Virus record (IMG/VR): IMGVR_UViG_3300012956_000016
Coordinates: 19,935-83,934 of that record
Direction: 5' to 3' (one strand)
DNA length: 64,000 nt
DNA from: a virus
Taxonomy: Duplodnaviria > Caudoviricetes
Shown: one piece after another, positions 1-64,000 of the stretch
Numbering within the stretch: position 1 is the stretch's first letter
How the letters are laid out: every line of letters begins with the position of its first letter
Notes under the pieces: generated by a model
What the model was told of the DNA's origin: nothing
What the model saw: the letters and a program-made list of their open reading frames with translations, nothing else
The model's database searches: none
Made by a program: the position numbers and the translations under genes

Positions 1-1011
1 AAGAACTATGCAACTAAAAATGCTCAAAGATATCAAGCTGATCAAGCTCCTAACTTAGGTATGCAATCAGCTAGTACATATAGTGGTGCAAACTTAACTC
101 AATCAGAACCTAAATCTGGTTTTCAAAAAGCTTATATCGATGCGTTTAATAACTTCGATAAGATTGATGAAAGCTATTCAACTAAATATCAAACAACTGC
201 TAAAGCTTACAATGGCTTAGCAATGTTAGGTGGTAGAGGTGGTGCTGATGCAACTGCTGGCTACTGGTATAAGTTTGACCCTGCTGCACAAGATCATAAT
301 GGTACAACAAATGGTTATAGTATCTTTAGAAACTATGACCAATTAAAAGCTGGAGATAATGTAAACTTAAACGTAAAGTTTGGTGATGCAGCAACTGTTG
401 GTAATAACGAAGATGCAAAACGAATCCTTGATGTATTAGAAGCTGATAGTAAAAAGTTTTATAAACCAACAGAAGATAAACGTCCTGTTGTAAGTTATCG
501 TGCACAAAACATCGCGGGAGGTGATCCTAACATGATGGCTGTGCATTTTAAAATACCTGAAACTTGGTTAGCTCAATACACTAAGAAAAATGGTGTACTT
601 GCTGACATTGATAAAGAAGAAGCTTTAAAAGGTATCACTTTATTTATACCAAAAGATAAAGCTACTAATCAATACTACCAAGATAATCAAAAGGATGATT
701 ATGATCGTATCCTTGACCTTGATGGTCAAATTACTGTTGATGCGTATCCTGATGCAGGTAAGATGAGTATTAAAAAAGTAGGTAACAAATACATTGCTAG
801 TGGACATTATAATGATGTAACTACTGATAACAAAATAGTACCTACTCCGTATTATAAAGAGTTTCCTGAACAGATAGGTTTGAAACCGGGTATGATTGTA
901 GATGGTTTAAATAACGATCTTAAACAATATTCTTTAGAGTTACAAAACTTTAAAACTACTTATAATGCTAAGAATGGTATCAAAGATCCTTCACAACTTT
1001 TAAGCCAATAA
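1..1011 (+). CDS. Probable virion/cargo protein, C-terminal part (5'-truncated)
   Basis: Frame 1 is open from base 1 (AAG AAC TAT GCA...) through the track start at 61 to TAA 1011; directly upstream of the giant cargo genes. Confidence 0.7.
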   Translation, partial: KNYATKNAQRYQADQAPNLGMQSASTYSGANLTQSEPKSGFQKAYIDAFNNFDKIDESYSTKYQTTAKAYNGLAMLGGRGGADATAGYWYKFDPAAQDHNGTTNGYSIFRNYDQLKAGDNVNLNVKFGDAATVGNNEDAKRILDVLEADSKKFYKPTEDKRPVVSYRAQNIAGGDPNMMAVHFKIPETWLAQYTKKNGVLADIDKEEALKGITLFIPKDKATNQYYQDNQKDDYDRILDLDGQITVDAYPDAGKMSIKKVGNKYIASGHYNDVTTDNKIVPTPYYKEFPEQIGLKPGMIVDGLNNDLKQYSLELQNFKTTYNAKNGIKDPSQLLSQ

Positions 1012-1012
1012 T

Positions 1013-4000
1013 ATGCCAGATCCTAATACTCCTATAACTCCACTTATAGGTAATACTGTAAATCCATTAACATTAGAAAACTCTGACTACAAAGTACCAG
1101 AGTTACCTAATACACCTATATATAAAGGTCCAGATACAAGTGTTAGTAAACAAGATATTGATAACATCAAGAATCAACCTAAGACTGTTTTTGGAGATAA
1201 GATTAAAGGTCTTGTTAAAAAAATGGATGATGCTCCTAAATGGGCGGCTGATTTAACTCCTTATGGAAAGGTAGTTAGTTACGATGCTGATTATACTGGA
1301 GCTAACTTCCAAAGATATTATAGCCACTCTAAGTTTCAACAACTTGGATTCTCTCCTTTCCGCGATAACGAAACTCTCTATAACCAAAAAGGAAACTGGA
1401 CAGACGAAGCAGGAAGAATGTTAAGAGGTTGGAGTAGTTTGTTTGCTACCGGTGCCATGGATGGTGTTAAATCCTGGGCTGATAATCCTTTTGATCCTGA
1501 ACCAGATAATGAGACAGCTCGTGATATGGAAAGAAAGATGTCAAGAATGACATCAAGTAAAGAAGGATTTGGTGCTGGTGTTGTAAACTTTGGTGCTAAC
1601 ACTGCATATTCAATGGGATTAGTTACTGAGTTTATAGCTGAGAGTGCTGCACTTGCTGCTGCTACTGCTATTACATTTGGTGCTGATGCTCCAGTTACTG
1701 CAAGTGTTGAAGCGGCTAGAGCTGCTACCCTTGCTAATAAGTTAGGTAACATGGGTAAGATGGTGTCTAATACATACAAGACACTTACTTCTCTTAAAGA
1801 TTTAAACACTGCAAAGAACTTCTTCAAATCAGTTAATGCTGGTGAGACTTTAGGTAAAGCTATGAAGTTCATCAATCCTCTTGAACAAACAACTGCTTTT
1901 ATTAAAGAGACTAACAAAGCATTAAAATCAGGAGAACAAGTTTATAATATGGCTAAAGCTGCCAAAGGATTTGGAGCTTTTATCAACGATATCAGACAAA
2001 CCCAAATGGTTATGTCTGAAGCTAACTTAGAAGGAGGCAGCGTAGAGAACGATATGGTTAAGCAATTAACCGATGACTTCTATAGAATCAATGGTCGTAT
2101 GCCTAATACAAGTGAGGCTTATGATATCAATAATACTGCAGGTATTGCTGGTAACAAAACCATAGCTTGGAACATGCCTGCTTTATATCTTAGTAATAAG
2201 ATCGTGTTTGAGAATGCTTTCAAAGGTTATAAACCTATGAGAATATTAGCTGCTGAAAACTCAGAAGGTCTTGCCGGTAAACTTGTTTTCAATCAATCAT
2301 GGAAAAAAGCTGGAGTTAATCCTTGGTCTGTTGTAGAAGATGGGTGGAAGAATAACTTAAAAAGTTTAACCAAAGCTTCAACATGGGCTCCTAAAAACTT
2401 AGCAAAGAACTTGCTTGTTAATGGTATTGGTTATACTAGTAAGAACTTAACTGAAGCTTTACAAGAACAGTATCAAGAAGCTGTATCCGGTTCAATGAAC
2501 CAATACTATACAAAGATTTATCAAGATCCTTCTAAAGCAGGTTCTGATGAAATGGGGTCTATCTTCACTGATAACTTATCTAAACAGTTTACTACAATGC
2601 AAGGGTTTGAAACTTTTGCTAGTGGTTTCTTTATGGGTGGTGTATTACAAGGTCCTCAAAAATTAGTATTTGAAAAGGTTCCTCAAAAGATCTTTCAAAT
2701 GAAAAGTCCTGAACAATATGCTGAAAGAAAAAAACAAACACAAGAATGGACTGATAAAGTAGTTGAGTCATTAAATGAAGTAACTAAAGATCCTGCTGCA
2801 TATTTTAATACTGCTTCTGAGAACATGGTTGTTCAACGTAGTAGCAACACAAGTATGCGTGAAGCTAATGAAAACAATGATGAGAAATCATTCCGCGATA
2901 TAGCTGATGAGTCTACTTTTAATCACTTACACACTGTTATTAACTCAGGTAAGTATGATCTTATATTAGGTCACTTAAGAGATATGAAACAGTTGTCTCC
3001 TGAAGAACTTCAGGATGCTTTTGGGCCAGTGCCTACTAAACAAGATCCTCAAACTTATTATAATAACAAAGTTGATAGCTTAATAAGAAGAGCTGAAGAT
3101 ATTAAAAAAAGAAGTGATGCTGTAAACGAACAGTTTATGAATCCTTTTAATCCTTACAAGTATAGTAAGACTACAGAGAACGAAGCATACATAGGTGAGT
3201 TCATAAGATACAAAGCTTATGAAGATGCTAAAAAAGCAGCTGTTTATTCTCAACATACCTTCGATAGAACATTAAGTCGCATGAAGGATATTATAACTGA
3301 TGTTACTAATGATATTCCTATTTCCAAAGCCAACTCAACTGACTTCACTTTACTATTTGATAGTAAGGCTCTTGACAATGAGATCAATGCATTAGACTTA
3401 GAAGTAAAAGCTTTCACTGGTGGTGGAAATGCTCAACAAAGACAACAAGCTAAATTATCTCAAGATAAGAAAGAAGCTCTTGAAGAGTTACGTAGTAACA
3501 TTAATCACTACCGTTCTGGATTAAAAGATAATACCAGCAAGAATAAATCTGACGAAAGAAACAGAGCAACTACTGTTCAGAAAGGATCTAAAGTAAGAAA
3601 TGTTAAAGATGGTTCTGAAGGTGTTGTAGAAAAGGTAGTTGGTAAATATGCTATCTTAAAAGACGGTACAAAAGTTAATAGAAAGTATTTAGAAAACAAA
3701 AACAAGAAAGTTCAACCAGATCATCATTTGGATGAAGCTCTTGATATGTTTTACAGTTCATATAAGAACTACTTATCTACGATTGCTAACATATCGAAAG
3801 ATCATATCTTCGAAGATAAAGTAAACGACTCATTCGCTAAGCTTAAAGATTACTATGGATTAGAGCATGACTCTGATGGATTAGCAAACAGTATTAACTT
3901 ATTACATAACCCAAGTTCTTTCATAGATTACTCTAAGCAAATGGAAGAAGTACGTAGATCTCTTTATGAGAAACGTACTGAACATACCAAAAAAGCTTTA

Positions 4001-5707
4001 GAAGAATATATGAAGATTAAAGATCAAAACGAGTTGCTTAATAAGTTACTTGAAGATGGTGTTTATATTCATCCTGATGATGTAAAACCTTTACTTGATA
4101 CTAAGATCATTCCGGAAAAACTTTTTGATGTTATCAACTACGAAGAGTTACAACCTTCATCTGAGAAATATCAAAAAGGTTTAGAGTCTATCACACAATG
4201 GATAGAAGCAACTAGTGTTCCTGTTGAAGAAGAAACTCCTACAGCTGAACCTGTTACTCCAGAAGGACCTGTTGATGTTGTTCCTATTAGTGAGATCACT
4301 AAAATAACTAACACAACTCCTTTGTCTGATATGCCATCTGATTTAGTTGATGACTTAATCGAAGCATTTCGTGCAGAGAATCGTAGTAGAGTATCTAATG
4401 GTGAAGACTTAATAGGTAACTACAAACCAGATAATGATAATTATACTGTTAGAAGTTTACCTGGATTCAAAAGTTATGTTACAGTATTCAGTAAACCTAG
4501 AGCTATCATAGCTGAGTTTAACACACGTACTGGTAGAACTGTTGATCAAGTTGTTCCTGAAGTTAAAAAAGAAGAGCCTAAAGTAGCTCAAGTATCTTTG
4601 ATCATAACAAATGATATGAAACAACAGTTATATGATCTTGGTTATTCTAAAGAAGATGTAAACAAATTACGTCCTGCAGAAGCTAATCATCTCATCTCTG
4701 GTAACATAACTAAACCAGTAAAAGCATTAACTCCTGAAGAGGATATCGAAAGAAGAAGGCAGAAAGAATTAGAAGGATATTACGGTTATGGTAATGTAGT
4801 AAAAAGATTATTAAGTGAACATAAACCTACATTGGCTTTATCGCAATTATATTTTACAGGAGATAATGATATAGAGATTACAGTAGATGGTAAAAAATAT
4901 AAGATTGTTAAAGACGGTAAATACTTAGCAAAAAATGTTATAGATGAATCTGGTAATATTGTTGCTAAGTTTACTGTAACTAATGGTACAAGTGATGTTA
5001 TAGAAGATCGTGGATTAATGAATAAAAAAACTTTTTATGATTTCATATCTCGTATAGAAAATGATATACCATCAGAATATCGACAAAAACTTATAGATGA
5101 AATCAATACTAAATATGATGCAGAAATAGCTGCTTTAAAACAAGATCCTAAAGCTCTTAAAACTATTGAAGATATATTCAAAGATGCAACGACTCTTGAA
5201 GAGATTGAACAAGCCGAGGAAGAAGTACTAGCTACTTTAGCTAATCCAGAAGCTCGTAGAAAAATCAACCTTACTAATGAGTTCTTAGTGAACTTGATAG
5301 AAACTCGTAAAAGAGAACTTCTTACTGCGTTTACTTACGAAGAAATCGTACCAGGGAACGTATTAGTAATGTCAGATAATTCTAAAATGTTAGTGGTAGA
5401 AAAATCGGATACTGAGTTAAAATTGCGTAAATTTGGTGACGAGGGAGACAACTTTACTATAGTTAAAAAAGATGTTGTTCCTACAACAATCAAGTACAAG
5501 TACAAAGAAGGTATGGAAGATTTAAACATAAATAAACCAGTTACTCCAGAGGAGAAAGAGATTTCAAATCAGAGTGTGCAAAACTTCACTGAGTTCAATG
5601 AAGATGATGATGCTGCTTCTGTAGATGAAGATATGAAGAAAGCTTCTTCTATGTCGAAAGAAGATCGTAATGATGACTTAACTAATATTCTAGGCTGTAA
5701 AAAATAA
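1013..5707 (+). CDS. Large virion cargo/ejection protein (1564 aa) with hydrophobic segment and SH3/KOW-like inserts
   Basis: Long ORF immediately before the vRNAP; hydrophobic Ala/Gly-rich stretch GFGAGVVNFG...AALAAATAITFG; DIERRRQKEL...INTKYDAEIAAL module; function inferred from position. Confidence 0.7.
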   Translation: MPDPNTPITPLIGNTVNPLTLENSDYKVPELPNTPIYKGPDTSVSKQDIDNIKNQPKTVFGDKIKGLVKKMDDAPKWAADLTPYGKVVSYDADYTGANFQRYYSHSKFQQLGFSPFRDNETLYNQKGNWTDEAGRMLRGWSSLFATGAMDGVKSWADNPFDPEPDNETARDMERKMSRMTSSKEGFGAGVVNFGANTAYSMGLVTEFIAESAALAAATAITFGADAPVTASVEAARAATLANKLGNMGKMVSNTYKTLTSLKDLNTAKNFFKSVNAGETLGKAMKFINPLEQTTAFIKETNKALKSGEQVYNMAKAAKGFGAFINDIRQTQMVMSEANLEGGSVENDMVKQLTDDFYRINGRMPNTSEAYDINNTAGIAGNKTIAWNMPALYLSNKIVFENAFKGYKPMRILAAENSEGLAGKLVFNQSWKKAGVNPWSVVEDGWKNNLKSLTKASTWAPKNLAKNLLVNGIGYTSKNLTEALQEQYQEAVSGSMNQYYTKIYQDPSKAGSDEMGSIFTDNLSKQFTTMQGFETFASGFFMGGVLQGPQKLVFEKVPQKIFQMKSPEQYAERKKQTQEWTDKVVESLNEVTKDPAAYFNTASENMVVQRSSNTSMREANENNDEKSFRDIADESTFNHLHTVINSGKYDLILGHLRDMKQLSPEELQDAFGPVPTKQDPQTYYNNKVDSLIRRAEDIKKRSDAVNEQFMNPFNPYKYSKTTENEAYIGEFIRYKAYEDAKKAAVYSQHTFDRTLSRMKDIITDVTNDIPISKANSTDFTLLFDSKALDNEINALDLEVKAFTGGGNAQQRQQAKLSQDKKEALEELRSNINHYRSGLKDNTSKNKSDERNRATTVQKGSKVRNVKDGSEGVVEKVVGKYAILKDGTKVNRKYLENKNKKVQPDHHLDEALDMFYSSYKNYLSTIANISKDHIFEDKVNDSFAKLKDYYGLEHDSDGLANSINLLHNPSSFIDYSKQMEEVRRSLYEKRTEHTKKALEEYMKIKDQNELLNKLLEDGVYIHPDDVKPLLDTKIIPEKLFDVINYEELQPSSEKYQKGLESITQWIEATSVPVEEETPTAEPVTPEGPVDVVPISEITKITNTTPLSDMPSDLVDDLIEAFRAENRSRVSNGEDLIGNYKPDNDNYTVRSLPGFKSYVTVFSKPRAIIAEFNTRTGRTVDQVVPEVKKEEPKVAQVSLIITNDMKQQLYDLGYSKEDVNKLRPAEANHLISGNITKPVKALTPEEDIERRRQKELEGYYGYGNVVKRLLSEHKPTLALSQLYFTGDNDIEITVDGKKYKIVKDGKYLAKNVIDESGNIVAKFTVTNGTSDVIEDRGLMNKKTFYDFISRIENDIPSEYRQKLIDEINTKYDAEIAALKQDPKALKTIEDIFKDATTLEEIEQAEEEVLATLANPEARRKINLTNEFLVNLIETRKRELLTAFTYEEIVPGNVLVMSDNSKMLVVEKSDTELKLRKFGDEGDNFTIVKKDVVPTTIKYKYKEGMEDLNINKPVTPEEKEISNQSVQNFTEFNEDDDAASVDEDMKKASSMSKEDRNDDLTNILGCKK

Positions 5708-8700
5708 TGAACTGTGCATTAAACATTGAGCAACAACGTGCTCTATTTAGAAAAGTATATGGTGACCTGAACGATTTAAAATCTTCAGGTCAACCTTTTT
5801 TAGTTAAAGATTATATACAATCAGTGTATAACTTGATCTATACAAAGACTGGTGACCATGCCATGGCCTTAGATTATTCTCGATTGGTTCCTCATTACAT
5901 CATGCGTAGTATGATAAAGGATGAAGATCTTATGGATCATTTATTGAGTAATGGTTTCGACTTAGGAGCTATTAACTCTTTGAAAAGAAAGTTCACACAA
6001 CAGATTGAAAATGTTGAACAATATATAGGTAACAACAATGAAGCTCTTAAAGATCTTAAGAACTTACAAGAGCAAGTAATACAAAATGGTGCTAAGCTAG
6101 AACCTAATCCATTACGTGCTACTGGAGTTAAACCAACAGCTTCACAAGAGTTTCGTGCTATTCCTCCAACAGCATTAGCTGACCGTGGACAAGAAGCTCT
6201 TTCTATGAAAGAAGGTGATCCTAATTTCAACGTACCTAATCCTGATGTTGCTTTCTACTACAAGGTTAAGAGAAAACTTATCGAGATGATATCTGAACCA
6301 GGTGCAGACTTCGATAGTAGAAACGTAAACTTCCCAGGATTTGGTAAGATCTTTTTAACTATCATGCCTTCAAGTAAGATACCAGAAGATCAGTTATATC
6401 CAGGAACACCAGTTAATTCTGATGCTCACAAGAAAGGTTTATCTATGGTTATCACTGATGACTATGGAATACCTATGAAGTTTAACAATGATCTTGAGCT
6501 TGACTTTGGTAGAGGTAAGATGGCTTACTACCACATTAGAAAAACAGAAGGATTAGTTGATGGAGAAAATATCAACTTAGCTGCTGAAGATTATAATGCT
6601 GCTGATGCTTTAGTAAGACAGTCTGGTATTACTAAGGATGAAGCTATTGCTGTTATCAAACAACAAATCAAGTTTATAAACGACTTACGCGAGTACATAA
6701 ATAAAGATACTGAGAACAACACTATCCGTGCTCATATAAACGGTGGTTCTATGGGATATGCTTTTAACGATTATGTTAAAATCAAAAACCCATTAGCTTC
6801 TGTAAACTTTACCGGCGATAGTTTTGATCCTTTCCAAGCGAGAGAAGATAATGTTCAAAGAGGTTTAGTAAAAGGATTTACCTACTTCTATACCAAAGGA
6901 ATGTTAGACACTCCTGTAGAAGTAAAGCTTAGTGAATTAAACACTGAGATGAAAGACAAGTTGGTTACTTTATTCTCGGATAACTTATTTGAGAAAGATC
7001 CTTCAGGAAATGTCTTTTCATTATCTCCTGCAGATAGACAAGCTTTCATCGACAACTATATTAAAACTGGTCCTGATACTATTCAGCTTATTCCTAACAA
7101 TGATAACAAGACGTATGCTGTTATGATTAAAGGAGAGAAAATAGATATGTCTGACCCAGTATTAGCAAGACAAACAATCTCTGATTACTTTAACAGTGTA
7201 GCACCTACTAAATCAGTAGCTGCTAATCGTATACCAAGTGGTGCTACGATTGTTAGAGATACTGATCCTGATTATCTTTCTAAGATAAAACAAGGAGACT
7301 ATGTAGAGATGTTGGTAGATGGTAAAACTAAGTTCCGATTAGTAGAAGGAAAGAAGTTACACATCAACAACAAATCTCTTAATAAAAACTTTGATGATGT
7401 TACCTTTGATAAAACTTCTGAAGGAGCTACTTACATTGTAAGAAATGTTACTCCTTATAACGAGTTTATCAAAAATAACTTTCACATCGATTATCAACTT
7501 AATGCTGAGAACAAATTATTGAAGCTTAATGCTTATATAACTTTTGCACCACTTGATAGCGAAATAGAAAAGATCTATCCTACAAACACTGAGATAGAAA
7601 AAGCTGAGACAACTGCTCCTGTAAATAATACAACTAGTACAGGTCCTGCTGATGTTACAGCTATCGACGATTTGTTAGGAGATGTATTTAATAATCCAGA
7701 GTTTAATAAACTGTTGGATCAAAAAGATAAGAGTTTAGAAGCTACTAAACAACAAGTACAGGAAGCGAAAGAATGGTACTCTAATCATCTATTAAGTAAA
7801 CACTTTCCTTTCCATACTTTATTCAACGTAATTAATACTAGAACACCAGATGCTGTAGCCTCTTGGACTATGCATGGTGTTACTTTATATAAAGGTGCTG
7901 ACTATAGTGATTTATATCACGAAGCTTGGCATGGTTTCTCTCAAGCATTCTTACCAAAAGAAGAGAGATCAAACTTATACAACGAAAGTAAAAAGTTAAA
8001 AGGATCTTTTACTGATTACAAAGGTAACTCTGTAAAGTTCTCTGAAGCAAATGATCTTCAGATAGAAGAGTTCCTTGCAGAAGATTTCCGTACTTACATG
8101 CTTAATGGTAAGTCAAGAACAGGATCTCCAGTTCGTAACAGTATCTTCCGTAGAATACTTAACTTCTTAAGAGAGCTATTTGGTAATAGCTCTGTAATAG
8201 ATATTAACAACAATGATCAAGCGGTTAGAACTATTCATGAGTTATACGAAAAACTTCGTGTAGGTAACTTAAATGAAATGTCTTTCAATGCTGAGAACCG
8301 TAACTTCGATATCTTGTACAAAGGTATGGTTGCTATCAACCCAGAAGAACAACAAAAAAGTCTTAACTACGAGAACTCTAAATTAATGGTTGATACTATC
8401 GACTCATTGCTCTCTGAGTTTATCGACAGAGCTAACTTAGGTTTACTTGATAAAGAAAAACTTCGTGCTGCTGAGCTTACTAATAAAGCTAAGATTAACA
8501 TCATTACTCCTACTGAGAGAGAAGAACTTAAAGGTTTACAATCTCGTCAAAGTTATAAGTATACTTCTAGCTTACTTAAAAGCTCTGAAGGTTTAAGACG
8601 TGCATACAAGTATGCTCAAACAAGACTTGCTACTATCAAGAACAATATGGATGAAGCAGTTAAAACTGCAGATGAAGTAGGAAAGCAACGATTAGAAAAC

Positions 8701-11700
8701 AACATCGGTCTTCTTGATTATGTTTTAAGAAACTTTGGTAATGTTGATGAGTTAACTGACAACAAAGAAGGTCAAGGTATGATCTCTTATCATCAGTTAA
8801 AATCTAAGTACATCTCTGATGAAGAGCGTGAAGCTTTCTTAGATAACAACGAACAAAACCAAAACGAAGAAGATAAATACTCTAAAGGTAAAGAAGGATA
8901 TGATCGTGGTGGTAATGAGTCTTCATTAGAAGACCAAGCTAGTACCGAAGTTCTTTACATGATTAGATCTTTACATAAAACTAATTTAAACGGTGAAGTA
9001 GTTTTAAATAAATTAGGTGTTCCTGAGCTTGCTGGTTTTGAACAAGTATGGACTCGTCTTGCACGTATATTACAAAACACTTTGAACATAGATGATATGT
9101 ATCAAAAGTTAGTAGTAGAGTCTAGTACATTTCCACCAGCAAAACAGTTACTAAACAAACTTGGTCCAGTAAGAACTGAAAGTTCAAGTGAGTTCGCTAT
9201 GTGGACAAACTTCTGGCAAGCATTCAATAAGACTCGTATTCCTTTAATCCAAATGACTCTTGAGAAAACTACTCTTGATGACAATGGATCGAAAACAAGT
9301 CCTAGCTATTCAGTACGTATTGGTGAAGCATCTGCTGATTACAAGAAAGTTGGCCAACGATGGGAGAATTACTTTAAGACTTCCTATGACAACCCGTATA
9401 TCAAAACAGATAGCTTTGGTTCAAACTTCCTGGATGTTAAAAAGGTCCTTGATGATTTTCCTCAAAACACTTTAGATGGAAGAGAGTTCGAGTTCTTTAA
9501 CGCGATAGGAATGAGACTGTCAGATAAGGATGAGATCCATGATGGTATTCGTAAACAAAGTATAGGTAAAGCACGATCTATTCGTAGTGCTTTATACTCT
9601 ATAAATCAAAGAGGTAATATCACAGTTGACAGTGTAGGGTCTATTGTAAAAGAATACCCTGCACTTACTATCGGTGAGATTACTTATCCTAAGATCCCAG
9701 GAGAGAAAAGAAACTATAACAAGCTTCAAGAATTAGAAGCAAGATACTCTGATGACTTTTCTAACTTCATGGTTACAAATGCTGAGGGTAATAGTCAGTT
9801 CGAGCATTCACTTAATAACTCTTTAACTGTTATTACAAATACAGTAAACAGAGTTAACAGTTATGATGAGTTGATACAGATTCCTTATATGTCTTACTTA
9901 GACATTAATCGTAATCCTTTTGCTAAGGCTTCTATCTGGCTTAACTCTATCTTTGATATGAGTAAACCTGGTCGTCCTAAGAGAAGACAATCAGATGATC
10001 CTAAGTCAGAGTTTGTGAATATCAATCTTCAAAACTTATCTGGTGTTGCCATGTTAGAAAATGGTAACTCTACAGATGAAGGTGTTGCTTCTGCGAAAGC
10101 TGATGAGTTCACTAAGATGATTTTGGATTTCCACTTAGCTGTAGTTAATGGTACACCAGAGTTAATGCGACATGCTGATAAAGGAACTTCGTTTTCTTTA
10201 TGGTTAAGTAATGTCAATACTAAGTCTGAGACTAAACGATTATATATAGACACTTCTTCTTTCGTTACAGTTAACGATCGTACACCAGGATATGTTGAAG
10301 CATTCCAACTTATATCTCCTTACATAGGAGCAGAGTTAGAACGTATAAAAGAAATGAAAAGATTATCTGTTGAAGGAGTTAACAACTTTGATTTTAACTA
10401 TCTTGAGAGAGGTAAAGACTTTGTTATTTTTGATGACGTGTTATCTCGTAAAACTAAGAAGAGATTATTAAACTTACCTTATCCTCTTACAGAATATATG
10501 AGAGGAGGATCTTTAGAAGATGCAAGTCTTATCTCAGATATGTTTAATGATTTCACAAACTACTTTGAAACACAAGTAAGTGATGTTGATACACAGTTAT
10601 CTAAAGCTAAGTTTGTTGCTGATAGTTTAATCAGCCAGGTAAAAGCAGAAGCTACTAAGAAAAACATTAAAGGTGTGAATGAGATATCAGCATACAAAGC
10701 TGCTATATCTTCTTTCGTGTTTAACAGTTGGATCCATAACATTGAATCTATTGCTTTTATATATGGTGACTTAGCTCAGTACAACATGGCTAAAGAAGAG
10801 TTTCATAAACGTAATGCTGGTATGGCTTCTACCGGGGATATATTCCGTACAGATAGAAGTGCCATCGATTATGCTAACAAAGTACTTGGACAAAAATATG
10901 CTGATTCTCTAAACATTCCTATTACACCATTCGATGGAACATTTAGTTCTGCAGTAATGGGAGATAACGAGATAGGATCAAAATACTACGAACAGTATCT
11001 TAAAGCTATTGGAGATCCTAAAGCTGCTGAGGCATATGCTGAAGGTAAGATGACTGAAGGTGATGCACAAGGTTGGATTACTTTTGACTCATACCGACAC
11101 ATGTTAAACCTTGAAGGTAAGTGGAGTAAGAAACAAGAAGCTTTATATCAAAAAATAGTTTCTGGTGCAGAAGTTAGTAATGAAGATACTAAAGAGTTCT
11201 TCCCTACTAAAAAGGTGCAATACTTTGGTCCACTTGATACTAATGGTTTACCTATCACAGCTTTCCATAAGTTCTCTTTATTCCCTTTAATACCAACAGT
11301 TATCAAAGGAACTAATCTTGAGAACTTACACAAGAAGATGATGATGGAAGGCGTTAACTATGGTCTCTTCAAATCAGGATCTAAAGTAGGAACAATAACT
11401 AAAGCAGGTAAGACAGATAAGTTTTACTCTGATCAAAATACACGTACGTTATCAGAAGAACCATTTACAAAGAACCGTATCTTCTTAGAGTTTTTAAAGG
11501 ATCAGTTAGAAATAGCTCCTAAGTTTAAAAACAAAGTTATCTTCTCAACTCAGTTAAGAAAGTTAATTGAAGATGGTTTAATGGAAGGTGGAGTACCTAC
11601 TGATTACAAACAAGAAAGATCTATCTCAGATAGAAGAGCTGAATGGGCAAGACTTAACGAAGCCGAAAGATTAAAAACTTCTCCTCGTTATAAACTCATG

Positions 11701-14700
11701 AAAGCTTATGAACATAATGTTCGTACTCTTACAGATGTAAGAAAGAAAGAGCTTTTACATGAAGCTGGTTGGAAGATGGAAAACGGTAAGCCAACGGGTA
11801 GTATTGAGAAGTTATTAGAGTTTGTATCAAAAGAATTAGCTAGACAAGATCTTGCGGATCATGAGTTAGACTTTATACAAGTTGGTTCTGATGGTAAGAT
11901 TAAGCATGACTTATCTATGTCGTTAAGTGCTGATAAAATCGAAAGATTATTAAATGCATTAGTGACTCGTAGATTAGTAAGACAAAAAGTTAATGGTGAA
12001 GGTCTTATCCAAGTATCTGGTGCCGGCTTTGAAAACATGACTGCTTACACTAATCCTGAAGCAAAAGATTTAGCTAAATGGGGTACGAATGACTTGCCAA
12101 CTTATCACCAAGGTGTAGATGGAAAGACTACTGCTATGAAAGTTAAGATAGCTATACAAGGACAGTTCGAGAAGTTACTTAATCTTGATGATGTAAAAAA
12201 CTATGCGTACGATAATAGTGTGGATAGACTTACAGCTCTTAACCATCTTATCAAAGATAATGATTGGTTGAACAGAGATAACAATCGTAGAGCAGTTACT
12301 ATGGTTGGTGTTCGTATTCCGGTACAAGGTCTTAACTCTATGGAGTTCATGGAAGTGTATGAGTTCTTACCTAAAGCTGCAGGTAACATTATTGTTCCAC
12401 CAGCTGAGATCGTTGCTAAGTCTGGATCCGATTTCGATATTGATAAGTTGACAGTTATGATGCCAACTTTCAAGATGATGGATAAGAAATTAGAAGTAGC
12501 AAGACAGTACTCTCCAAGTGAAATAAAAGATCTTTATGAGAAAGCTAAGAAAGCTAAAGTTGAAAAAGCTTTATTAAAAGACTTTGATGGTAACTTAATA
12601 CATACAGATTCAAGACGTAAAGTTCGTGATGAAAGTGGTGAGTGGGTTGAAAGAACCTTCGATCCTTATTTATACAACGATATGTTAAGAAAGATCTTTG
12701 GTGTAGATATGGAGAACCTTGATGAGGAACTTGTAAGTGAGATCTTATCTGAAGAAAAGATGCCAACTTTCGAAGAGTTCTCTGATAAGATAAATGGTTC
12801 AAAAGCTGTAGAGAATGATTTAATCTGGAACATCCGTCAAATCTTAGAGTTGCCTGAAAACTTCTCTAACTTAATCAGACCTAATGGTACAGATATTGTT
12901 GAACCTTTAGCTCGTGAGTTACAAGATCAAGTTATGGAATACAACCCTAAGAAACGTGTATTTGCTAACGAAGAAAAATCAAAACAAGTATCAGGAACAA
13001 GAGTTCTTGAGCTTAACTATAACTTATACAAACACAGTTCTAATAACATCGGTAAACAAACTTTAGGTTTGGGTGCTGTTGATAATACATACAACGTAGT
13101 GTTTAACCGTATTGGAGCAAGGATGAATCCAAGCTTTATGTCTGGTCGTGGTAAAAGTAAGTATGAAAAACGTTTAACACTTCTTCTACCACATAATACA
13201 ATCGATGTAGAAGATAAGAAAGCTATATCACTTTCTCATATATTAGATGCTGAGAATAATAATAAGATCTCCGATGTTATCTCTCAGCTTATGAATGGTT
13301 GGGTGGATATCGCAAAGGATGCCTGGATCTTTAATATCCAAGGTAATAAAGAGATTGCACCTAGTTTGTTGTTTATGATACAAGCTGGTGTTCCTTTCAA
13401 GACAGCTGTATACTTAGTATCTCAGCCTCTTGTACGTGAATACATCCGACAACAAAAACTGGCCAAAAGTACATTCGCTGATCCTTTAGGTAAAGCAGCA
13501 GCTAATCCTGCATTCTTTAGAAGTAAAGCCCGTGAAGTTATTTTGGAAAGTCCTCGTTATGGATTTGACTTAGTTGCTTCTCAAATGAAACAAGGTACTT
13601 TTGAAAGAGCTTTATATGATAGAACTCTTGAACTTACTGCTGCTAACAAATCAGCATTTAATCAAGACAGTTTAAAAGCTGTTATCAAAAGCTACTCAGA
13701 GACTACTAAGAAAGGTGAGTTACATCAAACTACTGATGCTGAAAGAGCTACCTTCTTACACTTCCTTGAGATTGAGAATATGACCAAGGCTGTACGTGAT
13801 ATCAAGATGAAAATGAACTTTGATACTTCTAAGTCAGCTACTTTGTTTGATGCACAAAACAGACAGTTAATGGTAGAAGATCTTAAGAACGATGGAAGGA
13901 TTCCTGATAACATTGTAAATGATATCTTGGAGAACTCTCCTATAGGTAGTTTTTATATTCAACCGTTCCAGTTAGAGATCTGGAAAGACTTGTTTAAACT
14001 AAGAAACCATCCGGTATTGAACCAATACTTAATGGACAAGTTCAAAGCAGGTAACCAAGATGATGTAACTAACACATACGGTGACTCTGAAAAGTTTGCT
14101 AATGAGTTCAGAAATGATTTCATGAGTTTCATCTTCCAAAATAAAGTAAGAGAGTTTGACTTAGATGCTCCTTCTTACAAAGGATTAACTTTAAATACAG
14201 AGATACCAGTTAAAACTGTGGCTAGCTTAGTGTTTGGTGCCATTGTAAAACAAGACACAGTAAGTCCTATCTTATATGTAGATAAAGAACAACTTAAAAA
14301 AGACTTTGTTAACAAAAACTTTTCAACTGAGTCTTACATAAAAAGAGGTCTTGCAACTGTTGCTCCTAATGCATTCCCTTATTCAAGAGATTACTACAAG
14401 TTTGTGTTCGAACGTGAATACTTACGTGCTTTATATCCTATTGATAAGTTGGTTCAGTCTGAAGACTTCCAAGATAAATACGAGCATAACTTAAGTAATA
14501 GAAAGAATCTTAAAGAAGGTGAGAGTGATCAAACTTTTGCTAAGAGAATGAAAGGTGTTACTTACGAAGAGATGCTTAGAGATATGGCCCTGGATAATAC
14601 TTTCAATGGTTGGAAGATCTTCAAAAGTAATAACACTTACGCGGATCAGTTCTTACGTATACGTGAGAAGTATCCTGAGTTAGCTAATGATTTCTCTATT

Positions 14701-15795
14701 ATCAAAAGCTTGTCTTTATCTACTAGTAAGACAGGTTACAAAAACTTAAAGCTTAACGATACTATATTAGATGCTGAAAAGATTGAAGTGTTAAACGAAA
14801 ACTTAACAGCTTTAGCTAACCCTAATAATAAGAAAGTTGAGGACCCTCTTGAAAATGAAAGAATAAGTCAGTTCTTTGGTAGATTTACTACCTATGCTTT
14901 CTTACAGTCAGGTTTAAACACTAAGAGTTCTTTCTCTTTAGTGAGACTTGTTCCACAAGATGGCTTCATACGTATGATGGAAGAACCTGTTAAAGACTAT
15001 ATCCAAAATCTTAACCCGGTTACCATGCAGAAGTATTACGAAAGATTCGTTAATCAAAATAACGTTATGAATCGTATGAACCGTGTTAGGTATAAAGATT
15101 ATGCTATGGATAAAGTAGACTTATCAAAAGACCAAAAAGGAACAGTTGTTAGCGATGCTAAGTTAGAAGAGGCTAGTACTTTAAATCCTGAAGCTTATTT
15201 ATTTAGTAAAGATTATGCCGGAAACAACTTATATGATGCTGAGGATCTTAACATGGTTACTGCGAAAAAACTTGTAGCAGATAACCCTAATACAGTATTC
15301 GTATATAACGGAGCAACTGAATCAAGTTTAAACCCAACTAAATACGACTTCAGTATACACAGTGCTGCAGAAACTATGGGTAACACATTTGGTATTCCTA
15401 CTAGAAAAAACTACGGTAACATCAATAACTCTTTCAGTGACATATTAACTGAAGCTGGTGTACATATGATCGACCCTAAAAACAAGGAGTTGATTGATAA
15501 TAACATAGCTGCTTTAATAGAACTTAGAAACCAGGGAGCTGAGATAGCTTTCAGTGTTGCTGGTTATGGTCAGTATATGATTGGGGCCAATGATTCTAAT
15601 GGATTAAATCCTGACCTTGTTAAGGCAAAAGCTCCTAAAACTTTCTTATATTTGTCTGAGCAGTTATTCAGAAACTTTGGTTATAAAAACCGTAATTATG
15701 CTGATACTGGTACCGGCCGTAAAGTCATTCAGTCTACACAAGAAGTGAGTGATGATATGGTAAGAGATATGTTAAACCATTGTTTTAATTTTTAA
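5707..15795 (+). CDS. Virion-packaged single-chain RNA polymerase (crAss-like), 3362 aa, with zincin HExxH domain
   Basis: SGSDFDIDKL (DFDID at 12430-12444) preceded by RIPVQGLNSM, as in crAss-like vRNAPs such as phi14:2 gp66; HEAWH at 7918-7932. Confidence 0.92.
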   Translation: MNCALNIEQQRALFRKVYGDLNDLKSSGQPFLVKDYIQSVYNLIYTKTGDHAMALDYSRLVPHYIMRSMIKDEDLMDHLLSNGFDLGAINSLKRKFTQQIENVEQYIGNNNEALKDLKNLQEQVIQNGAKLEPNPLRATGVKPTASQEFRAIPPTALADRGQEALSMKEGDPNFNVPNPDVAFYYKVKRKLIEMISEPGADFDSRNVNFPGFGKIFLTIMPSSKIPEDQLYPGTPVNSDAHKKGLSMVITDDYGIPMKFNNDLELDFGRGKMAYYHIRKTEGLVDGENINLAAEDYNAADALVRQSGITKDEAIAVIKQQIKFINDLREYINKDTENNTIRAHINGGSMGYAFNDYVKIKNPLASVNFTGDSFDPFQAREDNVQRGLVKGFTYFYTKGMLDTPVEVKLSELNTEMKDKLVTLFSDNLFEKDPSGNVFSLSPADRQAFIDNYIKTGPDTIQLIPNNDNKTYAVMIKGEKIDMSDPVLARQTISDYFNSVAPTKSVAANRIPSGATIVRDTDPDYLSKIKQGDYVEMLVDGKTKFRLVEGKKLHINNKSLNKNFDDVTFDKTSEGATYIVRNVTPYNEFIKNNFHIDYQLNAENKLLKLNAYITFAPLDSEIEKIYPTNTEIEKAETTAPVNNTTSTGPADVTAIDDLLGDVFNNPEFNKLLDQKDKSLEATKQQVQEAKEWYSNHLLSKHFPFHTLFNVINTRTPDAVASWTMHGVTLYKGADYSDLYHEAWHGFSQAFLPKEERSNLYNESKKLKGSFTDYKGNSVKFSEANDLQIEEFLAEDFRTYMLNGKSRTGSPVRNSIFRRILNFLRELFGNSSVIDINNNDQAVRTIHELYEKLRVGNLNEMSFNAENRNFDILYKGMVAINPEEQQKSLNYENSKLMVDTIDSLLSEFIDRANLGLLDKEKLRAAELTNKAKINIITPTEREELKGLQSRQSYKYTSSLLKSSEGLRRAYKYAQTRLATIKNNMDEAVKTADEVGKQRLENNIGLLDYVLRNFGNVDELTDNKEGQGMISYHQLKSKYISDEEREAFLDNNEQNQNEEDKYSKGKEGYDRGGNESSLEDQASTEVLYMIRSLHKTNLNGEVVLNKLGVPELAGFEQVWTRLARILQNTLNIDDMYQKLVVESSTFPPAKQLLNKLGPVRTESSSEFAMWTNFWQAFNKTRIPLIQMTLEKTTLDDNGSKTSPSYSVRIGEASADYKKVGQRWENYFKTSYDNPYIKTDSFGSNFLDVKKVLDDFPQNTLDGREFEFFNAIGMRLSDKDEIHDGIRKQSIGKARSIRSALYSINQRGNITVDSVGSIVKEYPALTIGEITYPKIPGEKRNYNKLQELEARYSDDFSNFMVTNAEGNSQFEHSLNNSLTVITNTVNRVNSYDELIQIPYMSYLDINRNPFAKASIWLNSIFDMSKPGRPKRRQSDDPKSEFVNINLQNLSGVAMLENGNSTDEGVASAKADEFTKMILDFHLAVVNGTPELMRHADKGTSFSLWLSNVNTKSETKRLYIDTSSFVTVNDRTPGYVEAFQLISPYIGAELERIKEMKRLSVEGVNNFDFNYLERGKDFVIFDDVLSRKTKKRLLNLPYPLTEYMRGGSLEDASLISDMFNDFTNYFETQVSDVDTQLSKAKFVADSLISQVKAEATKKNIKGVNEISAYKAAISSFVFNSWIHNIESIAFIYGDLAQYNMAKEEFHKRNAGMASTGDIFRTDRSAIDYANKVLGQKYADSLNIPITPFDGTFSSAVMGDNEIGSKYYEQYLKAIGDPKAAEAYAEGKMTEGDAQGWITFDSYRHMLNLEGKWSKKQEALYQKIVSGAEVSNEDTKEFFPTKKVQYFGPLDTNGLPITAFHKFSLFPLIPTVIKGTNLENLHKKMMMEGVNYGLFKSGSKVGTITKAGKTDKFYSDQNTRTLSEEPFTKNRIFLEFLKDQLEIAPKFKNKVIFSTQLRKLIEDGLMEGGVPTDYKQERSISDRRAEWARLNEAERLKTSPRYKLMKAYEHNVRTLTDVRKKELLHEAGWKMENGKPTGSIEKLLEFVSKELARQDLADHELDFIQVGSDGKIKHDLSMSLSADKIERLLNALVTRRLVRQKVNGEGLIQVSGAGFENMTAYTNPEAKDLAKWGTNDLPTYHQGVDGKTTAMKVKIAIQGQFEKLLNLDDVKNYAYDNSVDRLTALNHLIKDNDWLNRDNNRRAVTMVGVRIPVQGLNSMEFMEVYEFLPKAAGNIIVPPAEIVAKSGSDFDIDKLTVMMPTFKMMDKKLEVARQYSPSEIKDLYEKAKKAKVEKALLKDFDGNLIHTDSRRKVRDESGEWVERTFDPYLYNDMLRKIFGVDMENLDEELVSEILSEEKMPTFEEFSDKINGSKAVENDLIWNIRQILELPENFSNLIRPNGTDIVEPLARELQDQVMEYNPKKRVFANEEKSKQVSGTRVLELNYNLYKHSSNNIGKQTLGLGAVDNTYNVVFNRIGARMNPSFMSGRGKSKYEKRLTLLLPHNTIDVEDKKAISLSHILDAENNNKISDVISQLMNGWVDIAKDAWIFNIQGNKEIAPSLLFMIQAGVPFKTAVYLVSQPLVREYIRQQKLAKSTFADPLGKAAANPAFFRSKAREVILESPRYGFDLVASQMKQGTFERALYDRTLELTAANKSAFNQDSLKAVIKSYSETTKKGELHQTTDAERATFLHFLEIENMTKAVRDIKMKMNFDTSKSATLFDAQNRQLMVEDLKNDGRIPDNIVNDILENSPIGSFYIQPFQLEIWKDLFKLRNHPVLNQYLMDKFKAGNQDDVTNTYGDSEKFANEFRNDFMSFIFQNKVREFDLDAPSYKGLTLNTEIPVKTVASLVFGAIVKQDTVSPILYVDKEQLKKDFVNKNFSTESYIKRGLATVAPNAFPYSRDYYKFVFEREYLRALYPIDKLVQSEDFQDKYEHNLSNRKNLKEGESDQTFAKRMKGVTYEEMLRDMALDNTFNGWKIFKSNNTYADQFLRIREKYPELANDFSIIKSLSLSTSKTGYKNLKLNDTILDAEKIEVLNENLTALANPNNKKVEDPLENERISQFFGRFTTYAFLQSGLNTKSSFSLVRLVPQDGFIRMMEEPVKDYIQNLNPVTMQKYYERFVNQNNVMNRMNRVRYKDYAMDKVDLSKDQKGTVVSDAKLEEASTLNPEAYLFSKDYAGNNLYDAEDLNMVTAKKLVADNPNTVFVYNGATESSLNPTKYDFSIHSAAETMGNTFGIPTRKNYGNINNSFSDILTEAGVHMIDPKNKELIDNNIAALIELRNQGAEIAFSVAGYGQYMIGANDSNGLNPDLVKAKAPKTFLYLSEQLFRNFGYKNRNYADTGTGRKVIQSTQEVSDDMVRDMLNHCFNF

Positions 15796-15797
15796 AG

Positions 15798-18700
15798 ATG
15801 AACATTTGTCCAAATACTAATACACCTGAGTGGAAAGCTTTAGAACACGCTGTAGGAAGATATGAAGCCATGAGAGACTTCATGGAACATAATGGTGAGA
15901 TAAGAACACCAGAAGAAGTGATTCAAAAGATTGAAGCTCGTAATGATGAATATGCTGATATCGTAGCCCAAAGAGAAGCTGAGGAAGACAAGATTAAAAA
16001 CCTTGATCCTTTACAAGCTTTTAAACAAGCTTTGAAAATAGTAAAGAAAGAACTTAGCACAAGAGAGCGAGCTTCCATTAACAGTAGAGTAAGATCTATT
16101 AACCAAAAACTTGGGACTTCTTTCTACATCAAGTTTAAACCTGTAGGTCAAGCTGACTTATGGACCTGGGAAATAATGGATATGGCTGCGGGTGGTAGAA
16201 CAGCTCAGCTTACTGCATTCTTTAGAGATGAATCTTTAAATGATATAGCAGAACAAATTATGGGTTCAGAAGATATGACAGTAGTATCTACTGATCAAGC
16301 TCGTTCTGTTGAGATTGCAACTAAGTTATGTGAAGAATTAAAAGCTCAGTTTGGTATAGACTACAATGTAGTTACTGCTGAACAAGCTACTGAGATAACC
16401 AAAGATGCTATTAATCCATGGAATGGTGAGAGTGCTTTCTTTATAGGAGATACTGTTTACTTTGTTGGTAGTAACTTAACTACTGGTAAAGTATTACATG
16501 AATACGGACATCCTTTGTTACGTAGTATCTCAAGATCAAACCCAGTATTATTTGGTAACTTATTTCAAAAGTTAGCTGGTCAATCAGAAGGACAGTTTAT
16601 TATCAATCAAGTAAAGCAGCTTTATCCAGAGATCAGTGAAGATGATAACTTCTTCAAAGAAGAATGTCTTGTAAGATCGTTTGCTAAAGATGCTGAGAAT
16701 AAACTAACAGGTCAAACTAGCTCGGAAGGATTTGCTAAGTTTTTAAAAGACTTCTTATATGCAATTAAACAGATGCTGCGAAAAGTATTTGGTCAAGGTA
16801 TAGATGTTTCTAATTTAGACTCTTCTACAACCATTGATGAGCTAGCTGATATGTTAATCAAAGGTAAGAAGTTTGTTATCACAACAGAACAAGTATCTGA
16901 TACAGATATTGCTGCTTACGTACGTGATCAACAAAGTTACATCGATGACTTAATGAAAGTAGATCCTAGTGAACTACAGGCCCTCACTAACCGTGGTTTT
17001 GATATTGCTTCAAAACATATAGATGTTGTTCTTAAAAATAAGAACTATTCTGAAATGGTAAACATCTTAGCTGATGAGTTCAACCGCGGTGACTTACAAG
17101 AGATCCGTAAAAACTTATCTGCTTATAAAACAGAACTACACGATAAGACTGAGAAGCTTGGTAAAGATATAGATTATACTAAGAACCAAGTATCTTCATT
17201 AGTTAATACATTATTCCGTCTTGATACCATGGCTGAAAAGATAAGACTTCATATGGAGGATATATCTAAACAGCCTGATAACATTGACAACTTACATAAA
17301 GCTTATTACTATGATTACTTGCTTAAGTATTGGACACAGTTCATACATGAAGCAAAACAAAACATAGATAAACACGATATACATTCTGACTCAGGTGTTG
17401 CAAGATTAGTATCAAGTATTGATAGATCTTTTACGAGATCTAAAAAACTTACTACAGACATGTACCGCGAAGGTGTTAAAGATATTTTATACCAAGAGCT
17501 TAAACCAATGTCAGAAACTATCGATAGTAAATACAACAACATTATCAAAGGTCTTAAAGAAAAGAATGCTCCTCAAAGCATCATATCTAAATGGACCAAA
17601 GAATACGAAGCTTTAAAACTATCTCCTGAAAAGATCGAGAAGTTATTACGAGGTGAACTTGGTGATGCCGGTGCCTTCAACAGTTTCTTCGAAGGTTATC
17701 TCTACAGCAATGATCCTGTTATCGGAGGATTTGCTTTATATGTTAAGAACCAAATGAATGATGTATTAGTTAAAGCTCAAGCTAACTATAATAACTTTGC
17801 TAATAAGATGGCTCCTCTATTAAAAGAGGTAGGATATAATCCTACAAACATTGGAGAGCTTGGTAAGAAAGTAGGATTTATTGATACTATTGGACGTAGA
17901 GATGAAGAAGGTAACTTAGTAGAGAAAAAAGTATGGACTCTATTAAACCCATTCAAGAGCTACCGTTTCAAACAAGATGAAACAAGACATAACATCGAAC
18001 TTGCACAAAGAAAGTTTTCTGATACAAACTCAGAAGAAGATCGTCAAGCAGTTATGAACTTGATAGCTGAGAATAAGAAACATTTACGTGATTTCTTTAA
18101 CCAGGAATATGTACCAGAGTTTTATGAAAGACAAGCCCTATTAGAAGTAGATGAAATAGGAAAAGAAGCTAGTTATGAAAGAGACAGGATATTTGAACAG
18201 ATGCGTTTATTATCTGAGCCGGCAACATCTGAAATGGATGTATTTGGTATCTCAGAACAGATCGATGAATTATGGAGAGAGTATAGACAACTACATTCCT
18301 TACTTGATCTTAATGGTGATAAAAAAACTGGTAAAGAAGCTGATATAGCTCAACGTCTTCGTCAGTATCGCGAAGAGTCTCGCAAGTTCTATGAGTTCAA
18401 AGAACGTACAGGTGTTTTTCAAAATGCATTGTTATCTTTCGAACAAGAACTTGTAGATAAAGGATACAGCAAAGACAGTCAAGAGTTTGATGTATTAAGA
18501 AGTGAGTGGTTGAAGAAGAACACAAGGATAGTAATCAAAGAAGAGTTTTACGAAAGACGTAATGACATCTTTGATCGTATCCAACAAATTACTTCGAAAT
18601 TACCAGACACTGAGAAAAAGAAAGTAGACTTTACAGAAGCATGGCAAGATATCTTGGATGCTGTCTCTGGTTTCAGAGATGATGATGGTCAGCCTATTGG

Positions 18701-21506
18701 TAGTGATATGAGTGAAGGTCGTATTGAAGTAGTTAAGAAAAGACAAGAAGAAATAAATAAAGCTCAAGAAAACTTTGCTGGTATATCAGGTCTTACTCCT
18801 GCAGAAAGTATGGTGATCTCAGATCTTTTTGATATTATCAAATCAGGTAATAAACTATCAAAAGAAGATAAAGAAACCTTTACTACTTTAATGAAGAAAA
18901 AAGATGAGTTAGGTCTTAACAAATTTGAAAAGACTGAGTTGTTTAGTTTGTTCGCTGAGCTTAAAGAGTTGCAACGTAAAGAAGCAACTGATTACTACTT
19001 AGATATTGCTAATAACTACTTAGCTAAACTTAACACTGATAAGCTTGAAGATCTTACCGGTTCAAGAGTATTGACTAAAGCTAGTTCTGACTTCTTACTT
19101 AAAGAAGATGTTATCAAAGATTTATCTCAACAAAGTCCTGAGTTCGAAGCTTGGTTTAATAAGAACCATATCCGCAAGAACTACTATAACAAAATAACTC
19201 AACGTAACGAAGACAAGTGGGAACGATTATACATTTGGAATGTTATCCGTCCTAATGACTCTAAGTTCTTAGAGAAAACTGATATCAAAGATAGTAATGG
19301 TCAACACGTAGAAGAATACACTGGTTTACCAACTATGAAATATTATGCTCGTTTGGTTAAGCCTGAATACAGAAACCAAAGAATCGTTGGGGTAACTGTA
19401 GATAACCGTGGACAATGGTTACCTAAGACTGTTGCTCAAGGGGCTCTTGATGAAAGATATCGTAATGAAGCATATCATGATCTTCAAACTAAAGACCCTA
19501 AGATGTTTAATATCTTGGTTAACTTAACTGAACAACATCTTAAGAGTCAAGAGGGACTTGGTAGTAGGAGTAAGTTGTATCTCGATATGCCAAGATTTAG
19601 AAAATCTAGTTTAGAGATGATACAAACTCAAAACATAGCAGCTGAGAAAATGGGTACATTAACTCTATATGCTAAAAGAGTTAAAGAGTTTTTCAAGAGT
19701 GCTAAGGATGACAGTGAATCTGGGTTTAACTACAAAGATGAGTTTAACTTAGTTCGTGCTGATATGTTTGATGATGAGATAAGCACCATTCCTATTGCAG
19801 GTCTATATGACATTGATCTTGATGAGGTATCAACTGATATCACAGAGAGTATGATGAGATATATGTTATCTGCAGAAAGACAAAAGAAACTAGTTGAGAT
19901 CAATCCTGTTGCACAAGCATTGAAAAATGTGGTAAATGATCCTAATAACAAGATCAAGCAAATGGATCGAGTTAATCAGTTCAACTTTATCAACAGAGGT
20001 ATTGTTACTTATCTTAATAAGAAAGGTAAATATGTTCGTCAAACTGCAGTTAATAACTTCATCGAAAGAGAGTTCGAAGGTCAAACCCAAACAGGTTTTG
20101 CTAAGGACACTCCTTGGATTAATAACACAGCTAGTTTATTATTCAAACGTGCTTCATTTGGTTTCTTCGCATTGAACATTCCTTCAGCTTTAAAGAATAC
20201 CATGAGTGCTAAGTTCCAGGGAATGATTGAAGCAGCTGCTGGTGAACATATGACAATGAAGTCTTATACCAAAGGTGAAGCTTGGGCCTTTCAAACTATG
20301 GGAACTATGAGTTTCGAAGTATATGAGAAAGCATCTAAGAGTCACAACTTACAGTTAGTGGATGTATTTGATCCGGTTCAAGGTAGATTTGAAGAGAAAT
20401 TTGGAGAGTCTATGTCAAGAAGTGTTGCTAAAGATACTGCTAACTTATCGTGGTTATATAACTTCCGTAAGTGGACAGAGTTACAAGCAAGTATGCAAAC
20501 CTTTGCTGGTATACTTTATCATAAAAAAGTAAAACAAAACGGTAAAGAAATTAGCTACATGGATGCTTGGGAAACTAAAGATGGTAAGATACAACTTAAA
20601 GAAGGTATAGATCCTACCTGGGGTATTACATATAATGCTGAAGGTGAGATACAAGTAGGTGCTGAATTTAAAAAAGCAAAGAATCAGATCCAGCAAATCA
20701 TGAATAACTTGAATGGTGCTTACTCTAAGTTTGATCAACCAGAAGCTCAACGTTATGTAGGTTTCAGGTTCTTATCTTTCTTACGTCGTTACTTTACAAC
20801 TATGGCCGTAAATCGCTGGGGATTCTCTGGTACTGCAGCTCATCCTATGGCAAGATTAAACCCAGGTATGGGAGATACTTCTGAAGGATGGTATGTTACT
20901 ACTCTTAAAACTATGACAAGAACTGTAGCTACAGGCGGTAAATATTTAGGGTATATGACTCCTCAAGAGAAAAGAGCTTTCATCAAAGTTGTAACTGAGG
21001 TAGGAAGTCTTATCTTAATCAATGCTTTAATGGCTCCATTGTTTGGATGGGATCCAGATGATGAAGACAAATATGCTAAGTTACGCGAGAAGTCAGGACC
21101 ATTACCTTTCCCATTTGTATCAGCAAATGAACCTGAGTTTAAGTTAAATGGTTTCATGGAGAACCATGCTCTTATGTTAATGATGAATATCCGTGCAGAA
21201 AACGAGCAGTTCATTCCTTTCCCTAATATGGGTATGGATGATTACTCTGGTATGTTGGATATGAAGTCTGTAGCTTTTGGTCCTACACTTGATACATATA
21301 AACAAGTATTCGAAGATGCTTTGAACATGGCTCAAGAGAAAGATGCTGCTTACTACAAACGTAGAGTTGGTCCATACGAATGGCAACAACAAGAGGCTGC
21401 TAAGATCTGGGCACATATGGCTAAGACAATCGGTTTAACAGGAGGATCAATAGATCCAGCAACAGCTGTTAAGAATTTCCAATCAGTACAAGCAAGAGCT
21501 AAATAA
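15798..21506 (+). CDS. Large virion cargo protein (1902 aa) with zincin-like HExxH domain
   Basis: VLHEYGHP (16497-16511) with downstream EECLV; follows the vRNAP with 2-nt spacing. Confidence 0.7.
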   Translation: MNICPNTNTPEWKALEHAVGRYEAMRDFMEHNGEIRTPEEVIQKIEARNDEYADIVAQREAEEDKIKNLDPLQAFKQALKIVKKELSTRERASINSRVRSINQKLGTSFYIKFKPVGQADLWTWEIMDMAAGGRTAQLTAFFRDESLNDIAEQIMGSEDMTVVSTDQARSVEIATKLCEELKAQFGIDYNVVTAEQATEITKDAINPWNGESAFFIGDTVYFVGSNLTTGKVLHEYGHPLLRSISRSNPVLFGNLFQKLAGQSEGQFIINQVKQLYPEISEDDNFFKEECLVRSFAKDAENKLTGQTSSEGFAKFLKDFLYAIKQMLRKVFGQGIDVSNLDSSTTIDELADMLIKGKKFVITTEQVSDTDIAAYVRDQQSYIDDLMKVDPSELQALTNRGFDIASKHIDVVLKNKNYSEMVNILADEFNRGDLQEIRKNLSAYKTELHDKTEKLGKDIDYTKNQVSSLVNTLFRLDTMAEKIRLHMEDISKQPDNIDNLHKAYYYDYLLKYWTQFIHEAKQNIDKHDIHSDSGVARLVSSIDRSFTRSKKLTTDMYREGVKDILYQELKPMSETIDSKYNNIIKGLKEKNAPQSIISKWTKEYEALKLSPEKIEKLLRGELGDAGAFNSFFEGYLYSNDPVIGGFALYVKNQMNDVLVKAQANYNNFANKMAPLLKEVGYNPTNIGELGKKVGFIDTIGRRDEEGNLVEKKVWTLLNPFKSYRFKQDETRHNIELAQRKFSDTNSEEDRQAVMNLIAENKKHLRDFFNQEYVPEFYERQALLEVDEIGKEASYERDRIFEQMRLLSEPATSEMDVFGISEQIDELWREYRQLHSLLDLNGDKKTGKEADIAQRLRQYREESRKFYEFKERTGVFQNALLSFEQELVDKGYSKDSQEFDVLRSEWLKKNTRIVIKEEFYERRNDIFDRIQQITSKLPDTEKKKVDFTEAWQDILDAVSGFRDDDGQPIGSDMSEGRIEVVKKRQEEINKAQENFAGISGLTPAESMVISDLFDIIKSGNKLSKEDKETFTTLMKKKDELGLNKFEKTELFSLFAELKELQRKEATDYYLDIANNYLAKLNTDKLEDLTGSRVLTKASSDFLLKEDVIKDLSQQSPEFEAWFNKNHIRKNYYNKITQRNEDKWERLYIWNVIRPNDSKFLEKTDIKDSNGQHVEEYTGLPTMKYYARLVKPEYRNQRIVGVTVDNRGQWLPKTVAQGALDERYRNEAYHDLQTKDPKMFNILVNLTEQHLKSQEGLGSRSKLYLDMPRFRKSSLEMIQTQNIAAEKMGTLTLYAKRVKEFFKSAKDDSESGFNYKDEFNLVRADMFDDEISTIPIAGLYDIDLDEVSTDITESMMRYMLSAERQKKLVEINPVAQALKNVVNDPNNKIKQMDRVNQFNFINRGIVTYLNKKGKYVRQTAVNNFIEREFEGQTQTGFAKDTPWINNTASLLFKRASFGFFALNIPSALKNTMSAKFQGMIEAAAGEHMTMKSYTKGEAWAFQTMGTMSFEVYEKASKSHNLQLVDVFDPVQGRFEEKFGESMSRSVAKDTANLSWLYNFRKWTELQASMQTFAGILYHKKVKQNGKEISYMDAWETKDGKIQLKEGIDPTWGITYNAEGEIQVGAEFKKAKNQIQQIMNNLNGAYSKFDQPEAQRYVGFRFLSFLRRYFTTMAVNRWGFSGTAAHPMARLNPGMGDTSEGWYVTTLKTMTRTVATGGKYLGYMTPQEKRAFIKVVTEVGSLILINALMAPLFGWDPDDEDKYAKLREKSGPLPFPFVSANEPEFKLNGFMENHALMLMMNIRAENEQFIPFPNMGMDDYSGMLDMKSVAFGPTLDTYKQVFEDALNMAQEKDAAYYKRRVGPYEWQQQEAAKIWAHMAKTIGLTGGSIDPATAVKNFQSVQARAK

Positions 21507-22165
21507 TGAAAGTATTAGTATTAGTGCTTAGTCACTTAGAAGATGGTTATGAACCATTTATAGACTTACAAAAACAAACCTGGGATAGTATACCTGTCCC
21601 GGGTGTTGAAACATTCTTCTACTACGGAGGTAAAACCCGACCAGGTAAAACCAATGAGTGGGGAATAGATTGTGACTCCTCTATCGAGAATAGCTATAAT
21701 AAGATGATTCTGGCCTTTAAGGAAGCACTTAAGTTAAACTGGGATTATATCTTCAGAACAAATTCAACAAGCTATGTGGTCAAATCTGAGCTTCTTAAGA
21801 TGCATGAAGAGTTACCAGATACAAACATAATAGCTGGTCAACTAGGACCTTATCCTTATTGCTTTAAAAAGACTGGTCATGTACAAGGATTTTCTATGAT
21901 GATCTCCCGAGATGTTGTAGAGAAGCTGGTTGCTAATTATCCTGAAGCTGATGGTATCGATGCCCCGGTTATGAGTAGAATACTCTTCGATAAGGAAAAG
22001 GTTAATATGAACAATGATCATTATCCTCATGGAGTAGAGGAACCAAGTGATGTAGATTTAACTAATCCTACACATCTTTACCGCGTAAACAAACATGTAG
22101 ATCTTCAAGGTAGATACTTATTGTTGGAACAGATACATAAATCTGTTACTCAAACATCTCTCTAG
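21506..22165 (+). CDS. Putative GT-A fold glycosyltransferase
   Basis: MKVLVLVLS...QKQTW...ETFFYYG...WDYIFRTNSTSYV pattern typical of galactosyltransferase-like GT-A proteins; TAATG overlap with the upstream gene. Confidence 0.55.
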   Translation: MKVLVLVLSHLEDGYEPFIDLQKQTWDSIPVPGVETFFYYGGKTRPGKTNEWGIDCDSSIENSYNKMILAFKEALKLNWDYIFRTNSTSYVVKSELLKMHEELPDTNIIAGQLGPYPYCFKKTGHVQGFSMMISRDVVEKLVANYPEADGIDAPVMSRILFDKEKVNMNNDHYPHGVEEPSDVDLTNPTHLYRVNKHVDLQGRYLLLEQIHKSVTQTSL

Positions 22166-22171
22166 CCGACG

Positions 22172-22200
22172 AAAAAAAAGGGGGACTTAAAGTCCCTCCT
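22172..22200 (-). terminator. Intrinsic terminator at the convergence of the + and - blocks
   Basis: Minus strand GGAGGGAC-TTTAA-GTCCCCC followed by T8. Confidence 0.8.
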
Positions 22201-22369
22201 TATTAAAAGTTGGTAAGTCCTCGAGTCTACCCTCGATTTCCGTTAACTCAGAAACATTGATCTTAAAAGTCTTATTACTTCCCTCATAATGGGAAGCTAA
22301 AACATAAGTTTGATCTATACTGAGATAGCTCAGATAAATTTTCGTACCATTATAAACTGCTGTCTTCAT
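22187..22369 (-). CDS. Small hypothetical protein
   Basis: 60-aa ORF coupled to the upstream gene by TAATG. Confidence 0.65.
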   Translation of the reverse strand: MKTAVYNGTKIYLSYLSIDQTYVLASHYEGSNKTFKINVSELTEIEGRLEDLPTFNKEGL

Positions 22370-22623
22370 TAGTTAATCTTTTTAAGTCCTTCAATCACAA
22401 TATGTATTTCCTTTTTCAAGTCTGTAGGTAACGAGTCAAACTCTTCTTTAGGAAGAAGAGATAAAGTAAGTTCCTTATTGACATAAAGAACTGTAGTACA
22501 TCCTGAACAAACTGTGATATCTCCCTCAATAGGGATAGCACCAGAACCATCTATAGCTAATGCCATATCAAGAATCTTCTTACAATTTGGACAAGAACAA
22601 GGTACTGTTTTTACACTGTTCAT
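22369..22623 (-). CDS. Zinc-ribbon protein
   Basis: CSCPNC ... CSGC paired CxxC motifs. Confidence 0.7.
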   Translation of the reverse strand: MNSVKTVPCSCPNCKKILDMALAIDGSGAIPIEGDITVCSGCTTVLYVNKELTLSLLPKEEFDSLPTDLKKEIHIVIEGLKKIN

Positions 22624-23006
22624 TAGCTTTGTATAATGGGATGAATATTTGGTTTCGAATAATTAGGTCCCTTTAAAATCTTACCATCCTCACGAAAGAT
22701 AGGATTTCCATCTTCACCTAACTTACTCATGTTACTTCTTTGTATTTCGGAAAACACCTCTTCAATCTTGTGTTGTAGTCCATGTTTCAGGATCGTACCG
22801 CATAAAATATAAAGCTGATCGCCTAGCGCATCGGCAACTTCAACTAAATCCCCCTTCTCACAGGCTTCTAAATATTCGTCATTCTCTTCTTTCATAAGAG
22901 CATATCGAAGTGAGCTTTCTTCCGGGTTTAATAACTGAGGTGTTGTTCCGTCTACAATGTTGAACTTCTTATGAAATTCAGCAACATCACTTAACTGTTT
23001 AATCAT
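22623..23006 (-). CDS. MazG-like all-alpha NTP pyrophosphohydrolase (probable dUTPase, DR2231-type)
   Basis: KEENDEYLEA...EVADALGDQLYI...EIQRSNMSK motifs. Confidence 0.85.
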   Translation of the reverse strand: MIKQLSDVAEFHKKFNIVDGTTPQLLNPEESSLRYALMKEENDEYLEACEKGDLVEVADALGDQLYILCGTILKHGLQHKIEEVFSEIQRSNMSKLGEDGNPIFREDGKILKGPNYSKPNIHPIIQS

Positions 23007-23030
23007 GTATTTGAGTTTAGGTTAGAATGT

Positions 23031-23069
23031 AAAAATAAGAAGACTTAGTATATTTACCAAGTCTTCTTA
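23031..23069 (-). terminator. Intrinsic terminator
   Basis: Perfect 11-bp inverted repeat TAAGAAGACTT/AAGTCTTCTTA followed by a T-tract on the minus strand. Confidence 0.7.
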
Positions 23070-23076
23070 CTATTTT

Positions 23077-23727
23077 TTATTTACCAGCTCCGTTGATATT
23101 AACGGCACCAATAGAGGCAGCTTGTGCACGTTGTACACCTGCAGCACGTTCAGCATCTAATGCGTTTTTCCACATGTCAACTTGTTGAACTAAGAACTCA
23201 TTTTTACTTTGTAAAGTTTCCAACTCAGCTTTTGCTTTGGCTTCTTTAGTTTCGTTTTGTGAGTTCAATAAAGCTGTAGCATTATCATGCTCTTTTTTCA
23301 TCGCTCCAGTTGCTGCAGCTACTGCAGAACTTACTTCAGATTTGATATCGCGATTTACTTTATCAGCATCAGCTTCTAATTTTGAGTAATCAGCTTTATC
23401 AACAGCCACTAATCCTTGACGGTCTAAGATTCCATCAACAACTTTTCTTTCGTTAGCTTTTAACTCAACTTCTAACTCAACTGTTTTTTGACGACGTTTC
23501 TCAGAGAACTCAGTATCAAGTTCTTTGATTTTGTCTTCACGTTGAGCGATGATAGCTTGAGCTTCTTCAGCTTTGTTTGCTAAATCTTCAACTTTACCCA
23601 TTGCAGCTCCTAAAGCTGTAATTGATTTTTTGATTTCTGCTGCTGCTGCTCCGATGATTACTTCAGATGCTGCTGTACCTTTTTTAGGTGCTGACTTTGG
23701 AGACTCCGCTCCTTTTGTTTCTGCCAT
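23077..23727 (-). CDS. Ala/Lys/Glu-rich coiled-coil protein
   Basis: 216-aa ORF with heptad-like composition and phage-like codon usage. Confidence 0.75.
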   Translation of the reverse strand: MAETKGAESPKSAPKKGTAASEVIIGAAAAEIKKSITALGAAMGKVEDLANKAEEAQAIIAQREDKIKELDTEFSEKRRQKTVELEVELKANERKVVDGILDRQGLVAVDKADYSKLEADADKVNRDIKSEVSSAVAAATGAMKKEHDNATALLNSQNETKEAKAKAELETLQSKNEFLVQQVDMWKNALDAERAAGVQRAQAASIGAVNINGAGK

Positions 23728-23767
23728 TTTGTTTTGGTTTTTAGGTTATTTATTTATGAATTGTTTG

Positions 23768-24316
23768 TTACTTAACAGTATACTTGATACCTTTAACAAT
23801 GAACCAGTTGATTCCACGAGGATCAACTAATCTTGTACGAGTATCGTAGTCTTTACTACCATCTTTAGCCTCTTCCATATCGATGAAACTTACACGACCT
23901 AAGTTATTAAGTTCACCATTATGACGACCAACCATAGTACGAGCTTCCCCAACTAAGGCACTTTTAACTGCTTTCTTAACTGCATTTTCAACTGCTTTCG
24001 GAGTTGAACCTTCATATGCAGTCATGATTTCTTTAACCACATCAGCTTCTTTAACTTGTTTGTTAAAGTCTACTGTGATAGCCATACCTGAACTAGCTAA
24101 GAACTTAGCTGATGCTTCAGTTTTATTTAAGGTTACTTCTTTCAAGTGTTGACTTGCAGAGTGTAACTGACCTTCATAATAGTTTTTATCTACTACGATG
24201 TATGCACCAGCATCGTTTTTTAACTGGATCTTACCGTCTTGGAATTTTTCCACGGTGTAAAACTGAGTTTCAGAAAGGACCTCGCCTTTTTTGATTTTTT
24301 TGAATGATGTTGCCAT
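23768..24316 (-). CDS. Hypothetical protein
   Basis: Start moved to MATSFKK (ATG 24316), 1 nt after the stop of the upstream VWA gene. Confidence 0.7.
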   Translation of the reverse strand: MATSFKKIKKGEVLSETQFYTVEKFQDGKIQLKNDAGAYIVVDKNYYEGQLHSASQHLKEVTLNKTEASAKFLASSGMAITVDFNKQVKEADVVKEIMTAYEGSTPKAVENAVKKAVKSALVGEARTMVGRHNGELNNLGRVSFIDMEEAKDGSKDYDTRTRLVDPRGINWFIVKGIKYTVK

Positions 24317-24317
24317 G

Positions 24318-25763
24318 TTAAAAATAGGTTTTTTGTTCTCCATCTTTGTTAAAAGATGAAAGTGAGTTATTATAGATAGCGATGTATTTACCTTTGTTAG
24401 CAATACATAAACGTTTAAGCTCTTCGTTTGCTTGTCTTAATGAGATAGCATTTGTTTTATATTCAAAACCATCTGTACCAACACTGTCATTACCATCATT
24501 GATGGCAAGGATTTCAGGTTGATCTTTAGACAAGTCAATGTCAAGATTACAAAGTTTATGACGAACATTGATTTCGTAGTTGATAAAGTTAACCATATCT
24601 CCTAACTCCGTTCCTCCACCACTTGGTCGTGTAGAAAAAGAAGCCCAGAACTCAAGAGCTGTCTTACGATCATATATATGCTTGAATTTCATGTAACTAG
24701 TGTCACTTAAAAAGTAACTGAAAAAGATTTCAGCTTCCTCTTTCATAGCATATTTAAGACGATCAATAAGTAAAGCTACTACCCATTCTTGTTTGTCTTG
24801 TTCGTTCATACTTCCAGAGTAATCAAGTAACATGATGATCTTTTGTTTGTGTTCTGTACGATCTACAGGAACTCTTACAATTAGATCTTTTGTTAAAAGC
24901 TTGGTAGGAAAGTTTGGCATAAGTCGTTGGTACAACTCGACATTGTTCATTTGAGAGTAATCTCTCATCATACGGTGAGCTGTGATATGGGAGTTAGCTA
25001 CTACTTTTTCTTCAACTTCTTTCTGGATTTTAAATTCAGAACCAAAGTTTTTGATCATAGCGATCTTATTAAGGATCTCAAACTTACGACTTTTACCGAA
25101 CATGTTTTCATCAAGTAACTCATTGTATATAGGGTCACCATACACTTCAGAGTTAACATTGATTTCTTCAGATCTTTCTAAATCTTTAGGAGTCATTTTT
25201 CCTTTAGGTCCTCCTGCTTTACGTTCCAATTCTTTGAAAACAAATAATGCTTTCTCAAGTGGAGACATACCAGGTACAAATCTATCCCAAAGATCATTAT
25301 ACATCTGCTGTTTAGCTGCGATCATCTCTATCTCCTTCTCATTTAATGCACTAAGATCATCATACTTAGGATCAAAATAGTCTTTTTCTTCTAGCATTTT
25401 ATAGTAAAAGAAGCGTGACATTTCTTTAATCAAATCTCTGTTATCCTTAGTATCTGCATTCCAATCAAGTTTGGATGAGATATCAGTACTTTTAGGAGTA
25501 AAATAACTCGGGTGGTTTTTAATAACCAAGTCCTTATCATCATCTTCTCCTACTGTACTAAATCCTCCAAAATTACCCCAGCTAAAGTTACCTCCGTAGT
25601 AGTCTTCATAGTAGTCATCATAACCACCATATCCACCACCGTATCCGTAACCATAGTTTCCACCTCCATAACGACCATTACCACCACCATTCTTTCCACC
25701 TTTTCCTGTGTAGGTTGTAGTTCTGTGACTATCAAATCCTACATTCTTAGAATGATAGCCCAT
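24318..25763 (-). CDS. VWA-domain protein with Gly/Tyr-rich N-terminus (partner of MoxR ATPase 1)
   Basis: MIDAS DYSGSM, PSGGGTELG, INDGND; start moved to MGYHSKN (ATG 25763), overlapping the AAA stop. Confidence 0.85.
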   Translation of the reverse strand: MGYHSKNVGFDSHRTTTYTGKGGKNGGGNGRYGGGNYGYGYGGGYGGYDDYYEDYYGGNFSWGNFGGFSTVGEDDDKDLVIKNHPSYFTPKSTDISSKLDWNADTKDNRDLIKEMSRFFYYKMLEEKDYFDPKYDDLSALNEKEIEMIAAKQQMYNDLWDRFVPGMSPLEKALFVFKELERKAGGPKGKMTPKDLERSEEINVNSEVYGDPIYNELLDENMFGKSRKFEILNKIAMIKNFGSEFKIQKEVEEKVVANSHITAHRMMRDYSQMNNVELYQRLMPNFPTKLLTKDLIVRVPVDRTEHKQKIIMLLDYSGSMNEQDKQEWVVALLIDRLKYAMKEEAEIFFSYFLSDTSYMKFKHIYDRKTALEFWASFSTRPSGGGTELGDMVNFINYEINVRHKLCNLDIDLSKDQPEILAINDGNDSVGTDGFEYKTNAISLRQANEELKRLCIANKGKYIAIYNNSLSSFNKDGEQKTYF

Positions 25764-26952
25764 CAGGTTGACTAATTTGTGGTTCTTCAACAGGACCATC
25801 ATTAATAGGACTTCCACCGAAACTTTCTGCTGCATCGCTGATATTAACTAAAAGATCCAAGGTTTTCTTGTTCTTCTCGTAGATAAGAGTGAATTTTTTG
25901 ATAGCATCTGTTGTAGTAGAAATAAGAGAATCGTCAGCTTTAATAGCTTTCAAAGCTGTGATCTCAATATATAAGCTTTTGTTTAACTTAGCAGCTTCTT
26001 GTAAGCCAGTAGTTAAGTTCATATCAGCAGTATCAAACTTGCGAATGATGTCTAACATATGAGCAGTTTTCTTCTTGATCTCCAAGATACTGTTAAACTT
26101 AGTGATAGAAGTTTTTAACAAATCAGGTTTACCACTGAAGTCAGCAATAAAGTTTAATGCTTCAGGACCTGACTCTGCAATGATAGAAGCTGCAGTTAAT
26201 GCGATACGAGGACTGATAGTTGTACCACCAGTATGGTATGCTTCTAATAAGTAAGTTAACATAGGATCTGCTCCACCAAACTTAGCCATGAAAAGCTTCT
26301 CGTAGTTATGACGAGTATGTTCTTTCCAAACAACTTTTAACTCTAAAGGAAAACGTTCCATTAAAGCTTTCAATGAATTGTTCTTAGAGAACTCTTCACG
26401 AGTTTTGTTAGTACAACAAATAATGTTTTTTGTTTTGATTGGGTATACTTGTCCTCCATTTCTGAAAACACCTGAGCTCAAGATATCTTTTAGTTGTTCC
26501 AAGATATAATCTGGAGCATCAAATAACTCTTCAAAGATAACGTATTCAAAGTTCATGAATGAATTATCAACTAAGTATTCTATTTTACCAGTAGCATTGA
26601 AAGTTAAGATATCTAAACCACCGAATAAACGATCAGTTGTCATACCTGAACCCATAGTAATTACATAAGGACTGATACCTTTAACACCAAGGTAATCTAA
26701 AGCATACTCTGATTTACCATATCCACCTGGTCCATAAAGAATAACATTTTTCTCTGTGTTGAAAGAAACGTCAAGTACTTTCTTTACATCATCCATGAAT
26801 ACATAAGCATCCAAAGGATTAGGCTTTTCTAAATCACCTAACTCATCAGTAGATTTTACTGATGCATTTACATTTTGTTCTCCGGCAGTTTCGCCAGTTG
26901 TGTTCTCGTTGTTTACAGTAGACCCTGCTACTGTTGTGTTCTCTTCGTTCAT
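25747..26952 (-). CDS. MoxR-family AAA+ ATPase 1
   Basis: Walker A GPGGYGKS, Walker B VIFEELFDA, sensor CCTN, ALMERF. Confidence 0.88.
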   Translation of the reverse strand: MNEENTTVAGSTVNNENTTGETAGEQNVNASVKSTDELGDLEKPNPLDAYVFMDDVKKVLDVSFNTEKNVILYGPGGYGKSEYALDYLGVKGISPYVITMGSGMTTDRLFGGLDILTFNATGKIEYLVDNSFMNFEYVIFEELFDAPDYILEQLKDILSSGVFRNGGQVYPIKTKNIICCTNKTREEFSKNNSLKALMERFPLELKVVWKEHTRHNYEKLFMAKFGGADPMLTYLLEAYHTGGTTISPRIALTAASIIAESGPEALNFIADFSGKPDLLKTSITKFNSILEIKKKTAHMLDIIRKFDTADMNLTTGLQEAAKLNKSLYIEITALKAIKADDSLISTTTDAIKKFTLIYEKNKKTLDLLVNISDAAESFGGSPINDGPVEEPQISQPDGLSF

Positions 26953-26972
26953 ATTAATTTAAGGGTATTGTG

Positions 26973-27917
26973 TTATAATAAAGTCTCCATACTCTTGTAA
27001 GCTCCTATTAATTCTTCGTCTCCTGAAGCAAATGCAGCAGCTGATTTAGCAGCAAAAGCAGATTTACTTGAACGAACATAGGTACTAGCCTCAACAATAT
27101 TAGATACTTTACTAGCATTTGTAAAATCAATACATACACCACCTGTCATTTCAGATAGTTGTTTGTACCAAGGTGTGCTATGGATTCTTAAAGTATCGTA
27201 TTGTATGCCCATCTTAGCAGCTGTTTTAGCTTCTTCTTTCCAATCGATTTGAGCATTTTGTACTTTACCAGCAAGACTATAACCTACTTTATGTGGATTA
27301 TCATCTCCGATAAATAATACTGATTTGATACCATCTCTCCAGTCAGTTTCTTCGTTAATCTTTTTGATAACAAGTTCATAGAACTCATCTCCATCTCCAC
27401 CAGAAGTGTTTTTAGCATGTTGTATGAATTTTACCAAATCGTTCTGGTTATCAGTTAACTCGATAGTTTGGTAAGCTTTACCAAATACTTTAGATGATTC
27501 CATATCACAGTAATCACCGAAAGCTACTATCTTAACTTTTAAGTTAGGAACGTTCTTAAATAAGTTAACCACTACTTCTTGTACATGCTTTCTTACAGCT
27601 GCGATGTATGATCCCATACTTCCTGTAGTATCAAATGCGATAACATAGTCAGTTGTTTTAGTTGTAATATCTTCAACTTTTGTAGAGCTAGTTTTAGTAG
27701 CAGTTGTTGCTACAACCTTTGTAGGTACAACTTTCTTAGCAGCCTTTTTAGGTGTCACTTTTTTTGCAGTTGCTTTTTTAGTAGAAGGAGTTTCTTCTGA
27801 GAAAGCTTTCAAGAATCCAGCTTCAGTTTTGTAGCCATATTTTAGCAACATTTTTGCTTTACGTTCTTTGTTAGCCCTTTTATAGGACTGAAGAACAGTT
27901 GGTGTGGTCTTTGCCAT
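26973..27917 (-). CDS. VWA-domain protein with histone-H1-like Lys/Ala-rich N-terminal tail
   Basis: FDTTGSMG, AFGDYCD, GGDGDEFYE, FIGDDNPH; start set at MAKTTPT (27917). Confidence 0.85.
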   Translation of the reverse strand: MAKTTPTVLQSYKRANKERKAKMLLKYGYKTEAGFLKAFSEETPSTKKATAKKVTPKKAAKKVVPTKVVATTATKTSSTKVEDITTKTTDYVIAFDTTGSMGSYIAAVRKHVQEVVVNLFKNVPNLKVKIVAFGDYCDMESSKVFGKAYQTIELTDNQNDLVKFIQHAKNTSGGDGDEFYELVIKKINEETDWRDGIKSVLFIGDDNPHKVGYSLAGKVQNAQIDWKEEAKTAAKMGIQYDTLRIHSTPWYKQLSEMTGGVCIDFTNASKVSNIVEASTYVRSSKSAFAAKSAAAFASGDEELIGAYKSMETLL

Positions 27918-28042
27918 TTTAAATAAGTTTGAGATATTCATAGATAAACTAAAGGCCAGGATTACTCCCAGCCTATAGTGTATAGACAAGTGAGTTTCAC
28001 TTATCTACTTAATGTACAAAATTTTGAGTAACTTTTTGAATA

Positions 28043-28330
28043 CTACGATAATACCGCAGCATCTGATTCTTCAATCGGTGTAGGAGAAATAGCATCAGTT
28101 GAAGCTTTCACTTCTTCTTCTTTTACATCGTTATCCAACACGATTACATACTCAGGTTCTTTTTTGGCTTTAGGTTTTGCTTTGCTTAAACCGAAGGTCA
28201 TCATCGCATCTTTGATTTCTGACTCTTTCACACCGAAGATAACTGCTACCATCTCGTGTGTATTTCCTAAACCTTTAAGTTTAGCTAATTCGCTTTTTTT
28301 AAGCACTACTTGTCTTGCTGTTGTTGACAT
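28043..28330 (-). CDS. Hypothetical protein
   Basis: 95-aa ORF in the operon. Confidence 0.7.
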   Translation of the reverse strand: MSTTARQVVLKKSELAKLKGLGNTHEMVAVIFGVKESEIKDAMMTFGLSKAKPKAKKEPEYVIVLDNDVKEEEVKASTDAISPTPIEESDAAVLS

Positions 28331-28342
28331 ATATATTTGGAT

Positions 28343-28609
28343 TTATTTTGGGTTAAAAGTTTTATCAGCTGTTACATAAGCTTGATACATTGCGCGAAAT
28401 TCATTACCTGTGGCTTGTGTAACTACATGTTTACCATCAGGTGTTTGGACTACAAACATAACTGTTGTTTGTCCACCGAGGGTACCTTTCTCAAGAATAC
28501 CCATAGTAAAGTGATTAACATCTATCACATTTTCTATACTTAATCCTTTAATTAGAGGAATACCATCACTGGCATCTTCTAAACTTTGTATTTTTATACT
28601 TACTGACAT
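28343..28609 (-). CDS. Hypothetical protein
   Basis: 88-aa ORF coupled to PolB by TAATG. Confidence 0.7.
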   Translation of the reverse strand: MSVSIKIQSLEDASDGIPLIKGLSIENVIDVNHFTMGILEKGTLGGQTTVMFVVQTPDGKHVVTQATGNEFRAMYQAYVTADKTFNPK

Positions 28610-30564
28610 TAGTCAAAGTTTAGTGATAACTGAGCACCACTTGGTCCCAGTGTTATGTTGTTGATTTCTTTATAAATCTCTTGTAGATAAAAGGAGTCTT
28701 CTACATTATAGTCTTCCCATGCCTTTTTTTCATACTTGTTAAAGACTGTTTGCAACCATTGTCCAGCTTGATTCTGTATCTGCCTACCATCTTCTTTATG
28801 AGTCTTAACAATCTTCTTACCCTTATCACTTATGTAGTATCTAATAGTATCTTGAAGTTCTGTTTTAACTAGACCTTGGCTTCCTATACTCAACTCTTCA
28901 AATTTCCAGTCGTGACCTTTAATCCTGGACACACCACAGTAATCGTAAATATTACGATTATTAACTATGTATGTTTCAGGAAGAATATCATTAACAAAGT
29001 AGTTGAATATTGCTTTAGAAACGATTAAGAAACTCTTGTTCTTATGTAAGTGAGTTGGTTTATAGTTTTGAAGATCTTCCCACTCAAATCTACCTTTACA
29101 CTTAGTCTTACCGTCGCTGTAAACTGATATATAGTTGTTAATATCCCAGATGAACATCTTACTATACTCAGCATATTCAAGAGTAAGTTTTGTCTTAGCT
29201 TCCCAATTCTTACAGATCTGATAGTATTTCTCTACATCGCTTCGTCGAATCCTCATCGTAATACCATCGGTATTAGTTTGTAATAACTGAGAATCAGGAA
29301 GAGTTAATAGAAACTCTTCAGCTAGCATTGTGATCAGTAACTGACCATTGATAGTTGTCTGCATTGTGTACTGAGGATCATATAACCAAGAGTATTCACT
29401 ATTAGAGTTACCATAAGTTGCATTAGCAGCTTCTTTAAACCCTTCGATAATAGCTATATCTCCTAACTTACCCTTAGCTTTTTCTGCAAGACGAACTCCT
29501 ACAATATCGTTCTTATAAGTCTGGAAAAACACTGGACCTAAATGGGCAGGATACATTCCATTTTGTACAGCAATACTAGGATATAGTGAAGCAACATCAC
29601 AGTCTATTATTATAAACTCAAGATCACTTTTATATATACCAGCTACTGACTGATGAACACCTCCGGATCCGTATTCAAATTCGTAACTCATGAACCTTTG
29701 AGTATGCTTAAAACTACCCTTGGTATTATACACTGTGGTATCGAGTATAGTATCAAGAAGAGAGTTAAACTCTTTACTCTTAAAGGCTACATAAGGAAAA
29801 ACAATATCTTTTAATACTATACTTTCCCTACGAGTTCTTCCTTGTTTTACTTCCCATGGGCTTTGACCTGTTTTATCACAGTATAGCTTTAGTAGTAACT
29901 CACTTCCTATCTTAGTATTGGAATAGTTATAACAGGACATGTCATACTTGTTACCAATAGTCTTACGGAGATTTATTTGTTTCTTACATAAATGCAAGAT
30001 CCTTTTGGTTGAGCTAACATCATTCCTACAATAGGACTCGATGTCATCAACCTCTGTTTGTGTTTTAATTTCTGTTGTATGGTGGATAGGCATCTCTTGC
30101 AAGTTAGGCCAATCCATAGCATACTGGATCCATTTCAATGATGCTGACTTATTCACATTATCCCAATGATTAGTTTTGAAGATATCAACCTGTCCGATTG
30201 ATAACTTCCTCTCAGGAAACATAGCCCATTCTTTGGCTCTACTTCTCCTAATAACCTCTTGTGATTGTGCATAAATAGCACGAGCAGCTTCATCAGCTGT
30301 CATAGAAATAAGTAGAGCTTTGTTATTCAGAATATACTGTGTTATCTGACTATCAAAGTTTAGTCCATTAAAAGATATATGAAGCTCTTTTAGCTTTTGA
30401 TTTCGTTCTAGGAAATCGATAAACTTTTCTATATCGTTTCTCAGAGTATGAACGACAAATACTAAAGTAGTATTGTCGTCCTCTCTAAAGTCTTCGAATA
30501 CAGCTAAGAAACAGTTACTAAGAGTTTCATAATCATGTACCCAATGTGTTTTCGGTATCTCCAT
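28609..30564 (-). CDS. polB: Family B DNA polymerase
   Basis: ExoI HDYETL; region II DCDVASLYP; region III KEAANATYG; region I QTNTDGI. Confidence 0.93.
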   Translation of the reverse strand: MEIPKTHWVHDYETLSNCFLAVFEDFREDDNTTLVFVVHTLRNDIEKFIDFLERNQKLKELHISFNGLNFDSQITQYILNNKALLISMTADEAARAIYAQSQEVIRRSRAKEWAMFPERKLSIGQVDIFKTNHWDNVNKSASLKWIQYAMDWPNLQEMPIHHTTEIKTQTEVDDIESYCRNDVSSTKRILHLCKKQINLRKTIGNKYDMSCYNYSNTKIGSELLLKLYCDKTGQSPWEVKQGRTRRESIVLKDIVFPYVAFKSKEFNSLLDTILDTTVYNTKGSFKHTQRFMSYEFEYGSGGVHQSVAGIYKSDLEFIIIDCDVASLYPSIAVQNGMYPAHLGPVFFQTYKNDIVGVRLAEKAKGKLGDIAIIEGFKEAANATYGNSNSEYSWLYDPQYTMQTTINGQLLITMLAEEFLLTLPDSQLLQTNTDGITMRIRRSDVEKYYQICKNWEAKTKLTLEYAEYSKMFIWDINNYISVYSDGKTKCKGRFEWEDLQNYKPTHLHKNKSFLIVSKAIFNYFVNDILPETYIVNNRNIYDYCGVSRIKGHDWKFEELSIGSQGLVKTELQDTIRYYISDKGKKIVKTHKEDGRQIQNQAGQWLQTVFNKYEKKAWEDYNVEDSFYLQEIYKEINNITLGPSGAQLSLNFD

Positions 30565-31102
30565 CAGTTTTCTTTATACCCCAGAAATATAGGTCATTAG
30601 ACTCCATGTTTACTTTGAACTGGTATTCAGAAAAGATATTATCTACATCAACAGCTCCCCTGATATTTTCGATATTAAGGTTTTTATAGTAGTTGGGCCA
30701 GATGTAGTTTGTATATGGTGATAGATCAGGAGTTCCTGACTTACTTGTACCATGTTCTTCTCTTCCTTCAGTTGCACATGTAAATAGAAACAAGCCTCCT
30801 GGCTTTAACATATTTACGATATTTTGTAAACTCTCCACGTAATGTTTATCGTGTTCAAAACACTCTGTTGAGATAATGGTATCGTACTGAATCTCTGGGT
30901 TGAACATATGGGTTTTTGTTACCACATCTACGTTCTCTCCTGAACCAAGATCAATACCAAGGTAGTGACAGTCTGTAAAATAAGACCTATTGTTACCGTT
31001 AATATCGAGTGATCCTACATCAAGTACTGTCTTGTTCTTAAAATGATCGGGGTATAATGTCAAAACGCTGGTACAGAAATCTTGTTGTTCTTTATGTGCC
31101 AT
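30533..31102 (-). CDS. Class I SAM-dependent methyltransferase
   Basis: VLDVGS, YLGIDL, YDTIISTECFEHD, LKPGGLFLF. Confidence 0.88.
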   Translation of the reverse strand: MAHKEQQDFCTSVLTLYPDHFKNKTVLDVGSLDINGNNRSYFTDCHYLGIDLGSGENVDVVTKTHMFNPEIQYDTIISTECFEHDKHYVESLQNIVNMLKPGGLFLFTCATEGREEHGTSKSGTPDLSPYTNYIWPNYYKNLNIENIRGAVDVDNIFSEYQFKVNMESNDLYFWGIKKTDGDTENTLGT

Positions 31103-31116
31103 GGTTTCTAAAAATT

Positions 31117-31148
31117 AAAAAAGGGGAAAGCATACGCAATCCCCTCTT
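31117..31148 (-). terminator. Intrinsic terminator
   Basis: AGGGGA/TCCCCT stem followed by a T-tract on the minus strand. Confidence 0.7.
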
Positions 31149-31162
31149 ATAGGTTAGTAATA

Positions 31163-31594
31163 TTAGTCTTTACTTATTAGTTCGATCTTAGGTCCTTCGG
31201 TCGGAGCTACAATACTAGGTATTGCATCCGTATATTGTTTATAGTCGTAGCTATCTGCATTCTCGCATAAAGCTTTGATCATTTCTTCTACTTCTGTTTT
31301 TTCATAGATAATAAACTCCATGAATGTTTGCATGAACTTACGTTCTTCTCTGTAATGTTTCTTATTCGGTCTCCCTTTTCCACCACCTACTAATTGTAGG
31401 TCACCATTGTCATCTAACTTTGGTATCATGTGAAAAGTATCTCTCGCTGTTTTAGAAAACAAAACTAATGATTTTGTTTCAGGGTCATAGACTCCTTCTG
31501 CATATGCACAATCAATACTGATCGGCATAAGTCTAAATGTTTTTTGTGACTGCCACGCACCGGTGATTAGTCTCATTGTTTTTTGTGTTGACAT
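31163..31594 (-). CDS. Hypothetical protein
   Basis: 143-aa ORF. Confidence 0.75.
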   Translation of the reverse strand: MSTQKTMRLITGAWQSQKTFRLMPISIDCAYAEGVYDPETKSLVLFSKTARDTFHMIPKLDDNGDLQLVGGGKGRPNKKHYREERKFMQTFMEFIIYEKTEVEEMIKALCENADSYDYKQYTDAIPSIVAPTEGPKIELISKD

Positions 31595-31621
31595 GTTGAG
31601 TTGGTTTTTTGATTAGACAAA

Positions 31622-32188
31622 TTAACGTAAAACCTTGGTAACATCCAAGTCTTTAACATTCATTTTTAAAGTTTCTCTTTCGAGATCTGGTGGATTACAT
31701 AGTTCTCCAACCGACTTTAATGTCTCAATCGTTTCTCCTACAAGATCTGCGTAAATACCGTAGTACTTCTCAGGATGTAAAAAGCTTTCAACATAAGCGT
31801 AGCTGGAGTTGTTAACACCAGTGAAATTTTTGATTTTGTTTTTGGTACCGTAACTTAGTTTCGAGTATTTACCGTCTATAAAGTGGTTCCAATCTTGTTT
31901 ATATAGTGAAAAATCAAACACATATATACCTTGGTTATCTTCTACCTGTTTAAAATCATGGAAGAGAGAGTTACCAAAGAGTTTATTTTTTTCAAACATT
32001 CTGAACTCTTCGTCCGAACGTAGATGATATAAGCAAATAAGTTTAGCATCTTCTGGTTTATAAAACCCATCCCAAGAAGAAAATACTTCTATAGGTGTGA
32101 CACTTGATCCTCGCTTAATATCAAGAACAGGATACATAAATATCCTACTCTTCTGTACATAGTCTTTATGCAATGACGTTATCTTCAT
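31622..32188 (-). CDS. Hypothetical protein
   Basis: Start set at MKITSLH (32188), just downstream of the nuclease stop. Confidence 0.7.
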   Translation of the reverse strand: MKITSLHKDYVQKSRIFMYPVLDIKRGSSVTPIEVFSSWDGFYKPEDAKLICLYHLRSDEEFRMFEKNKLFGNSLFHDFKQVEDNQGIYVFDFSLYKQDWNHFIDGKYSKLSYGTKNKIKNFTGVNNSSYAYVESFLHPEKYYGIYADLVGETIETLKSVGELCNPPDLERETLKMNVKDLDVTKVLR

Positions 32189-32198
32189 AATGGTCTGA

Positions 32199-33200
32199 TT
32201 ATAAATATACTTTACCTCGAGCAAAGTCGTATGGTAAGTTATAATCTCGGTTCTCGTAATGGTACAAACCTTGTCTGAGACTGTTGTTCAGTCTTCCTAA
32301 CCATTCTAACATCGTTGATTTACTAACTTCAAACGCGTACACTTGTTGGTTATTATCTATAACAATAAAGTTGAACTTAATAACCCATGAATCGTTAATA
32401 AACTCTTTGAAGAAGTCAAGGACTAATCTAAGGTATACAGCTGCCTGCATCCAGTAATTAAAGACCTCAACAGTATCTTTAAAATCTACTATTGATCTGT
32501 TGGTTGTTTTAAGATCGTTTATGTATATACGTTTGTTATCCGCATCAACTACGATGTTATCTATAATACCTTTCAATCCAAAAGGGAATGCTTTTTCAAG
32601 CTCCATACTTAAGGACATCTCATTATAGATTTTAAAAGTATCGGTTTGTTCTTTACCTCTACCGAGTAACTCAGCTATCTGCTTGTTGCCCAAAAGTAAA
32701 TCTTTACTTCTTAAACAATATTCCAATGTCTCTGCATCGACAATATTCTTGTCTCCCTTCATTTTCAAGAACTCGAAGTAGGAGATGTTTTGTTCTATAA
32801 GAACCTTATCCAGTCTTTGTTCATCAGTCTTTAAACTCTGGTGAAGATTGATCTCTTTAAGGAACTCGATTATGTCCGTTTCGTAATCAGCAAGGCTTTG
32901 CTTGTCAGACTCTAATGTATACAGACTAAACATTTTGTCAACTATTAGTTTGTTGTTACCTTCTGGTAACTTAGTTGGCGACACTACAAAGTAGTCGTTG
33001 AAGTGATTTTCTTCTAACATAAGGCAATGAATCACTTTACCTTGTACTAGATGACTATCCATCCGGTCTTCTCTTTGTAATAATACATAGTGGTTATAAA
33101 AGGAACCTGGAGAATACATCAGTCTCTTTAAGCTTGAGTAACTAAAATATAGTTTCTTAGCGTAGAAACTTTCTTCCATCATGTGTGTTAGATCTTCCAT
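32199..33200 (-). CDS. PD-(D/E)xK exonuclease (Cas4/exonuclease VIII-like)
   Basis: FSYSSLK N-terminus; YNEMSL...KGIIDNIV...INDLKTT; YWMQAAVY. Confidence 0.85.
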   Translation of the reverse strand: MEDLTHMMEESFYAKKLYFSYSSLKRLMYSPGSFYNHYVLLQREDRMDSHLVQGKVIHCLMLEENHFNDYFVVSPTKLPEGNNKLIVDKMFSLYTLESDKQSLADYETDIIEFLKEINLHQSLKTDEQRLDKVLIEQNISYFEFLKMKGDKNIVDAETLEYCLRSKDLLLGNKQIAELLGRGKEQTDTFKIYNEMSLSMELEKAFPFGLKGIIDNIVVDADNKRIYINDLKTTNRSIVDFKDTVEVFNYWMQAAVYLRLVLDFFKEFINDSWVIKFNFIVIDNNQQVYAFEVSKSTMLEWLGRLNNSLRQGLYHYENRDYNLPYDFARGKVYL

Positions 33201-34387
33201 TAAAGGTTAAAATTTGGTTCCCCTAAAGGTACAACTTTTTCAGATAATTCCTCAACAGTTTGCTTAACAAATCCTGCTGTTATCTCTTCTGGCGGGTTCT
33301 GCTCATCATCTTCTTTCAATGCATCAAGCACTGCTTGTGAGAAGCTTATTTGTTCACAAAATAGATGAGTATACCTTAAAGTTGCTGTCATCTCATCTCT
33401 AACAAAAGGAAGTATCAAGTTCAAGTTAGCCCTGGTTAATAACTTCTTTTTTAACAAAGAGTCGATGATGTCATTAAGGTTAAGATGTAAGATCGGTACA
33501 CCAAAGTAAGTAAGCATGGATTTAAAGTTCACATGATCTTTGTTCTTAACGTTATAGATCTTATTACCAAACTCTCGGATAAGTAACATGATATAAACAG
33601 CTGATTCTCTATAGTCTACGTTAGCCATAAAAGCCATCGCTACTTTATGATTCTCTACATCGGGACTATTAAAAGAATCCTTGATAGTTTCGTAGATCTC
33701 TTGATCCATTATAACTCCAGTATTTAACCCGATTAAAATATCATCTTGACCAAAGTACTTACTATTAGGAGCTGTAATCTCTTTCAGTATATCATAAGAA
33801 GCTTCATCTTTAACCTGAATGAAATGACTATCATAACCAACAGGGTTACTATTTTCATCTAAAGGGATGTTAATCATAACACCAAAAGGAGTAGTATTCG
33901 AAGTTAAATCTTCAAATATATCATCAGATACACTAACATATTGGAAGTTCTCATTAACATCTTTCATGTCATGTTTTAACTGAAGAGTACGAGGATCTCC
34001 TAAAGGGAACATGTCCTCAACAAATTTGCTAAAAGTATCCCAAGATATTCTTGCATCACGTTTTAGTACAAACAAATCTTTATAAGACTCTGGTCCCATA
34101 ATGACTACATTTGCTCTGATCTTGAATTTAACAGGAGCTACTTTATGTTTACTGCAGTATTCTTTTAGTTTAAATCGTGGGATGTTACACCCTGGAAAGA
34201 AATAGATCTTATCGTTTGCTTTAGGCTCGTATTTTTTGTCTTTAAAAAGACTTTGGTTTACCTGAATATAAAGATTATCATCAGGATTTTTGCTCACATC
34301 ATAAGTGTTGAACTCATAAGTAAACTTTGGACCATGTGGAGTAGTTTCCACACCAGTAATATGTATCGTTTTTTTAAATTGATCCAT
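33200..34387 (-). CDS. Hypothetical protein with possible BRCT-like region and SxDxEN helical module
   Basis: KIYFFPGCNIPRFKLKEY...ANVVIMG resembles BRCT (weak); SPDVENHKVAM motif shared with two other ORFs. Confidence 0.6.
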   Translation of the reverse strand: MDQFKKTIHITGVETTPHGPKFTYEFNTYDVSKNPDDNLYIQVNQSLFKDKKYEPKANDKIYFFPGCNIPRFKLKEYCSKHKVAPVKFKIRANVVIMGPESYKDLFVLKRDARISWDTFSKFVEDMFPLGDPRTLQLKHDMKDVNENFQYVSVSDDIFEDLTSNTTPFGVMINIPLDENSNPVGYDSHFIQVKDEASYDILKEITAPNSKYFGQDDILIGLNTGVIMDQEIYETIKDSFNSPDVENHKVAMAFMANVDYRESAVYIMLLIREFGNKIYNVKNKDHVNFKSMLTYFGVPILHLNLNDIIDSLLKKKLLTRANLNLILPFVRDEMTATLRYTHLFCEQISFSQAVLDALKEDDEQNPPEEITAGFVKQTVEELSEKVVPLGEPNFNL

Positions 34388-34393
34388 AACAGT

Positions 34394-34424
34394 AAAATAA
34401 AGAGGGAACCGAAGTCCCCTCTTA
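34394..34424 (-). terminator. Intrinsic terminator
   Basis: AAGAGGGGAC-TTCG-GTTCCCTCTT followed by TTATTTT on the minus strand. Confidence 0.8.
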
Positions 34425-34428
34425 GTTA

Positions 34429-35619
34429 TTATTTAACAGACATTTTCATAACCTCTGCATTGGTCATCATCTTTTGGAACTTTTGAGTGTTCGCGTTGTA
34501 GATCTTTTTAACAAGTAAGTACATGATATCATTCGAGAAGATCTCAGGATCAGTACAGAATCTGATTAAACGTTTAGACATATCATCAGTTACCGGATGA
34601 TTTTCTGTGTAGTTGATAGTGTAGTTGATTAAACGAGTAGCTAATGTGCTCGCAATATCAGCTCTGAACTTATCACCACGTCCAATAGAGTTTCTCAACT
34701 CACCAACAATGTAAGCTTCATTCTCATGAAGTAACATATCTCTTGGGCTTGTCAACTTATCTAACTTGTTATTGATAAACAAGGTAAACATAGTTGCAAA
34801 GTTAGGACCTACACTTCCTTCTCCGATCATTTGGATTAAACCCAACTGAGCATCAAAGTCAGGGATAGAACTGATAGAGTTAAAGAAAGTCATTACACTT
34901 CTCGGATTCACATCGCGTGTAATAACTTCTGGATGTAATAACAAAAAGTTAATACATCTACTATCTACTCCTACTTTCTCAGCCCAACGAGCCCATACTT
35001 CTACATTAAACTTAAATCTAACACTTGCAAAACGAGTTTTTTGTGCTGGATCTAATGCAGTTACAGAATAGTTACCATCATCAGGATTAGTTGTAAGAAT
35101 GATATGCCAATCAGGAGGTAATTTCCAAGACATATACTGTTGAGTTTCTATCAAGGTCATGGTTGCTTGCATGAACCTTGCATCAGCTCTGGTGTAATCA
35201 TCTAATAATAAGATACCACCTTTAGTTCTACCTTGAATGAACTCTGGAGCAGCATGTGACATTCGTCTTTCACCTGTAGGGTTATAACCATTTGTGATAT
35301 GCTGAGGAATACTATTCTCAGTAACCCACATATAGTTTGTTCCGTTTGTAACTTCATACTCTTTTAAAGGAAATCCTACTAAGTCACCAAGTTCTTCGAT
35401 TTGTGCAAGATTAATCCTGCAAATATCTAAACCTAATTCTTTAGCAAGTTGCTCTACGGCAGAAGTTTTACCTATCCCGGCTTCTCCTTCTATATTTACA
35501 CATACAGGTACTGCACCTTTAGCTTGTAATGCTCTGTTATTGTTTACAATATGTATTAAAAACTCTTTTAATTCTTCAGCATGTAATTCTACTTGTACTT
35601 TTGCTTCTTTAGTCGCCAT
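34429..35619 (-). CDS. MoxR-like AAA+ ATPase 2
   Basis: GEAGIGKT, EELGDLVGFP, LLLDDYTRA, LTTNP, DPAQKTRF. Confidence 0.88.
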   Translation of the reverse strand: MATKEAKVQVELHAEELKEFLIHIVNNNRALQAKGAVPVCVNIEGEAGIGKTSAVEQLAKELGLDICRINLAQIEELGDLVGFPLKEYEVTNGTNYMWVTENSIPQHITNGYNPTGERRMSHAAPEFIQGRTKGGILLLDDYTRADARFMQATMTLIETQQYMSWKLPPDWHIILTTNPDDGNYSVTALDPAQKTRFASVRFKFNVEVWARWAEKVGVDSRCINFLLLHPEVITRDVNPRSVMTFFNSISSIPDFDAQLGLIQMIGEGSVGPNFATMFTLFINNKLDKLTSPRDMLLHENEAYIVGELRNSIGRGDKFRADIASTLATRLINYTINYTENHPVTDDMSKRLIRFCTDPEIFSNDIMYLLVKKIYNANTQKFQKMMTNAEVMKMSVK

Positions 35620-35628
35620 GTTTTAATG

Positions 35629-36867
35629 TTAATTTAGTTTTATCTGGAAGCCCTCCAGTTCGGGATTTTCTCTTGATTGTGATGACATAACCCATAATAC
35701 AGGTCCTCGGCATTTATCAGGTGCCGGTGCTTCCCCATCAGTAAGATAGATGAGACAGTTATACTTATTATGATTTTCGTCATAGTAATCGGTAACAGGA
35801 TGGAAGCTTGTACCTCCACGACCGTGGATCTCAAAGTCAAGCTTTGGATCAAACTTACCGATATAACTAATAGAACTATCACACTGTATAATAGTTACTT
35901 CAGTACCTGTTCTATGAATATGGGTGATTTCACTTAAGAACTCAACTAATTCATTAGTGCTTACAGATCCTGATGTATCTACTGCAACAAGTATTCTTCT
36001 TTTAGGTTTTATCTTAAGACCTGGATTCTCTTCAAATCTTACGTTAAGTTTCTTACGAGACTTTTTAGTAAAGACATTGTTAGAACCTCCAGCAAATCTT
36101 CTTAAGAAAGCTCTCCAGTTAAACTTAGGTTCTTCAAGCTCTTCAATTCGCTTAAGAATTTCAGCTAGTTCTCCTGGTACAGTTCCTCTACTTTTTACTA
36201 CTTGATCTGCTACAGCTTTGATAACATGTTCTGCTTGTGCTTTAACTAACTTCTGAGTTGCCTCATCCATATCTTTAAAGTCTTTCCAAGTAGAGTGATC
36301 AGGAGCTTGGGTAGGATCAACAGTTCCTCCTGGACCTTGTAAGTCAACCATTACTGGTTTTCCTCCTTGTCCAGGTTGACCCATACCTTGCATAGCTTGA
36401 AGCATTGCATTTAAGTTAGGACAGTTACCTTTCTGTTTACCTTGCTGAAGCTTCTCGTAGTAATAAAGAGTACCTTTCTTTGGTTCGAGTTTTAACTCGG
36501 GGTAGGAAGAAGGTAATTGGGGTCCTGGTGGTAAATACTTAGGATCAATGTACTGATTTATCTCTATATCCATGGCAATGTTTGCAATATCATGGTCGCT
36601 TAGGTGATTAAAGTCAGTAACATGAAAGAAAGCAATATGTAATAACTCATGCTTCAGTAACCCTCTATGTTGTAATGGTCCAAGACTATTCCAAAACTCC
36701 TCGTTAATATCCAACTGATAGTTAATACCATTAGAAGATACTCCGGCAGTAGGAACTCTTGAACTCCATACTTTGTTCAACATAATGAGGAACAAACCAT
36801 AGAAAGGTTCTGCAAGCATAAGGTCTTTTGAAGCTTTCGCTAAAGCCTCTGATTTATTTGGTAGCAT
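35629..36867 (-). CDS. DUF2201-like metallopeptidase-VWA fusion (partner of AAA 2)
   Basis: PTAGV, KHELLH (HExxH), NIAMDIEIN; C-terminal VDTSGSV, GRGGTSF, YLTDGEA. Confidence 0.85.
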   Translation of the reverse strand: MLPNKSEALAKASKDLMLAEPFYGLFLIMLNKVWSSRVPTAGVSSNGINYQLDINEEFWNSLGPLQHRGLLKHELLHIAFFHVTDFNHLSDHDIANIAMDIEINQYIDPKYLPPGPQLPSSYPELKLEPKKGTLYYYEKLQQGKQKGNCPNLNAMLQAMQGMGQPGQGGKPVMVDLQGPGGTVDPTQAPDHSTWKDFKDMDEATQKLVKAQAEHVIKAVADQVVKSRGTVPGELAEILKRIEELEEPKFNWRAFLRRFAGGSNNVFTKKSRKKLNVRFEENPGLKIKPKRRILVAVDTSGSVSTNELVEFLSEITHIHRTGTEVTIIQCDSSISYIGKFDPKLDFEIHGRGGTSFHPVTDYYDENHNKYNCLIYLTDGEAPAPDKCRGPVLWVMSSQSRENPELEGFQIKLN

Positions 36868-37297
36868 TTGCTCCTTCTTTTACGTTTAACTTGATTTCGA
36901 TACCTTCAACAAAGTCGTACCCCATGTCTTTAACAGACTTGAATACATACTCTCCGAAGTAATCCAGAAAGAACTGGATATCTTTCTCAGGAGCCTTTTG
37001 TGCACCTAAGATTTTTAGGATCTGTTTGTACTGACAAACTTTGTCAGGATCAGCTCCTATAGTTTTTAAGAACTTGTAAGCTTCTGGAGCTTGTTTCTTC
37101 CAGGTTTCCCCGTTCGGTTTACAGATCTTTTTAAGTAATAAGATATAAACTAAACTAGCTTTTCTATTACAGTTTTCTATAACAGCAAGTGCTACATTTA
37201 CATTCTCTTGATCTGTTGAATCAAGCATACCTCTTACATTAGCAAATGTGCTTGCATCAAGCACCAATTTTTCTGATTCTTTTACTTCGTTTTCCAT
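36854..37297 (-). CDS. Hypothetical protein with SxDxEN helical module
   Basis: MLDSTDQENVNVAL; start set at MENEVK (37297), the track start 37363 overlaps RuvC. Confidence 0.65.
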   Translation of the reverse strand: MENEVKESEKLVLDASTFANVRGMLDSTDQENVNVALAVIENCNRKASLVYILLLKKICKPNGETWKKQAPEAYKFLKTIGADPDKVCQYKQILKILGAQKAPEKDIQFFLDYFGEYVFKSVKDMGYDFVEGIEIKLNVKEGANATK

Positions 37298-37326
37298 ATG
37301 ATTTTTTAGTTTTTCCGGGAATATCC

Positions 37327-37773
37327 CTAATGATATAATGATTTTGAGAGGTCGTAGATCCACATAGCATCAGCTTCGTTATCATCCTCTGTTGTTAACC
37401 CAAGTTTATCTTGGGCTGCTTTAACCATTGCTGGTTTGCCGGCGTTTCCTTTACCGGTTGCATGAACTTTAATCTCTTTAGCAGAGAAAGCTCTGTACTC
37501 AATTTTATGTTCTTCACAGAAGATCTTCAGTACACCATGTAGTTCAGCTTGAACTATTAATGCACTCTTATGATGACCAGCTGTTCTTTCAAAAGTTATG
37601 AGTTCTATATTTTCAAGTTTTACTATCTCAGATAGTTTACTCTTGAACCTAATCAATCTCATACCTGATGATTCATCTTTCTTAATGGAGAAGTCCCATG
37701 CACCATGTGCTGTTTCAGTGCACCATCCGCAATGGGTTGCTACATCAAGAGAAAGAATGTTGAGTTTGCTCAT
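37327..37773 (-). CDS. RuvC-like Holliday junction resolvase
   Basis: LSLDVATHCGW, ITFER, KVHATGKGNAGK, DNEADA. Confidence 0.85.
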   Translation of the reverse strand: MSKLNILSLDVATHCGWCTETAHGAWDFSIKKDESSGMRLIRFKSKLSEIVKLENIELITFERTAGHHKSALIVQAELHGVLKIFCEEHKIEYRAFSAKEIKVHATGKGNAGKPAMVKAAQDKLGLTTEDDNEADAMWIYDLSKSLYH

Positions 37774-38768
37774 GTTGTTGTATTAAGTGTTGCTTTTAAA
37801 AGAGGTGTTATACCTTCTCTAACTTTGTACAATCCGTGTTTTTCTCCAGCATCAGATAAATCTTTAGCCATAGTAAATAACACAGGTGGTAAGTTATATT
37901 TTTCTTTGTACTTAGCCATACATTTTATACCAGCTTCATCATTATCAAACAATACACAAGTACCTTTATACTTAGGTAACAAGTACTGCATGATATGATC
38001 TGGTATTAAAACATTCTCACTATCTGGAGCTATTGCTTCAGCATTTTTAAATCCTAGTTTCTTAAAGAACATAAGATCTTTTAGTGAGCTACATATTACT
38101 AAGTACGGTACTTTCATAGTAAGTTGATCAAGACCTTGGACATAGTCACGGACTTTGATAAACTTATTATCTTTAACATAAGGTTGATATATCTTATAAA
38201 GAGTTCCATCTTTTCGAAAGAACCCGTAGATATTTCTACCATTAATGACAAGTTCTTGTTCAACTCCTTCTATCTCCTTCGTCATTGTATATGATGAAAG
38301 TGGAAACACAAAGTGTTCCTCAAGAAGAGCTGATCCAATATAGAACCTATTCCAAAATTTTTGATCATGTACCATCCAAGAACGTTTCTCAAACTTCGAT
38401 ACTTTGTACCTTGTTTGAACCTTAAACTCTCTTAAGCTATAATCTTCTTTATTGCCTGAAAGAGTGTATTGGTTATAATCCTGAATGATCTTATGAGCAC
38501 TTTCGCCTCGGGAAGTAAGCTTAAACATATGTTGTATTAAAGTAACACCATCTCCAGCATATCCAGAAGAAAAACATTTAAACCGATAAGAAGCTACAGG
38601 TTTACTGTAATATATACATAATGAAGGTACCTTGTCATCAGACTTAAACACAGACTTGATTTTCTCATCTTGTCCAGTAAGCTTTACAGGTAACTTTAGA
38701 TAGTACTCGAATACCCATTCCCTAGGGATCTCATCGAGTGATGATACTAATAATTTTGTTCGTAACAT
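37770..38768 (-). CDS. DNA primase (DnaG-like TOPRIM, crAss type)
   Basis: DDKVPSL...FKCFSSG..GD; ICSSLKD; APDSEN; FDNDEAG; KDLSD. Confidence 0.85.
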   Translation of the reverse strand: MLRTKLLVSSLDEIPREWVFEYYLKLPVKLTGQDEKIKSVFKSDDKVPSLCIYYSKPVASYRFKCFSSGYAGDGVTLIQHMFKLTSRGESAHKIIQDYNQYTLSGNKEDYSLREFKVQTRYKVSKFEKRSWMVHDQKFWNRFYIGSALLEEHFVFPLSSYTMTKEIEGVEQELVINGRNIYGFFRKDGTLYKIYQPYVKDNKFIKVRDYVQGLDQLTMKVPYLVICSSLKDLMFFKKLGFKNAEAIAPDSENVLIPDHIMQYLLPKYKGTCVLFDNDEAGIKCMAKYKEKYNLPPVLFTMAKDLSDAGEKHGLYKVREGITPLLKATLNTTT

Positions 38769-38780
38769 AAATTTAAGGAT

Positions 38781-38809
38781 AAAAAGAGGGAAGATTACTC
38801 CTCCCTCTT
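38781..38809 (-). terminator. Intrinsic terminator
   Basis: AAGAGGGA/TCCCTCTT stem followed by a T-tract on the minus strand. Confidence 0.75.
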
Positions 38810-38822
38810 AGATAGTTTGTTA

Positions 38823-39521
38823 TTAAAGCTGAAAACTATTGTCTTCAGGTTTTGATGTTCCAGCAGGATCTGCTGATTCTCCACTGCTAAAGTTACTAAC
38901 AGCCTCACCCTTGATAGGAATGATGTGTTCTGCAGGACTAAAGATAGCAAGCTTAGAAGCTTTTGTACCTTCTAATTCGTATGGTTGACTTACCTTTGTG
39001 AACTTAGGTAAGAACAACTCGTACGCTTTGTACTGTTGCTTGTTCATGTACTCTTTACCAGAGATACAAAAATCCATATAGATATCTTTGAATGGTTGAG
39101 TGTTGTTGAACGCTTCAAATAAAGACTCAATAGTAGAGTGTTTATTATCTTCATCATCAAACCATTTAATAGCTACAGGACCTAATCCTTCACATAATCT
39201 TTTTAAGTCTTTCAACATTTCTGTATCGCGACTGATAGGAACATGTGTTTTTGTTTCGCCGTCTTTGTAAGCCCATTGGCTTAACTTTACTTTACCAACT
39301 TGTCCTAAGTGGCGACCTTGTGACTGATCTGCAGGATTAATCCAGAAACCTTCGAAACCATCTCCCATAGGTTTAGTTTCTAAGTTAAGGATAACCTCAT
39401 ATCCACCCATTACTAAAGTAAATGGTTTTAAAGTTACGCTTGTGATTTTACAAGTTACGTTACCTGGTTCAATAGTTTTAGAACCCTTACTTGCTGTTGT
39501 TACATTTTTTGTACCGATCAT
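38823..39521 (-). CDS. Probable ssDNA-binding/recombination accessory protein
   Basis: beta-rich core with acidic/flexible C-tail, adjacent to the Sak4-like ATPase and primase; function inferred. Confidence 0.5.
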   Translation of the reverse strand: MIGTKNVTTASKGSKTIEPGNVTCKITSVTLKPFTLVMGGYEVILNLETKPMGDGFEGFWINPADQSQGRHLGQVGKVKLSQWAYKDGETKTHVPISRDTEMLKDLKRLCEGLGPVAIKWFDDEDNKHSTIESLFEAFNNTQPFKDIYMDFCISGKEYMNKQQYKAYELFLPKFTKVSQPYELEGTKASKLAIFSPAEHIIPIKGEAVSNFSSGESADPAGTSKPEDNSFQL

Positions 39522-39532
39522 ACCTTTGTTTT

Positions 39533-40339
39533 TTATTTTGTGATTTTGTCAATGAATACTTGATCCCAGTGAGTTACAACTTTACCTTCTATCATTTCTG
39601 ATATAACGATTTCTGCATTTCTTAAGTGGTCTGGTCTTGCTCCACAAGATACTTCATCTGTGGTTTTAAAACTTAAGATATTTTGAGTACCTTTTCTGTA
39701 AAGGTAACCTATTGCATCTGATTGCGCACTCGTAGTTCTCTTGATCTTCCCTGTTAAGTCGAGGTCAAGTGAGCTGAACTCAGCACCTGCTTTCTCTAAT
39801 AACACATCTTTAACGTGACATGATAGTATGATCTTTGGTGCTAATGTTTTGATGTAGTCTATCATCTTAGAAAATGCTTCTCTAAGATATAAATATCCTC
39901 CACCATTTGGTAATCCCACAATACTACCGTAAATTGCTTTACCAGAGTCTACTGTATAGTTACCTTGAGCATCTTTTTTAAACCAGTTCTTACCCATTGA
40001 TGTACGGGAATAAAGGTTCTCTGCAAACGGTATACACATTTCTTCTAAAGCAGTTCCAGTATCTATGACGATTCCATCATAAGGTCTTCCGGCTTTTTTG
40101 ATTTCTTCTCCAATAGCTTTCAATTCTTGAACACTACTAGCTTGCATTTTTAATGCACTTACAAACCTGGATCCATTTTCTAAATCCAGAATCAACCAAT
40201 TAGGGAGTTCCGCAAATAATGTTGTTTTACCTACCTTCGGTTTAGAGAAGATGATCAACATATCCGGGCTCACTGATGTGGGTGCTATTTTTTGTGTCGG
40301 TAAAACGACTTTGTTTTCTTCTTTTACTATTTCAGACAT
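39533..40339 (-). CDS. AAA_24/Sak4-like ssDNA-annealing ATPase
   Basis: FSKPKVGKTT, LDLENGS, IVIDT, ILSCHVKD, CGARP; start set at MSEIVKE (TAATG overlap). Confidence 0.8.
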   Translation of the reverse strand: MSEIVKEENKVVLPTQKIAPTSVSPDMLIIFSKPKVGKTTLFAELPNWLILDLENGSRFVSALKMQASSVQELKAIGEEIKKAGRPYDGIVIDTGTALEEMCIPFAENLYSRTSMGKNWFKKDAQGNYTVDSGKAIYGSIVGLPNGGGYLYLREAFSKMIDYIKTLAPKIILSCHVKDVLLEKAGAEFSSLDLDLTGKIKRTTSAQSDAIGYLYRKGTQNILSFKTTDEVSCGARPDHLRNAEIVISEMIEGKVVTHWDQVFIDKITK

Positions 40340-40920
40340 TAGGAGCTTATTAATTCGTTTAACCACTGTTTCTGACTGCAAGGTTTCTTCAACATAATTG
40401 CAGCATAATCTCGTATCGTCATATCCCTAATAGGTAAATCCAAACTTTCATTACTAAGTATAAACTCAGGAGCTTGTTCATTTTTACCAACATTGGTAGT
40501 CGATATTAGAGTCTCTTTCTTTTCTTCTTTAAGTTCTTCCTTTTTTTGCTGTGGTGTTATAACTTCTAATTCACTTATAGGAATTAGATACCTCCTTGTA
40601 CTAGTATTCTCACCTTCTTTATCAGTATTTACATACTCTTCTTCATAGTGAGGATTCCATCTCCATCTGTACAGAGCTCTTTCTTCATACTTTAAAAGAT
40701 TATCACGATGAGCAAACTCAAAATAGATATCTTGACCCATATTCATCTCACTAGTAAATACTCCAACACATGATTCGTTGGGATTATTAGGTAAAGGAAA
40801 ATCAGTCTTAAGTAAAAAGTATGCATTAGATACTCCTAATGTGTTAAATGTCGGCTGATGATATTCACGAGCCTTTTTCAATCGTTCCCTTTTAAGTTCA
40901 GGAGTTACTTGTTGTTCCAT
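40339..40920 (-). CDS. Hypothetical protein
   Basis: 193-aa ORF with C-terminal MTIRDYAAI motif common in phages. Confidence 0.75.
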   Translation of the reverse strand: MEQQVTPELKRERLKKAREYHQPTFNTLGVSNAYFLLKTDFPLPNNPNESCVGVFTSEMNMGQDIYFEFAHRDNLLKYEERALYRWRWNPHYEEEYVNTDKEGENTSTRRYLIPISELEVITPQQKKEELKEEKKETLISTTNVGKNEQAPEFILSNESLDLPIRDMTIRDYAAIMLKKPCSQKQWLNELISS

Positions 40921-40921
40921 G

Positions 40922-41917
40922 TTATGATGCTTTTATTCTTCTTTCTTGAGTAGGCGGTGGTGTATGCATTTCAGATACACTCATCGTTTCGAACTCCGTT
41001 TTAAAGAAACTCATTCTTGTATCACCATTTCTACATTTTAAGAAGTGCCAAACCATAGTTCTTTCATCTTCTATAATGTAACGGTCTGGACCGTAGAACT
41101 TAATCTTCTGTTTACCGGGTCTGTTTAATCCTATTACCATGTCAGCATGTTGTAGCAATGCATCTCCACCAAAGATATCAGATTCAAGAATATAGTTACT
41201 ATATCTTCCGTCTTCTTGTCTTTCTGGGTTATCTACATTTCTATTTAACTGACTTAGTATGATAAACATAATCGGATACTTTCGTTTTAACGCTGTAATA
41301 GCTTTACCTAAGTTGTAAAGCATTTCAGTATTATCTTTCTCTGTCTTTTGATCCCTTTGTAATAATAGAGAATGGTCAAGAGTAACCATTGTGTTGATGT
41401 ATGTCTTAACACCTTTATCATCTGTTGTTGCATGGGCTTCCATGTAATCCGAGATAATCTTTTTAAAGCCTTCAACTGTAGGAGCATCTTCAACTATATC
41501 AATAGGAAATTGAACTCTTCCTTTTGCATAGTTATGGCATCTTTCAATATCGGCAGTGGATATAATTCCATCAGCACTACAAAGTTGTTTGTAGGTTTTT
41601 CCTACAACGTTTGAGTACTCTCTAATCGCAGATACTTCTCCTCTCATTTCTAGTTGAAACTCAAGAACTCGCATAGTTATTCCCGGATTCAAAGGGAACA
41701 AGTTACGAACTATCATATCTTTGATCAGTGTTTTACCTGAACCAGGTCTTCCTGCTATAACAATCATGCTATGCCAATCAAGTCCTCCGGTTCCAGCATC
41801 ATCTAATTTAAGCCATGGAGTTTTTATACTCTTAATATAGCCTAATCTCCTTTTTTCCAGGTATTGTAAAGCTAGTTGAAAAGCTTCGTTTTGTTTCTTC
41901 CACGCTGGTTTTAACAT
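40922..41917 (-). CDS. dnaB: DnaB-like replicative helicase
   Basis: AGRPGSGKT, LDH, LSQLNR, DALLQHAD, KCRNG. Confidence 0.9.
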   Translation of the reverse strand: MLKPAWKKQNEAFQLALQYLEKRRLGYIKSIKTPWLKLDDAGTGGLDWHSMIVIAGRPGSGKTLIKDMIVRNLFPLNPGITMRVLEFQLEMRGEVSAIREYSNVVGKTYKQLCSADGIISTADIERCHNYAKGRVQFPIDIVEDAPTVEGFKKIISDYMEAHATTDDKGVKTYINTMVTLDHSLLLQRDQKTEKDNTEMLYNLGKAITALKRKYPIMFIILSQLNRNVDNPERQEDGRYSNYILESDIFGGDALLQHADMVIGLNRPGKQKIKFYGPDRYIIEDERTMVWHFLKCRNGDTRMSFFKTEFETMSVSEMHTPPPTQERRIKAS

Positions 41918-41942
41918 AGGTGATTTTTTAAAAGTAGGGTAA

Positions 41943-41950
41943 CAAATATA
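41943..41950 (-). promoter_or_regulatory. Bacteroidota-type -7 promoter element
   Basis: TATATTTG (TAnnTTTG) 26 nt upstream of the dnaB start; no clear -33 TTTG. Confidence 0.45.
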
Positions 41951-41965
41951 GGAAAATATTCCATA

Positions 41966-42583
41966 CTATACTACTTTTTCTTTAAAGTGGTTAGGTGTAT
42001 TATCATCCCCACCAGATTCAATATTTGCACAGTAATCGGCTAGTTCCGAATGAACACTGTGATCTTTCTCCATCTTCTTGATGAAGTACTGAGATGTTCG
42101 CATGTACATAAACCTTGGAGATTTAAGTTCATACTCATCTACATACATAGCTGTTGCTTTTAGGATCGTATCCCAGTCATAGCTATAGTTCTCAAAGAAC
42201 CACTTAAAGTTAACTTCGAGATTCTTCACATCTGAGCGAGCTCTCTTACCACTAGGGAGCTTCTCATTTGGAAAGATCTCCAAATACTCTTTAATTTTAT
42301 GACCGTATTCACTACCCATAAGCTGAGTTACAGTCTTTTTCTTCTGGACTTTGAAGAAGGATTCTAACTGAGATACTAATTCACTAGCTTTAGCAGTCAG
42401 TTTGTTGTCTCCGTCAATCCAGTTGTCTGATAATAGTACCCGGTGATCCTGGTGGATGTTAATACCAATAGGAGATATACCTTGGGTCATACTCAGAAGT
42501 AGGAAAAACTGATTAGGAGATAGGCCGTGAACAACGATAAGGTTGAACATCTCTATCATTTCGGAGTCTTTCTTGCCGGCCAT
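41966..42583 (-). CDS. Hypothetical protein (possible HTH/replication protein)
   Basis: 205-aa ORF directly upstream of dnaB. Confidence 0.65.
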   Translation of the reverse strand: MAGKKDSEMIEMFNLIVVHGLSPNQFFLLLSMTQGISPIGINIHQDHRVLLSDNWIDGDNKLTAKASELVSQLESFFKVQKKKTVTQLMGSEYGHKIKEYLEIFPNEKLPSGKRARSDVKNLEVNFKWFFENYSYDWDTILKATAMYVDEYELKSPRFMYMRTSQYFIKKMEKDHSVHSELADYCANIESGGDDNTPNHFKEKVV

Positions 42584-42595
42584 ATGTTAATTTAT

Positions 42596-42626
42596 TTTGT
42601 GTTTTAGCTTTTTTTTCGTATCTTTT
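42596..42626 (+). promoter_or_regulatory. Bacteroidota sigma-type promoter for the plus-strand membrane-protein island
   Basis: TTTG (42596-42599), 19-nt spacer, TATCTTTT (42619-42626); ATG follows 4 nt later. Confidence 0.55.
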
Positions 42627-42630
42627 ACTC

Positions 42631-42909
42631 ATGAAAGCACTCAAAGAATTTGGTCAAGGTTTCTTAAAAGCCATGAATAATGAATTATTAGGACATAGTC
42701 TTAAGAAATGGCTTGCTGTTGGTATATTTTGGCTTATAGTAGAATCTGTTTTAAGATTTGGTACTTCTACTAATTTAGAGGGAGTTCTTGTGATATTATC
42801 AGGATTAATCTTAACTTTGATGGGACTTAATGTGGCGGATAAAAAAGTTAATAATATACCTACTCCACCTAAAGAAGAAAAAGAAAACGTAGATAACCCA
42901 CCAGTATGA
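42631..42909 (+). CDS. Holin-like membrane protein
   Basis: Two TM segments and a charged C-tail; ATGA overlap with the next gene. Confidence 0.55.
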   Translation: MKALKEFGQGFLKAMNNELLGHSLKKWLAVGIFWLIVESVLRFGTSTNLEGVLVILSGLILTLMGLNVADKKVNNIPTPPKEEKENVDNPPV

Positions 42910-43232
42910 CAGCAAAACAACTCATAGCATTCGGATCATTACTATTAATAATCTTAGGACTTGGTCTTTATATCATATTCAGAAAACCTGCAGATACTGT
43001 AGACACTTCGAAGTTAGATGCTTATAAAGATTCTCTTAACATCCTTTGGAAAAAGATTGATTCTAAAGACTCTGCTATAGCAAAACGCGATAGAAAGATC
43101 GATAGCTTAGACAATGTAGATAAAACAAATAACTATTACTACCATGAAACCATACAATATATTAACAATCCTCATACTTCTATTAGGAGTTTGGACTCAA
43201 TCGTTCGCTCAATCGCCATCCCACACAAGTAA
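42906..43232 (+). CDS. i-spanin-like protein
   Basis: N-terminal TM followed by periplasmic coiled coil (DSLNILWKKIDSKDSAIAKRDRKIDSL). Confidence 0.5.
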   Translation: MTAKQLIAFGSLLLIILGLGLYIIFRKPADTVDTSKLDAYKDSLNILWKKIDSKDSAIAKRDRKIDSLDNVDKTNNYYYHETIQYINNPHTSIRSLDSIVRSIAIPHK

Positions 43233-43569
43233 GCCTTTAACTATCGTTCCTGATAGTCAAACGTGTTACAACAAATCAGAGATGCAAGCGATTGCATCAA
43301 AACTTGTTTATGGTGTTAAGCTAGAAAAGCAGCATGTGACTGATAGTACACGTATAGATGTCTTAAAGAAAGACATCATCGACTATAAAGAGAAAGATGT
43401 TTACTACAAAAATGCTATAAAGATCTACGACTTTTCAATAGCCGAACAAAAGCGTATTACCGATAAGACCATAAACAAACTTACTCGTAATATCAAGTGG
43501 TTAAAAGTTGGTTGGGTATCAACAGCTGTGTTTTTAGCTGGCACTACCACGTACTTCCTTATGAAGTAA
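43144..43569 (+). CDS. Spanin-partner-like protein (signal peptide plus C-terminal TM)
   Basis: Starts inside the previous gene; signal ...TQSFAQ, coiled coil, C-terminal VGWVSTAVFLAGTTTYFLMK. Confidence 0.5.
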   Translation: MKPYNILTILILLLGVWTQSFAQSPSHTSKPLTIVPDSQTCYNKSEMQAIASKLVYGVKLEKQHVTDSTRIDVLKKDIIDYKEKDVYYKNAIKIYDFSIAEQKRITDKTINKLTRNIKWLKVGWVSTAVFLAGTTTYFLMK

Positions 43570-44061
43570 TACATCTATTACTGGTAAAGCTACGCGATAC
43601 ACTTTCCCATCTACTTTACAATAGTACATCATACTTTCAGGAAATAACGTGTTAAGTGTATCAGTATTTATACTAATATACTTATTACTAATATTATAGA
43701 AAAATATGTAGTCTGAATGCCAGAACTTATTATAGTCCTTCATAAGATTAATAACCTTAACAGGACTCTTTTGGTTCAAGACATCAGCTAAAGGTCTAAA
43801 GAACAAATTCTGTAACTTCAAAGTACCGTTACCATCACCTAGATGTAATAATCTATTTCCATCTAAAAGGTTTTTCATTGACATAGGATAATCTTCAAAA
43901 GTTTTACACCTTCTCAGTGCTTTAGTTATTTCAACTGAAGCAGCTCCTGGTATATCGAGTATATTATCTTGATGTAATGTGTTACAAAACAAAGGAGATG
44001 TATAACCCACAAAGATTTCACCATCGTTGTCATAAATAAGATGTGTTGTTATTTCTATCAT
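43534..44061 (-). CDS. Hypothetical protein
   Basis: 175-aa ORF convergent with the island. Confidence 0.65.
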   Translation of the reverse strand: MIEITTHLIYDNDGEIFVGYTSPLFCNTLHQDNILDIPGAASVEITKALRRCKTFEDYPMSMKNLLDGNRLLHLGDGNGTLKLQNLFFRPLADVLNQKSPVKVINLMKDYNKFWHSDYIFFYNISNKYISINTDTLNTLFPESMMYYCKVDGKVYRVALPVIDVLLHKEVRGSAS

Positions 44062-44088
44062 AAGCTAAGTATAAAGGTTAAAAGTATG

Positions 44089-44805
44089 TTACCATACTAT
44101 TTCGGTTCCGAATTGTTTTTTACTGATGTTGTTTATTTTGTTAAAGATGTCACCTGAATCCCATCTTTCTGAATGGCTATGAGCCGCAGCAGCAGGATGC
44201 ATACAAGTGAGCAGGTAATTATTATCCGGTATTGATACCATCCATTCCTGAGCTTTTTTGCCCATAAATACATAGATCAAACCTGGATTTTGAAAAGCGA
44301 TTGTATCAAGTAAGAAAGCCATAAAAGGCCTCCATACATCATAGTGGGTTCCCACCTTCGCTATTGTTGTAGTAAATGCAGTGTTAATAAGTAAAATACC
44401 TTGGTTAGACCATCGTTTTAAGTCAGGATCCCAGCTATAGCCATCTTTGTATACAGTGTTTTCAATCTCTTTAAACATGTATCTCATAGAAGCTTCTGGC
44501 TTACCAGTATTTGCACATGAGAAAGCAATACCATCGGCAACTTCCTTCTGCGGATATGGATCTTGTCCAATCATTACAATCTTAAGATCGTTATAAGGAC
44601 ATTCTTCGAATGCCCGGAACACTTGTTTAAGAACAGGTGTAAATCGTTTACCTTCTCTTGCATCTTTTAAGAGGAAGAGAAGTATTTTAGTGAAATCATC
44701 ACTAAGTAAAAAACTCTTTAGTTTATCAGCCCAACCTGATGGTTTTAACCTTTCATAGAGCTTCTGTTTGATATGATTGATATCAACATTATCTAAAACA
44801 TTCAT
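44089..44805 (-). CDS. ung: Uracil-DNA glycosylase, family 1
   Basis: IGQDPYP, ADGIAFS, QGILLIN, HPAA. Confidence 0.93.
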   Translation of the reverse strand: MNVLDNVDINHIKQKLYERLKPSGWADKLKSFLLSDDFTKILLFLLKDAREGKRFTPVLKQVFRAFEECPYNDLKIVMIGQDPYPQKEVADGIAFSCANTGKPEASMRYMFKEIENTVYKDGYSWDPDLKRWSNQGILLINTAFTTTIAKVGTHYDVWRPFMAFLLDTIAFQNPGLIYVFMGKKAQEWMVSIPDNNYLLTCMHPAAAAHSHSERWDSGDIFNKINNISKKQFGTEIVW

Positions 44806-44814
44806 GGTTTAAAC

Positions 44815-44845
44815 TTTATAAGTGTAAATATTTTGCGTATATTTG
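44815..44845 (+). promoter_or_regulatory. Bacteroidota sigma-type promoter
   Basis: TTTA (44815-44818), 19-nt spacer, TATATTTG (44838-44845); ATG 4 nt later. Confidence 0.6.
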
Positions 44846-44849
44846 TTGT

Positions 44850-45134
44850 ATGAGTACTATCAAATACGATACAATACCAAGTGATGCTATCATAACTATT
44901 AAGTTATCAGGAGCATTCTACGATAAGCTTAAAGTAAGCTTGCTATCAATCTGTAATACAGTAGAGCCTCAAGAACTATTAGCTTTACTTGAAAAGTTTA
45001 AAGTCAAAGGTCCCGCAGATGATGCTACTGAACATAACATTCATACATTATTGATGTTAATACGCGAGATAGAAATCAGTGCTAAGACTCAAGGGTTAAC
45101 CCAAGAGAAAGAGATGGTAATACCAGAAGTTTAA
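44850..45134 (+). CDS. Hypothetical protein (isolated plus-strand gene)
   Basis: 94-aa ORF filling an otherwise empty gap, with its own promoter. Confidence 0.7.
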   Translation: MSTIKYDTIPSDAIITIKLSGAFYDKLKVSLLSICNTVEPQELLALLEKFKVKGPADDATEHNIHTLLMLIREIEISAKTQGLTQEKEMVIPEV

Positions 45135-45551
45135 CTATCTAAAGTTTATGTTAAGGTGATCTCCCATTTCGATAATGGTTTGTATAACCAAACCAAGATC
45201 TTCAACTGAAGCATCTCCGAAGGACTTGCAGTGCATATATTTCTCACCATCAAGTTCTATCTTAACACAGAAGCCGGATTTGTTCTTCACTCGGATCTTC
45301 ATATCTTCGAAGTTATCGCCAGTTTCTTTGGCCATTTCTCTAATACATTTATAAATCTTAGCTATCTGAGCTAAGGTTCCATTATCACAATTAGCGTCCA
45401 TAAAGACTTCAACAATCTGACCTTCTTCAAGGGACTTCTTGAACTCTTTAAACTGAGCTTCTTGCGAGCTTATTGTGTAAATAAGATGTTCTCCGGACTT
45501 TGTAAGTTTCCCGGAGAACATCGCATTTTTTTGTTTCTTACCGTCAAGCAT
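45135..45551 (-). CDS. NinB/YbcN-like recombination accessory protein
   Basis: TLAQIAKIYKCIREMAKETG.....MK ... SFGDASVEDLGLVI pattern resembles NinB. Confidence 0.5.
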   Translation of the reverse strand: MLDGKKQKNAMFSGKLTKSGEHLIYTISSQEAQFKEFKKSLEEGQIVEVFMDANCDNGTLAQIAKIYKCIREMAKETGDNFEDMKIRVKNKSGFCVKIELDGEKYMHCKSFGDASVEDLGLVIQTIIEMGDHLNINFR

Positions 45552-45845
45552 TTATTTCTTTTTTGTAGTTGTTTTCTTTGCTGCAAGCTTTTTAGCTGGA
45601 GCCTTAACTGGTATCTCTGTAATAGCTGCTACAGCATCTTCGAGTTTTTCGAAAATGATATGACTATTACTAGTTACTTCTGCTTTAAACTCAGAAGATT
45701 TACATACCATAACTATGTTTTGATTATCGTTTTGATATGTCTTTACTTTACAAGGAATAACTCTTGCACCAAGTAAAGGTAGTTTTTTTTCTGAATAGCT
45801 TTTAGAAACAGCATAAACAGTTGTGTTAATAGGTAATAATTTCAT
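45552..45845 (-). CDS. Hypothetical protein with Lys/Ala-rich tail
   Basis: C-terminus KAPAKKLAAKKTTTKKK. Confidence 0.7.
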   Translation of the reverse strand: MKLLPINTTVYAVSKSYSEKKLPLLGARVIPCKVKTYQNDNQNIVMVCKSSEFKAEVTSNSHIIFEKLEDAVAAITEIPVKAPAKKLAAKKTTTKKK

Positions 45846-45933
45846 CTTTTTAATGTTAAGGTTAATATCACTCAGAAGGAAGTAGGATAATCGAGATCAT
45901 CACTACTTCCCAACCATGCCATGGTTTTAGAGA

Positions 45934-46407
45934 TTACTTTGGCTGATGCATCCGTATAATAAGTTGTTCGTTATCTTTTTTACACTTACTGTTACTTAAT
46001 TCGAGAGCTTTAATCTGTAGTAAAAGCTGTTGAAAGAACACTTCTTTCTTAAAATCCTTTCGTTCTTGTTTAGTAAGTACCGTTTCTTTTGTCTTTTCTT
46101 CCTGTAGTTTTGTAATTGTATCTTCAAGCTCAAGTATATAAGCATCTTTCTTTCCTATTTCAACATTAAGATTCTTAATGATGATATGGTCGGGGATCTT
46201 CTCTGTATGTGGTTGATCATCTTGTGATCGAACCCATCTTACTTGTAAGCTTACAACATCCTGGTTGTTATGTAACCACCTTTTAGCACGTAATACGTCC
46301 TCTTCAGTGTGTTCTTCTCTTACCGGATATAATGCGAAACGGGCCCCTTGAGGTCCGGTTATCCAAAATTCATAATCGATCGGTTTAGTTCCCTCTGTTT
46401 TCTCCAT
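45934..46407 (-). CDS. Hypothetical coiled-coil protein
   Basis: 157-aa ORF. Confidence 0.7.
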   Translation of the reverse strand: MEKTEGTKPIDYEFWITGPQGARFALYPVREEHTEEDVLRAKRWLHNNQDVVSLQVRWVRSQDDQPHTEKIPDHIIIKNLNVEIGKKDAYILELEDTITKLQEEKTKETVLTKQERKDFKKEVFFQQLLLQIKALELSNSKCKKDNEQLIIRMHQPK

Positions 46408-46753
46408 CTGTACTCTCCTTCTCTTCTACGCCAGGGTTCCATTCAGGATTAGTACTAAATTCTGGTACGAAATGACCCTCTAAATGAGCATCTTTTCTTA
46501 GATCTTTATGGTAGTTCTCTTCGTTCTTAGCACTTACTCCGTATTCAGGAGTAAGATTTGGAATTACTTCATAATCACTAGCAGTGTTATGTATAGCTAG
46601 ATCAAGATTTTCATCATCTCCTGGTATACTTAATACTAGCAAATGAACTACTCTACCATTACTTTCGATTTTTAATGCAGTTGCTGCCATATTAGTGGGA
46701 TTGTTCGTTATACCATTCATCAAAGGTACAAGAGTTCTTTTGTCCAGCTTCAA
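46385..46753 (-). CDS. Hypothetical protein
   Basis: ORF with uncertain start (TTG 46753 or a downstream ATG). Confidence 0.6.
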   Translation of the reverse strand: MKLDKRTLVPLMNGITNNPTNMAATALKIESNGRVVHLLVLSIPGDDENLDLAIHNTASDYEVIPNLTPEYGVSAKNEENYHKDLRKDAHLEGHFVPEFSTNPEWNPGVEEKESTDGENRGN

Positions 46754-47024
46754 AAACTGATCTTAAAACTTCTTTATCTTTGATCTCCTGGAGTTTTTTC
46801 TTTGATTCATCCTTTGCTTTAACAGCATCTTTTTGATCACGGATGATACCTTTGATATGAGCTATAGCTTCTTCTCGATTGTTAGCCTCAAAAGGAGGAT
46901 AAACTTCTTCACAGAATCCACTATCTTCAGCATCTTGAATATCAAGTGGTACAAAGTATCTTTTTACTTGTAAGGATCCAGACACATGTCTGTAACCCCA
47001 CCATAAGTTTTTCTTTTCAGACAT
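46692..47024 (-). CDS. Hypothetical phage protein
   Basis: WWGYRHVSGSLQVKRYF; overlaps both neighbours. Confidence 0.7.
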   Translation of the reverse strand: MSEKKNLWWGYRHVSGSLQVKRYFVPLDIQDAEDSGFCEEVYPPFEANNREEAIAHIKGIIRDQKDAVKAKDESKKKLQEIKDKEVLRSVFEAGQKNSCTFDEWYNEQSH

Positions 47025-47319
47025 CTTTTCTTAGGTCTTTAAATTTGATGTTACGTGAGTTTAAGAACTGACCAAAAGCATTCTTGGTAACTCCAAAGTG
47101 TCGAGCAAGCGAACTATAACTTTTGTTAATATTAGCCATGATATACTCGACATCTTTGTCAGTCCAAGTTTTCTTATGATGTATGTTGTTCTTGTGCATG
47201 AAACCTATTATAGAAGAGCGAGATCTACCCAACTCTTTACTTAAGGTTCTTACCGGTAGGTTGATGTTATCTTTAAGGTACCGGACTTCTGATGTTCTCC
47301 AATACTTATAAGATTCCAT
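47017..47319 (-). CDS. Tandem HTH (Myb/GcrA-like) protein
   Basis: Two W(R/T)xxE/DVxY...LS/AxxLGR/VS repeats. Confidence 0.65.
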   Translation of the reverse strand: MESYKYWRTSEVRYLKDNINLPVRTLSKELGRSRSSIIGFMHKNNIHHKKTWTDKDVEYIMANINKSYSSLARHFGVTKNAFGQFLNSRNIKFKDLRKDV

Positions 47320-47321
47320 AA

Positions 47322-47600
47322 CTAACCTATTTTATCCACATCGTAGCAAGTAAGTATGAGCTCATGTTTAATAGGACCATCAGCAAGATTTATTGCAAGT
47401 TCTGCAGCAGCTTTAAGTGCTGCTTGTACATGCATGTTAGTGAAACGAACATAAGTTTCCTTAGTTTCATCCATATCACCTTTTTCTTCTTTTAAGAAAT
47501 CATCCCATTCTTCTTGAGTCATTTCTTTACCTCTTTCTTTAATAGATTCGGTGTTCATTTCTTTTCTTACAAACTCTTCGAAAGTTAATACTGTTTCCAT
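47322..47600 (-). CDS. Hypothetical protein
   Basis: 92-aa ORF. Confidence 0.7.
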   Translation of the reverse strand: METVLTFEEFVRKEMNTESIKERGKEMTQEEWDDFLKEEKGDMDETKETYVRFTNMHVQAALKAAAELAINLADGPIKHELILTCYDVDKIG

Positions 47601-47601
47601 T

Positions 47602-47883
47602 TTAATGTATTTCTGTTGTTAAACCTGAGTCAAGTAATGCTTGATGTATAGGAAGAAGAGTATCCATACTCCCATTCTTTATACTACATTTACCTGCACT
47701 ATGAACTATTAGAGCACATTGTTCGGCCTGCTCCAATGTATGGCCACACTTACGATGAAGACAAATGATAACCCACTCGAAGCTATTAACATCATCATTA
47801 AAAAGGATGATGCTTTTAGTATCTTCTTTCTGAGTTACTTTTTTTTCTTCAACAATAGTGTCTTCTTGATATAAGTTTTTCAT
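47602..47883 (-). CDS. clpS: ATP-dependent Clp protease adaptor ClpS
   Basis: ILFNDDVNSFEWVIICL...EQAEQCALIVHSAGKC. Confidence 0.88.
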   Translation of the reverse strand: MKNLYQEDTIVEEKKVTQKEDTKSIILFNDDVNSFEWVIICLHRKCGHTLEQAEQCALIVHSAGKCSIKNGSMDTLLPIHQALLDSGLTTEIH

Positions 47884-48956
47884 TATAAGTAAGTTATTTT
47901 TGATTGATCAAATCCTTCTAAAGCTGATTTAACCCATTCCACATCAATAGTATCTAAATAACATAAGATTCGTACTGTTGATTTTTGTTTTGGATTAAGT
48001 CTTAAAAACCTTCCGATTTTCTGACTAGCTGTTCTTTCATTTCCGTAAGCATGTAAGATAATACCTTCTTCTAAGTTAGGTATATTCACACTCTCACTGA
48101 GTTGTTGTACAGCTGATAACTTAATAATATTACCTTCTTTAAAAAATGTAAGATTATCTTCTGATCTAGGGTTAGTAGAATGATAACTGTATTTGCACAA
48201 TCTTTCAGCTTGTTCCTTTGTATTAGCAAAGATCAAACACTTCTTATTAGTGCCATTAAACAGCATAGCTCCGAGTTTTTCCTTTGATGGAAATCCTTGC
48301 ATAGCTTTCATCCTCATGATTCTGGCCATTTGAGCTCTTGCCGGTGGTCCATTCTCTATCTTATCTGTCCAAAAATCATAAGATGATTGTTCAGATGTAT
48401 ACCATACAGAATCTCCTTTTTTCATTGGAAGAGTTCTTGCAGTATTAAGATGTAGTAAATGAACAAAGATCTCATAGTCATTAAGAATACCATCATCTAT
48501 TGCAGTATCTGTTTTATAAACAAACACAATAGGACAGTACTTATTAACCATGATACCTCTTTCAGATGTAGCTCTAACCGGTGGTGTACCAGTTAAACCA
48601 AGAATCTTACCTTGATAATTACTTAACCATGGATCATGTGAAAACTTTAAGTTGTGACACTCATCAAGATAAACAACATCATAATCAAAATCTTGTTTAT
48701 GAAGAGAACGATAAGTAGTAAACTTTAAATGAGGAATAAGATGTTTCATTCCAAACTTCTCTATATCCTCTTTCCAAGCTTTGAATACAGACTTTTTAGA
48801 ACCTACAATCAGAAATCTACAAGAGTCATTATACTCTTTGTCCATATGTCTAATACCCATCATGGTCTTACCTGATCCCATAGAGGAATCAACACCACAT
48901 CTTCTATGTGGTGCTATAGCTTTTAGAGCTTCTGTTTGTATATCATCTTTGTCCAT
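47883..48956 (-). CDS. Superfamily 2 helicase
   Basis: MGSGKT, DECH, LTGT, ESVNIP, QKIGRFLR. Confidence 0.88.
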   Translation of the reverse strand: MDKDDIQTEALKAIAPHRRCGVDSSMGSGKTMMGIRHMDKEYNDSCRFLIVGSKKSVFKAWKEDIEKFGMKHLIPHLKFTTYRSLHKQDFDYDVVYLDECHNLKFSHDPWLSNYQGKILGLTGTPPVRATSERGIMVNKYCPIVFVYKTDTAIDDGILNDYEIFVHLLHLNTARTLPMKKGDSVWYTSEQSSYDFWTDKIENGPPARAQMARIMRMKAMQGFPSKEKLGAMLFNGTNKKCLIFANTKEQAERLCKYSYHSTNPRSEDNLTFFKEGNIIKLSAVQQLSESVNIPNLEEGIILHAYGNERTASQKIGRFLRLNPKQKSTVRILCYLDTIDVEWVKSALEGFDQSKITYL

Positions 48957-48957
48957 G

Positions 48958-49389
48958 TTATCTAAATATTAAAAGTAAATAATGAACAGTAATGAAGATA
49001 AGACCTCCTATACATACAAGAGATCGAACTAAGTAGTTCATCTCGAAAAAAGCTGTGGATGTATTAGAAGAAGCTTCGAACCTCTTCTGGTATATCCTAG
49101 GCTCAAGATCATTTCGTTTCATGTAGTATAAACCATCATGAAACCATGGAAAGATAAGTGCTAAACCAATAGGTAAAACTATATCTAAAGTTAACAGTCC
49201 TATGATTAAAAGAACTACACCTCTTTCCAAAAAGAAAATCCAGTGAATATTAGGATAAGAACGATCAGATCTGACTACTGAATCATAGTAGAAAGCTTCA
49301 CGAGTACCTTCCATCATCGAGTATACCATCCATAATAGGATGATAATACTACTTATTATTAGTCTTCCTATATCCATCTCTCCATTCAA
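48958..49389 (-). CDS. Membrane protein
   Basis: Several hydrophobic segments. Confidence 0.7.
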   Translation of the reverse strand: MNGEMDIGRLIISSIIILLWMVYSMMEGTREAFYYDSVVRSDRSYPNIHWIFFLERGVVLLIIGLLTLDIVLPIGLALIFPWFHDGLYYMKRNDLEPRIYQKRFEASSNTSTAFFEMNYLVRSLVCIGGLIFITVHYLLLIFR

Positions 49390-49591
49390 TAAAAGGTTGT
49401 AAGGTAACTGCTACTCTTACTCCTGTGATTACAATACAGCATACGATAATAACCCATATTCCACCATCTCCTAAGATACTTGTGATATCTTTAAAGAAGT
49501 AAAATGAGAAGGCTCCTATAATAGCATTAACAGCTAATATCCAAGCAAGTTTTATGGGATGTTCCCATAAGTAAATTAAGTACTCTTTCAT
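49349..49591 (-). CDS. Small membrane protein
   Basis: Two TM segments. Confidence 0.7.
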   Translation of the reverse strand: MKEYLIYLWEHPIKLAWILAVNAIIGAFSFYFFKDITSILGDGGIWVIIVCCIVITGVRVAVTLQPFIEWRDGYRKTNNK

Positions 49592-49595
49592 ATTT

Positions 49596-49901
49596 TTACG
49601 CGTTTAAATTAACTCCTGGTAAGCCCAGTTGTTGGGCTACAGTTACATCGATGAATGCTACTCCTGATTTAGGAACATCCTTACCAAATAGGCTTACTGC
49701 TACTTCTTCTTTTACTACCCAGATATTACCACTACGGTAAGGACTAGTAGCATCAGATGTTTTAGCTTCAACAGCTCCTATGAGTACAAAGCCCATTGCT
49801 TTGTACTCTTTACATTTTTCACATGGTTCTTTACTGAACCCAGTGCCAGGACCTAATTCAGTCTTAGCACATATTGGACAAAGTTCTTTAGTGTCTAACA
49901 T
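49596..49901 (-). CDS. Hypothetical protein with CxxC motifs
   Basis: CPIC...CEKC. Confidence 0.7.
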   Translation of the reverse strand: MLDTKELCPICAKTELGPGTGFSKEPCEKCKEYKAMGFVLIGAVEAKTSDATSPYRSGNIWVVKEEVAVSLFGKDVPKSGVAFIDVTVAQQLGLPGVNLNA

Positions 49902-50250
49902 GTTTCTTCTTTTGTTTTTTACCAGCTTGTAACCTCATTTTTCTGAAGTTTTTTAAGACTTCCAAAGCTACCATAAAATTCTCTCTGTCAGGTGATTTTA
50001 ACATATCTGTTAAGTTATTAACCTGGTCTTCATCTAAGGTTTTGGTACACTGTAATCGAAGTAACTCTACCGGTAAAGTATCTATCTCAGAAAGTCGGTC
50101 AAATCTTATAGCACTTTCGGTTTTGTTATACCAATAGTACCAAGGACTATACTTATTACCTTTGTTATCAACAAGAATTTGCAATCCTGGTATCTTTTTT
50201 AGTTGCTTATCTATAAGAGTATTACAACCATTAAGTTGAAGAGCACTCAT
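49888..50250 (-). CDS. Hypothetical protein with SxDxEN module
   Basis: MLKSPDRENFMVAL. Confidence 0.7.
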   Translation of the reverse strand: MSALQLNGCNTLIDKQLKKIPGLQILVDNKGNKYSPWYYWYNKTESAIRFDRLSEIDTLPVELLRLQCTKTLDEDQVNNLTDMLKSPDRENFMVALEVLKNFRKMRLQAGKKQKKKHVRH

Positions 50251-50954
50251 TATTGAGAAAGTTTAGACCAAGCTACTTTTTTATTCGTACTTTTTCCCTT
50301 ATTTACTACGTTTTCATAGATGGTGATATAATCACCTACGTTTACATGTTGGGTTAATGTAGGAATCTTTTCTCGTACCTTCTTGATCTGTTCATCATTA
50401 GCTATTCTAAACAGAGTAACTATAGATCGAACAAATTTAGCAGATTCACTGAAAGGAATATCATCAGCACAATCTTGGATGAAAGCAGCTATTTCATGAG
50501 CTTTAGGATTGATCTTAAAAGTTCTTCCTTCTCTCACTTTTTTACCTGGTGCACTATCTCCTCCTTCAAAAAGAATGATTAAGCACACAGACATACCAAA
50601 CTTATATCTCTCCTCGAAATCTATAAGTTTTTGATAGCAAGCAACTCCAATCTTAGACCATGAGTGAATATAATCAGCTATTCTCCAAGGTTCTTGGTTA
50701 GCATTAAGTGTAATAAGAGTAAGATGATCATCAGTGTTGTTTCCTATCTCATATAAGATAGGAAGTCCTAACTGTTTACAAGCTAAGAATCGATGTTGAC
50801 CATCAATAATTTCCATGTCTTTGTTAACCTTAATAGGTTTTGAAGAGTCATAACCGATCAGTTGGATCGCTTTGATTAAACGATCTACAAGTCCCATGTT
50901 AACCTCGCGGTTATCTTCTCTGAACTTGAATCGTGCATAATCTAGTGTTGTCAT
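50250..50954 (-). CDS. ParB-like N-terminal domain protein
   Basis: PIKVNKDMEIIDGQHRFLACKQLG. Confidence 0.8.
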   Translation of the reverse strand: MTTLDYARFKFREDNREVNMGLVDRLIKAIQLIGYDSSKPIKVNKDMEIIDGQHRFLACKQLGLPILYEIGNNTDDHLTLITLNANQEPWRIADYIHSWSKIGVACYQKLIDFEERYKFGMSVCLIILFEGGDSAPGKKVREGRTFKINPKAHEIAAFIQDCADDIPFSESAKFVRSIVTLFRIANDEQIKKVREKIPTLTQHVNVGDYITIYENVVNKGKSTNKKVAWSKLSQ

Positions 50955-50963
50955 TGTTTGAGT

Positions 50964-51704
50964 TTAGTTTAAGAGTTTAACGTTTGTGGCTTTTTCAAGC
51001 ATAGCTAAAATATTCTTACCTTCTGATGTATTACGTAATGCAGCTTTTGTGATTTGAGCTTTAATACGTTTTTCACCATATCGATAGTTTAAATATTCCA
51101 TCTTTAAGTCAAATAATGACTTACCAAGAGCAACTTCTTGTTTTAAGAAAGGTGTTACTACATCACTGTATTGTTTTTGAGTAATAGATATCTTTGTTTT
51201 GTAATCCAGTGATAGATTACCTTCACAAGCTTTTAAAGAAACAGTAAGACCTTCTGCAATATTTACATGTCTTGTAGAAGTACTATGGTTTCTCTTAGCA
51301 TATGATACAGGATCTTTATATTGTTGAACATTATCTAAGTCAACTACATTATAAGAACCAATAAGAACTCGTTTATCATTGTAAGTATCAAGACTGATAT
51401 TAACATCTTGTTTAATATCAAGCTTTAACTCAGTAGCTATTGTGAATACTTGAGTGTAGTCTTTCATTTTACTAAGTGTTTTAGTAACAATATCCAACTT
51501 CAACTTAGCGAGAGCATCCTGACATTTTTTATTATTCTCAACTATAAGTAGTTCTATGTTACTAATACTAATTGATAGCTGTTCTACTTTTTCTTCGATA
51601 GCTAACTCAACCAAATCGTTTTGGTTAAGATTCATATTTATGTTATTACTAACGTTAACTTTGTCAACGATTGTTAGTTGTTTACCTGTATCTTGTTTTG
51701 CCAT
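50964..51704 (-). CDS. Hypothetical protein
   Basis: 246-aa ORF. Confidence 0.75.
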   Translation of the reverse strand: MAKQDTGKQLTIVDKVNVSNNINMNLNQNDLVELAIEEKVEQLSISISNIELLIVENNKKCQDALAKLKLDIVTKTLSKMKDYTQVFTIATELKLDIKQDVNISLDTYNDKRVLIGSYNVVDLDNVQQYKDPVSYAKRNHSTSTRHVNIAEGLTVSLKACEGNLSLDYKTKISITQKQYSDVVTPFLKQEVALGKSLFDLKMEYLNYRYGEKRIKAQITKAALRNTSEGKNILAMLEKATNVKLLN

Positions 51705-51714
51705 TTTTTTAGTT

Positions 51715-52131
51715 TTAGATTGAGTTCCTTTTTAGAGAGAACCCTAACTCTTGTGCTTCTTTTGGATGTGTTTCAATCCAGTCATGACAGTGTCTACATA
51801 CTGCTAACCATTTAAGGATATCAAGTAATAGCTTTCCGATCCGACCTTGTTTGTGATGTACATCTGTAGCAGTTCCTGTACATCCAGATAAGTGAGCTTG
51901 ACACATATGATTCTTTATTAAGAAATCAATACGTAATAGAGAATACTGACGTTCCTCACTAGCTCGTTTAGGAGAACGACGGGAGATAGGTTTTTGCTTC
52001 ACAGTTGGTTTAGCTACGGTAACACTCGTTTGTTTACTCCAGCATTGTTGACAAAATCTTTCTCCCTGGTAGTTCTTCCATATATACTTCAACTGGCTAC
52101 AGCAGGAGCATATTTTCTTTTTAGCTTGCAT
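51715..52131 (-). CDS. HNH-type nuclease with zinc fingers
   Basis: CQAHLSGC...DVHH...CRHCH; start set at MQAKKK (52131). Confidence 0.75.
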   Translation of the reverse strand: MQAKKKICSCCSQLKYIWKNYQGERFCQQCWSKQTSVTVAKPTVKQKPISRRSPKRASEERQYSLLRIDFLIKNHMCQAHLSGCTGTATDVHHKQGRIGKLLLDILKWLAVCRHCHDWIETHPKEAQELGFSLKRNSI

Positions 52132-52348
52132 CTCCGGTATTGGTGGGATCGTCTTCTTTTTTGTTTGTTTTTCTACCAATCATAAGACCTCCTTGGATCG
52201 TCTTGTTAATAAGAGGTACTGCAGTTCTTATTTCGGTGATAACATTATCCTGTTTGGTAAGTTGCTTTAACAACTCTTCTTCCATAGGATTTTCAGGAGT
52301 TACTATTAGAGTAGTTCCTGAAGCATTTACAATGAAATCTGTTAGCAT
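52121..52348 (-). CDS. Hypothetical protein
   Basis: 75-aa ORF. Confidence 0.65.
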   Translation of the reverse strand: MLTDFIVNASGTTLIVTPENPMEEELLKQLTKQDNVITEIRTAVPLINKTIQGGLMIGRKTNKKEDDPTNTGDAS

Positions 52349-52351
52349 GTG

Positions 52352-52840
52352 TTAATAGTTAAATTTTTTACTGAAACTTAGGGTATCCAGCGACTCCATT
52401 TTTATCTCGTAAAAGTTAGGTGGTAATATCTTAGACTTGATAAGCTTGTCTATTACCAACTGCTTGGATATACCAAGGTCTTTTAGTGTGAGATGATTTC
52501 TAAAGTAAGGATCTGGTTTAGTAGGTTTTTTTAATATATCGATGTATTCACATTTAGGGAACAACTTCTCAAAAAACTCTATTGCAGCCTTATTTATAAG
52601 TTCTTGTTTCCACAGATTTATTATTACCTGAGTTCGATGATGATTAAACTCGATACGCTTTCTACTAGCGGTATCCATATCATCAAGCTCTGACTCAGTA
52701 TATACAGAGGTACCATAAACTGCTCTTCTAAAGAGAAAGTTTTGATAGGTGTTGTATGGGTCTTTTTCATACTTCATATTTTTGTAGTGTCTTCCTGCTA
52801 GCTTCTTATTTTCTAGTACTAAAGGGTCATTTTTTGGCAT
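52352..52840 (-). CDS. Hypothetical protein
   Basis: 162-aa ORF. Confidence 0.75.
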   Translation of the reverse strand: MPKNDPLVLENKKLAGRHYKNMKYEKDPYNTYQNFLFRRAVYGTSVYTESELDDMDTASRKRIEFNHHRTQVIINLWKQELINKAAIEFFEKLFPKCEYIDILKKPTKPDPYFRNHLTLKDLGISKQLVIDKLIKSKILPPNFYEIKMESLDTLSFSKKFNY

Positions 52841-52885
52841 AATGTAAGGGTTAAGTTAGTAGTTTTTATAAGAATAGCAAAGGAG

Positions 52886-52926
52886 AAAAAAAAGAAAGAC
52901 CGGGGTAAAATACTCCAGTCTTTCTT
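52886..52926 (-). terminator. Intrinsic terminator
   Basis: AAGAAAGAC/GTCTTTCTT stem followed by a long T-tract on the minus strand. Confidence 0.75.
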
Positions 52927-52936
52927 CTATATGTAA

Positions 52937-53437
52937 TTACATCTTGCCGATACCAGCAGTTTCAGCTTCTTTTTTAGCTTCTGCTTCTTTCTGAGCTTTG
53001 ATCGTAGCGTAAGCTTCTTTGATCTCCTCAGTGTTATCGTGTTGTAATCGGATGTCTTCTACATTAACATTCTTAGAGAAGAAATGTTTACGATAGATAG
53101 GAAAACCGTTAAGTGTACAGTTTACACCAGTTTCTCCTGCTTGCTTAATATCTTTTTCTGGATCTTTAGTATTAAAAGGTTTTAATTGCTCTTTTACATA
53201 GATCTTACCTTCTACTTCTTGACCTTCTTTCCATCCAAAGCTTTTTAAAGCAGGAATCTCTCCAGGAATAAGAGCTGTCATTGGTCGCATTTTAGCAAAA
53301 CCTGTTTCTTCATCAATGTCCGTACGAACTTGAGCTACTTTAATGTAACCGTACTTAGGGTTATTTGTTGAAGGAATTACCGCGTTTCCAGTACCGTCAC
53401 CTTTAACGGTTGCTGTGATTTTTTCTGATTGGTTCAT
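52937..53437 (-). CDS. Hypothetical protein (possible OB-fold)
   Basis: 166-aa ORF flanked by terminators. Confidence 0.75.
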   Translation of the reverse strand: MNQSEKITATVKGDGTGNAVIPSTNNPKYGYIKVAQVRTDIDEETGFAKMRPMTALIPGEIPALKSFGWKEGQEVEGKIYVKEQLKPFNTKDPEKDIKQAGETGVNCTLNGFPIYRKHFFSKNVNVEDIRLQHDNTEEIKEAYATIKAQKEAEAKKEAETAGIGKM

Positions 53438-53479
53438 GATTGATTTTTTTTGAGTTTATTAGCCTCTCGTTATAAATGC

Positions 53480-53505
53480 AAAAAGACAGCGGGCCTTGCT
53501 GTCTT
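53480..53505 (-). terminator. Intrinsic terminator
   Basis: AAGACAGC/GCTGTCTT stem followed by a T-tract on the minus strand. Confidence 0.7.
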
Positions 53506-53533
53506 CACATTACTTCTCACATGAGAAATGTCT

Positions 53534-53824
53534 TTATTCTGATTCTGTAGTATCTTGTACCTCGGGAAATTCATCCAAGAATCCATCTTCTGGTAGGATA
53601 TGTTGTTGAGCTTCGTCGTATTCTTCAGTGTAATCTATACTTTTGTCTACTTCGGTACGTTTTGAAAGGGTTTTGTCGTAGTGTACTGCTGATCCATACC
53701 AAGGGGAGTTAATAGTTTCGCCATGATTATTGGCTATCATAAACTGAATATCATCATCAGTCATTGATAGAAACTGTTCAACAGTTATATTGATAACTCG
53801 GCCGGTTGGAAGCTGGTATAACAA
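53534..53824 (-). CDS. Hypothetical acidic protein
   Basis: 96-aa ORF with TTG start. Confidence 0.7.
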   Translation of the reverse strand: MLYQLPTGRVINITVEQFLSMTDDDIQFMIANNHGETINSPWYGSAVHYDKTLSKRTEVDKSIDYTEEYDEAQQHILPEDGFLDEFPEVQDTTESE

Positions 53825-53853
53825 AATCTTAGTAGTTAATGTACAACATATTA

Positions 53854-53883
53854 CAAAGTTATGTAAATATTTGCATATGTCAA
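53854..53883 (-). promoter_or_regulatory. Bacteroidota sigma-type promoter
   Basis: TTGA, 18-nt spacer, TAACTTTG (53861-53854) upstream of the 53824 gene. Confidence 0.55.
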
Positions 53884-53922
53884 CACTATACCAGTAAATA
53901 ATTAACTAGAGTTTGTTAAAAA

Positions 53923-54366
53923 CTACTCAAGTAACCCGTTTTCTCCTTTTATAAGTTGGTCTTCCCTAAAATCTTCTTCAAACTCTGCTTTTGTTCCAGT
54001 TGTATTATACCCTTCATAAGATACTGATATAGGAAGAAGTTTACGTAGATTAATATCTACGATTGTACCTTTAATCCGATCTTGGAAAACTAAACCCATC
54101 TGTTGCATCATATCTTTATCTCGGTTCCATGGGACAATTTCACTAAAGTTAATAAGTACTTCATCATCTATTTTAAACTGGGTTTTTGGTCTTATACCAT
54201 TACAAGCCATAAGTAGCTGAGATAACCCTTTTGGAGTTATCATCAGATTATCTACTATGGTATTAACAATAAGTATAACATTAGGATCACTTTGATCCAT
54301 TTTTGCAAAAAGAACATCTTTAATATCCTCTACTTTAAATTCTATGTTTACTATTTTTTTGGACAT
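53923..54366 (-). CDS. Hypothetical protein
   Basis: 147-aa ORF. Confidence 0.7.
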   Translation of the reverse strand: MSKKIVNIEFKVEDIKDVLFAKMDQSDPNVILIVNTIVDNLMITPKGLSQLLMACNGIRPKTQFKIDDEVLINFSEIVPWNRDKDMMQQMGLVFQDRIKGTIVDINLRKLLPISVSYEGYNTTGTKAEFEEDFREDQLIKGENGLLE

Positions 54367-54754
54367 CGTTCATCGGAATACTTTTGACTTGATATTTAGA
54401 CTTTCTTTTGTTGTAGGTAAGCTCTGCTGAGTTTGGTTTATTAAAATCAACCAAGACCTGGAAAGATCCTGACTCAGTTACATCAACATAAAGTTTTTTA
54501 ACTTCCTGCGTTTGTGATGTAAAGCAGATGACATAATGATTTCCTACTTCGAGCTCACAAGTAAAATAAGCCAAGCTTTTGTGCGAGAATACTTCTTTCA
54601 AAGAACTATCAGCTTGAATTTCGTACACTTTGTAGTTTACGTTTGTTTGAGCTACGAACTTACCTTCTACTACTAGAATGTCATCGTCATGTTTGTTGGT
54701 TGCTACAGATGTTATGGTTAACATCATGGCTAGGGCTGTGATTAGAGTTTTCAT
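54335..54754 (-). CDS. Secreted protein with signal peptide
   Basis: MKTLITALAMMLTITSVA followed by a beta-rich body. Confidence 0.7.
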   Translation of the reverse strand: MKTLITALAMMLTITSVATNKHDDDILVVEGKFVAQTNVNYKVYEIQADSSLKEVFSHKSLAYFTCELEVGNHYVICFTSQTQEVKKLYVDVTESGSFQVLVDFNKPNSAELTYNKRKSKYQVKSIPMNDVQKNSKHRI

Positions 54755-54778
54755 GTTTTCTTTTTTGAGTTATGTTGT

Positions 54779-55144
54779 CTAAGTAAAAGAGGTAGACATA
54801 TCCTCTGTGTTCGGTCTTTCTAAACCAAATCCTTTTAAGATACCGTTAAAAGCTTTAAAAGCTAGTTTTTTGTTGATGCTATATACAGTGATACCATATA
54901 CAATATAAGGTTGAGAAGCTTTGCCATGTAAAACTTGATTTACATAGTTTCTGCGTCTAAGAATAGTTATAACTTGCATACATTTACTAATAACTTCCTG
55001 TTCTATTTCAAAACATTCTTCTTGAGTTAAGTAGTAGATGTTTTTTCTTCTACCAAATCTACCATCGTGATTAACTTGTTGAAAGTTTTCTTCAGTTAAC
55101 ATCTCGAATAGAAAAGCAGTTAGTTGTTGTTTTGTAAGTTGCAT
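54779..55144 (-). CDS. Hypothetical protein
   Basis: 121-aa ORF. Confidence 0.65.
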   Translation of the reverse strand: MQLTKQQLTAFLFEMLTEENFQQVNHDGRFGRRKNIYYLTQEECFEIEQEVISKCMQVITILRRRNYVNQVLHGKASQPYIVYGITVYSINKKLAFKAFNGILKGFGLERPNTEDMSTSFT

Positions 55145-55160
55145 AGTAAAAAGTTTTAAT

Positions 55161-55208
55161 AAAAGGAGCCAGATTTCCGTCTCTGTTTACACTCGAAGTG
55201 TTGCTCCT
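55161..55208 (-). terminator. Branched hairpin with T-tract (terminator or small regulatory RNA element)
   Basis: AGGAGC/GCTCCT closing stem around ACACT-TCG-AGTGT and CAGA/TCTG arms, then TTT. Confidence 0.5.
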
Positions 55209-55232
55209 CGTATTCCTCTGGCGAAGAAGATC

Positions 55233-55562
55233 TTATATTCCAAACATTTTTTTAGCAAGGTCCTCTGGCATTCCAGATGCTACCATAGAGTTTTTTAAGT
55301 TAACTCTATCTTCTACATCAGGATCTTCATCATAGTCACCATTAATAATGGCTTCTCTGATAGCTTCCAAAGCAGGTTCCTTTACATCTTTCAACATCTG
55401 TACTACTTGTACTTTACCACATACATACTTTTCATTTTTAAAGTCGTGGAACTCTCCTGCCTCAGCTTCTTTGATAATCTCTACAACAGTAGGATTACTT
55501 TCATAGTGAGGTACAGCCTTGCGGATATCTCCTGGAAGGTCTTTGATTGTACATTTTGACAT
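55233..55562 (-). CDS. Hypothetical protein
   Basis: 109-aa ORF. Confidence 0.7.
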   Translation of the reverse strand: MSKCTIKDLPGDIRKAVPHYESNPTVVEIIKEAEAGEFHDFKNEKYVCGKVQVVQMLKDVKEPALEAIREAIINGDYDEDPDVEDRVNLKNSMVASGMPEDLAKKMFGI

Positions 55563-55568
55563 AGTCAG

Positions 55569-56066
55569 TTACTTTATAGGTTTACCATCTTTGAACTTTA
55601 CATACTCTCCACGTTTTACAGTGACAAAGTACATACTATCAACACTTACTTTTTGTATAGCATATTTGTTAGCTACATAAATATCAAACTCAGTTCCTAT
55701 CCAGGTTACTTCTTCATCAGCTACATGCATAGACCTATGATGAGGTCTAAATCCGTAGATAATTGGATGGTAGATTGGATGGTAAGTATTACGATACATA
55801 GGATGCGAATAATGATTCGAACTATGATAAGTACTGTGGCTGTAGGAATGTGATGATGAATGGAAGCTGTGTGATGAGCTATGTGATACATGAGAAGAGT
55901 GAAATCCAGCTTGTAATACCACAGGTTCTGTTGTATCACAATGAGCTTTTATATACTCTTTATGTACTACATATCTTGATACATCTTTAGGAGTTTCTTG
56001 TTCTTTACTTGTGCAGCTTACTAATGCGATAGTAGCTACGATTAAAATAGACATTTTTGTCTTCAT
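55569..56066 (-). CDS. Lipoprotein with His/Ser-rich low-complexity segment
   Basis: Start set at MKTKMSIL (56066); lipobox ALVSC; HSSHVSHSSSHSFHSSSHSYSH. Confidence 0.75.
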   Translation of the reverse strand: MKTKMSILIVATIALVSCTSKEQETPKDVSRYVVHKEYIKAHCDTTEPVVLQAGFHSSHVSHSSSHSFHSSSHSYSHSTYHSSNHYSHPMYRNTYHPIYHPIIYGFRPHHRSMHVADEEVTWIGTEFDIYVANKYAIQKVSVDSMYFVTVKRGEYVKFKDGKPIK

Positions 56067-56103
56067 AGGTTTATTGGTTTTTAGTTGTTTGTTTTTAAAA
56101 AAT

Positions 56104-56277
56104 ATTGAGTGTCTATCTCCTCCCCGCTGTCGTGCTAGGATAGTACATAAAGCAGAGACTCTCACTCTGTCACTCGGTTGCCCCTTGGTATTCCTACCTC
56201 AGTTCACCATTGCACCGTTGGCGAATACTCGGGCAGACTGTTCCCGGTTAACTTTAATTAAAGGGGAACCACTCAAT
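56104..56277 (-). ncRNA. Candidate structured ncRNA (about 175 nt) abutting the tRNA-like gene
   Basis: Terminal 8-bp IR ATTGAGTG/CACTCAAT; internal GTATTC/GAATAC, CAGAG/CTCTG and CTTT/AAAG stems; no credible ORF. Confidence 0.5.
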
Positions 56278-56279
56278 GT

Positions 56280-56353
56280 GGGTCAGAATAGGATTTGAAC
56301 CTATGTTTCGTTCATCGGTTAGAACGCGTCCTAACCAGTTAAACGATCTGACA
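56280..56353 (-). tRNA. tRNA-like gene with 8-nt anticodon loop (identity undetermined, possibly pseudo)
   Basis: GTCAGA/TCTGAC acceptor, GTTT/GGAC D-stem with GG, CGTTC-TAACCGAT-GAACG, ATAGG-TTCAAAT-CCTAT T-arm. Confidence 0.65.
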
Positions 56354-56360
56354 AATAAAG

Positions 56361-56574
56361 ATCACTAAGTTATCTTCTCTTACATTGTATATAAACTTCT
56401 CGGCAGAGTGTTCATTTTAACACAGATCTAAACTAATATATGTCTAGTCTTTTACTTGTGTCTAGTCTATATACCTCAAGTAATCAGTTTATGTCAATCG
56501 AAGATCCCAGCTAGAAGGCTCGCTTTTATAAGATGGCTCCATCTATCCCGCAGCGGTGACTTTACCTTAGTGAT
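56361..56574 (-). ncRNA. Candidate structured ncRNA (about 215 nt) between two tRNA genes
   Basis: Terminal 9-bp IR ATCACTAAG/CTTAGTGAT; shares ordered blocks with the 61.9-62.7 kb element. Confidence 0.5.
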
Positions 56575-56578
56575 TTAG

Positions 56579-56650
56579 TAGCGGGAGGTGGATTTGAACC
56601 ACCGACCTCGAGATTATGAGTCTCGCGAGCTACCCCTGCTCTATCCCGCA
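56579..56650 (-). tRNA. tRNA-Met(CAT), initiator-like
   Basis: Cloverleaf; anticodon CAT at 56618-56616; T1:T72 mismatch and A11:T24 pair; CCA not encoded. Confidence 0.9.
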
Positions 56651-57075
56651 ATGTTGTTTTGTACATGTTTAATGTAAGACTTTAATACTCCATCAATATT
56701 AGCTTTTCCAACAGGATTAGCTGATTGCATGTTATACTTTGGTAATTCTTTATTGTGATCCATACAGTAGTTAACTAACCACTTAGCACAGTCATATCCT
56801 GTAAGTTCATGTTCTGGCCACGGTTGACCATCAAAATATTCAGGATAACCATTTCTAAAAGCTTGATAATCTCCTAAATCATGATCAAAGCAAATAGCAT
56901 CAGGTAAACCATTAGTTGTTATCCAAGCTACGAACTCATTATAAGACTTAACCCAGATTACTTCAAAAGGTTGTTGTATAGGACTAAAAGTCCAAGCCCA
57001 TTTACTCTCACCAGGACAATATCCAAGAGGATCACGGTAATCATCAAGCCACAGTAGTTTTTTCATTAGTGACAC
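56641..57075 (-). CDS. Cyclic-phosphate-processing receiver (cREC) domain protein
   Basis: LWLDDYRDP, VKSYNEF, ICFDHDLG, TGYDCAKWL, QSANPVG. Confidence 0.8.
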   Translation of the reverse strand: MSLMKKLLWLDDYRDPLGYCPGESKWAWTFSPIQQPFEVIWVKSYNEFVAWITTNGLPDAICFDHDLGDYQAFRNGYPEYFDGQPWPEHELTGYDCAKWLVNYCMDHNKELPKYNMQSANPVGKANIDGVLKSYIKHVQNNIAG

Positions 57076-57278
57076 CAGTTTTGTTTATACTTACCACATG
57101 GACATATCCATCCTTCTTTTGTAGCTATTAATACACCATCTTTTGATCGATCTCTTGGCTCTTGATTAACTTCACATTCAGGAGCTTTTCTATCACATGT
57201 ATAAGGATGCATCCTACGAGAAGATTGGTACTCATTTAGTTCTTTAACTTTCTCGTCTGTAAAAGGTGCTTTTATCAT
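57066..57278 (-). CDS. Small Cys/His-rich phage protein
   Basis: HPYTC...C...GWICPC...QNWCH. Confidence 0.7.
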   Translation of the reverse strand: MIKAPFTDEKVKELNEYQSSRRMHPYTCDRKAPECEVNQEPRDRSKDGVLIATKEGWICPCGKYKQNWCH

Positions 57279-57298
57279 AATCTTAAGTTTTAATAAGT

Positions 57299-57327
57299 AA
57301 AAAAGTCCAGATCATTCGACCTGGACT
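57299..57327 (-). terminator. Intrinsic terminator downstream of tmRNA/tRNA-Pro
   Basis: AGTCCAG/CTGGACT stem followed by T5. Confidence 0.7.
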
Positions 57328-57418
57328 CACATGACCCCTGTCTTATGGTCCATTGTTTGACAACATTAACAGTCTTTACCACAAACTCGGTCAACGAGCA
57401 GAGTTGAACATGCATTCG

Positions 57419-57492
57419 TCGAGATGGCCAGATTCGAACTGACGGCCTCCACGTCCCAAACGTGGCGCGATACCGGGCTACGCTACATCTCG
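57419..57492 (-). tRNA. tRNA-Pro(TGG)
   Basis: CGAGATG/CATCTCG acceptor, CCACG-TTTGGGA-CGTGG, TTCGAAT T-loop; CCA not encoded. Confidence 0.93.
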
Positions 57493-57585
57493 TGGTATGG
57501 GTAACAGTATTACTACCGAAGCTACTACCCCATCTTTGATTGTTTATACCTGTCCGTAGCTGGGTCGTAAATATAAACTAACCTG

Positions 57586-57970
57586 TGGACCCGGAGAGAT
57601 TCGAACTCTCGTCCAAATAATGAATAAAAATGCTTTCTACGATGTTTAGTACTGACGAACTGTACTGTAGATATTACACCTTTTTACTCTTAGGTTGAGG
57701 ATCTTTGGTAGAAGCAGAACACACCCTGCTTCAACTACCATACGGTGTTCGGTTAGGCTGCTACTAACTCTCTTTTTGCAGTAGCTTTAACAGCACCTGC
57801 GAAATCGAATTTTACAACTTTACCTTCAGCGGCAATAACATCTTGGATGTTACCTACCTCGTTAGAAACGATAGCTTTTATCTTTTGAAAGTTCAGATTA
57901 AAGTGCTCTACGGACAACGCACTACATGCTTACATTTTTACCGCGATTACTGTCAAAACCGGTCGGGCCC
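57586..57970 (-). ncRNA. ssrA: Transfer-messenger RNA (tmRNA)
   Basis: 5' GGGCCCGACCGGTTTTGACAG; 3' GGACGAGAGTTCGAATCTCTCCGGGTCCA; G3:U70 pair and A73; tag ORF 57875-57753 ending LVAA*. Confidence 0.93.
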
Positions 57971-57990
57971 ATTATTTTAAAGAACTGGAA

Positions 57991-58021
57991 CAAAGATAAT
58001 ACTTAATCTTTGTATTCCAAA
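57991..58021 (-). promoter_or_regulatory. Consensus Bacteroidota promoter driving tmRNA
   Basis: TTTG (58021-58018), 19-nt spacer, TATCTTTG (57998-57991), 20 nt upstream of the tmRNA 5' end. Confidence 0.75.
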
Positions 58022-58299
58022 AGTTCTAGCTTTTTAACTAAGTGTTGCATCTGAGGAGAAAGAGCAACAGATGTTCCAAATCTTTTACCTTCATCTGTAT
58101 AGATTTTTCTCATAATCTTTATTAGGATAGTAGCATGACCTTTGTTAGGATCAGAACTATCTATACTATATATGGTAGCGAAGTCTTCACCTACACCACA
58201 TGTAGCTTGACATGATTCATATTCCCAACCATCTAACTCCATACCAAGAGAGTTTACTTTTCCTCTTTTGTAAGCGATTATTGTGCTTTTATCTTCCAT
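58003..58299 (-). CDS. Small GNAT-like protein
   Basis: ATIYSIDSSDPNKGHATILIK resembles GNAT motif A. Confidence 0.5.
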   Translation of the reverse strand: MEDKSTIIAYKRGKVNSLGMELDGWEYESCQATCGVGEDFATIYSIDSSDPNKGHATILIKIMRKIYTDEGKRFGTSVALSPQMQHLVKKLELLEYKD

Positions 58300-58309
58300 A
58301 ATAAGTATT

Positions 58310-58564
58310 TTAAAATATGTTAGTAGCTTGTACTTTTGTTTGATCTAAAGATCTAGCACGGAGAGGCTCGGTATTTTCTAACCTTACTCTGTTGTAAGGC
58401 TTAATCTCTTCTGGCAACAGCAGTTGATAGTCCCAATAGTCTAGTAGAATTGCTTCCCTAATAACGTGTGAACTTATCGTGTACAATACTTCTGTGGTTC
58501 GGCTACTAACAATGTTTAATTTTTTATTACGAAGTAAGGCATTCCTCCTGGTAATGTACCCCAT
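58310..58564 (-). CDS. Hypothetical protein
   Basis: 84-aa ORF. Confidence 0.5.
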   Translation of the reverse strand: MGYITRRNALLRNKKLNIVSSRTTEVLYTISSHVIREAILLDYWDYQLLLPEEIKPYNRVRLENTEPLRARSLDQTKVQATNIF

Positions 58565-58893
58565 AAGGCACGAGGCATAAGATACTCGACATTTCCTGAT
58601 GCTAAACCAAGAGTTAATAGTTCATCAATGTTTGAGTGTTCACCCCATTGATTACCATGTTTATCCTCGGCTGCAGCTAAGAAGCTATATCCTCCTCCGA
58701 CTTCTTTCCTAAAGTTTTCAGGAAGTTCATCAAGAAGTTGTTTAATAGTTTCTTTATTCTCTTCGATCTTTTTTGGGTTGAACCCAATGTTGATCATAAC
58801 ACCTTCAGCTTTTATATGGCTGGTGGTATCTTCTCCTTCCTCAAACAAACATTTAAGGAAAGTATCATGTACAGTTTTTGCTTCTAGTTTCAT
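58516..58893 (-). CDS. Hypothetical phage protein
   Basis: GGGYSFL...GNQWGEH...LPGGMPY. Confidence 0.75.
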   Translation of the reverse strand: MKLEAKTVHDTFLKCLFEEGEDTTSHIKAEGVMINIGFNPKKIEENKETIKQLLDELPENFRKEVGGGYSFLAAAEDKHGNQWGEHSNIDELLTLGLASGNVEYLMPRALWGTLPGGMPYFVIKN

Positions 58894-58903
58894 AGTTTTT
58901 GTT

Positions 58904-59254
58904 TTAGAATAGTTTTATTTCTTCTTGTACAACTAATATTTCTATAGACTCTACAGTATGAATACCGTTTTCACCATGAGGTACAAACTCATTAAAAATA
59001 TCAACTTGTTCTTGTGTTAAAAGTCCTTTATCTACATACATTTTTTTAGGATCTCCTAATCTTCCATACTCAGATGTTTCCCAGTTATGTCTCCAGTTAT
59101 TCCAATCTTTTGTCTCTTCTAGTTTCTTCTTACGAATCTTGAACTGTTCAATAATGGGTTTAATAGCTTCTATAACTTCATCAGTTATTTCTGACTTTTC
59201 GGTTATATAATCACCATCGTTAGTATCAGCTGTTATTATAATGTATTTTTTCAT
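58904..59254 (-). CDS. Hypothetical protein
   Basis: Start set at MKKYIII (59254); the track start lies inside a terminator. Confidence 0.7.
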   Translation of the reverse strand: MKKYIIITADTNDGDYITEKSEITDEVIEAIKPIIEQFKIRKKKLEETKDWNNWRHNWETSEYGRLGDPKKMYVDKGLLTQEQVDIFNEFVPHGENGIHTVESIEILVVQEEIKLF

Positions 59255-59322
59255 GTTTTTAAATTTATAGACACATAAGTGTTTCGGCTTAACCCTGCCA
59301 TCATCAGTATAAATACGGGTAT

Positions 59323-59355
59323 AAAAAAGCTCCCAACACACGCTGGGAGCTTTTC
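59323..59355. terminator. Bidirectional intrinsic terminator
   Basis: AAAAGCTCCCA/TGGGAGCTTTT inverted repeat. Confidence 0.75.
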
Positions 59356-59925
59356 TTAAAATTTAATGTTGAACAAACGTGCTGTTGCTAACATAAGTTC
59401 TGAACTAGATGATTGGTAAGAAACAAAGTCTCCTTTACCAAAAGCTTCTTCTAATGAATCTGATTCATCATTAAGACTGCAGTATCCCCATTCCTTTTTA
59501 GCATCGTTATGATCAAGAGTTAATTCAGAGATAGTATCTATTTTTATAGAACCATCAGTATGTAGATATGTGAGTACATAAATATCTGAACTATTAATAG
59601 AAAGGTCATCTCCTCCTATATCTTCATAACTTTCTCCTTCTTTTTTATTTACCCAGTGAATTATTTGGTTTACTTGACCCATTCCTAAGTCATAAGTACC
59701 AATACTTGAGTTTTTACTAAAAGAGAAAGAAAATCCCGGATTAGGAAATCCTATGATTCTTTCTGGAGGAACTATAAGAAGCTTATCAGCTTCAAGAATA
59801 GCATCTTTGTTATAAGTACCACTAGTAAACTCAATTACTTGATGCCCTAGAGCAAGTAATTGATCCTTTACTAATCCAAAAACAGCAGAGTTAGCTAACC
59901 CGCTTTTAGATAAGTAAATCTTCAT
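59356..59925 (-). CDS. Hypothetical protein, possibly nucleoside 2-deoxyribosyltransferase (NDT)/TIR-like flavodoxin fold
   Basis: MKIYLS...LLALGHQVI...ILEADKLLIV pattern; weak. Confidence 0.45.
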   Translation of the reverse strand: MKIYLSKSGLANSAVFGLVKDQLLALGHQVIEFTSGTYNKDAILEADKLLIVPPERIIGFPNPGFSFSFSKNSSIGTYDLGMGQVNQIIHWVNKKEGESYEDIGGDDLSINSSDIYVLTYLHTDGSIKIDTISELTLDHNDAKKEWGYCSLNDESDSLEEAFGKGDFVSYQSSSSELMLATARLFNIKF

Positions 59926-60347
59926 TAGTCGATTACTTCTCCAAACAACTCTTTGAAGTTAGCTTGGGCAATCTCTAACTCAACTTTTTTGTTTGTAATA
60001 GATACAGAAATAGCATGATACTCTTGAGTCCATTTGTCAGCCTCAAAAGACTTACCAACAGTTAAAGAATATCTGTTATCAGGAGATTGGTCAAGCATTA
60101 AATCACGCTTGTCTTCTAATAACATCAAATCTTGGCTAATCTTGTCAACCAACCCTCTTTGTGCTACTTTAGCAGATTTTACAATACGATCACCACGGTC
60201 GCCAATGATAGAATCACCACTACGTTTGATTAATGATTCAAATGTACCTTTCTTAGCTGCTGCTTTTTTAGTAGCTGCTGTAGTTGTAGATGAATCTTTT
60301 TCATCAGTTTTTTTTGAAGCTGCTTTGCTCCCAGTTCTTGTTGCCAT
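59925..60347 (-). CDS. Hypothetical protein with Lys/Ala-rich N-tail
   Basis: 140-aa ORF coupled to the next gene by TAATG. Confidence 0.75.
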   Translation of the reverse strand: MATRTGSKAASKKTDEKDSSTTTAATKKAAAKKGTFESLIKRSGDSIIGDRGDRIVKSAKVAQRGLVDKISQDLMLLEDKRDLMLDQSPDNRYSLTVGKSFEADKWTQEYHAISVSITNKKVELEIAQANFKELFGEVID

Positions 60348-60421
60348 TATTGTTTTTTTTAGTTTTATTAGTTCTTTGATTAGTTAGTAAGGTAGAACTA
60401 TTTAACCTTAATGTTTTTATT

Positions 60422-60449
60422 AAAAAAGCACCGATCCTAAGACCGGTGC
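60422..60449 (-). terminator. Intrinsic terminator
   Basis: GCACCG/CGGTGC stem followed by T6. Confidence 0.75.
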
Positions 60450-60454
60450 CGTAT

Positions 60455-60842
60455 GGGATTCCTCAACATAGACAATGTAGAAGCCTATTACAGCTCACAA
60501 GACATTTTCCGGTTCCTCTTCCTATATCCTCTTTCTGGACGTGACACTAAGACTTATACAGTCTATAGTTGAGGTGATTTTTCGTTATTCGCCACGGTAT
60601 GAAAGAAAGAATCATACCATATAATCGGAAAGCTCCTGATAGCTACAATAATGTAGTCCCTCTATCAGGCCATTGTAAAAGTAGTAGTAAGAACCTTTTT
60701 CAAGTTTACCAGAATAATCGTACCGCAAGACCTCTTGGACGGTAGGCACCGTTGGATTTGACTCTTTCGAGGGAGTTCCGCCATTCAAAGTGGTAGTTCT
60801 CTTATAAACCCTTAACCTGAAGCAGATCAGGCACTACTACTT
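60455..60842 (-). ncRNA. Candidate structured ncRNA(s), about 390 nt
   Basis: Long IRs AAGTAGTAGT/ACTACTACTT (60679/60833) and CCTCAAC(T)ATAGAC/GTCTATGTTGAGG (60461/60561), plus hairpins at 60596-60618 and 60635-60669; no ORF. Confidence 0.55.
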
Positions 60843-61850
60843 CTTATCTTCTTCCCAAGTAATACCTGGGCAGTAATCTTTTTTAACGGTCATTATATAC
60901 TTCCAGAAGAAACCAAAGAAAGTTCCTAACTTGATACAACCTGCACCAATAACATCTATAAATAACCAAGTTATAAATCGAGATATTAATGAAGGTTTTC
61001 CTGACCTAGTTGGTAAGTAACATTTAACAGTATCATACAATTTGCTCAATATAAAAGCTAATATCACTATAAATATTATAGCTCCTAGTAATATACCAAT
61101 ACCTATCATAATGTTTACAAATCTCTCGTAGTAAAAATGATCTACAGTGTAGTTATACAATGAGTAAATCATCTTCCCGAACAAGTATACAAAGTAAATT
61201 CCTATTGGTAACAATAACCATTTAGTGTACTTAACGATAAACATAAACATAGCTTCTGTACGTTTTTTCTTTGCTTCTTTTCTAGCTTCTTCTTTACGAT
61301 TTTCTTCTTGAATACGTTCAAGTAATTGAGCTCTTTCAAGCTGTATTTTATCGAATTGTGCTTTACGTTGTTTCTGTATATTTATAAGCTTTTCTTCCCA
61401 ATTAGGAGTCTTATCTTTCCATACTTGAAATTGTTGTTTAAGCTTTTTTCTATCACAATCTTTAGTTGTATAATATACATCTCTACCATAATACTCTTCT
61501 TCAAAGAATCTGTAGTTATCAGCTTCTTCCTTACTATTATAGTTCCATCCGTTAAATATTCAACCTTGTATAATTTGGTCTTCATCCATAGATAAAGCTT
61601 TCCTTATAACAACTGGTTCAATCATTGATGAATAAAGAACATCACTAAGTTTATCAACTAACATTATGAAACCTTCTCCAAGCCATTTGAAGATCTTGAT
61701 TAAAGGTACAATAGGTAAGATAAAAGTTACAAAAATGCAAAAGTTTGTCAACCAGAAATAGGGACAAAGATTAGAGAATAAAGGTGGATTACGAAACACA
61801 TACTTTTGTAGTTTTCTATGCCAACCATTGGGGTTAAGTTTTACTTCCAT
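60837..61850 (-). pseudogene. Multi-TM/coiled-coil protein gene split by a single in-frame TGA (readthrough or nonsense)
   Basis: ORF 61850-61560 ends ...QG-TGA; the same frame stays open for 103 codons into ORF 61250-60837. Confidence 0.7.
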
Positions 61851-61879
61851 GTTAAAGTTTAAAGTTTATATATTGTTTA

Positions 61880-62700
61880 ATTATTGTCCCGAAGGGAAGC
61901 AATTCTCCTAAGACACTCTTTCGAGTAGCTTCAATCTTAGGCCGTGCTACTTATTGTATCTTAACGAAGGTGAACTAAATCAGCGTAGTTAAAGATAGGT
62001 ATGTAGTCTGCATCCTTCATGATTTAACGAATCTGACCTGCAGAATCTCGCTCGTTCATTCGAATGTCTAACTGGCTTTTATAGCTAACCTGCACATGTC
62101 TTAGAGTACCTATAATCTCGCATTGAAGCATCTATGTTTTTCTATATTGTTGCATAGTAATAGCAGGCTTTCAGGTACATTTCTTCAAGTTTAAAGAAAT
62201 ATTTACGAGATCTCTCCTGGCCCCTCAATTATAGTTCGTCATTATCTTGAAAACAAATTCAATATTTGCTAATGACTATACTCATAAGTCTTTAATAAGT
62301 TGAACACCCACACCTACACATAGAGGTTCTTATACACTCAGATTTCACGATAGAATTTCTGTTTTATGTGATTTCGAATTATTCCTAGGCTTTATACATC
62401 GGAGTCTTAACACTCGCGTATGCCTACGGTATGGTTAAAAAGATGTTAAGGTTCTTTTATGTTCAATGTCTTGGAGAACCAGTACATCCTCTCTATTTCA
62501 ATATCAGGGAGTTTGAAAGAACTTACCATTGGAACGATCAAGTTCTCTACTCTTTATGTCTGTTAATCGATACCCAAAGTATATAAGATGGCTGTACCTC
62601 GTACACAAAGTCTCATATTCTACCGAAAATTCTCCAATTCTTATAAGGGTGAGAGCTTTCCACTCTCATGCCGACTGGTTACGGTTAACCCGAGGGTACC
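61880..62700 (-). ncRNA. Candidate large structured ncRNA (about 820-840 nt)
   Basis: ORF-free intergenic stretch with more than 10 hairpins, UUCG and GAAA loops and crossing helices. Confidence 0.6.
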
Positions 62701-62701
62701 C

Positions 62702-63163
62702 TTAATGTCTTCCAAAGTTATAGATATATGATGTATCTATTGTAGGACTACCTTGGTGTAAAGTTAACGATGTTGTTGTAACACCATTAATACTGTACAC
62801 GTTAGTTCCTACTAACAATGTATCTAAAGTAGCTTTCCATTGCGTAATACTTCCTAAACCATTTATAGAGTTAACAGCTTTTTTCCATGTACCGTTTTGA
62901 GGTACAACGTCGATACTGTCAAGTCTTAAGTAGTGAGAAGATATAAAAGGATAAGTAACAGATAAAGAAGCTTGTGGTACACCGTTGATGTACACAAGTT
63001 TTTCTATCAAGTTCCATTCTCCTTTAATAGCAAGCTCTTCAGAGTTTAATATACTTTGAGTTGTCACATTATTTTGTGTATTTGTGACAGGAGTTGGTGA
63101 TGTTTTTTTACTACAGCTCATTATTAATGAACACATTAGTATAAGGATTTTAAAGTTTTTCAT
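62702..63163 (-). CDS. Lipocalin-like lipoprotein
   Basis: Lipobox LIMSC; LNSEELAIKGEWNL. Confidence 0.75.
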   Translation of the reverse strand: MKNFKILILMCSLIMSCSKKTSPTPVTNTQNNVTTQSILNSEELAIKGEWNLIEKLVYINGVPQASLSVTYPFISSHYLRLDSIDVVPQNGTWKKAVNSINGLGSITQWKATLDTLLVGTNVYSINGVTTTSLTLHQGSPTIDTSYIYNFGRH

Positions 63164-63167
63164 GATA

Positions 63168-63620
63168 CTAAAGTTTATGGAAGCTATATCTTATAGCTGA
63201 TCCTGTTGTTAATGAACCTGTGTAATAAGTAAGATGTGTTGATGTAAGAGTTTCTATTGTGTAAGTTGTAATTTGTATAAATAACTTACCAGAACTAGTA
63301 ACTTCCCAATCATTATTGATATCTGTGCCAGAAGTACCATTGATGCATTTTTTATATGTTCCAGTGGTTGCTGTAGAAGTAAACTCTATATGATAAACAG
63401 TTGAATCATTAAAGTATACTGTACCACCTGCTCCAGGTATAACAGTTCCATTAGATAATAACTCTTGTTTATCATAAGACCAATTTCCTACAAGTGATAA
63501 CTCTGTTGAGTTAAGTGTTACTGCAGTACTATTAGACGTTGAACTAACAGGTGCAGGTGATGATTTTTTACAGCTTGTTAATCCAATTAGGATAGCTGCG
63601 ATGAAAATAATTGTTTTCAT
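63168..63620 (-). CDS. Lipocalin-like lipoprotein (paralog of the adjacent gene)
   Basis: Lipobox GLTSC; LNSTELSLVGNWSY. Confidence 0.75.
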   Translation of the reverse strand: MKTIIFIAAILIGLTSCKKSSPAPVSSTSNSTAVTLNSTELSLVGNWSYDKQELLSNGTVIPGAGGTVYFNDSTVYHIEFTSTATTGTYKKCINGTSGTDINNDWEVTSSGKLFIQITTYTIETLTSTHLTYYTGSLTTGSAIRYSFHKL

Positions 63621-63880
63621 AATACAAGTTTTTAAGTTTAAGATTATTAAAGATACAAAATACCCACATACTACCGATCTCGATAGTATGCAAGTATTAT
63701 AGTTTTGCCATTTTTCTGCATTGTCTTACGCGTCTTTCAGTACTAATGTATTGTGGAGGCCACTAACTTTTGGCCGAAGTTATACCTCAGACGTTACACC
63801 TTCATTACTCGATTTGTAAAACCACCTGACTATCACAGGACGGGAATGGTTACCGTAGATTGGGATTTCACCAATGTCTT

Positions 63881-63920
63881 AAAAAAGGCCCAGTGTGACA
63901 CAATGTCTATTCGGGCCTTT
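63881..63920 (-). terminator. Probable intrinsic terminator
   Basis: AAAGGCCC/GGGCCTTT stem with a T-tract on the minus strand. Confidence 0.55.
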
Positions 63921-64000
63921 AATTTTACTGATTTAGATTTATGTTTCACGACTTACTCGCGTTACCCGGGAACCTTTGGGTCGATCCATATAAACAGATA

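Follow-up and report, generated by a model that had tools for sequence, protein, structure and literature searches.

A candidate structured RNA among the tRNA-type units of a phage RNA cluster

Do the non-coding intervals between the tRNA-type units of a phage RNA cluster hold RNA genes of their own, set free when the tRNAs are processed? The question is raised by positions 56650–56104 on the minus strand of the DNA analysed here (the window, a stretch of 64,000 nt to which all coordinates refer unless stated otherwise), where a tRNA, a non-coding gap that we call E1, a tRNA-like unit and a second non-coding element, E2, follow one another. The window belongs to an IMG/VR virus record of 83.9 kb (IMGVR_UViG_3300012956_000016) with a GC content of 35.1% and an estimated completeness of 70%. 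The nearest kin of its DNA polymerase are three IMG/VR contigs at 41–43% identity, all of which lack the RNA cluster, and a 189-aa gene near the cluster has zero homologues among 5.8 billion proteins. Among the sequencing-run matches, a single activated-sludge metagenome run, probably the source, carries the stretch almost whole; no RNA run is among those listed as carrying it. When the contigs of four runs were compared, E1 and E2 were found to be covered in the activated-sludge run only, the matches in the remaining runs being confined to the tRNAs, the tmRNA ends and the cREC gene. The phage thus appears to be an orphan, uncultured inhabitant of sewage sludge, and two weak hints of a Bacteroidota host are the identity of its tRNA-Pro to Bacteroidota tRNAs (up to 88%) and the Bacteroidota-style signal of the lipoprotein gene downstream of E2. 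Elsewhere in the window, three consecutive giant ORFs of 1564, 3362 and 1902 aa (1013–21506) occupy the plus strand, opposite to the rest of the window.

All parts of the RNA cluster lie on the minus strand, in the order tmRNA, tRNA-Pro, trailer, orf70, cREC, tRNA-Met, E1, tRNA-like unit and E2. The tmRNA gene (57970–57583; 67.5 bits in Rfam) is of the one-piece kind and is missed by ARAGORN; it possesses the G3:U70 alanine identity pair and an unusually long tag frame (57875–57753) of 40 codons that ends in ...RELVAA. The 129 nt that follow tRNA-Pro (57492–57419) are GC-rich, have a fold z-score of −2.15 and end in a canonical 11-bp terminator (the segment spans 57290–57418, the terminator 57328–57303). 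The codon score of a 41-codon ORF found there is −0.68, for which reason the segment is probably a third non-coding structured trailer and not a gene. Behind the terminator come a promoter-like site (57301–57274) and orf70 (57278–57066). At the far end of the cluster, E2 is followed directly by AU and a run of six U (56103–56096), a possible 3' end, and the lipoprotein gene (56066–55569) starts 38 nt past the end of E2. The lipoprotein itself contains a long His/Ser-rich tract (HSSHVSHSSSHSFHSSSHSYSH...) that suggests metal binding; neither a Pfam match nor a relative in metagenome contigs was found for it. A related strain is represented in wastewater run X2 by one 940-nt contig of low depth, in which 57385–57673 (tRNA-Pro and the 3' part of the tmRNA) is replaced by 197 other letters between flanks that are ~85–98% identical, a replacement that implies an evolutionarily fluid cluster.

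The gene directly upstream of tRNA-Met encodes a cREC_REC protein (57075–56641; Pfam PF20274, E 3e-21; codon score +0.40) and overlaps the start of the tRNA by 10 nt; with such an overlap, a shared transcript is probable. The protein, with its receiver domain, is a predicted cyclic-phosphate phosphoesterase: it would process ends that bear a 2',3'-cyclic phosphate, and it has a link to RNA ligases (PMC7824862). Of 51 unrelated viral contigs, 12 (loci L018, L019, L020, L024–L026, L029, L030, L043, L045, L047 and L051) have cREC_REC in or beside a tRNA array, often with a tRNA within 70–400 nt, a recurrence which suggests that cREC is linked to tRNA biology.

The first of the four units in question, 56650–56579, scores 64 bits against the Rfam tRNA model (RF00005; cut-off 29) and is identified by ARAGORN as tRNA-Met(CAT); its cloverleaf has a 7-nt anticodon loop with U33. 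The original prediction had called it fMet-like, and the alignment bears this out in part: a U1:U72 mismatch and an A11:U24 pair are present, but the anticodon stem consists of C-G, G-C, A-U, G-C and A-U pairs and lacks the three consecutive G:C pairs of an initiator. Short of this full set of bacterial initiator tRNA-fMet features, the unit is compatible with an initiator, an elongator Met or an Ile2 identity.

The third unit, 56353–56280, is also above the tRNA gathering threshold (35 bits vs 29; E 6e-5 in 3 kb), and its T arm, D arm and acceptor stem are normal save for a U1:C72 mismatch. ARAGORN finds it at a lowered threshold only and gives it a four-letter anticodon, 'accg'. The anticodon loop comprises 8 nt, UAACCGAU, without U33, and is not the canonical 7-nt loop of a triplet-decoding tRNA. 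When the unit is folded alone, a rod plus T arm beats the cloverleaf, which is not the minimum free energy (MFE) structure, and the fold z-score is −4.0. At 35 bits, this tRNA-like unit may not be a substrate of RNase P or RNase Z. CCA is not encoded after tRNA-Met, tRNA-Pro, the tRNA-like unit or the tmRNA. Four-letter anticodons are also assigned by ARAGORN in other phage tRNA arrays, at 2659–2732 of L018 ('cgaa') and 3405–3499 of L020 ('aaca'), and tRNA-type units with an 8-nt loop may recur in arrays of this kind.

Each of the two intervening elements is closed by a perfect helix between its own ends. In E1 (56578–56354, 225 nt) the arms at 56574–56566 and 56369–56361 form 9 bp, and in E2 (56279–56104, 176 nt) the arms at 56277–56270 and 56111–56104 form an 8-bp helix, P1. 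The spacings between tRNA ends and helices are 4, 7 and 2 nt, the helices beginning 4 and 2 nt past the end of the preceding tRNA. We asked how often dinucleotide shuffles give a perfect helix of the same length between the first and last 25 nt of an element, and found 29 of 20,000 for E1 and 66 of 20,000 for E2. The joint chance of two independent terminal helices is ~5e-6, and the pair is not due to chance. When 601 nt are folded together, the four units form separate, insulated domains in the MFE and centroid structures alike, and the closing helices pair with a probability of ~0.65 (~0.68 for P1), as compared with 0.70 for the tRNA-Met acceptor stem. A terminal helix that holds both ends is a common design of stable RNAs. 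Rfam, ARAGORN and the folds thus place all four elements where they had been predicted to lie, with the closing inverted repeats of 9 and 8 bp intact and the separations within the 2–7 nt first described.

The best reading of this arrangement, to which we assign a probability of about 45%, is a tRNA-punctuated RNA operon like the tRNA region of phage T4, from which at least E2 would be freed as a stable RNA. Since a terminator follows tRNA-Pro and a promoter-like site comes next, we propose a single transcript that would start near 57300, past the terminator, run through orf70, the cREC gene, tRNA-Met, E1, the tRNA-like unit and E2, and end at the T-run at ~56096. The cuts would be made by tRNA-processing enzymes of the host. 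RNase P would cleave at the 5' end of each tRNA-shaped unit, and, since no CCA is encoded, the 3' ends would require the action of RNase Z or exonucleases followed by CCA addition. These cleavages would free E2 as a stable RNA of ~176 nt with its ends locked by the 8-bp helix. E1 would be freed likewise, yet it is probably spacer for the most part, and an internal promoter may lie in its AT-rich part. What we infer here is that the parts are transcribed together, that RNase P and RNase Z cut the transcript and that the products are stable, along with whatever function they may have; the observation behind the original prediction is confirmed, and its interpretation as tRNA punctuation is partly supported.

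The GC content of E2, 0.489, exceeds the genome mean of 0.351 by about 4 SD (SD 0.033, 176-nt windows). In all 84 kb, windows of at least 0.48 GC are confined to E2, the tRNA-Met region and the tRNA-Pro region with its downstream segment. High GC within an AT-rich genome is the usual compositional signature of structural RNA genes. The predicted fold of E2 (−54.4 kcal/mol; z-score −1.99, a modest gain over shuffles) consists of the closing helix P1 and four hairpins, A (56269–56240), B (56235–56179), C (56169–56153) and D (56151–56112), and the U-run immediately past P1 would provide a defined 3' end. The GC anomaly, the autonomous fold, the closing helix with the T-run behind it and the non-coding nature of the segment make E2 a good candidate for a structured RNA gene, credible but unproven. 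From the company it keeps (tmRNA, tRNAs, the odd tRNA and cREC), one might guess that it takes part in the biology of tRNAs or translation, or in RNA-damage conflicts.

E1 is of uneven composition. Its first 79 nt (56578–56500) have a GC content of 0.47 and the other 146 nt one of 0.295; the element as a whole has a fold z-score of −2.48, and for its GC-rich 5' part the fold shows no gain over shuffles (z +1.4). Within this part, 11 nt from the 5' end of tRNA-Met recur exactly (56552–56542), which suggests the relic of a duplicated tRNA. Further on, a sigma-70-like match (56464–56435; TAGACA, an 18-nt spacer and TATATT, 10/12 positions) is overlapped by a 10-nt direct repeat, AGACTAGACA, present twice (56468–56459 and 56450–56441), although such promoter matches are not enriched over shuffles. 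If the promoter is real, the closing helix would be without its 5' arm in transcripts from it; the site would split E1, which would count against the operon reading. Judged by its composition, E1 is probably for the most part an AT-rich spacer with a promoter-like site, but a pure spacer leaves the 9-bp helix without explanation. The two discrete non-coding RNAs of the original prediction are therefore probably one too many: E2 has the signs of a structured RNA, whereas E1 is largely AT-rich spacer.

Rfam 15 (4227 models) was searched with the whole window at gathering thresholds, with 3 kb at E <= 10, and with E1 and E2 each alone at E <= 10 and lax filters. Over the window, the search returned the tmRNA and three tRNA-type units and nothing further. 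On the RNA (minus) strand, neither element contains an Rfam match at E <= 10; the search with E2 alone (201 nt) gave chance-level matches only, GP_knot1 on the plus strand and mir-14 running past the E2 3' end. Residual tRNA, tmRNA, 6S, SRP, RNase P, riboswitch, ribozyme, GOLLD or ROOL signal is absent from E1 and E2 in these Rfam searches, and the description of the intervening elements as uncharacterised holds by this covariance-model check.

Searches for relatives gave a similar picture. A blastn search of 50,697 phage records in 'distant' mode, with positions 56000–58000 as query, returned tRNA-Met matches only. Relatives found through cREC comprised 51 viral loci, 80 metagenome loci and four contigs from the 5.8-billion-protein set, and in these cREC-linked loci nothing like E2 was found by blastn, nhmmer or a covariance model of E2. 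In the best cREC relative (69% identity), the downstream DNA is 780 nt of unrelated non-coding sequence, and no recurring non-coding element was found downstream of cREC in other phages. The covariance model of E2, which in a positive control recovers E2 at 221 bits, found nothing in 54 loci, in 10 whole viral records with tRNA arrays or tmRNA, or in 151 Bacteroidota genomes. Exact-pattern scans of IMG/VR (two E2 segments and the odd anticodon arm) and of prokaryote genomes (a hairpin-A pattern) yielded zero or chance matches. In sum, the phage genomes, IMG/VR, metagenome loci and Bacteroidota genomes searched yielded no homologue of E1, of E2 or of the tRNA-like unit.

A 17-mer of E2 is present in 19 IMG/VR contigs from 7 unrelated families, close to a rough chance estimate of ~5, and 8 of these contigs (L151, at 4113–4517, and L155, L156, L157, L159, L160, L161 and L167) carry two-piece (permuted) tmRNA genes with the tag ANDSSYALAA. 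In the two-piece tmRNAs the pairing partner of the shared 17–19 nt, which come after the tag stop codon, lies downstream; in E2 it lies upstream. Given this different pairing and the absence of a tmRNA-family match, we regard the 19-nt identity as a coincidence and do not relate E2 to tmRNA.

The sequence family of E2 appears to be new, and a singleton so far, while extra RNAs in phage tRNA clusters are a known kind. Beyond composition, the sequences of E1 and E2 give no sign of selection. The modest folding z-scores (−2.0 for E2 and −2.5 for E1) and the lack of homologues and covariation count against the operon reading.

Of the alternatives, the one that survives best takes E1 and E2 to be non-functional leftovers, decaying tRNA or RNA genes in a shrinking array plus spacer, with the helices as relics or luck. 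Both the exact copy of the tRNA-Met 5' end and the low GC (0.295) of most of E1 speak for it, as do the damaged look of the tRNA-like unit (8-nt loop, no U33, 35 bits) and the lack of conservation of either element in any relative; the replaced tRNA-Pro segment of the X2 strain points to cluster turnover. Decay accounts well for E1 and poorly for E2. It should bring the GC content of a gene towards the 35% of the genome, and E2 still stands at 49%; tRNA signal is absent from E2, for which the 201-nt search gave neither a tRNA nor any other Rfam match even at E <= 10, and the search with E1 gave none either. The joint chance of ~5e-6 for two independent terminal helices also argues against luck. 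As an account of the pair, we consider decay unlikely, if by no means far-fetched.

A second possibility, which we regard as distinctly improbable, is that E2 acts in cis as an mRNA terminator, attenuator or 5' leader governing read-through into the lipoprotein gene (56066). AU and six U do come at once after P1, the lipoprotein gene is next on the same strand, and 12 nt of E2 at hairpin D (56152–56141) are perfectly complementary to the lipoprotein coding region (55969–55958), ~100 nt into the ORF. The complement could be a pairing site, but it is near chance level, one 12-nt complement per 2.2 kb having a rough estimate of 0.1–0.5. Moreover, P1 closes a 160-nt multi-branch domain, unlike the usual terminator hairpin, the sole terminator-like call inside E2 (56169–56153) is hairpin C and not the end formed by P1 and the U-run, and E2 has no match to a riboswitch or leader family.

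The tRNA-like unit prompts a further reading, in which E1, the tRNA-like unit and E2 are domains of a single RNA of ~475 nt and the tRNA-like part serves as an internal module and does not signal a cut. The preference of this part for a rod-plus-T-arm fold and its abnormal anticodon loop would suit such a role, and large phage RNAs near tRNA genes exist (GOLLD and ROOL). Set against this, the three parts are insulated domains, each with a closing helix of its own, E1 is mainly AT-rich with a promoter-like site inside, and no GOLLD or ROOL match is present; we think a single RNA very unlikely. We would attach equally little weight to the idea that E2, perhaps with the tRNA-like unit, represents a new class of phage RNA that works with cREC in RNA-damage conflicts. 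In that event E2 would be produced by tRNA-style processing of a transcript shared with cREC. It might act as a decoy or sponge that keeps host anticodon nucleases, or other defences aimed at RNA, occupied; alternatively, it might be a substrate or guide for the end-healing of cut tRNAs.

That E1 and E2 are MITE-type mobile elements inserted in the tRNA array is close to refuted: both have perfect terminal inverted repeats and a length of 170–215 bp, but neither is flanked by target-site duplications, each is present as a single copy in the 84-kb genome, IMG/VR scans and a search of 50,697 phage genomes yielded no copies, and the two are unrelated to one another. E1 has stops in all six frames, and every minus-strand frame of both elements has stops. 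Least credible of all is a protein encoded by the interval, for although two open frames do exist (a 95-codon plus-strand frame over E2, 56011–56298, and a GTG-extended lipoprotein frame reaching 56165), the former has codon log-odds of −0.35 to −0.49 (of 18 small ORFs treated as genes, 17 score +0.06 to +0.58 and one −0.09), it has no Pfam match and runs antisense to the lipoprotein signal peptide, and the lipoprotein has a textbook lipobox start at 56066. By these tests E1 and E2 appear to be neither coding, nor repeated, nor mobile.

The tRNA-punctuated operon can be compared with several known systems. In mitochondrial tRNA punctuation and in the tRNA-miRNA (TMER) genes of murine gammaherpesvirus 68, tRNA-shaped units cue cuts by RNase P and RNase Z, and the tRNA-like unit of a TMER is not aminoacylated and serves mainly for processing. 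It thereby parallels the processing-signal role proposed for 56353–56280, although these systems are eukaryotic or organellar and have no homology to the phage units. The RNAs GOLLD and ROOL of phages and prophages, often found next to tRNA genes, are 500–800 nt long and widely conserved, with strong covariation. E2 resembles them in being phage-borne, structured (by prediction), of unknown function and a neighbour of tRNA genes, but it differs in its 176-nt length, its orphan status and its lack of an Rfam match. The 3'ETS-leuZ of E. coli is a sponge RNA from a tRNA operon spacer, short, linear and base-pairing. Like E2 as proposed here, it is freed as a by-product of tRNA precursor processing; unlike it, E2 would be a domain of 176 nt with several hairpins and both ends locked, and the search for sequences complementary to E2 gave no significant target.

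At present the value of the locus is that of a flagged candidate, a single orphan sequence from one sludge metagenome, and its precedent is phage T4. The T4 RNAs RNAC and RNAD (the 'species 1 and 2' stable RNAs), ~120–140 nt in size, are cut out by the tRNA-processing machinery. E1 and E2 resemble them in lying in or next to a phage tRNA gene cluster and on its strand; they share no sequence similarity with them (blastn, 50,697 phage records), and E2 would be larger than the T4 species. Both T4 RNAs are transcribed from the tRNA region, and their biological role is unknown (PMC3014915). Together with the intrinsic signs of E2, this precedent makes release by tRNA-processing enzymes a reasonable mechanism. 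A further example, unrelated to that of T4, would support the view that phage tRNA arrays are general RNA production units and not plain codon-usage patches, and the present one sits beside a phage tmRNA and would share its operon with a predicted cyclic-phosphate-processing enzyme.

Follow-up and report, generated by a model that had tools for sequence, protein, structure and literature searches.

Textbook tmRNA tags are short degrons, and a locus in the genome of an uncultivated tailed phage raises the question of whether a tmRNA can carry a much longer template and have all of it read by stalled ribosomes. The DNA analysed here (hereafter the window) is a stretch of 64,000 nucleotides that forms the final 64 kb of an 83.9-kb IMG/VR virus record with a completeness estimate of 70%. 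The contig encodes a phage DNA polymerase, a helicase and HNH genes, together with three giant ORFs. Its assignment to the crAss-like phages was considered and is unsupported: many unrelated phages have polymerases to which its own is about 33% identical, and PHROGs gave no match for the giant ORFs.

From the letters of the window alone, the original prediction proposed a phage-encoded tmRNA with an unusually long tag of 40 codons, a host-type promoter of its own and a presumed reliance on host SmpB. Phage tmRNAs are known (PMC4131195); they are present in about 2.3% of sequenced phages (PMC9004378) and have also been found in huge phages (PMC7162821).

A one-piece tmRNA of Bacteroidota type

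The Rfam tmRNA model RF00023 matches the window at 57583–57970 on the minus strand over its full length (model positions 1–374), with a score of 67.5 bits (E value of 3.8e-24) and a gathering score of 47 bits. Of the two programs suggested for checking the call, Rfam thus supports it and ARAGORN misses the gene: a default run reports only tRNA-Met and tRNA-Pro in the window, and runs with relaxed thresholds either yield no call or place a spurious one on the wrong strand.

Direct reading of the minus strand reveals the features expected of a tmRNA. The 7-bp acceptor stem is formed by GGGCCCG (57970–57964) and CGGGUCC (57593–57587), which gives the G3:U70 pair, and is followed by a discriminator A at 57586. 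The next three nucleotides are CAG, and thus CCA is not encoded. A T-arm (GAGAG-UUCGAAU-CUCUC, 57610–57594) with a UUCGAAU-type loop, the lack of an anticodon arm and a long helix 2 that closes the ring complete the tmRNA shape. The predicted tRNA-like domain, complete with G3:U70 and A73, is therefore confirmed both by the full-model match and by this reading. G3 stands opposite U in all 29 distinct tmRNAs of a first set found with a degenerate 5′-end pattern.

Table 1. Features of the phage tmRNA locus, in window coordinates
Feature	Position	Strand	Detail or basis
Promoter-like site, Bacteroidota type	57991–58021	−	TTTG (−33), 19 nt, TATCTTTG (−7); ends 20 nt 5′ of tmRNA G1
tmRNA gene, 385 nt, G1 to discriminator A	57586–57970	−	Rfam RF00023 and direct reading
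Acceptor stem 5′ strand, GGGCCCG	57964–57970	−	G3 pairs with U at 57589
PK1 region	57894–57923	−	Stem 1 AGUGC/GCACU, nt 48–52/65–69
Upstream pentamer UAAAA, frame-setting	57876–57880	−	A at −4 is the counterpart of E. coli A86
Tag reading frame, 40 codons, GCU to final LVAA	57756–57875	−	Translation
Stop codon UAA	57753–57755	−	Translation
In-frame hairpin, tag codons 6–15	57831–57858	−	Apical stem ACAUC/GAUGU
Terminal hairpin of coding part, helix-5-like	57760–57785	−	GCUACU/AGUAGC; directly precedes the stop
3′ domain, putatively rich in pseudoknots (PK2–PK4 region)	57650–57752	−	Most variable part of the RNA
T-arm, acceptor 3′ strand CGGGUCC and discriminator A	57586–57610	−	Direct reading
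tRNA-Pro (UGG)	57418–57492	−	93 nt 3′ of tmRNA; ARAGORN and Rfam
Terminator-like hairpin with T run	57303–57328	−	3′ of tRNA-Pro

The first 21 nt of the RNA are identical in 70 contigs of species-representative genomes, 68 of which are titled Bacteroidota. The resemblance to the one-piece SsrA of these bacteria extends to the type of the 3′ tRNA-like end, the G3:U70 pair, the discriminator A and the unencoded CCA, as well as to the overall order of the tRNA-like domain (TLD), helix 2 (H2), putative PK1, tag and predicted pseudoknots, the A at −4 and the Ala-Ala end of the tag. The phage RNA differs in its 40-residue tag, set against host tags of 9–10 residues of the GENNYAMAA, GESNYALAA and GEENSYAMAA types to which it is unrelated in sequence except for the last residues, and in an extra in-frame hairpin, a weak second stem of PK1 and a location in a phage genome beside tRNA genes. 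By sequence and predicted fold, the locus is a real one-piece phage tmRNA of Bacteroidota type.

Relatives and genomic surroundings

A blastn search of the locus against 50,697 phage records gave nothing close, the only match being one of 64 nt to the tRNA-like end. Searches of viral and metagenome contigs with tag peptide patterns likewise returned no relatives, and a degenerate, back-translated core pattern had no match in viral contigs. Relatives were reached via the tRNA-like 5′ end, a neighbouring gene for a cREC_REC protein, contigs that align to the locus and a cluster of ORFs predicted by gene callers. In the last case, a protein-database search with a 54-codon ORF at the locus found only the cluster of the window itself, and this cluster then led to the locus called L340.

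Four relatives proved informative. L340 (with L341) belongs to a phage that is syntenic with the window but diverged, with 45–70% identity between the flanking proteins of the two. X3 is a freshwater contig from a separate study that covers 57584–57972 with 20 substitutions and 5 indels, and it falls under the 80% likeness cut-off outside the tmRNA at both ends. L245 is a phage-like metagenome contig with three DNA methyltransferases; its tmRNA (positions 3784–4183) is 57% identical overall to that of the window and carries a homologous 43-codon tag, and its flanks have nothing in common with the window. L099 is a viral contig with a cREC_REC gene and a tmRNA whose 39-codon tag has an NEVG..DV core, an EL-x-x-AA end and one compensated frameshift. 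Together with the window, these loci form a group with tags of 39–43 codons, an NEVG..DV core that lies over an ACAUC/GAUGU hairpin and an (E)L-x-AA end, the close relatives being few and not mutually independent.

In L340, the fourth acceptor pair changes from C-G to U-A and a T-stem pair from A-U to G-C, both compensatory, and G3:U70 is retained. In PK1 of the window, stem 1 (5 bp) is clear and the second stem is weak or ambiguous, with only 4–5-bp candidates, none of which has covariation support; PK1 of L245 is a clear H-type pseudoknot with stems of 5 and 7 bp. The PK2–PK4 region aligns to the Rfam model with low posterior probability. Within this region, X3 has a strong hairpin with one compensatory change (GGUAG/CUACC to GGUAC/GUACC).

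The tRNA-Pro (UGG) gene and the tmRNA gene probably share one transcription unit. L340 has the same gene order, with tRNA-Pro about 12 nt 3′ of the tmRNA. A third tRNA-like gene at 56280–56353 on the minus strand (Rfam tRNA score of 35 bits against a cut-off of 29, without an ARAGORN call) stands in the same minus-strand row of RNA genes as tRNA-Met, tRNA-Pro and the tmRNA. When about 20 neighbouring ORFs were compared with Pfam and PHROGs, the sole match was the cREC_REC protein (144 residues, 56641–57075, minus strand; PF20274, ‘cyclic-phosphate processing receiver’, E value of 3e-21). Its gene lies about 500 nt 3′ of the tmRNA–tRNA-Pro unit and is missing from L340; the protein has relatives in 51 viral contigs, a good number of which come from very large phages, and a full tmRNA is also present in 5 of the 50 records scanned. 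Directly 5′ of the promoter-like site of the tmRNA is a 98-codon ORF (58003–58299, minus strand) with no L340 counterpart. Homology with L340 jumps from about 58298 to 58004 in window numbering, and the ORF is thus a recent gain or loss beside the tmRNA.

Resume codon and reading frame

In the Rfam alignment, UAAAAGCU falls on the resume region of the consensus at high posterior probability, which places the resume codon at GCU 57875–57873. Its context, UAAAA|GCU, has U at −5 and A at −4; in E. coli, it is A86 that fixes the frame, at a point four bases further 3′ (Miller et al., PMC2481249). The corresponding pentamer is UAAAU in L340 and CAAAU in L245, and that of the window agrees with the pentamers of 14 sister phage tmRNAs with 23-codon tags.

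Translation from this GCU yields 40 sense codons followed by UAA at 57755–57753, precisely the frame that had been predicted, and a tag with the C terminus LVAA. The frame is internal and opens with a G-starting codon, without a start codon or Shine–Dalgarno sequence. The remaining two frames contain 4 and 5 stops across the same interval. LVAA-UAA stands immediately after the GCUACU/AGUAGC hairpin, the span of which includes the last codons. The predicted position of the resume codon, 57875, is supported on two grounds: the Rfam alignment, and the four relatives that keep the frame under purifying selection, as described below.

Conservation of the tag peptide

The tmRNAs of L340 and the window differ at 38 positions in total. 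These are distributed as 6 of 47 in the 5′ part of the TLD and H2, 8 of 48 in PK1 and the spacer, 4 of 123 in the tag, 13 of 103 in PK2–4 and 7 of 64 in the 3′ part. The tag is thus the best-conserved part of the RNA, against 10–17% divergence elsewhere. Moreover, each of the four tag changes (codons 16, 23, 26 and 31) falls on a third position and is synonymous, such that the peptide is identical at 40 of 40 residues. A similar pattern is observed for X3, in which the only tag change (codon 16, GCU to GCA) is also synonymous; of the other substitutions, H2 has one, a second is close to the 3′ end and 17 fall in PK2–4, which also contains all of the indels.

The more distant L245 allows a codon-by-codon comparison. 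Among 37 aligned codons, 13 are identical, 12 differ synonymously and 12 encode a changed residue, with 9, 7 and 21 differences at first, second and third codon positions, respectively. All indels are whole codons, and the similarity of the two peptides has a z value of 10 against shuffles. These substitution patterns demonstrate strong purifying selection on the predicted tag peptide. That the peptide stays fixed as the remainder of the RNA and the neighbouring phage genes diverge indicates that it is the peptide itself that is used.

A hairpin within the reading frame

Codons 6–15 form a 12-bp hairpin (57858–57831), with its start 17 nt past the resume codon. The window, L245 and L099 share its apical stem, ACAUC/GAUGU, and the lower stem differs in sequence among the three with pairing retained. 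In L099, one base is lost and another gained about 12 nt away; the letters of the hairpin are kept through this pair of changes, which also restores the frame. This retention demonstrates strong purifying selection on the predicted in-frame hairpin. Codons 1–15 are invariant in the two close relatives (L340 and X3). The core is kept as an RNA hairpin too, and selection on these codons is therefore inseparable between peptide and hairpin, which weakens the peptide argument for codons 1–15 alone.

The 23-nt hairpin core of L099 recurs in frame, as EVGTS.DV, in seven viral contigs (L332–L338), where it sits in a repeat-rich, tail-fibre-like gene with GNVTG repeats. A search of viral contigs with the hairpin-core pattern found only the L099 contig and those seven. 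One independent gene family is about what is expected by chance for this pattern, and thus the tail-fibre-like match is probably a coincidence.

Alternatives to a fully translated tag

The hairpin bears directly on the alternative that survives best, which we nonetheless regard as unlikely. Here, the RNA is a working tmRNA that resumes in frame after the hairpin (UAAAA|UUC in the window, codon 23), such that the tag has roughly 18–25 residues and the first 22 codons serve as an untranslated structured spacer. In-frame A-rich pentamers do follow the hairpin in the window, in L245 and in L099 (GAAAA|GGA), and ARAGORN starts the L245 tag further downstream, at an in-frame UAAAU|GCA, which leaves 22 residues. 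However, the downstream site of the window would resume on a Phe codon, whereas the first site lies at the usual place after PK1 and has a typical Ala/Asp resume codon in all members. Resume codons are mostly Ala and sometimes Gly (review, PMC3968760). In favour of the later site, the distance between PK1 and the frame-setting bases is reported not to be critical (Miller et al., PMC2481249), and the remainder would match the 23–25 residues common to most sister phage tmRNAs.

The hairpin is also kept at the RNA level, in L099 despite the −1/+1 frameshift pair, as would suit a structured spacer. Yet the frame lost in this sole frameshift is regained within some 12 nt, a repair that would be needless in an untranslated spacer, and all other upstream indels are whole codons. 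The upstream 21–22 codons lack stops in three divergent members, whereas the other frames are full of them, and 10 of the 17 differences between the window and L245 over codons 1–19 fall at third positions. That the frame is repaired, that indels come in whole codons and that stops are absent all speak for ribosomes translating the hairpin part. On this comparative evidence, the 40-codon tag is likely to be translated in full.

The conservation of the template also weighs on the idea that the RNA is a decoy that mainly soaks up host SmpB or AlaRS and thereby shuts down host trans-translation, with a coding part that is irrelevant. A role of this sort has been proposed for phage molecules made up of the TLD only. 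Phages that carry little beyond the tRNA-like domain of a tmRNA have been described, and one such molecule is inhibitory to tmRNA (PMC4131195); the lack of a detected phage SmpB gene would fit as well. Still, we judge this idea very improbable, because a pure decoy would not maintain a template that is the best-conserved part of the RNA and in which every change in L340 and X3 is synonymous.

Finally, it is hardly credible that the locus is an ordinary small-protein gene in which a 54-codon ORF (57753–57917) is translated from TTG at 57917 and the tmRNA likeness is a relic: although gene callers do call this ORF and it is recorded as a predicted protein, it has no Pfam family match, conservation does not extend to the residues 5′ of the resume codon, the intact tRNA-like domain has evolved by compensatory changes, and L245 has an in-frame TAA three codons 5′ of the resume codon with no start codon in between, so that ordinary initiation cannot account for the conserved frame.

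Tag lengths in hosts and phages

The fully read tag of the preferred reading can be compared with those of bacteria and other phages. Among Bacteroidota tmRNAs with the same 5′ end, tags have 9–10 residues in 63 of 63 readable cases (after correction of over-long heuristic calls), and the window tag is about four times this length. Mycoplasma-type tags of about 27 residues, which are chromosomal, occur in hosts without ClpXP and are degraded by Lon. They offer a precedent for a longer tag body that carries a non-ClpXP protease signal; they share no sequence likeness with the window tag, which keeps the canonical Ala-Ala end. The published range of tag lengths is 8–35 residues (review, PMC3968760), which is exceeded by the 40 codons of the window, the 43 of L245 and the 39 of L099.

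In viral and metagenome contigs with the same kind of tRNA-like domain, by contrast with the host, tags span 17–43 residues, and long tags are thus usual for phages of this tmRNA type. The description of the window tag as unusually long is accordingly right against bacterial tags and the published range, but not against its sister phage tmRNAs, among which the NEVG group has the longest tags.

Three groups can be recognized: a large FTFEDAM group with tags of 23–25 residues, an AQIEANM group with 27–39 and the NEVG group of the window with 39–43. Among the individual loci are tags of 35 residues (L163) and 24 (L063/L144). All three groups have the Bacteroidota-type tRNA-like domain, the same kind of resume pentamer, a tag far longer than that of the host with an Ala-Ala-like end and a conserved peptide. 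The window group is the third and rarer, and it stands out by the coincidence of its NEVG..DV core with an RNA hairpin and by the longest tags found. Pairwise differences among 14 FTFEDAM members number 301, 254 and 903 at first, second and third codon positions, which shows the predicted FTFEDAM tags to be under peptide-level selection from their first codons. The core S-T-F-T-F-E-D-A-M is almost invariant across many viral and metagenome contigs (L063/L144, L075/L145 and L155–L228), and one member lies in a genome of 181.6 kb, with a completeness rating of 100%, in which SmpB is absent. The window tag bears a loose resemblance to an FTF-type tag with a 17-codon insert (AxVSN ... FDF).

Like the tmRNAs of the mycobacteriophage Bxz1 group, Bacillus phage G and Melnitz, that of the window is a full tmRNA without an SmpB gene of its own. 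Unlike the Melnitz tmRNA, which is two-piece and riboswitch-linked, it is one-piece, of Bacteroidota type and missed by ARAGORN. The accounts of known phage tmRNAs in PMC4131195 and PMC9004378 report no longer-than-host or peptide-selected tag families, and literature searches turned up no publication about long tags in phages.

In L245, the tag called by ARAGORN is half the length supported by comparative data. Given that the program, the standard tool for tmRNA annotation, also misses the window tmRNA, phage tmRNAs are probably under-counted and their tags mis-reported by pipelines that depend on it. Unusual architectures were also encountered. In L250 (Ga0172367_10021607, 1631–2011), three copies of the 21-nt tmRNA 5′ end occur on one strand with a spacing of exactly 180 nt; the array looks like tandem partial tmRNA 5′ segments and adjoins a normal 362-nt tmRNA with a 9-residue tag. 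L202 and L233 contain tmRNA-like genes of 607 and 563 nt (acceptor 5′ to 3′ strand), compared with the usual 360–410 nt.

Putative promoter and SmpB

The TTTG-N19-TATCTTTG element at 58021–57991 on the minus strand, which ends 20 nt before G1, fits the Bacteroides −33/−7 promoter consensus. The motif has 3 matches in 64 kb against 2.5 expected, and only the position of this match is therefore telling. The box is partly conserved in relatives (TACTTTTG in X3 and TATATTTA in L340), and TAnnTTTG precedes 3 of 28 other phage tmRNAs, indicating that the motif is not a family trait. A match of Bacteroidota type thus stands at the predicted place, but it is only partly kept in X3 and L340 and rare upstream of other phage tmRNAs. 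Among sequencing runs recorded as RNA, none contains the stretch, a result that speaks neither for nor against its expression.

The absence of an smpB gene, originally noted for the window, extends to the whole 83.9-kb contig (estimated to be 70% complete), in which SmpB (PF01668) was not found. Nor was it found in two related, tmRNA-bearing phage genomes rated 100% complete. The ClpP and SspB families were also not found in the contig.

A proposed role for the long tag

We think it probable that the locus encodes a working one-piece tmRNA of an uncultivated tailed phage with a Bacteroidota host, and that a stalled ribosome would read all 40 codons of its tag. In this model, the gene would be transcribed from its own promoter, probably jointly with the downstream tRNA-Pro. 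Host RNase P and 3′ nucleases would trim the RNA, the host CCA-adding enzyme would complete its 3′ end and host AlaRS would charge it with alanine through the G3:U70 pair. Working with host SmpB, the tmRNA would enter a stalled ribosome, on which the A four bases 5′ of GCU at 57875 would set the frame. The rescued protein would thereby gain an alanine and 40 residues ending in LVAA, a putative ClpXP-type degron.

A tag that is about four times the host length and strictly conserved probably does more than mark proteins for destruction. Our best guess is that it still routes proteins to proteolysis and that its conserved body is a handle for a binding partner or adaptor. We further guess that the gene keeps ribosomes running when infection or host RNA-cutting defences yield broken mRNAs.

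A broader interpretation is tentative: that Bacteroidota phages have evolved tmRNA families of their own in which the tag is more than a degron, namely a conserved functional peptide of 23–43 residues by which the phage would, during infection, re-programme the fate of every protein that a stalled ribosome releases. Equally speculative is its application to the present locus, where the peptide would comprise 41 residues with an embedded conserved RNA hairpin. The retention of a host-like tRNA end with a tag four times longer offers a testable handle on why phages carry tmRNA, and the frozen peptide points to a possible partner that reads the tag. If the interpretation is correct, the tag could pass stalled-ribosome proteins to a specific host or phage factor, the hairpin could govern the loading of the coding part into the ribosome, and such tmRNAs would constitute a new layer of phage takeover over host quality control.

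Follow-up and report, generated by a model that had tools for sequence, protein, structure and literature searches.

Structured non-coding RNA domains in a gene-free gap of an uncultured phage genome

The locus and its surroundings

The window analyzed in this study is a stretch of 64,000 nucleotides that forms the final 64 kb of an IMG/VR virus record; the record is 83.9 kb long, and its completeness was estimated at 70%. The window is densely packed with genes, the majority of them on the minus strand, and has a GC content of 35%. Its DNA polymerase shares no more than 34% identity with that of any GenBank phage and 41-43% with those of three IMG/VR contigs. Since the polymerase is distant from those of all cultured phages, the genome represents an isolated, uncultured lineage.

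A gap without genes was found at positions 61851-62701 (851 nt). It is bounded by the stop codon of a 153-aa gene and by the ATG, at 61850, of a membrane-protein gene. TAA, TAG, and TGA are all present in each of the six frames; hence, no single stop reassignment makes the gap coding, and alternative genetic codes were rejected because none opens 61851-62701. The gap had been described as the longest ORF-free one. It is indeed ORF-free, and it is the longest among the window gaps without a known RNA gene; the stretch 57076-58002, which harbors the tmRNA and tRNA-Pro, is longer. The tmRNA gene (57583-57970) and the tRNAs lie approximately 4 kb from the gap. tRNA and tmRNA models matched only at 56280-57970 of the window, with no match in the gap. 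The features of the locus, in the order of transcription of the minus strand, are as follows.

63659..63698, minus strand: terminator-like hairpin, upstream of a 150-aa gene (consensus scan)
62702..63163, minus strand: upstream gene, 153 aa (ORF list), with an N-terminus resembling a signal peptide; its stop codon is followed immediately by the first base of the RNA
62647..62701, minus strand: 5' leader, with two predicted hairpins including 62650-62668 (stem UGAGAG/CUCUCA), from single-sequence folds
62468..62640, minus strand: domain B', about 170 nt, closed (MFE fold; one sequence only)
62293..62473, minus strand: domain X, about 180 nt, closed, multi-helix; conserved in L005 (9505-9687) and L006 (1022-1195)
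62098..62289, minus strand: domain B, about 190 nt, closed, eight helices; present in L005, L006, L129, and L130
61897..62095, minus strand: domain C-D, about 200 nt, the 3' domain; closing helix 62091-62095 with 61897-61901
62059-62097, minus strand: conserved 5' block of C-D
62011-62066, minus strand: long hairpin of C-D
61946-62007, minus strand: variable hairpin of C-D
61907-61941, minus strand: D hairpin with a GAAA (GNRA) cap
61851..61896, minus strand: UCCC-UUCG-GGGA hairpin, then an A/U-rich spacer to the ATG at 61850; no terminator-like site here in the terminator scan
60837..61850, minus strand: membrane-protein gene, 337 codons (tblastn and translation), with one in-frame TGA at 61560-61562
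60400..60836, minus strand: second conserved structured RNA, about 400 nt, one gene downstream; it ends in the intrinsic terminator-like site 60427-60450

The terminator scan returned only 63659-63698 and 60427-60450, and none between 63659 and 60450. A putative minus-strand transcription unit of 3.2 kb, with the RNA inside it, may lie between these two sites. The 153-aa gene has no Pfam or PHROG match.

Known RNA families were searched using Rfam 15 and cmscan. The gap had no match, either at the gathering threshold (window) or at E<=10 with permissive filters (61400-63200), and the search of L005 positions 9250-11450 returned nothing at E<=10. GOLLD (RF01998) was rejected since its covariance model matched neither 61400-63200 nor L005 9250-11450 at E<=10, and the same held for ROOL (RF03087). 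Group I and group II introns were rejected as well, given that no Rfam match was obtained and that the ORFs on either side form complete genes of their own in every relative. The bulge of group II intron domain V lies on the 3' strand; unlike it, the D hairpin carries its internal loop on the 5' strand. blastn of the gap, of the 60400-60836 RNA, and of the L129 region against 50,697 GenBank phages gave no match. The original prediction had assigned the RNA to neither GOLLD nor ROOL and proposed a new large non-coding RNA class if Rfam gave no hit; as Rfam, the intron models included, gave none and the homologs of this minus-strand structured RNA covary, new large non-coding RNA family is a fair description.

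Relatives, domains, and covariation

Exact-peptide scans of IMG/VR with the flanking proteins returned nothing. A protein search with the upstream gene identified three relatives with 66-69% identity and led to the contigs L005 (15.1 kb, syntenic) and L006 (1.2 kb). Homologs of the extra 84-aa gene of L006 then led to L129 (19.4 kb), L130, and L131. As found, the RNA family comprises six contigs including the window, which fall into two subclades; the five related metagenomic contigs carry homologous pieces. Relatives are present in the Logan runs SRR29078246, SRR27686863, SRR21396299, and ERR12387328. It is thus a new RNA family with a narrow distribution (six metagenomic contigs).

Other routes extended the family no further. 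No homologous RNA was present in the relatives reached via the DNA polymerase (the three IMG/VR contigs with 41-43% identity), and the RNA was absent from those reached via the downstream membrane protein (L076-L081; 28-40% identity). Motif scans gave no real match among IMG/VR viral contigs (five patterns), 69 matches among JGI metagenome contigs, all due to chance as judged by blastn, and 45 among GTDB genome contigs, none of which was confirmed by the covariance model of domain B. The first two B motif patterns were too strict for L129-type sequences. Within the genome itself, no internal paralog or repeat of the gap RNA was found elsewhere. A 12-mer common to the gap and 56488-56538 was dismissed as chance level (about 8 such matches expected; no blastn match).

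Local alignments and covariance models divide the minus-strand RNA into six units, namely leader, B', X, B, C-D, and the small hairpin with its spacer. Each of B', X, B, and C-D has a terminal helix of its own that closes it. Three alignments (B, X, and C-D) were prepared, two of which were built into covariance models, R1 (B) and R2 (X).

Domain B contains the nearly invariant block GGCC..G.GAGAUCUC.U.AAU. In alignment A9 (six copies), 94.8% of cells are paired and double changes occur in 26 of the 44 pairs, compared with 13.9 +/- 2.3 with shuffled partners and 3-7 with slid partners. R1, built from three sequences, finds L129 (64 bits) and L130 (68 bits), neither of which was in the building set; both preserve the B structure. 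For domain X (alignment A3), the paired cells amount to 94%, and 19/52 pairs show double changes (shuffles 8.4 +/- 2.0; slid partners 1-6). R2 scores on X range from 179 to 187 bits. Domain C-D was aligned from the window, L005, L129, and L130 (A10); 91% of its cells are paired, with double changes in 23 of 45 pairs (shuffles 11.0 +/- 2.3; slid 1-6). The predicted covariation among homologs is thus borne out in all three domains, with the reservation that the counts are partly inherited and do not represent independent events, since the six contigs belong to only two subclades.

The structures were derived using RNAalifold on the same alignments, a circularity that is mitigated by the out-of-sample sequences L129 and L130 and by re-optimized shuffles. 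In the column-shuffle control, RNAalifold was re-run on every shuffled alignment, which controls the derivation bias. The resulting z scores are -7.8 for B, -5.7 for X, and -6.4 for C-D (two sequences), against -3.5, -3.8, and -2.8, respectively, on the reverse strand. The C part of C-D alone gives -5.7 versus -0.2 on the reverse strand. The weaker reverse-strand values, together with several invariant G-U pairs, indicate that the strand is the minus strand and that the molecule is RNA, as had been proposed.

The folding energy of the single sequence is unremarkable. For the whole gap, z is -1.0 on each strand, and the domains range from -0.7 to -2.0. The case was therefore decided by the comparison with homologs. 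Folding no better than shuffled controls had been named beforehand as part of what would speak against a structured RNA, along with the lack of covarying homologs; the first part was observed (z about -1), and the covarying homologs run counter to the second. An absence of any functional RNA, in which the gap is a decayed gene, a DNA-level element (an origin or a protein-binding array), or a neutral spacer, would agree with the ordinary single-sequence folding and with some local decay or sequencing error, as the in-frame TGA of the neighboring gene may reflect. Nevertheless, we regard it as highly improbable. Double changes lie far above the shuffled and slid controls in three domains, and DNA hairpins would show neither the strand asymmetry nor the invariant G-U pairs. 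Neither repeats nor iterons were found, and k-mer enrichment revealed no convincing repeated protein-binding motif. Indels among the RNA copies have lengths that are not multiples of three, and no conserved open frame occurs in any RNA copy of any relative. Judged from the alignments, the gap specifies a genuine structured non-coding RNA region that had not been described before. Its several domains fold separately, and related phages have preserved them through compensating changes.

The helices predicted from the single sequence differed in their fate. Those at 62230-62280 and 62179-62200 correspond to helices H2 and H7 of B, and that at 61907-61941 to the D hairpin with its GAAA loop; all three are conserved with compensatory changes. 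The helices at 62650-62668, 62581-62618, and 62516-62548 were reproduced in the single-sequence fold, and no relative shares that part. The leader (62647-62701) has no homolog in L005, L006, or L129 and occurs in this genome only, as does the 5' part of the RNA in general (about 230 nt). The small UUCG hairpin (61883-61903) recurs in L129 and L130 and is missing from L005.

Two crossing pairings had been proposed as pseudoknots. The first, GTACCT with AGGTAC, is not conserved: L005 breaks two of its six positions, and the bases involved are part of the covarying helices H1 and H3. The second, AGCCTGC with GCAGGTT, is a candidate pairing between B and C. It is complete in the window (7/7) and nearly so in L005 (6/7, with one double change), has 4/7 pairs in both L129 and L130, and competes with covarying helices. 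If formed in the window and L005, this possible pairing would argue for some integration between domains.

Domain order and putative transcription

The order and number of the domains differ among the relatives.

Window: 153-aa gene, leader, B', X, B, C-D, membrane gene, second RNA, terminator-like site
L005: gene, B, X, C-D, membrane gene, second RNA
L006: gene, ORF84, B, X (contig ends)
L129 and L130: gene, about 500-700 nt more structured RNA, B, ORF89, C-D, second RNA; without X and without the membrane gene

The additional stretch 5' of B in the L129-type relatives (L129 4268-4783; L130 911-1634) is non-coding and structured (two-sequence alifold z = -7.3; reverse strand -3.9). Within it lie a domain whose closing helix is GGAGUAUA/UAUACUCC and a second B-like copy (L130 1401-1544; 26 bits with R1). 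L129 carries three B-like domains, followed by ORF89 and C-D. The palindrome GAGAUCUC of B was considered as a dimerization loop and rejected, because the B-like second copies carry GACAUCUC and GAGGUCUC instead; its loss there argues against a symmetric kissing loop in these copies.

ORF84/89 (L006 590-844; L129 5001-5270) encodes 84-89 aa, belongs to no Pfam family, and is a real gene with 13 homologs. It lies 5' of B in L006 and between B and C-D in L129 and L130. In most contigs, an ORF-free stretch of 800-1040 nt comes after it.

Several observations point to kinship among the domains. The closing helix of B' is formed by 62630-62637 (UUGGAGAA) and 62471-62478 (UUCUCCAA), and its strands resemble those of B. 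With filters off, the entire R1 model aligned to B' (11.3 bits; E 0.004, spanning 262 nt). B' may therefore be a strongly diverged B-type domain, which the model and the closing strands weakly suggest. The start of X in the window still bears the 3' strands of a B-type closing helix, and B' pairs with these. Together with the weak R1 match of B', this makes B-X the most likely ancestral order in the window, the first copy having diverged and a further B having been inserted ahead of C. The X model also matched B domains over their full length (L130, 24.5 bits, E 6e-5; L129, 19.5 bits, E 1e-3), which suggests that B and X are old paralogs. The pairwise alignment of B and X was not significant, and the B model reached only 5.7 bits on X of L005. 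B and X, and with them B', are probably distant paralogs.

The original prediction had envisaged one pseudoknotted molecule of about 830 nt. What is conserved is a set of separately closed domains of about 180-200 nt whose number and order differ among relatives, and one of the two pseudoknots fails in L005. Given this variation and the small protein genes that lie between domains, a modular island is a better reading than one rigid 830-nt fold. We consider it probable that the locus represents a new family of minus-strand phage structured non-coding RNA that forms such a modular island, is co-transcribed and matured, and has domains that act in trans. The RNA starts at the base after an ORF stop (three contigs) and no terminator precedes the next gene; from this, we infer co-transcription with the flanking genes. 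The probable operon would extend from about 63650 to the terminator-like site at 60427, and its transcript would then probably be processed to yield one or more stable RNAs. Every closed domain would fold as a unit and act in trans, binding a protein or an RNA and serving as scaffold or decoy. Modules that act independently and bind a partner in this way are favored by the terminal helices that close the domains, by the variation in copy number, and by the genes interspersed among the domains.

The same transcript layout would suit elements acting in cis on the mRNA, as processing sites, stabilizers, or translational control of the flanking genes, with no action in trans. In the window and L005, the first base past the ORF stop already belongs to the RNA, and in L006 the RNA follows ORF84 by 5 nt. 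About 50 nt lie between the end of the RNA and the next start codon, and the RNA lacks a promoter-terminator pair of its own. Yet the flanking genes differ among the relatives while the domains persist, and no gap of this kind lies upstream of a closer membrane-gene homolog (P0006 contig). Moreover, about 800 nt of covarying multi-helix domains far exceeds the need of known leaders and stabilizers, and the RNA blocks are more conserved (70-92% identity between the window and L005) than the adjoining membrane protein (only 40%). A purely cis-acting role is accordingly quite unlikely in our judgment.

The second RNA (60400-60836) shows 77-81% identity to its counterparts in L005 and L129 and 75-81% to those in L129 and L130, and its core is about 95% identical to that of L005. 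Its alifold column-shuffle z is -11.2 (reverse strand -7.7), and neither an Rfam match, even at permissive thresholds, nor a GenBank-phage match was obtained. The membrane gene is absent from L129-type relatives, where C-D runs straight into the second RNA; this was observed in L129 and L130.

Another reading is one integrated giant RNA of the GOLLD/ROOL kind, in which the variable 5' B/X array and the conserved 3' C-D, possibly with the 60400-60836 RNA, would fold together and perhaps multimerize into an RNA-only particle. Size and phage setting, about 4 kb from tmRNA and tRNAs, are similar; the domains follow one another directly on one strand, no terminator separates them, and a conserved 3' part with a variable 5' part is the layout reported for GOLLD. 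The candidate B-C pairing, with its double change in L005, would fit as well. We nevertheless hold an integrated fold to be unlikely. Its pairing falls to 4/7 in L129 and L130, the loss of GAGAUCUC in the second copies speaks against symmetric kissing loops, and no GOLLD or ROOL covariance-model match appeared at E<=10. Domain number and order vary, the translated-looking ORF89 parts B from C-D in L129 and L130, and the 337-codon gene parts C-D from the second RNA in the window.

Comparison with known RNAs and minor observations

The RNA is several hundred nucleotides long (851 nt in the window, 603 nt in L005), non-coding, and phage-encoded, and has covarying helices, with 68 double-change pairs over B, X, and C-D; these are the features of large ornate phage non-coding RNAs. 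By kind, it is a large ornate phage RNA; by family, it is none of the known ones.

GOLLD RNAs, as reported, are multi-domain, many exceed 800 nt, and they occur in phages and prophages, often near tRNA islands. Their 3' region is reported to be conserved and their 5' region to vary more, and inserted genes (tRNAs) are reported to be tolerated in a linker. The gap RNA is similar in its conserved 3' domain C-D, its variable 5' array, the genes between its domains, and the tmRNA and tRNAs about 4 kb away. However, no sequence or helices are shared with GOLLD, and each gap domain has its own closing helix, with copy number and order differing among relatives. ROOL is reported as an ornate phage and prophage RNA near tRNA islands without a known protein partner. 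It adopts one pseudoknotted fold of about 580 nt, whereas the two candidates looked at in the gap RNA yielded no conserved pseudoknot.

The tRNA cluster of phage T4 yields the stable species 1 and 2 RNAs, whose function is unknown and which are cut from a longer transcript. This is the same maturation route as that proposed for the gap RNA. The T4 RNAs are shorter and lie inside the tRNA cluster, whereas the gap domains are 170-200 nt long and stand in tandem between protein genes. The phi29-type pRNA (RF00044) is a phage RNA domain of about 170 nt that is closed by pairing of its 5' and 3' ends. In contrast to it, the gap RNA has no Rfam match, belongs to a large phage distant from cultured ones, and has its domains in tandem inside a putative operon.

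To our knowledge, very few bacterial or phage RNAs longer than 500 nt are known, and GOLLD, ROOL, OLE, and raiA have each opened structural and functional questions. The locus adds a covariation-supported large-RNA family whose separately closed domains differ in number and order from relative to relative and accept protein genes in between. It thereby offers a natural test of whether large phage RNAs are integrated folds or arrays of independent modules. The alignments, covariance models, and exact domain borders make the RNA directly testable. A bolder scheme, conceivable though doubtful, is a giant modular phage RNA class in which the B/X-type array and the 3' domain, possibly with the 60400-60836 RNA, would form a higher-order particle or multivalent decoy that captures a host factor during infection. 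Given the nearby tmRNA and tRNAs, that factor might be related to translation.

Minor observations were made at neighboring genes. The in-frame TGA of the membrane gene (61560-61562) aligns with a Trp that is invariant in six homologs. It could be a TGG-to-TGA mutation, a sequencing error, or a read-through site; general recoding is unlikely, since TGA ends at least three other good genes. A tRNA-like gene at 56280-56353 (minus strand) reaches the Rfam tRNA gathering score (35 bits) and is not called by ARAGORN; the loop of its anticodon arm seems non-standard. It was rejected as a suppressor tRNA for this TGA because its anticodon arm contains no UCA. In L005, two ORFs with weak matches to LAGLIDADG homing endonucleases (13565-14663) lie between an intact tmRNA gene and tRNA-Pro; the window lacks this insertion. 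An intron in the L005 tmRNA was dismissed, as the tmRNA is intact and the two ORFs are free-standing.
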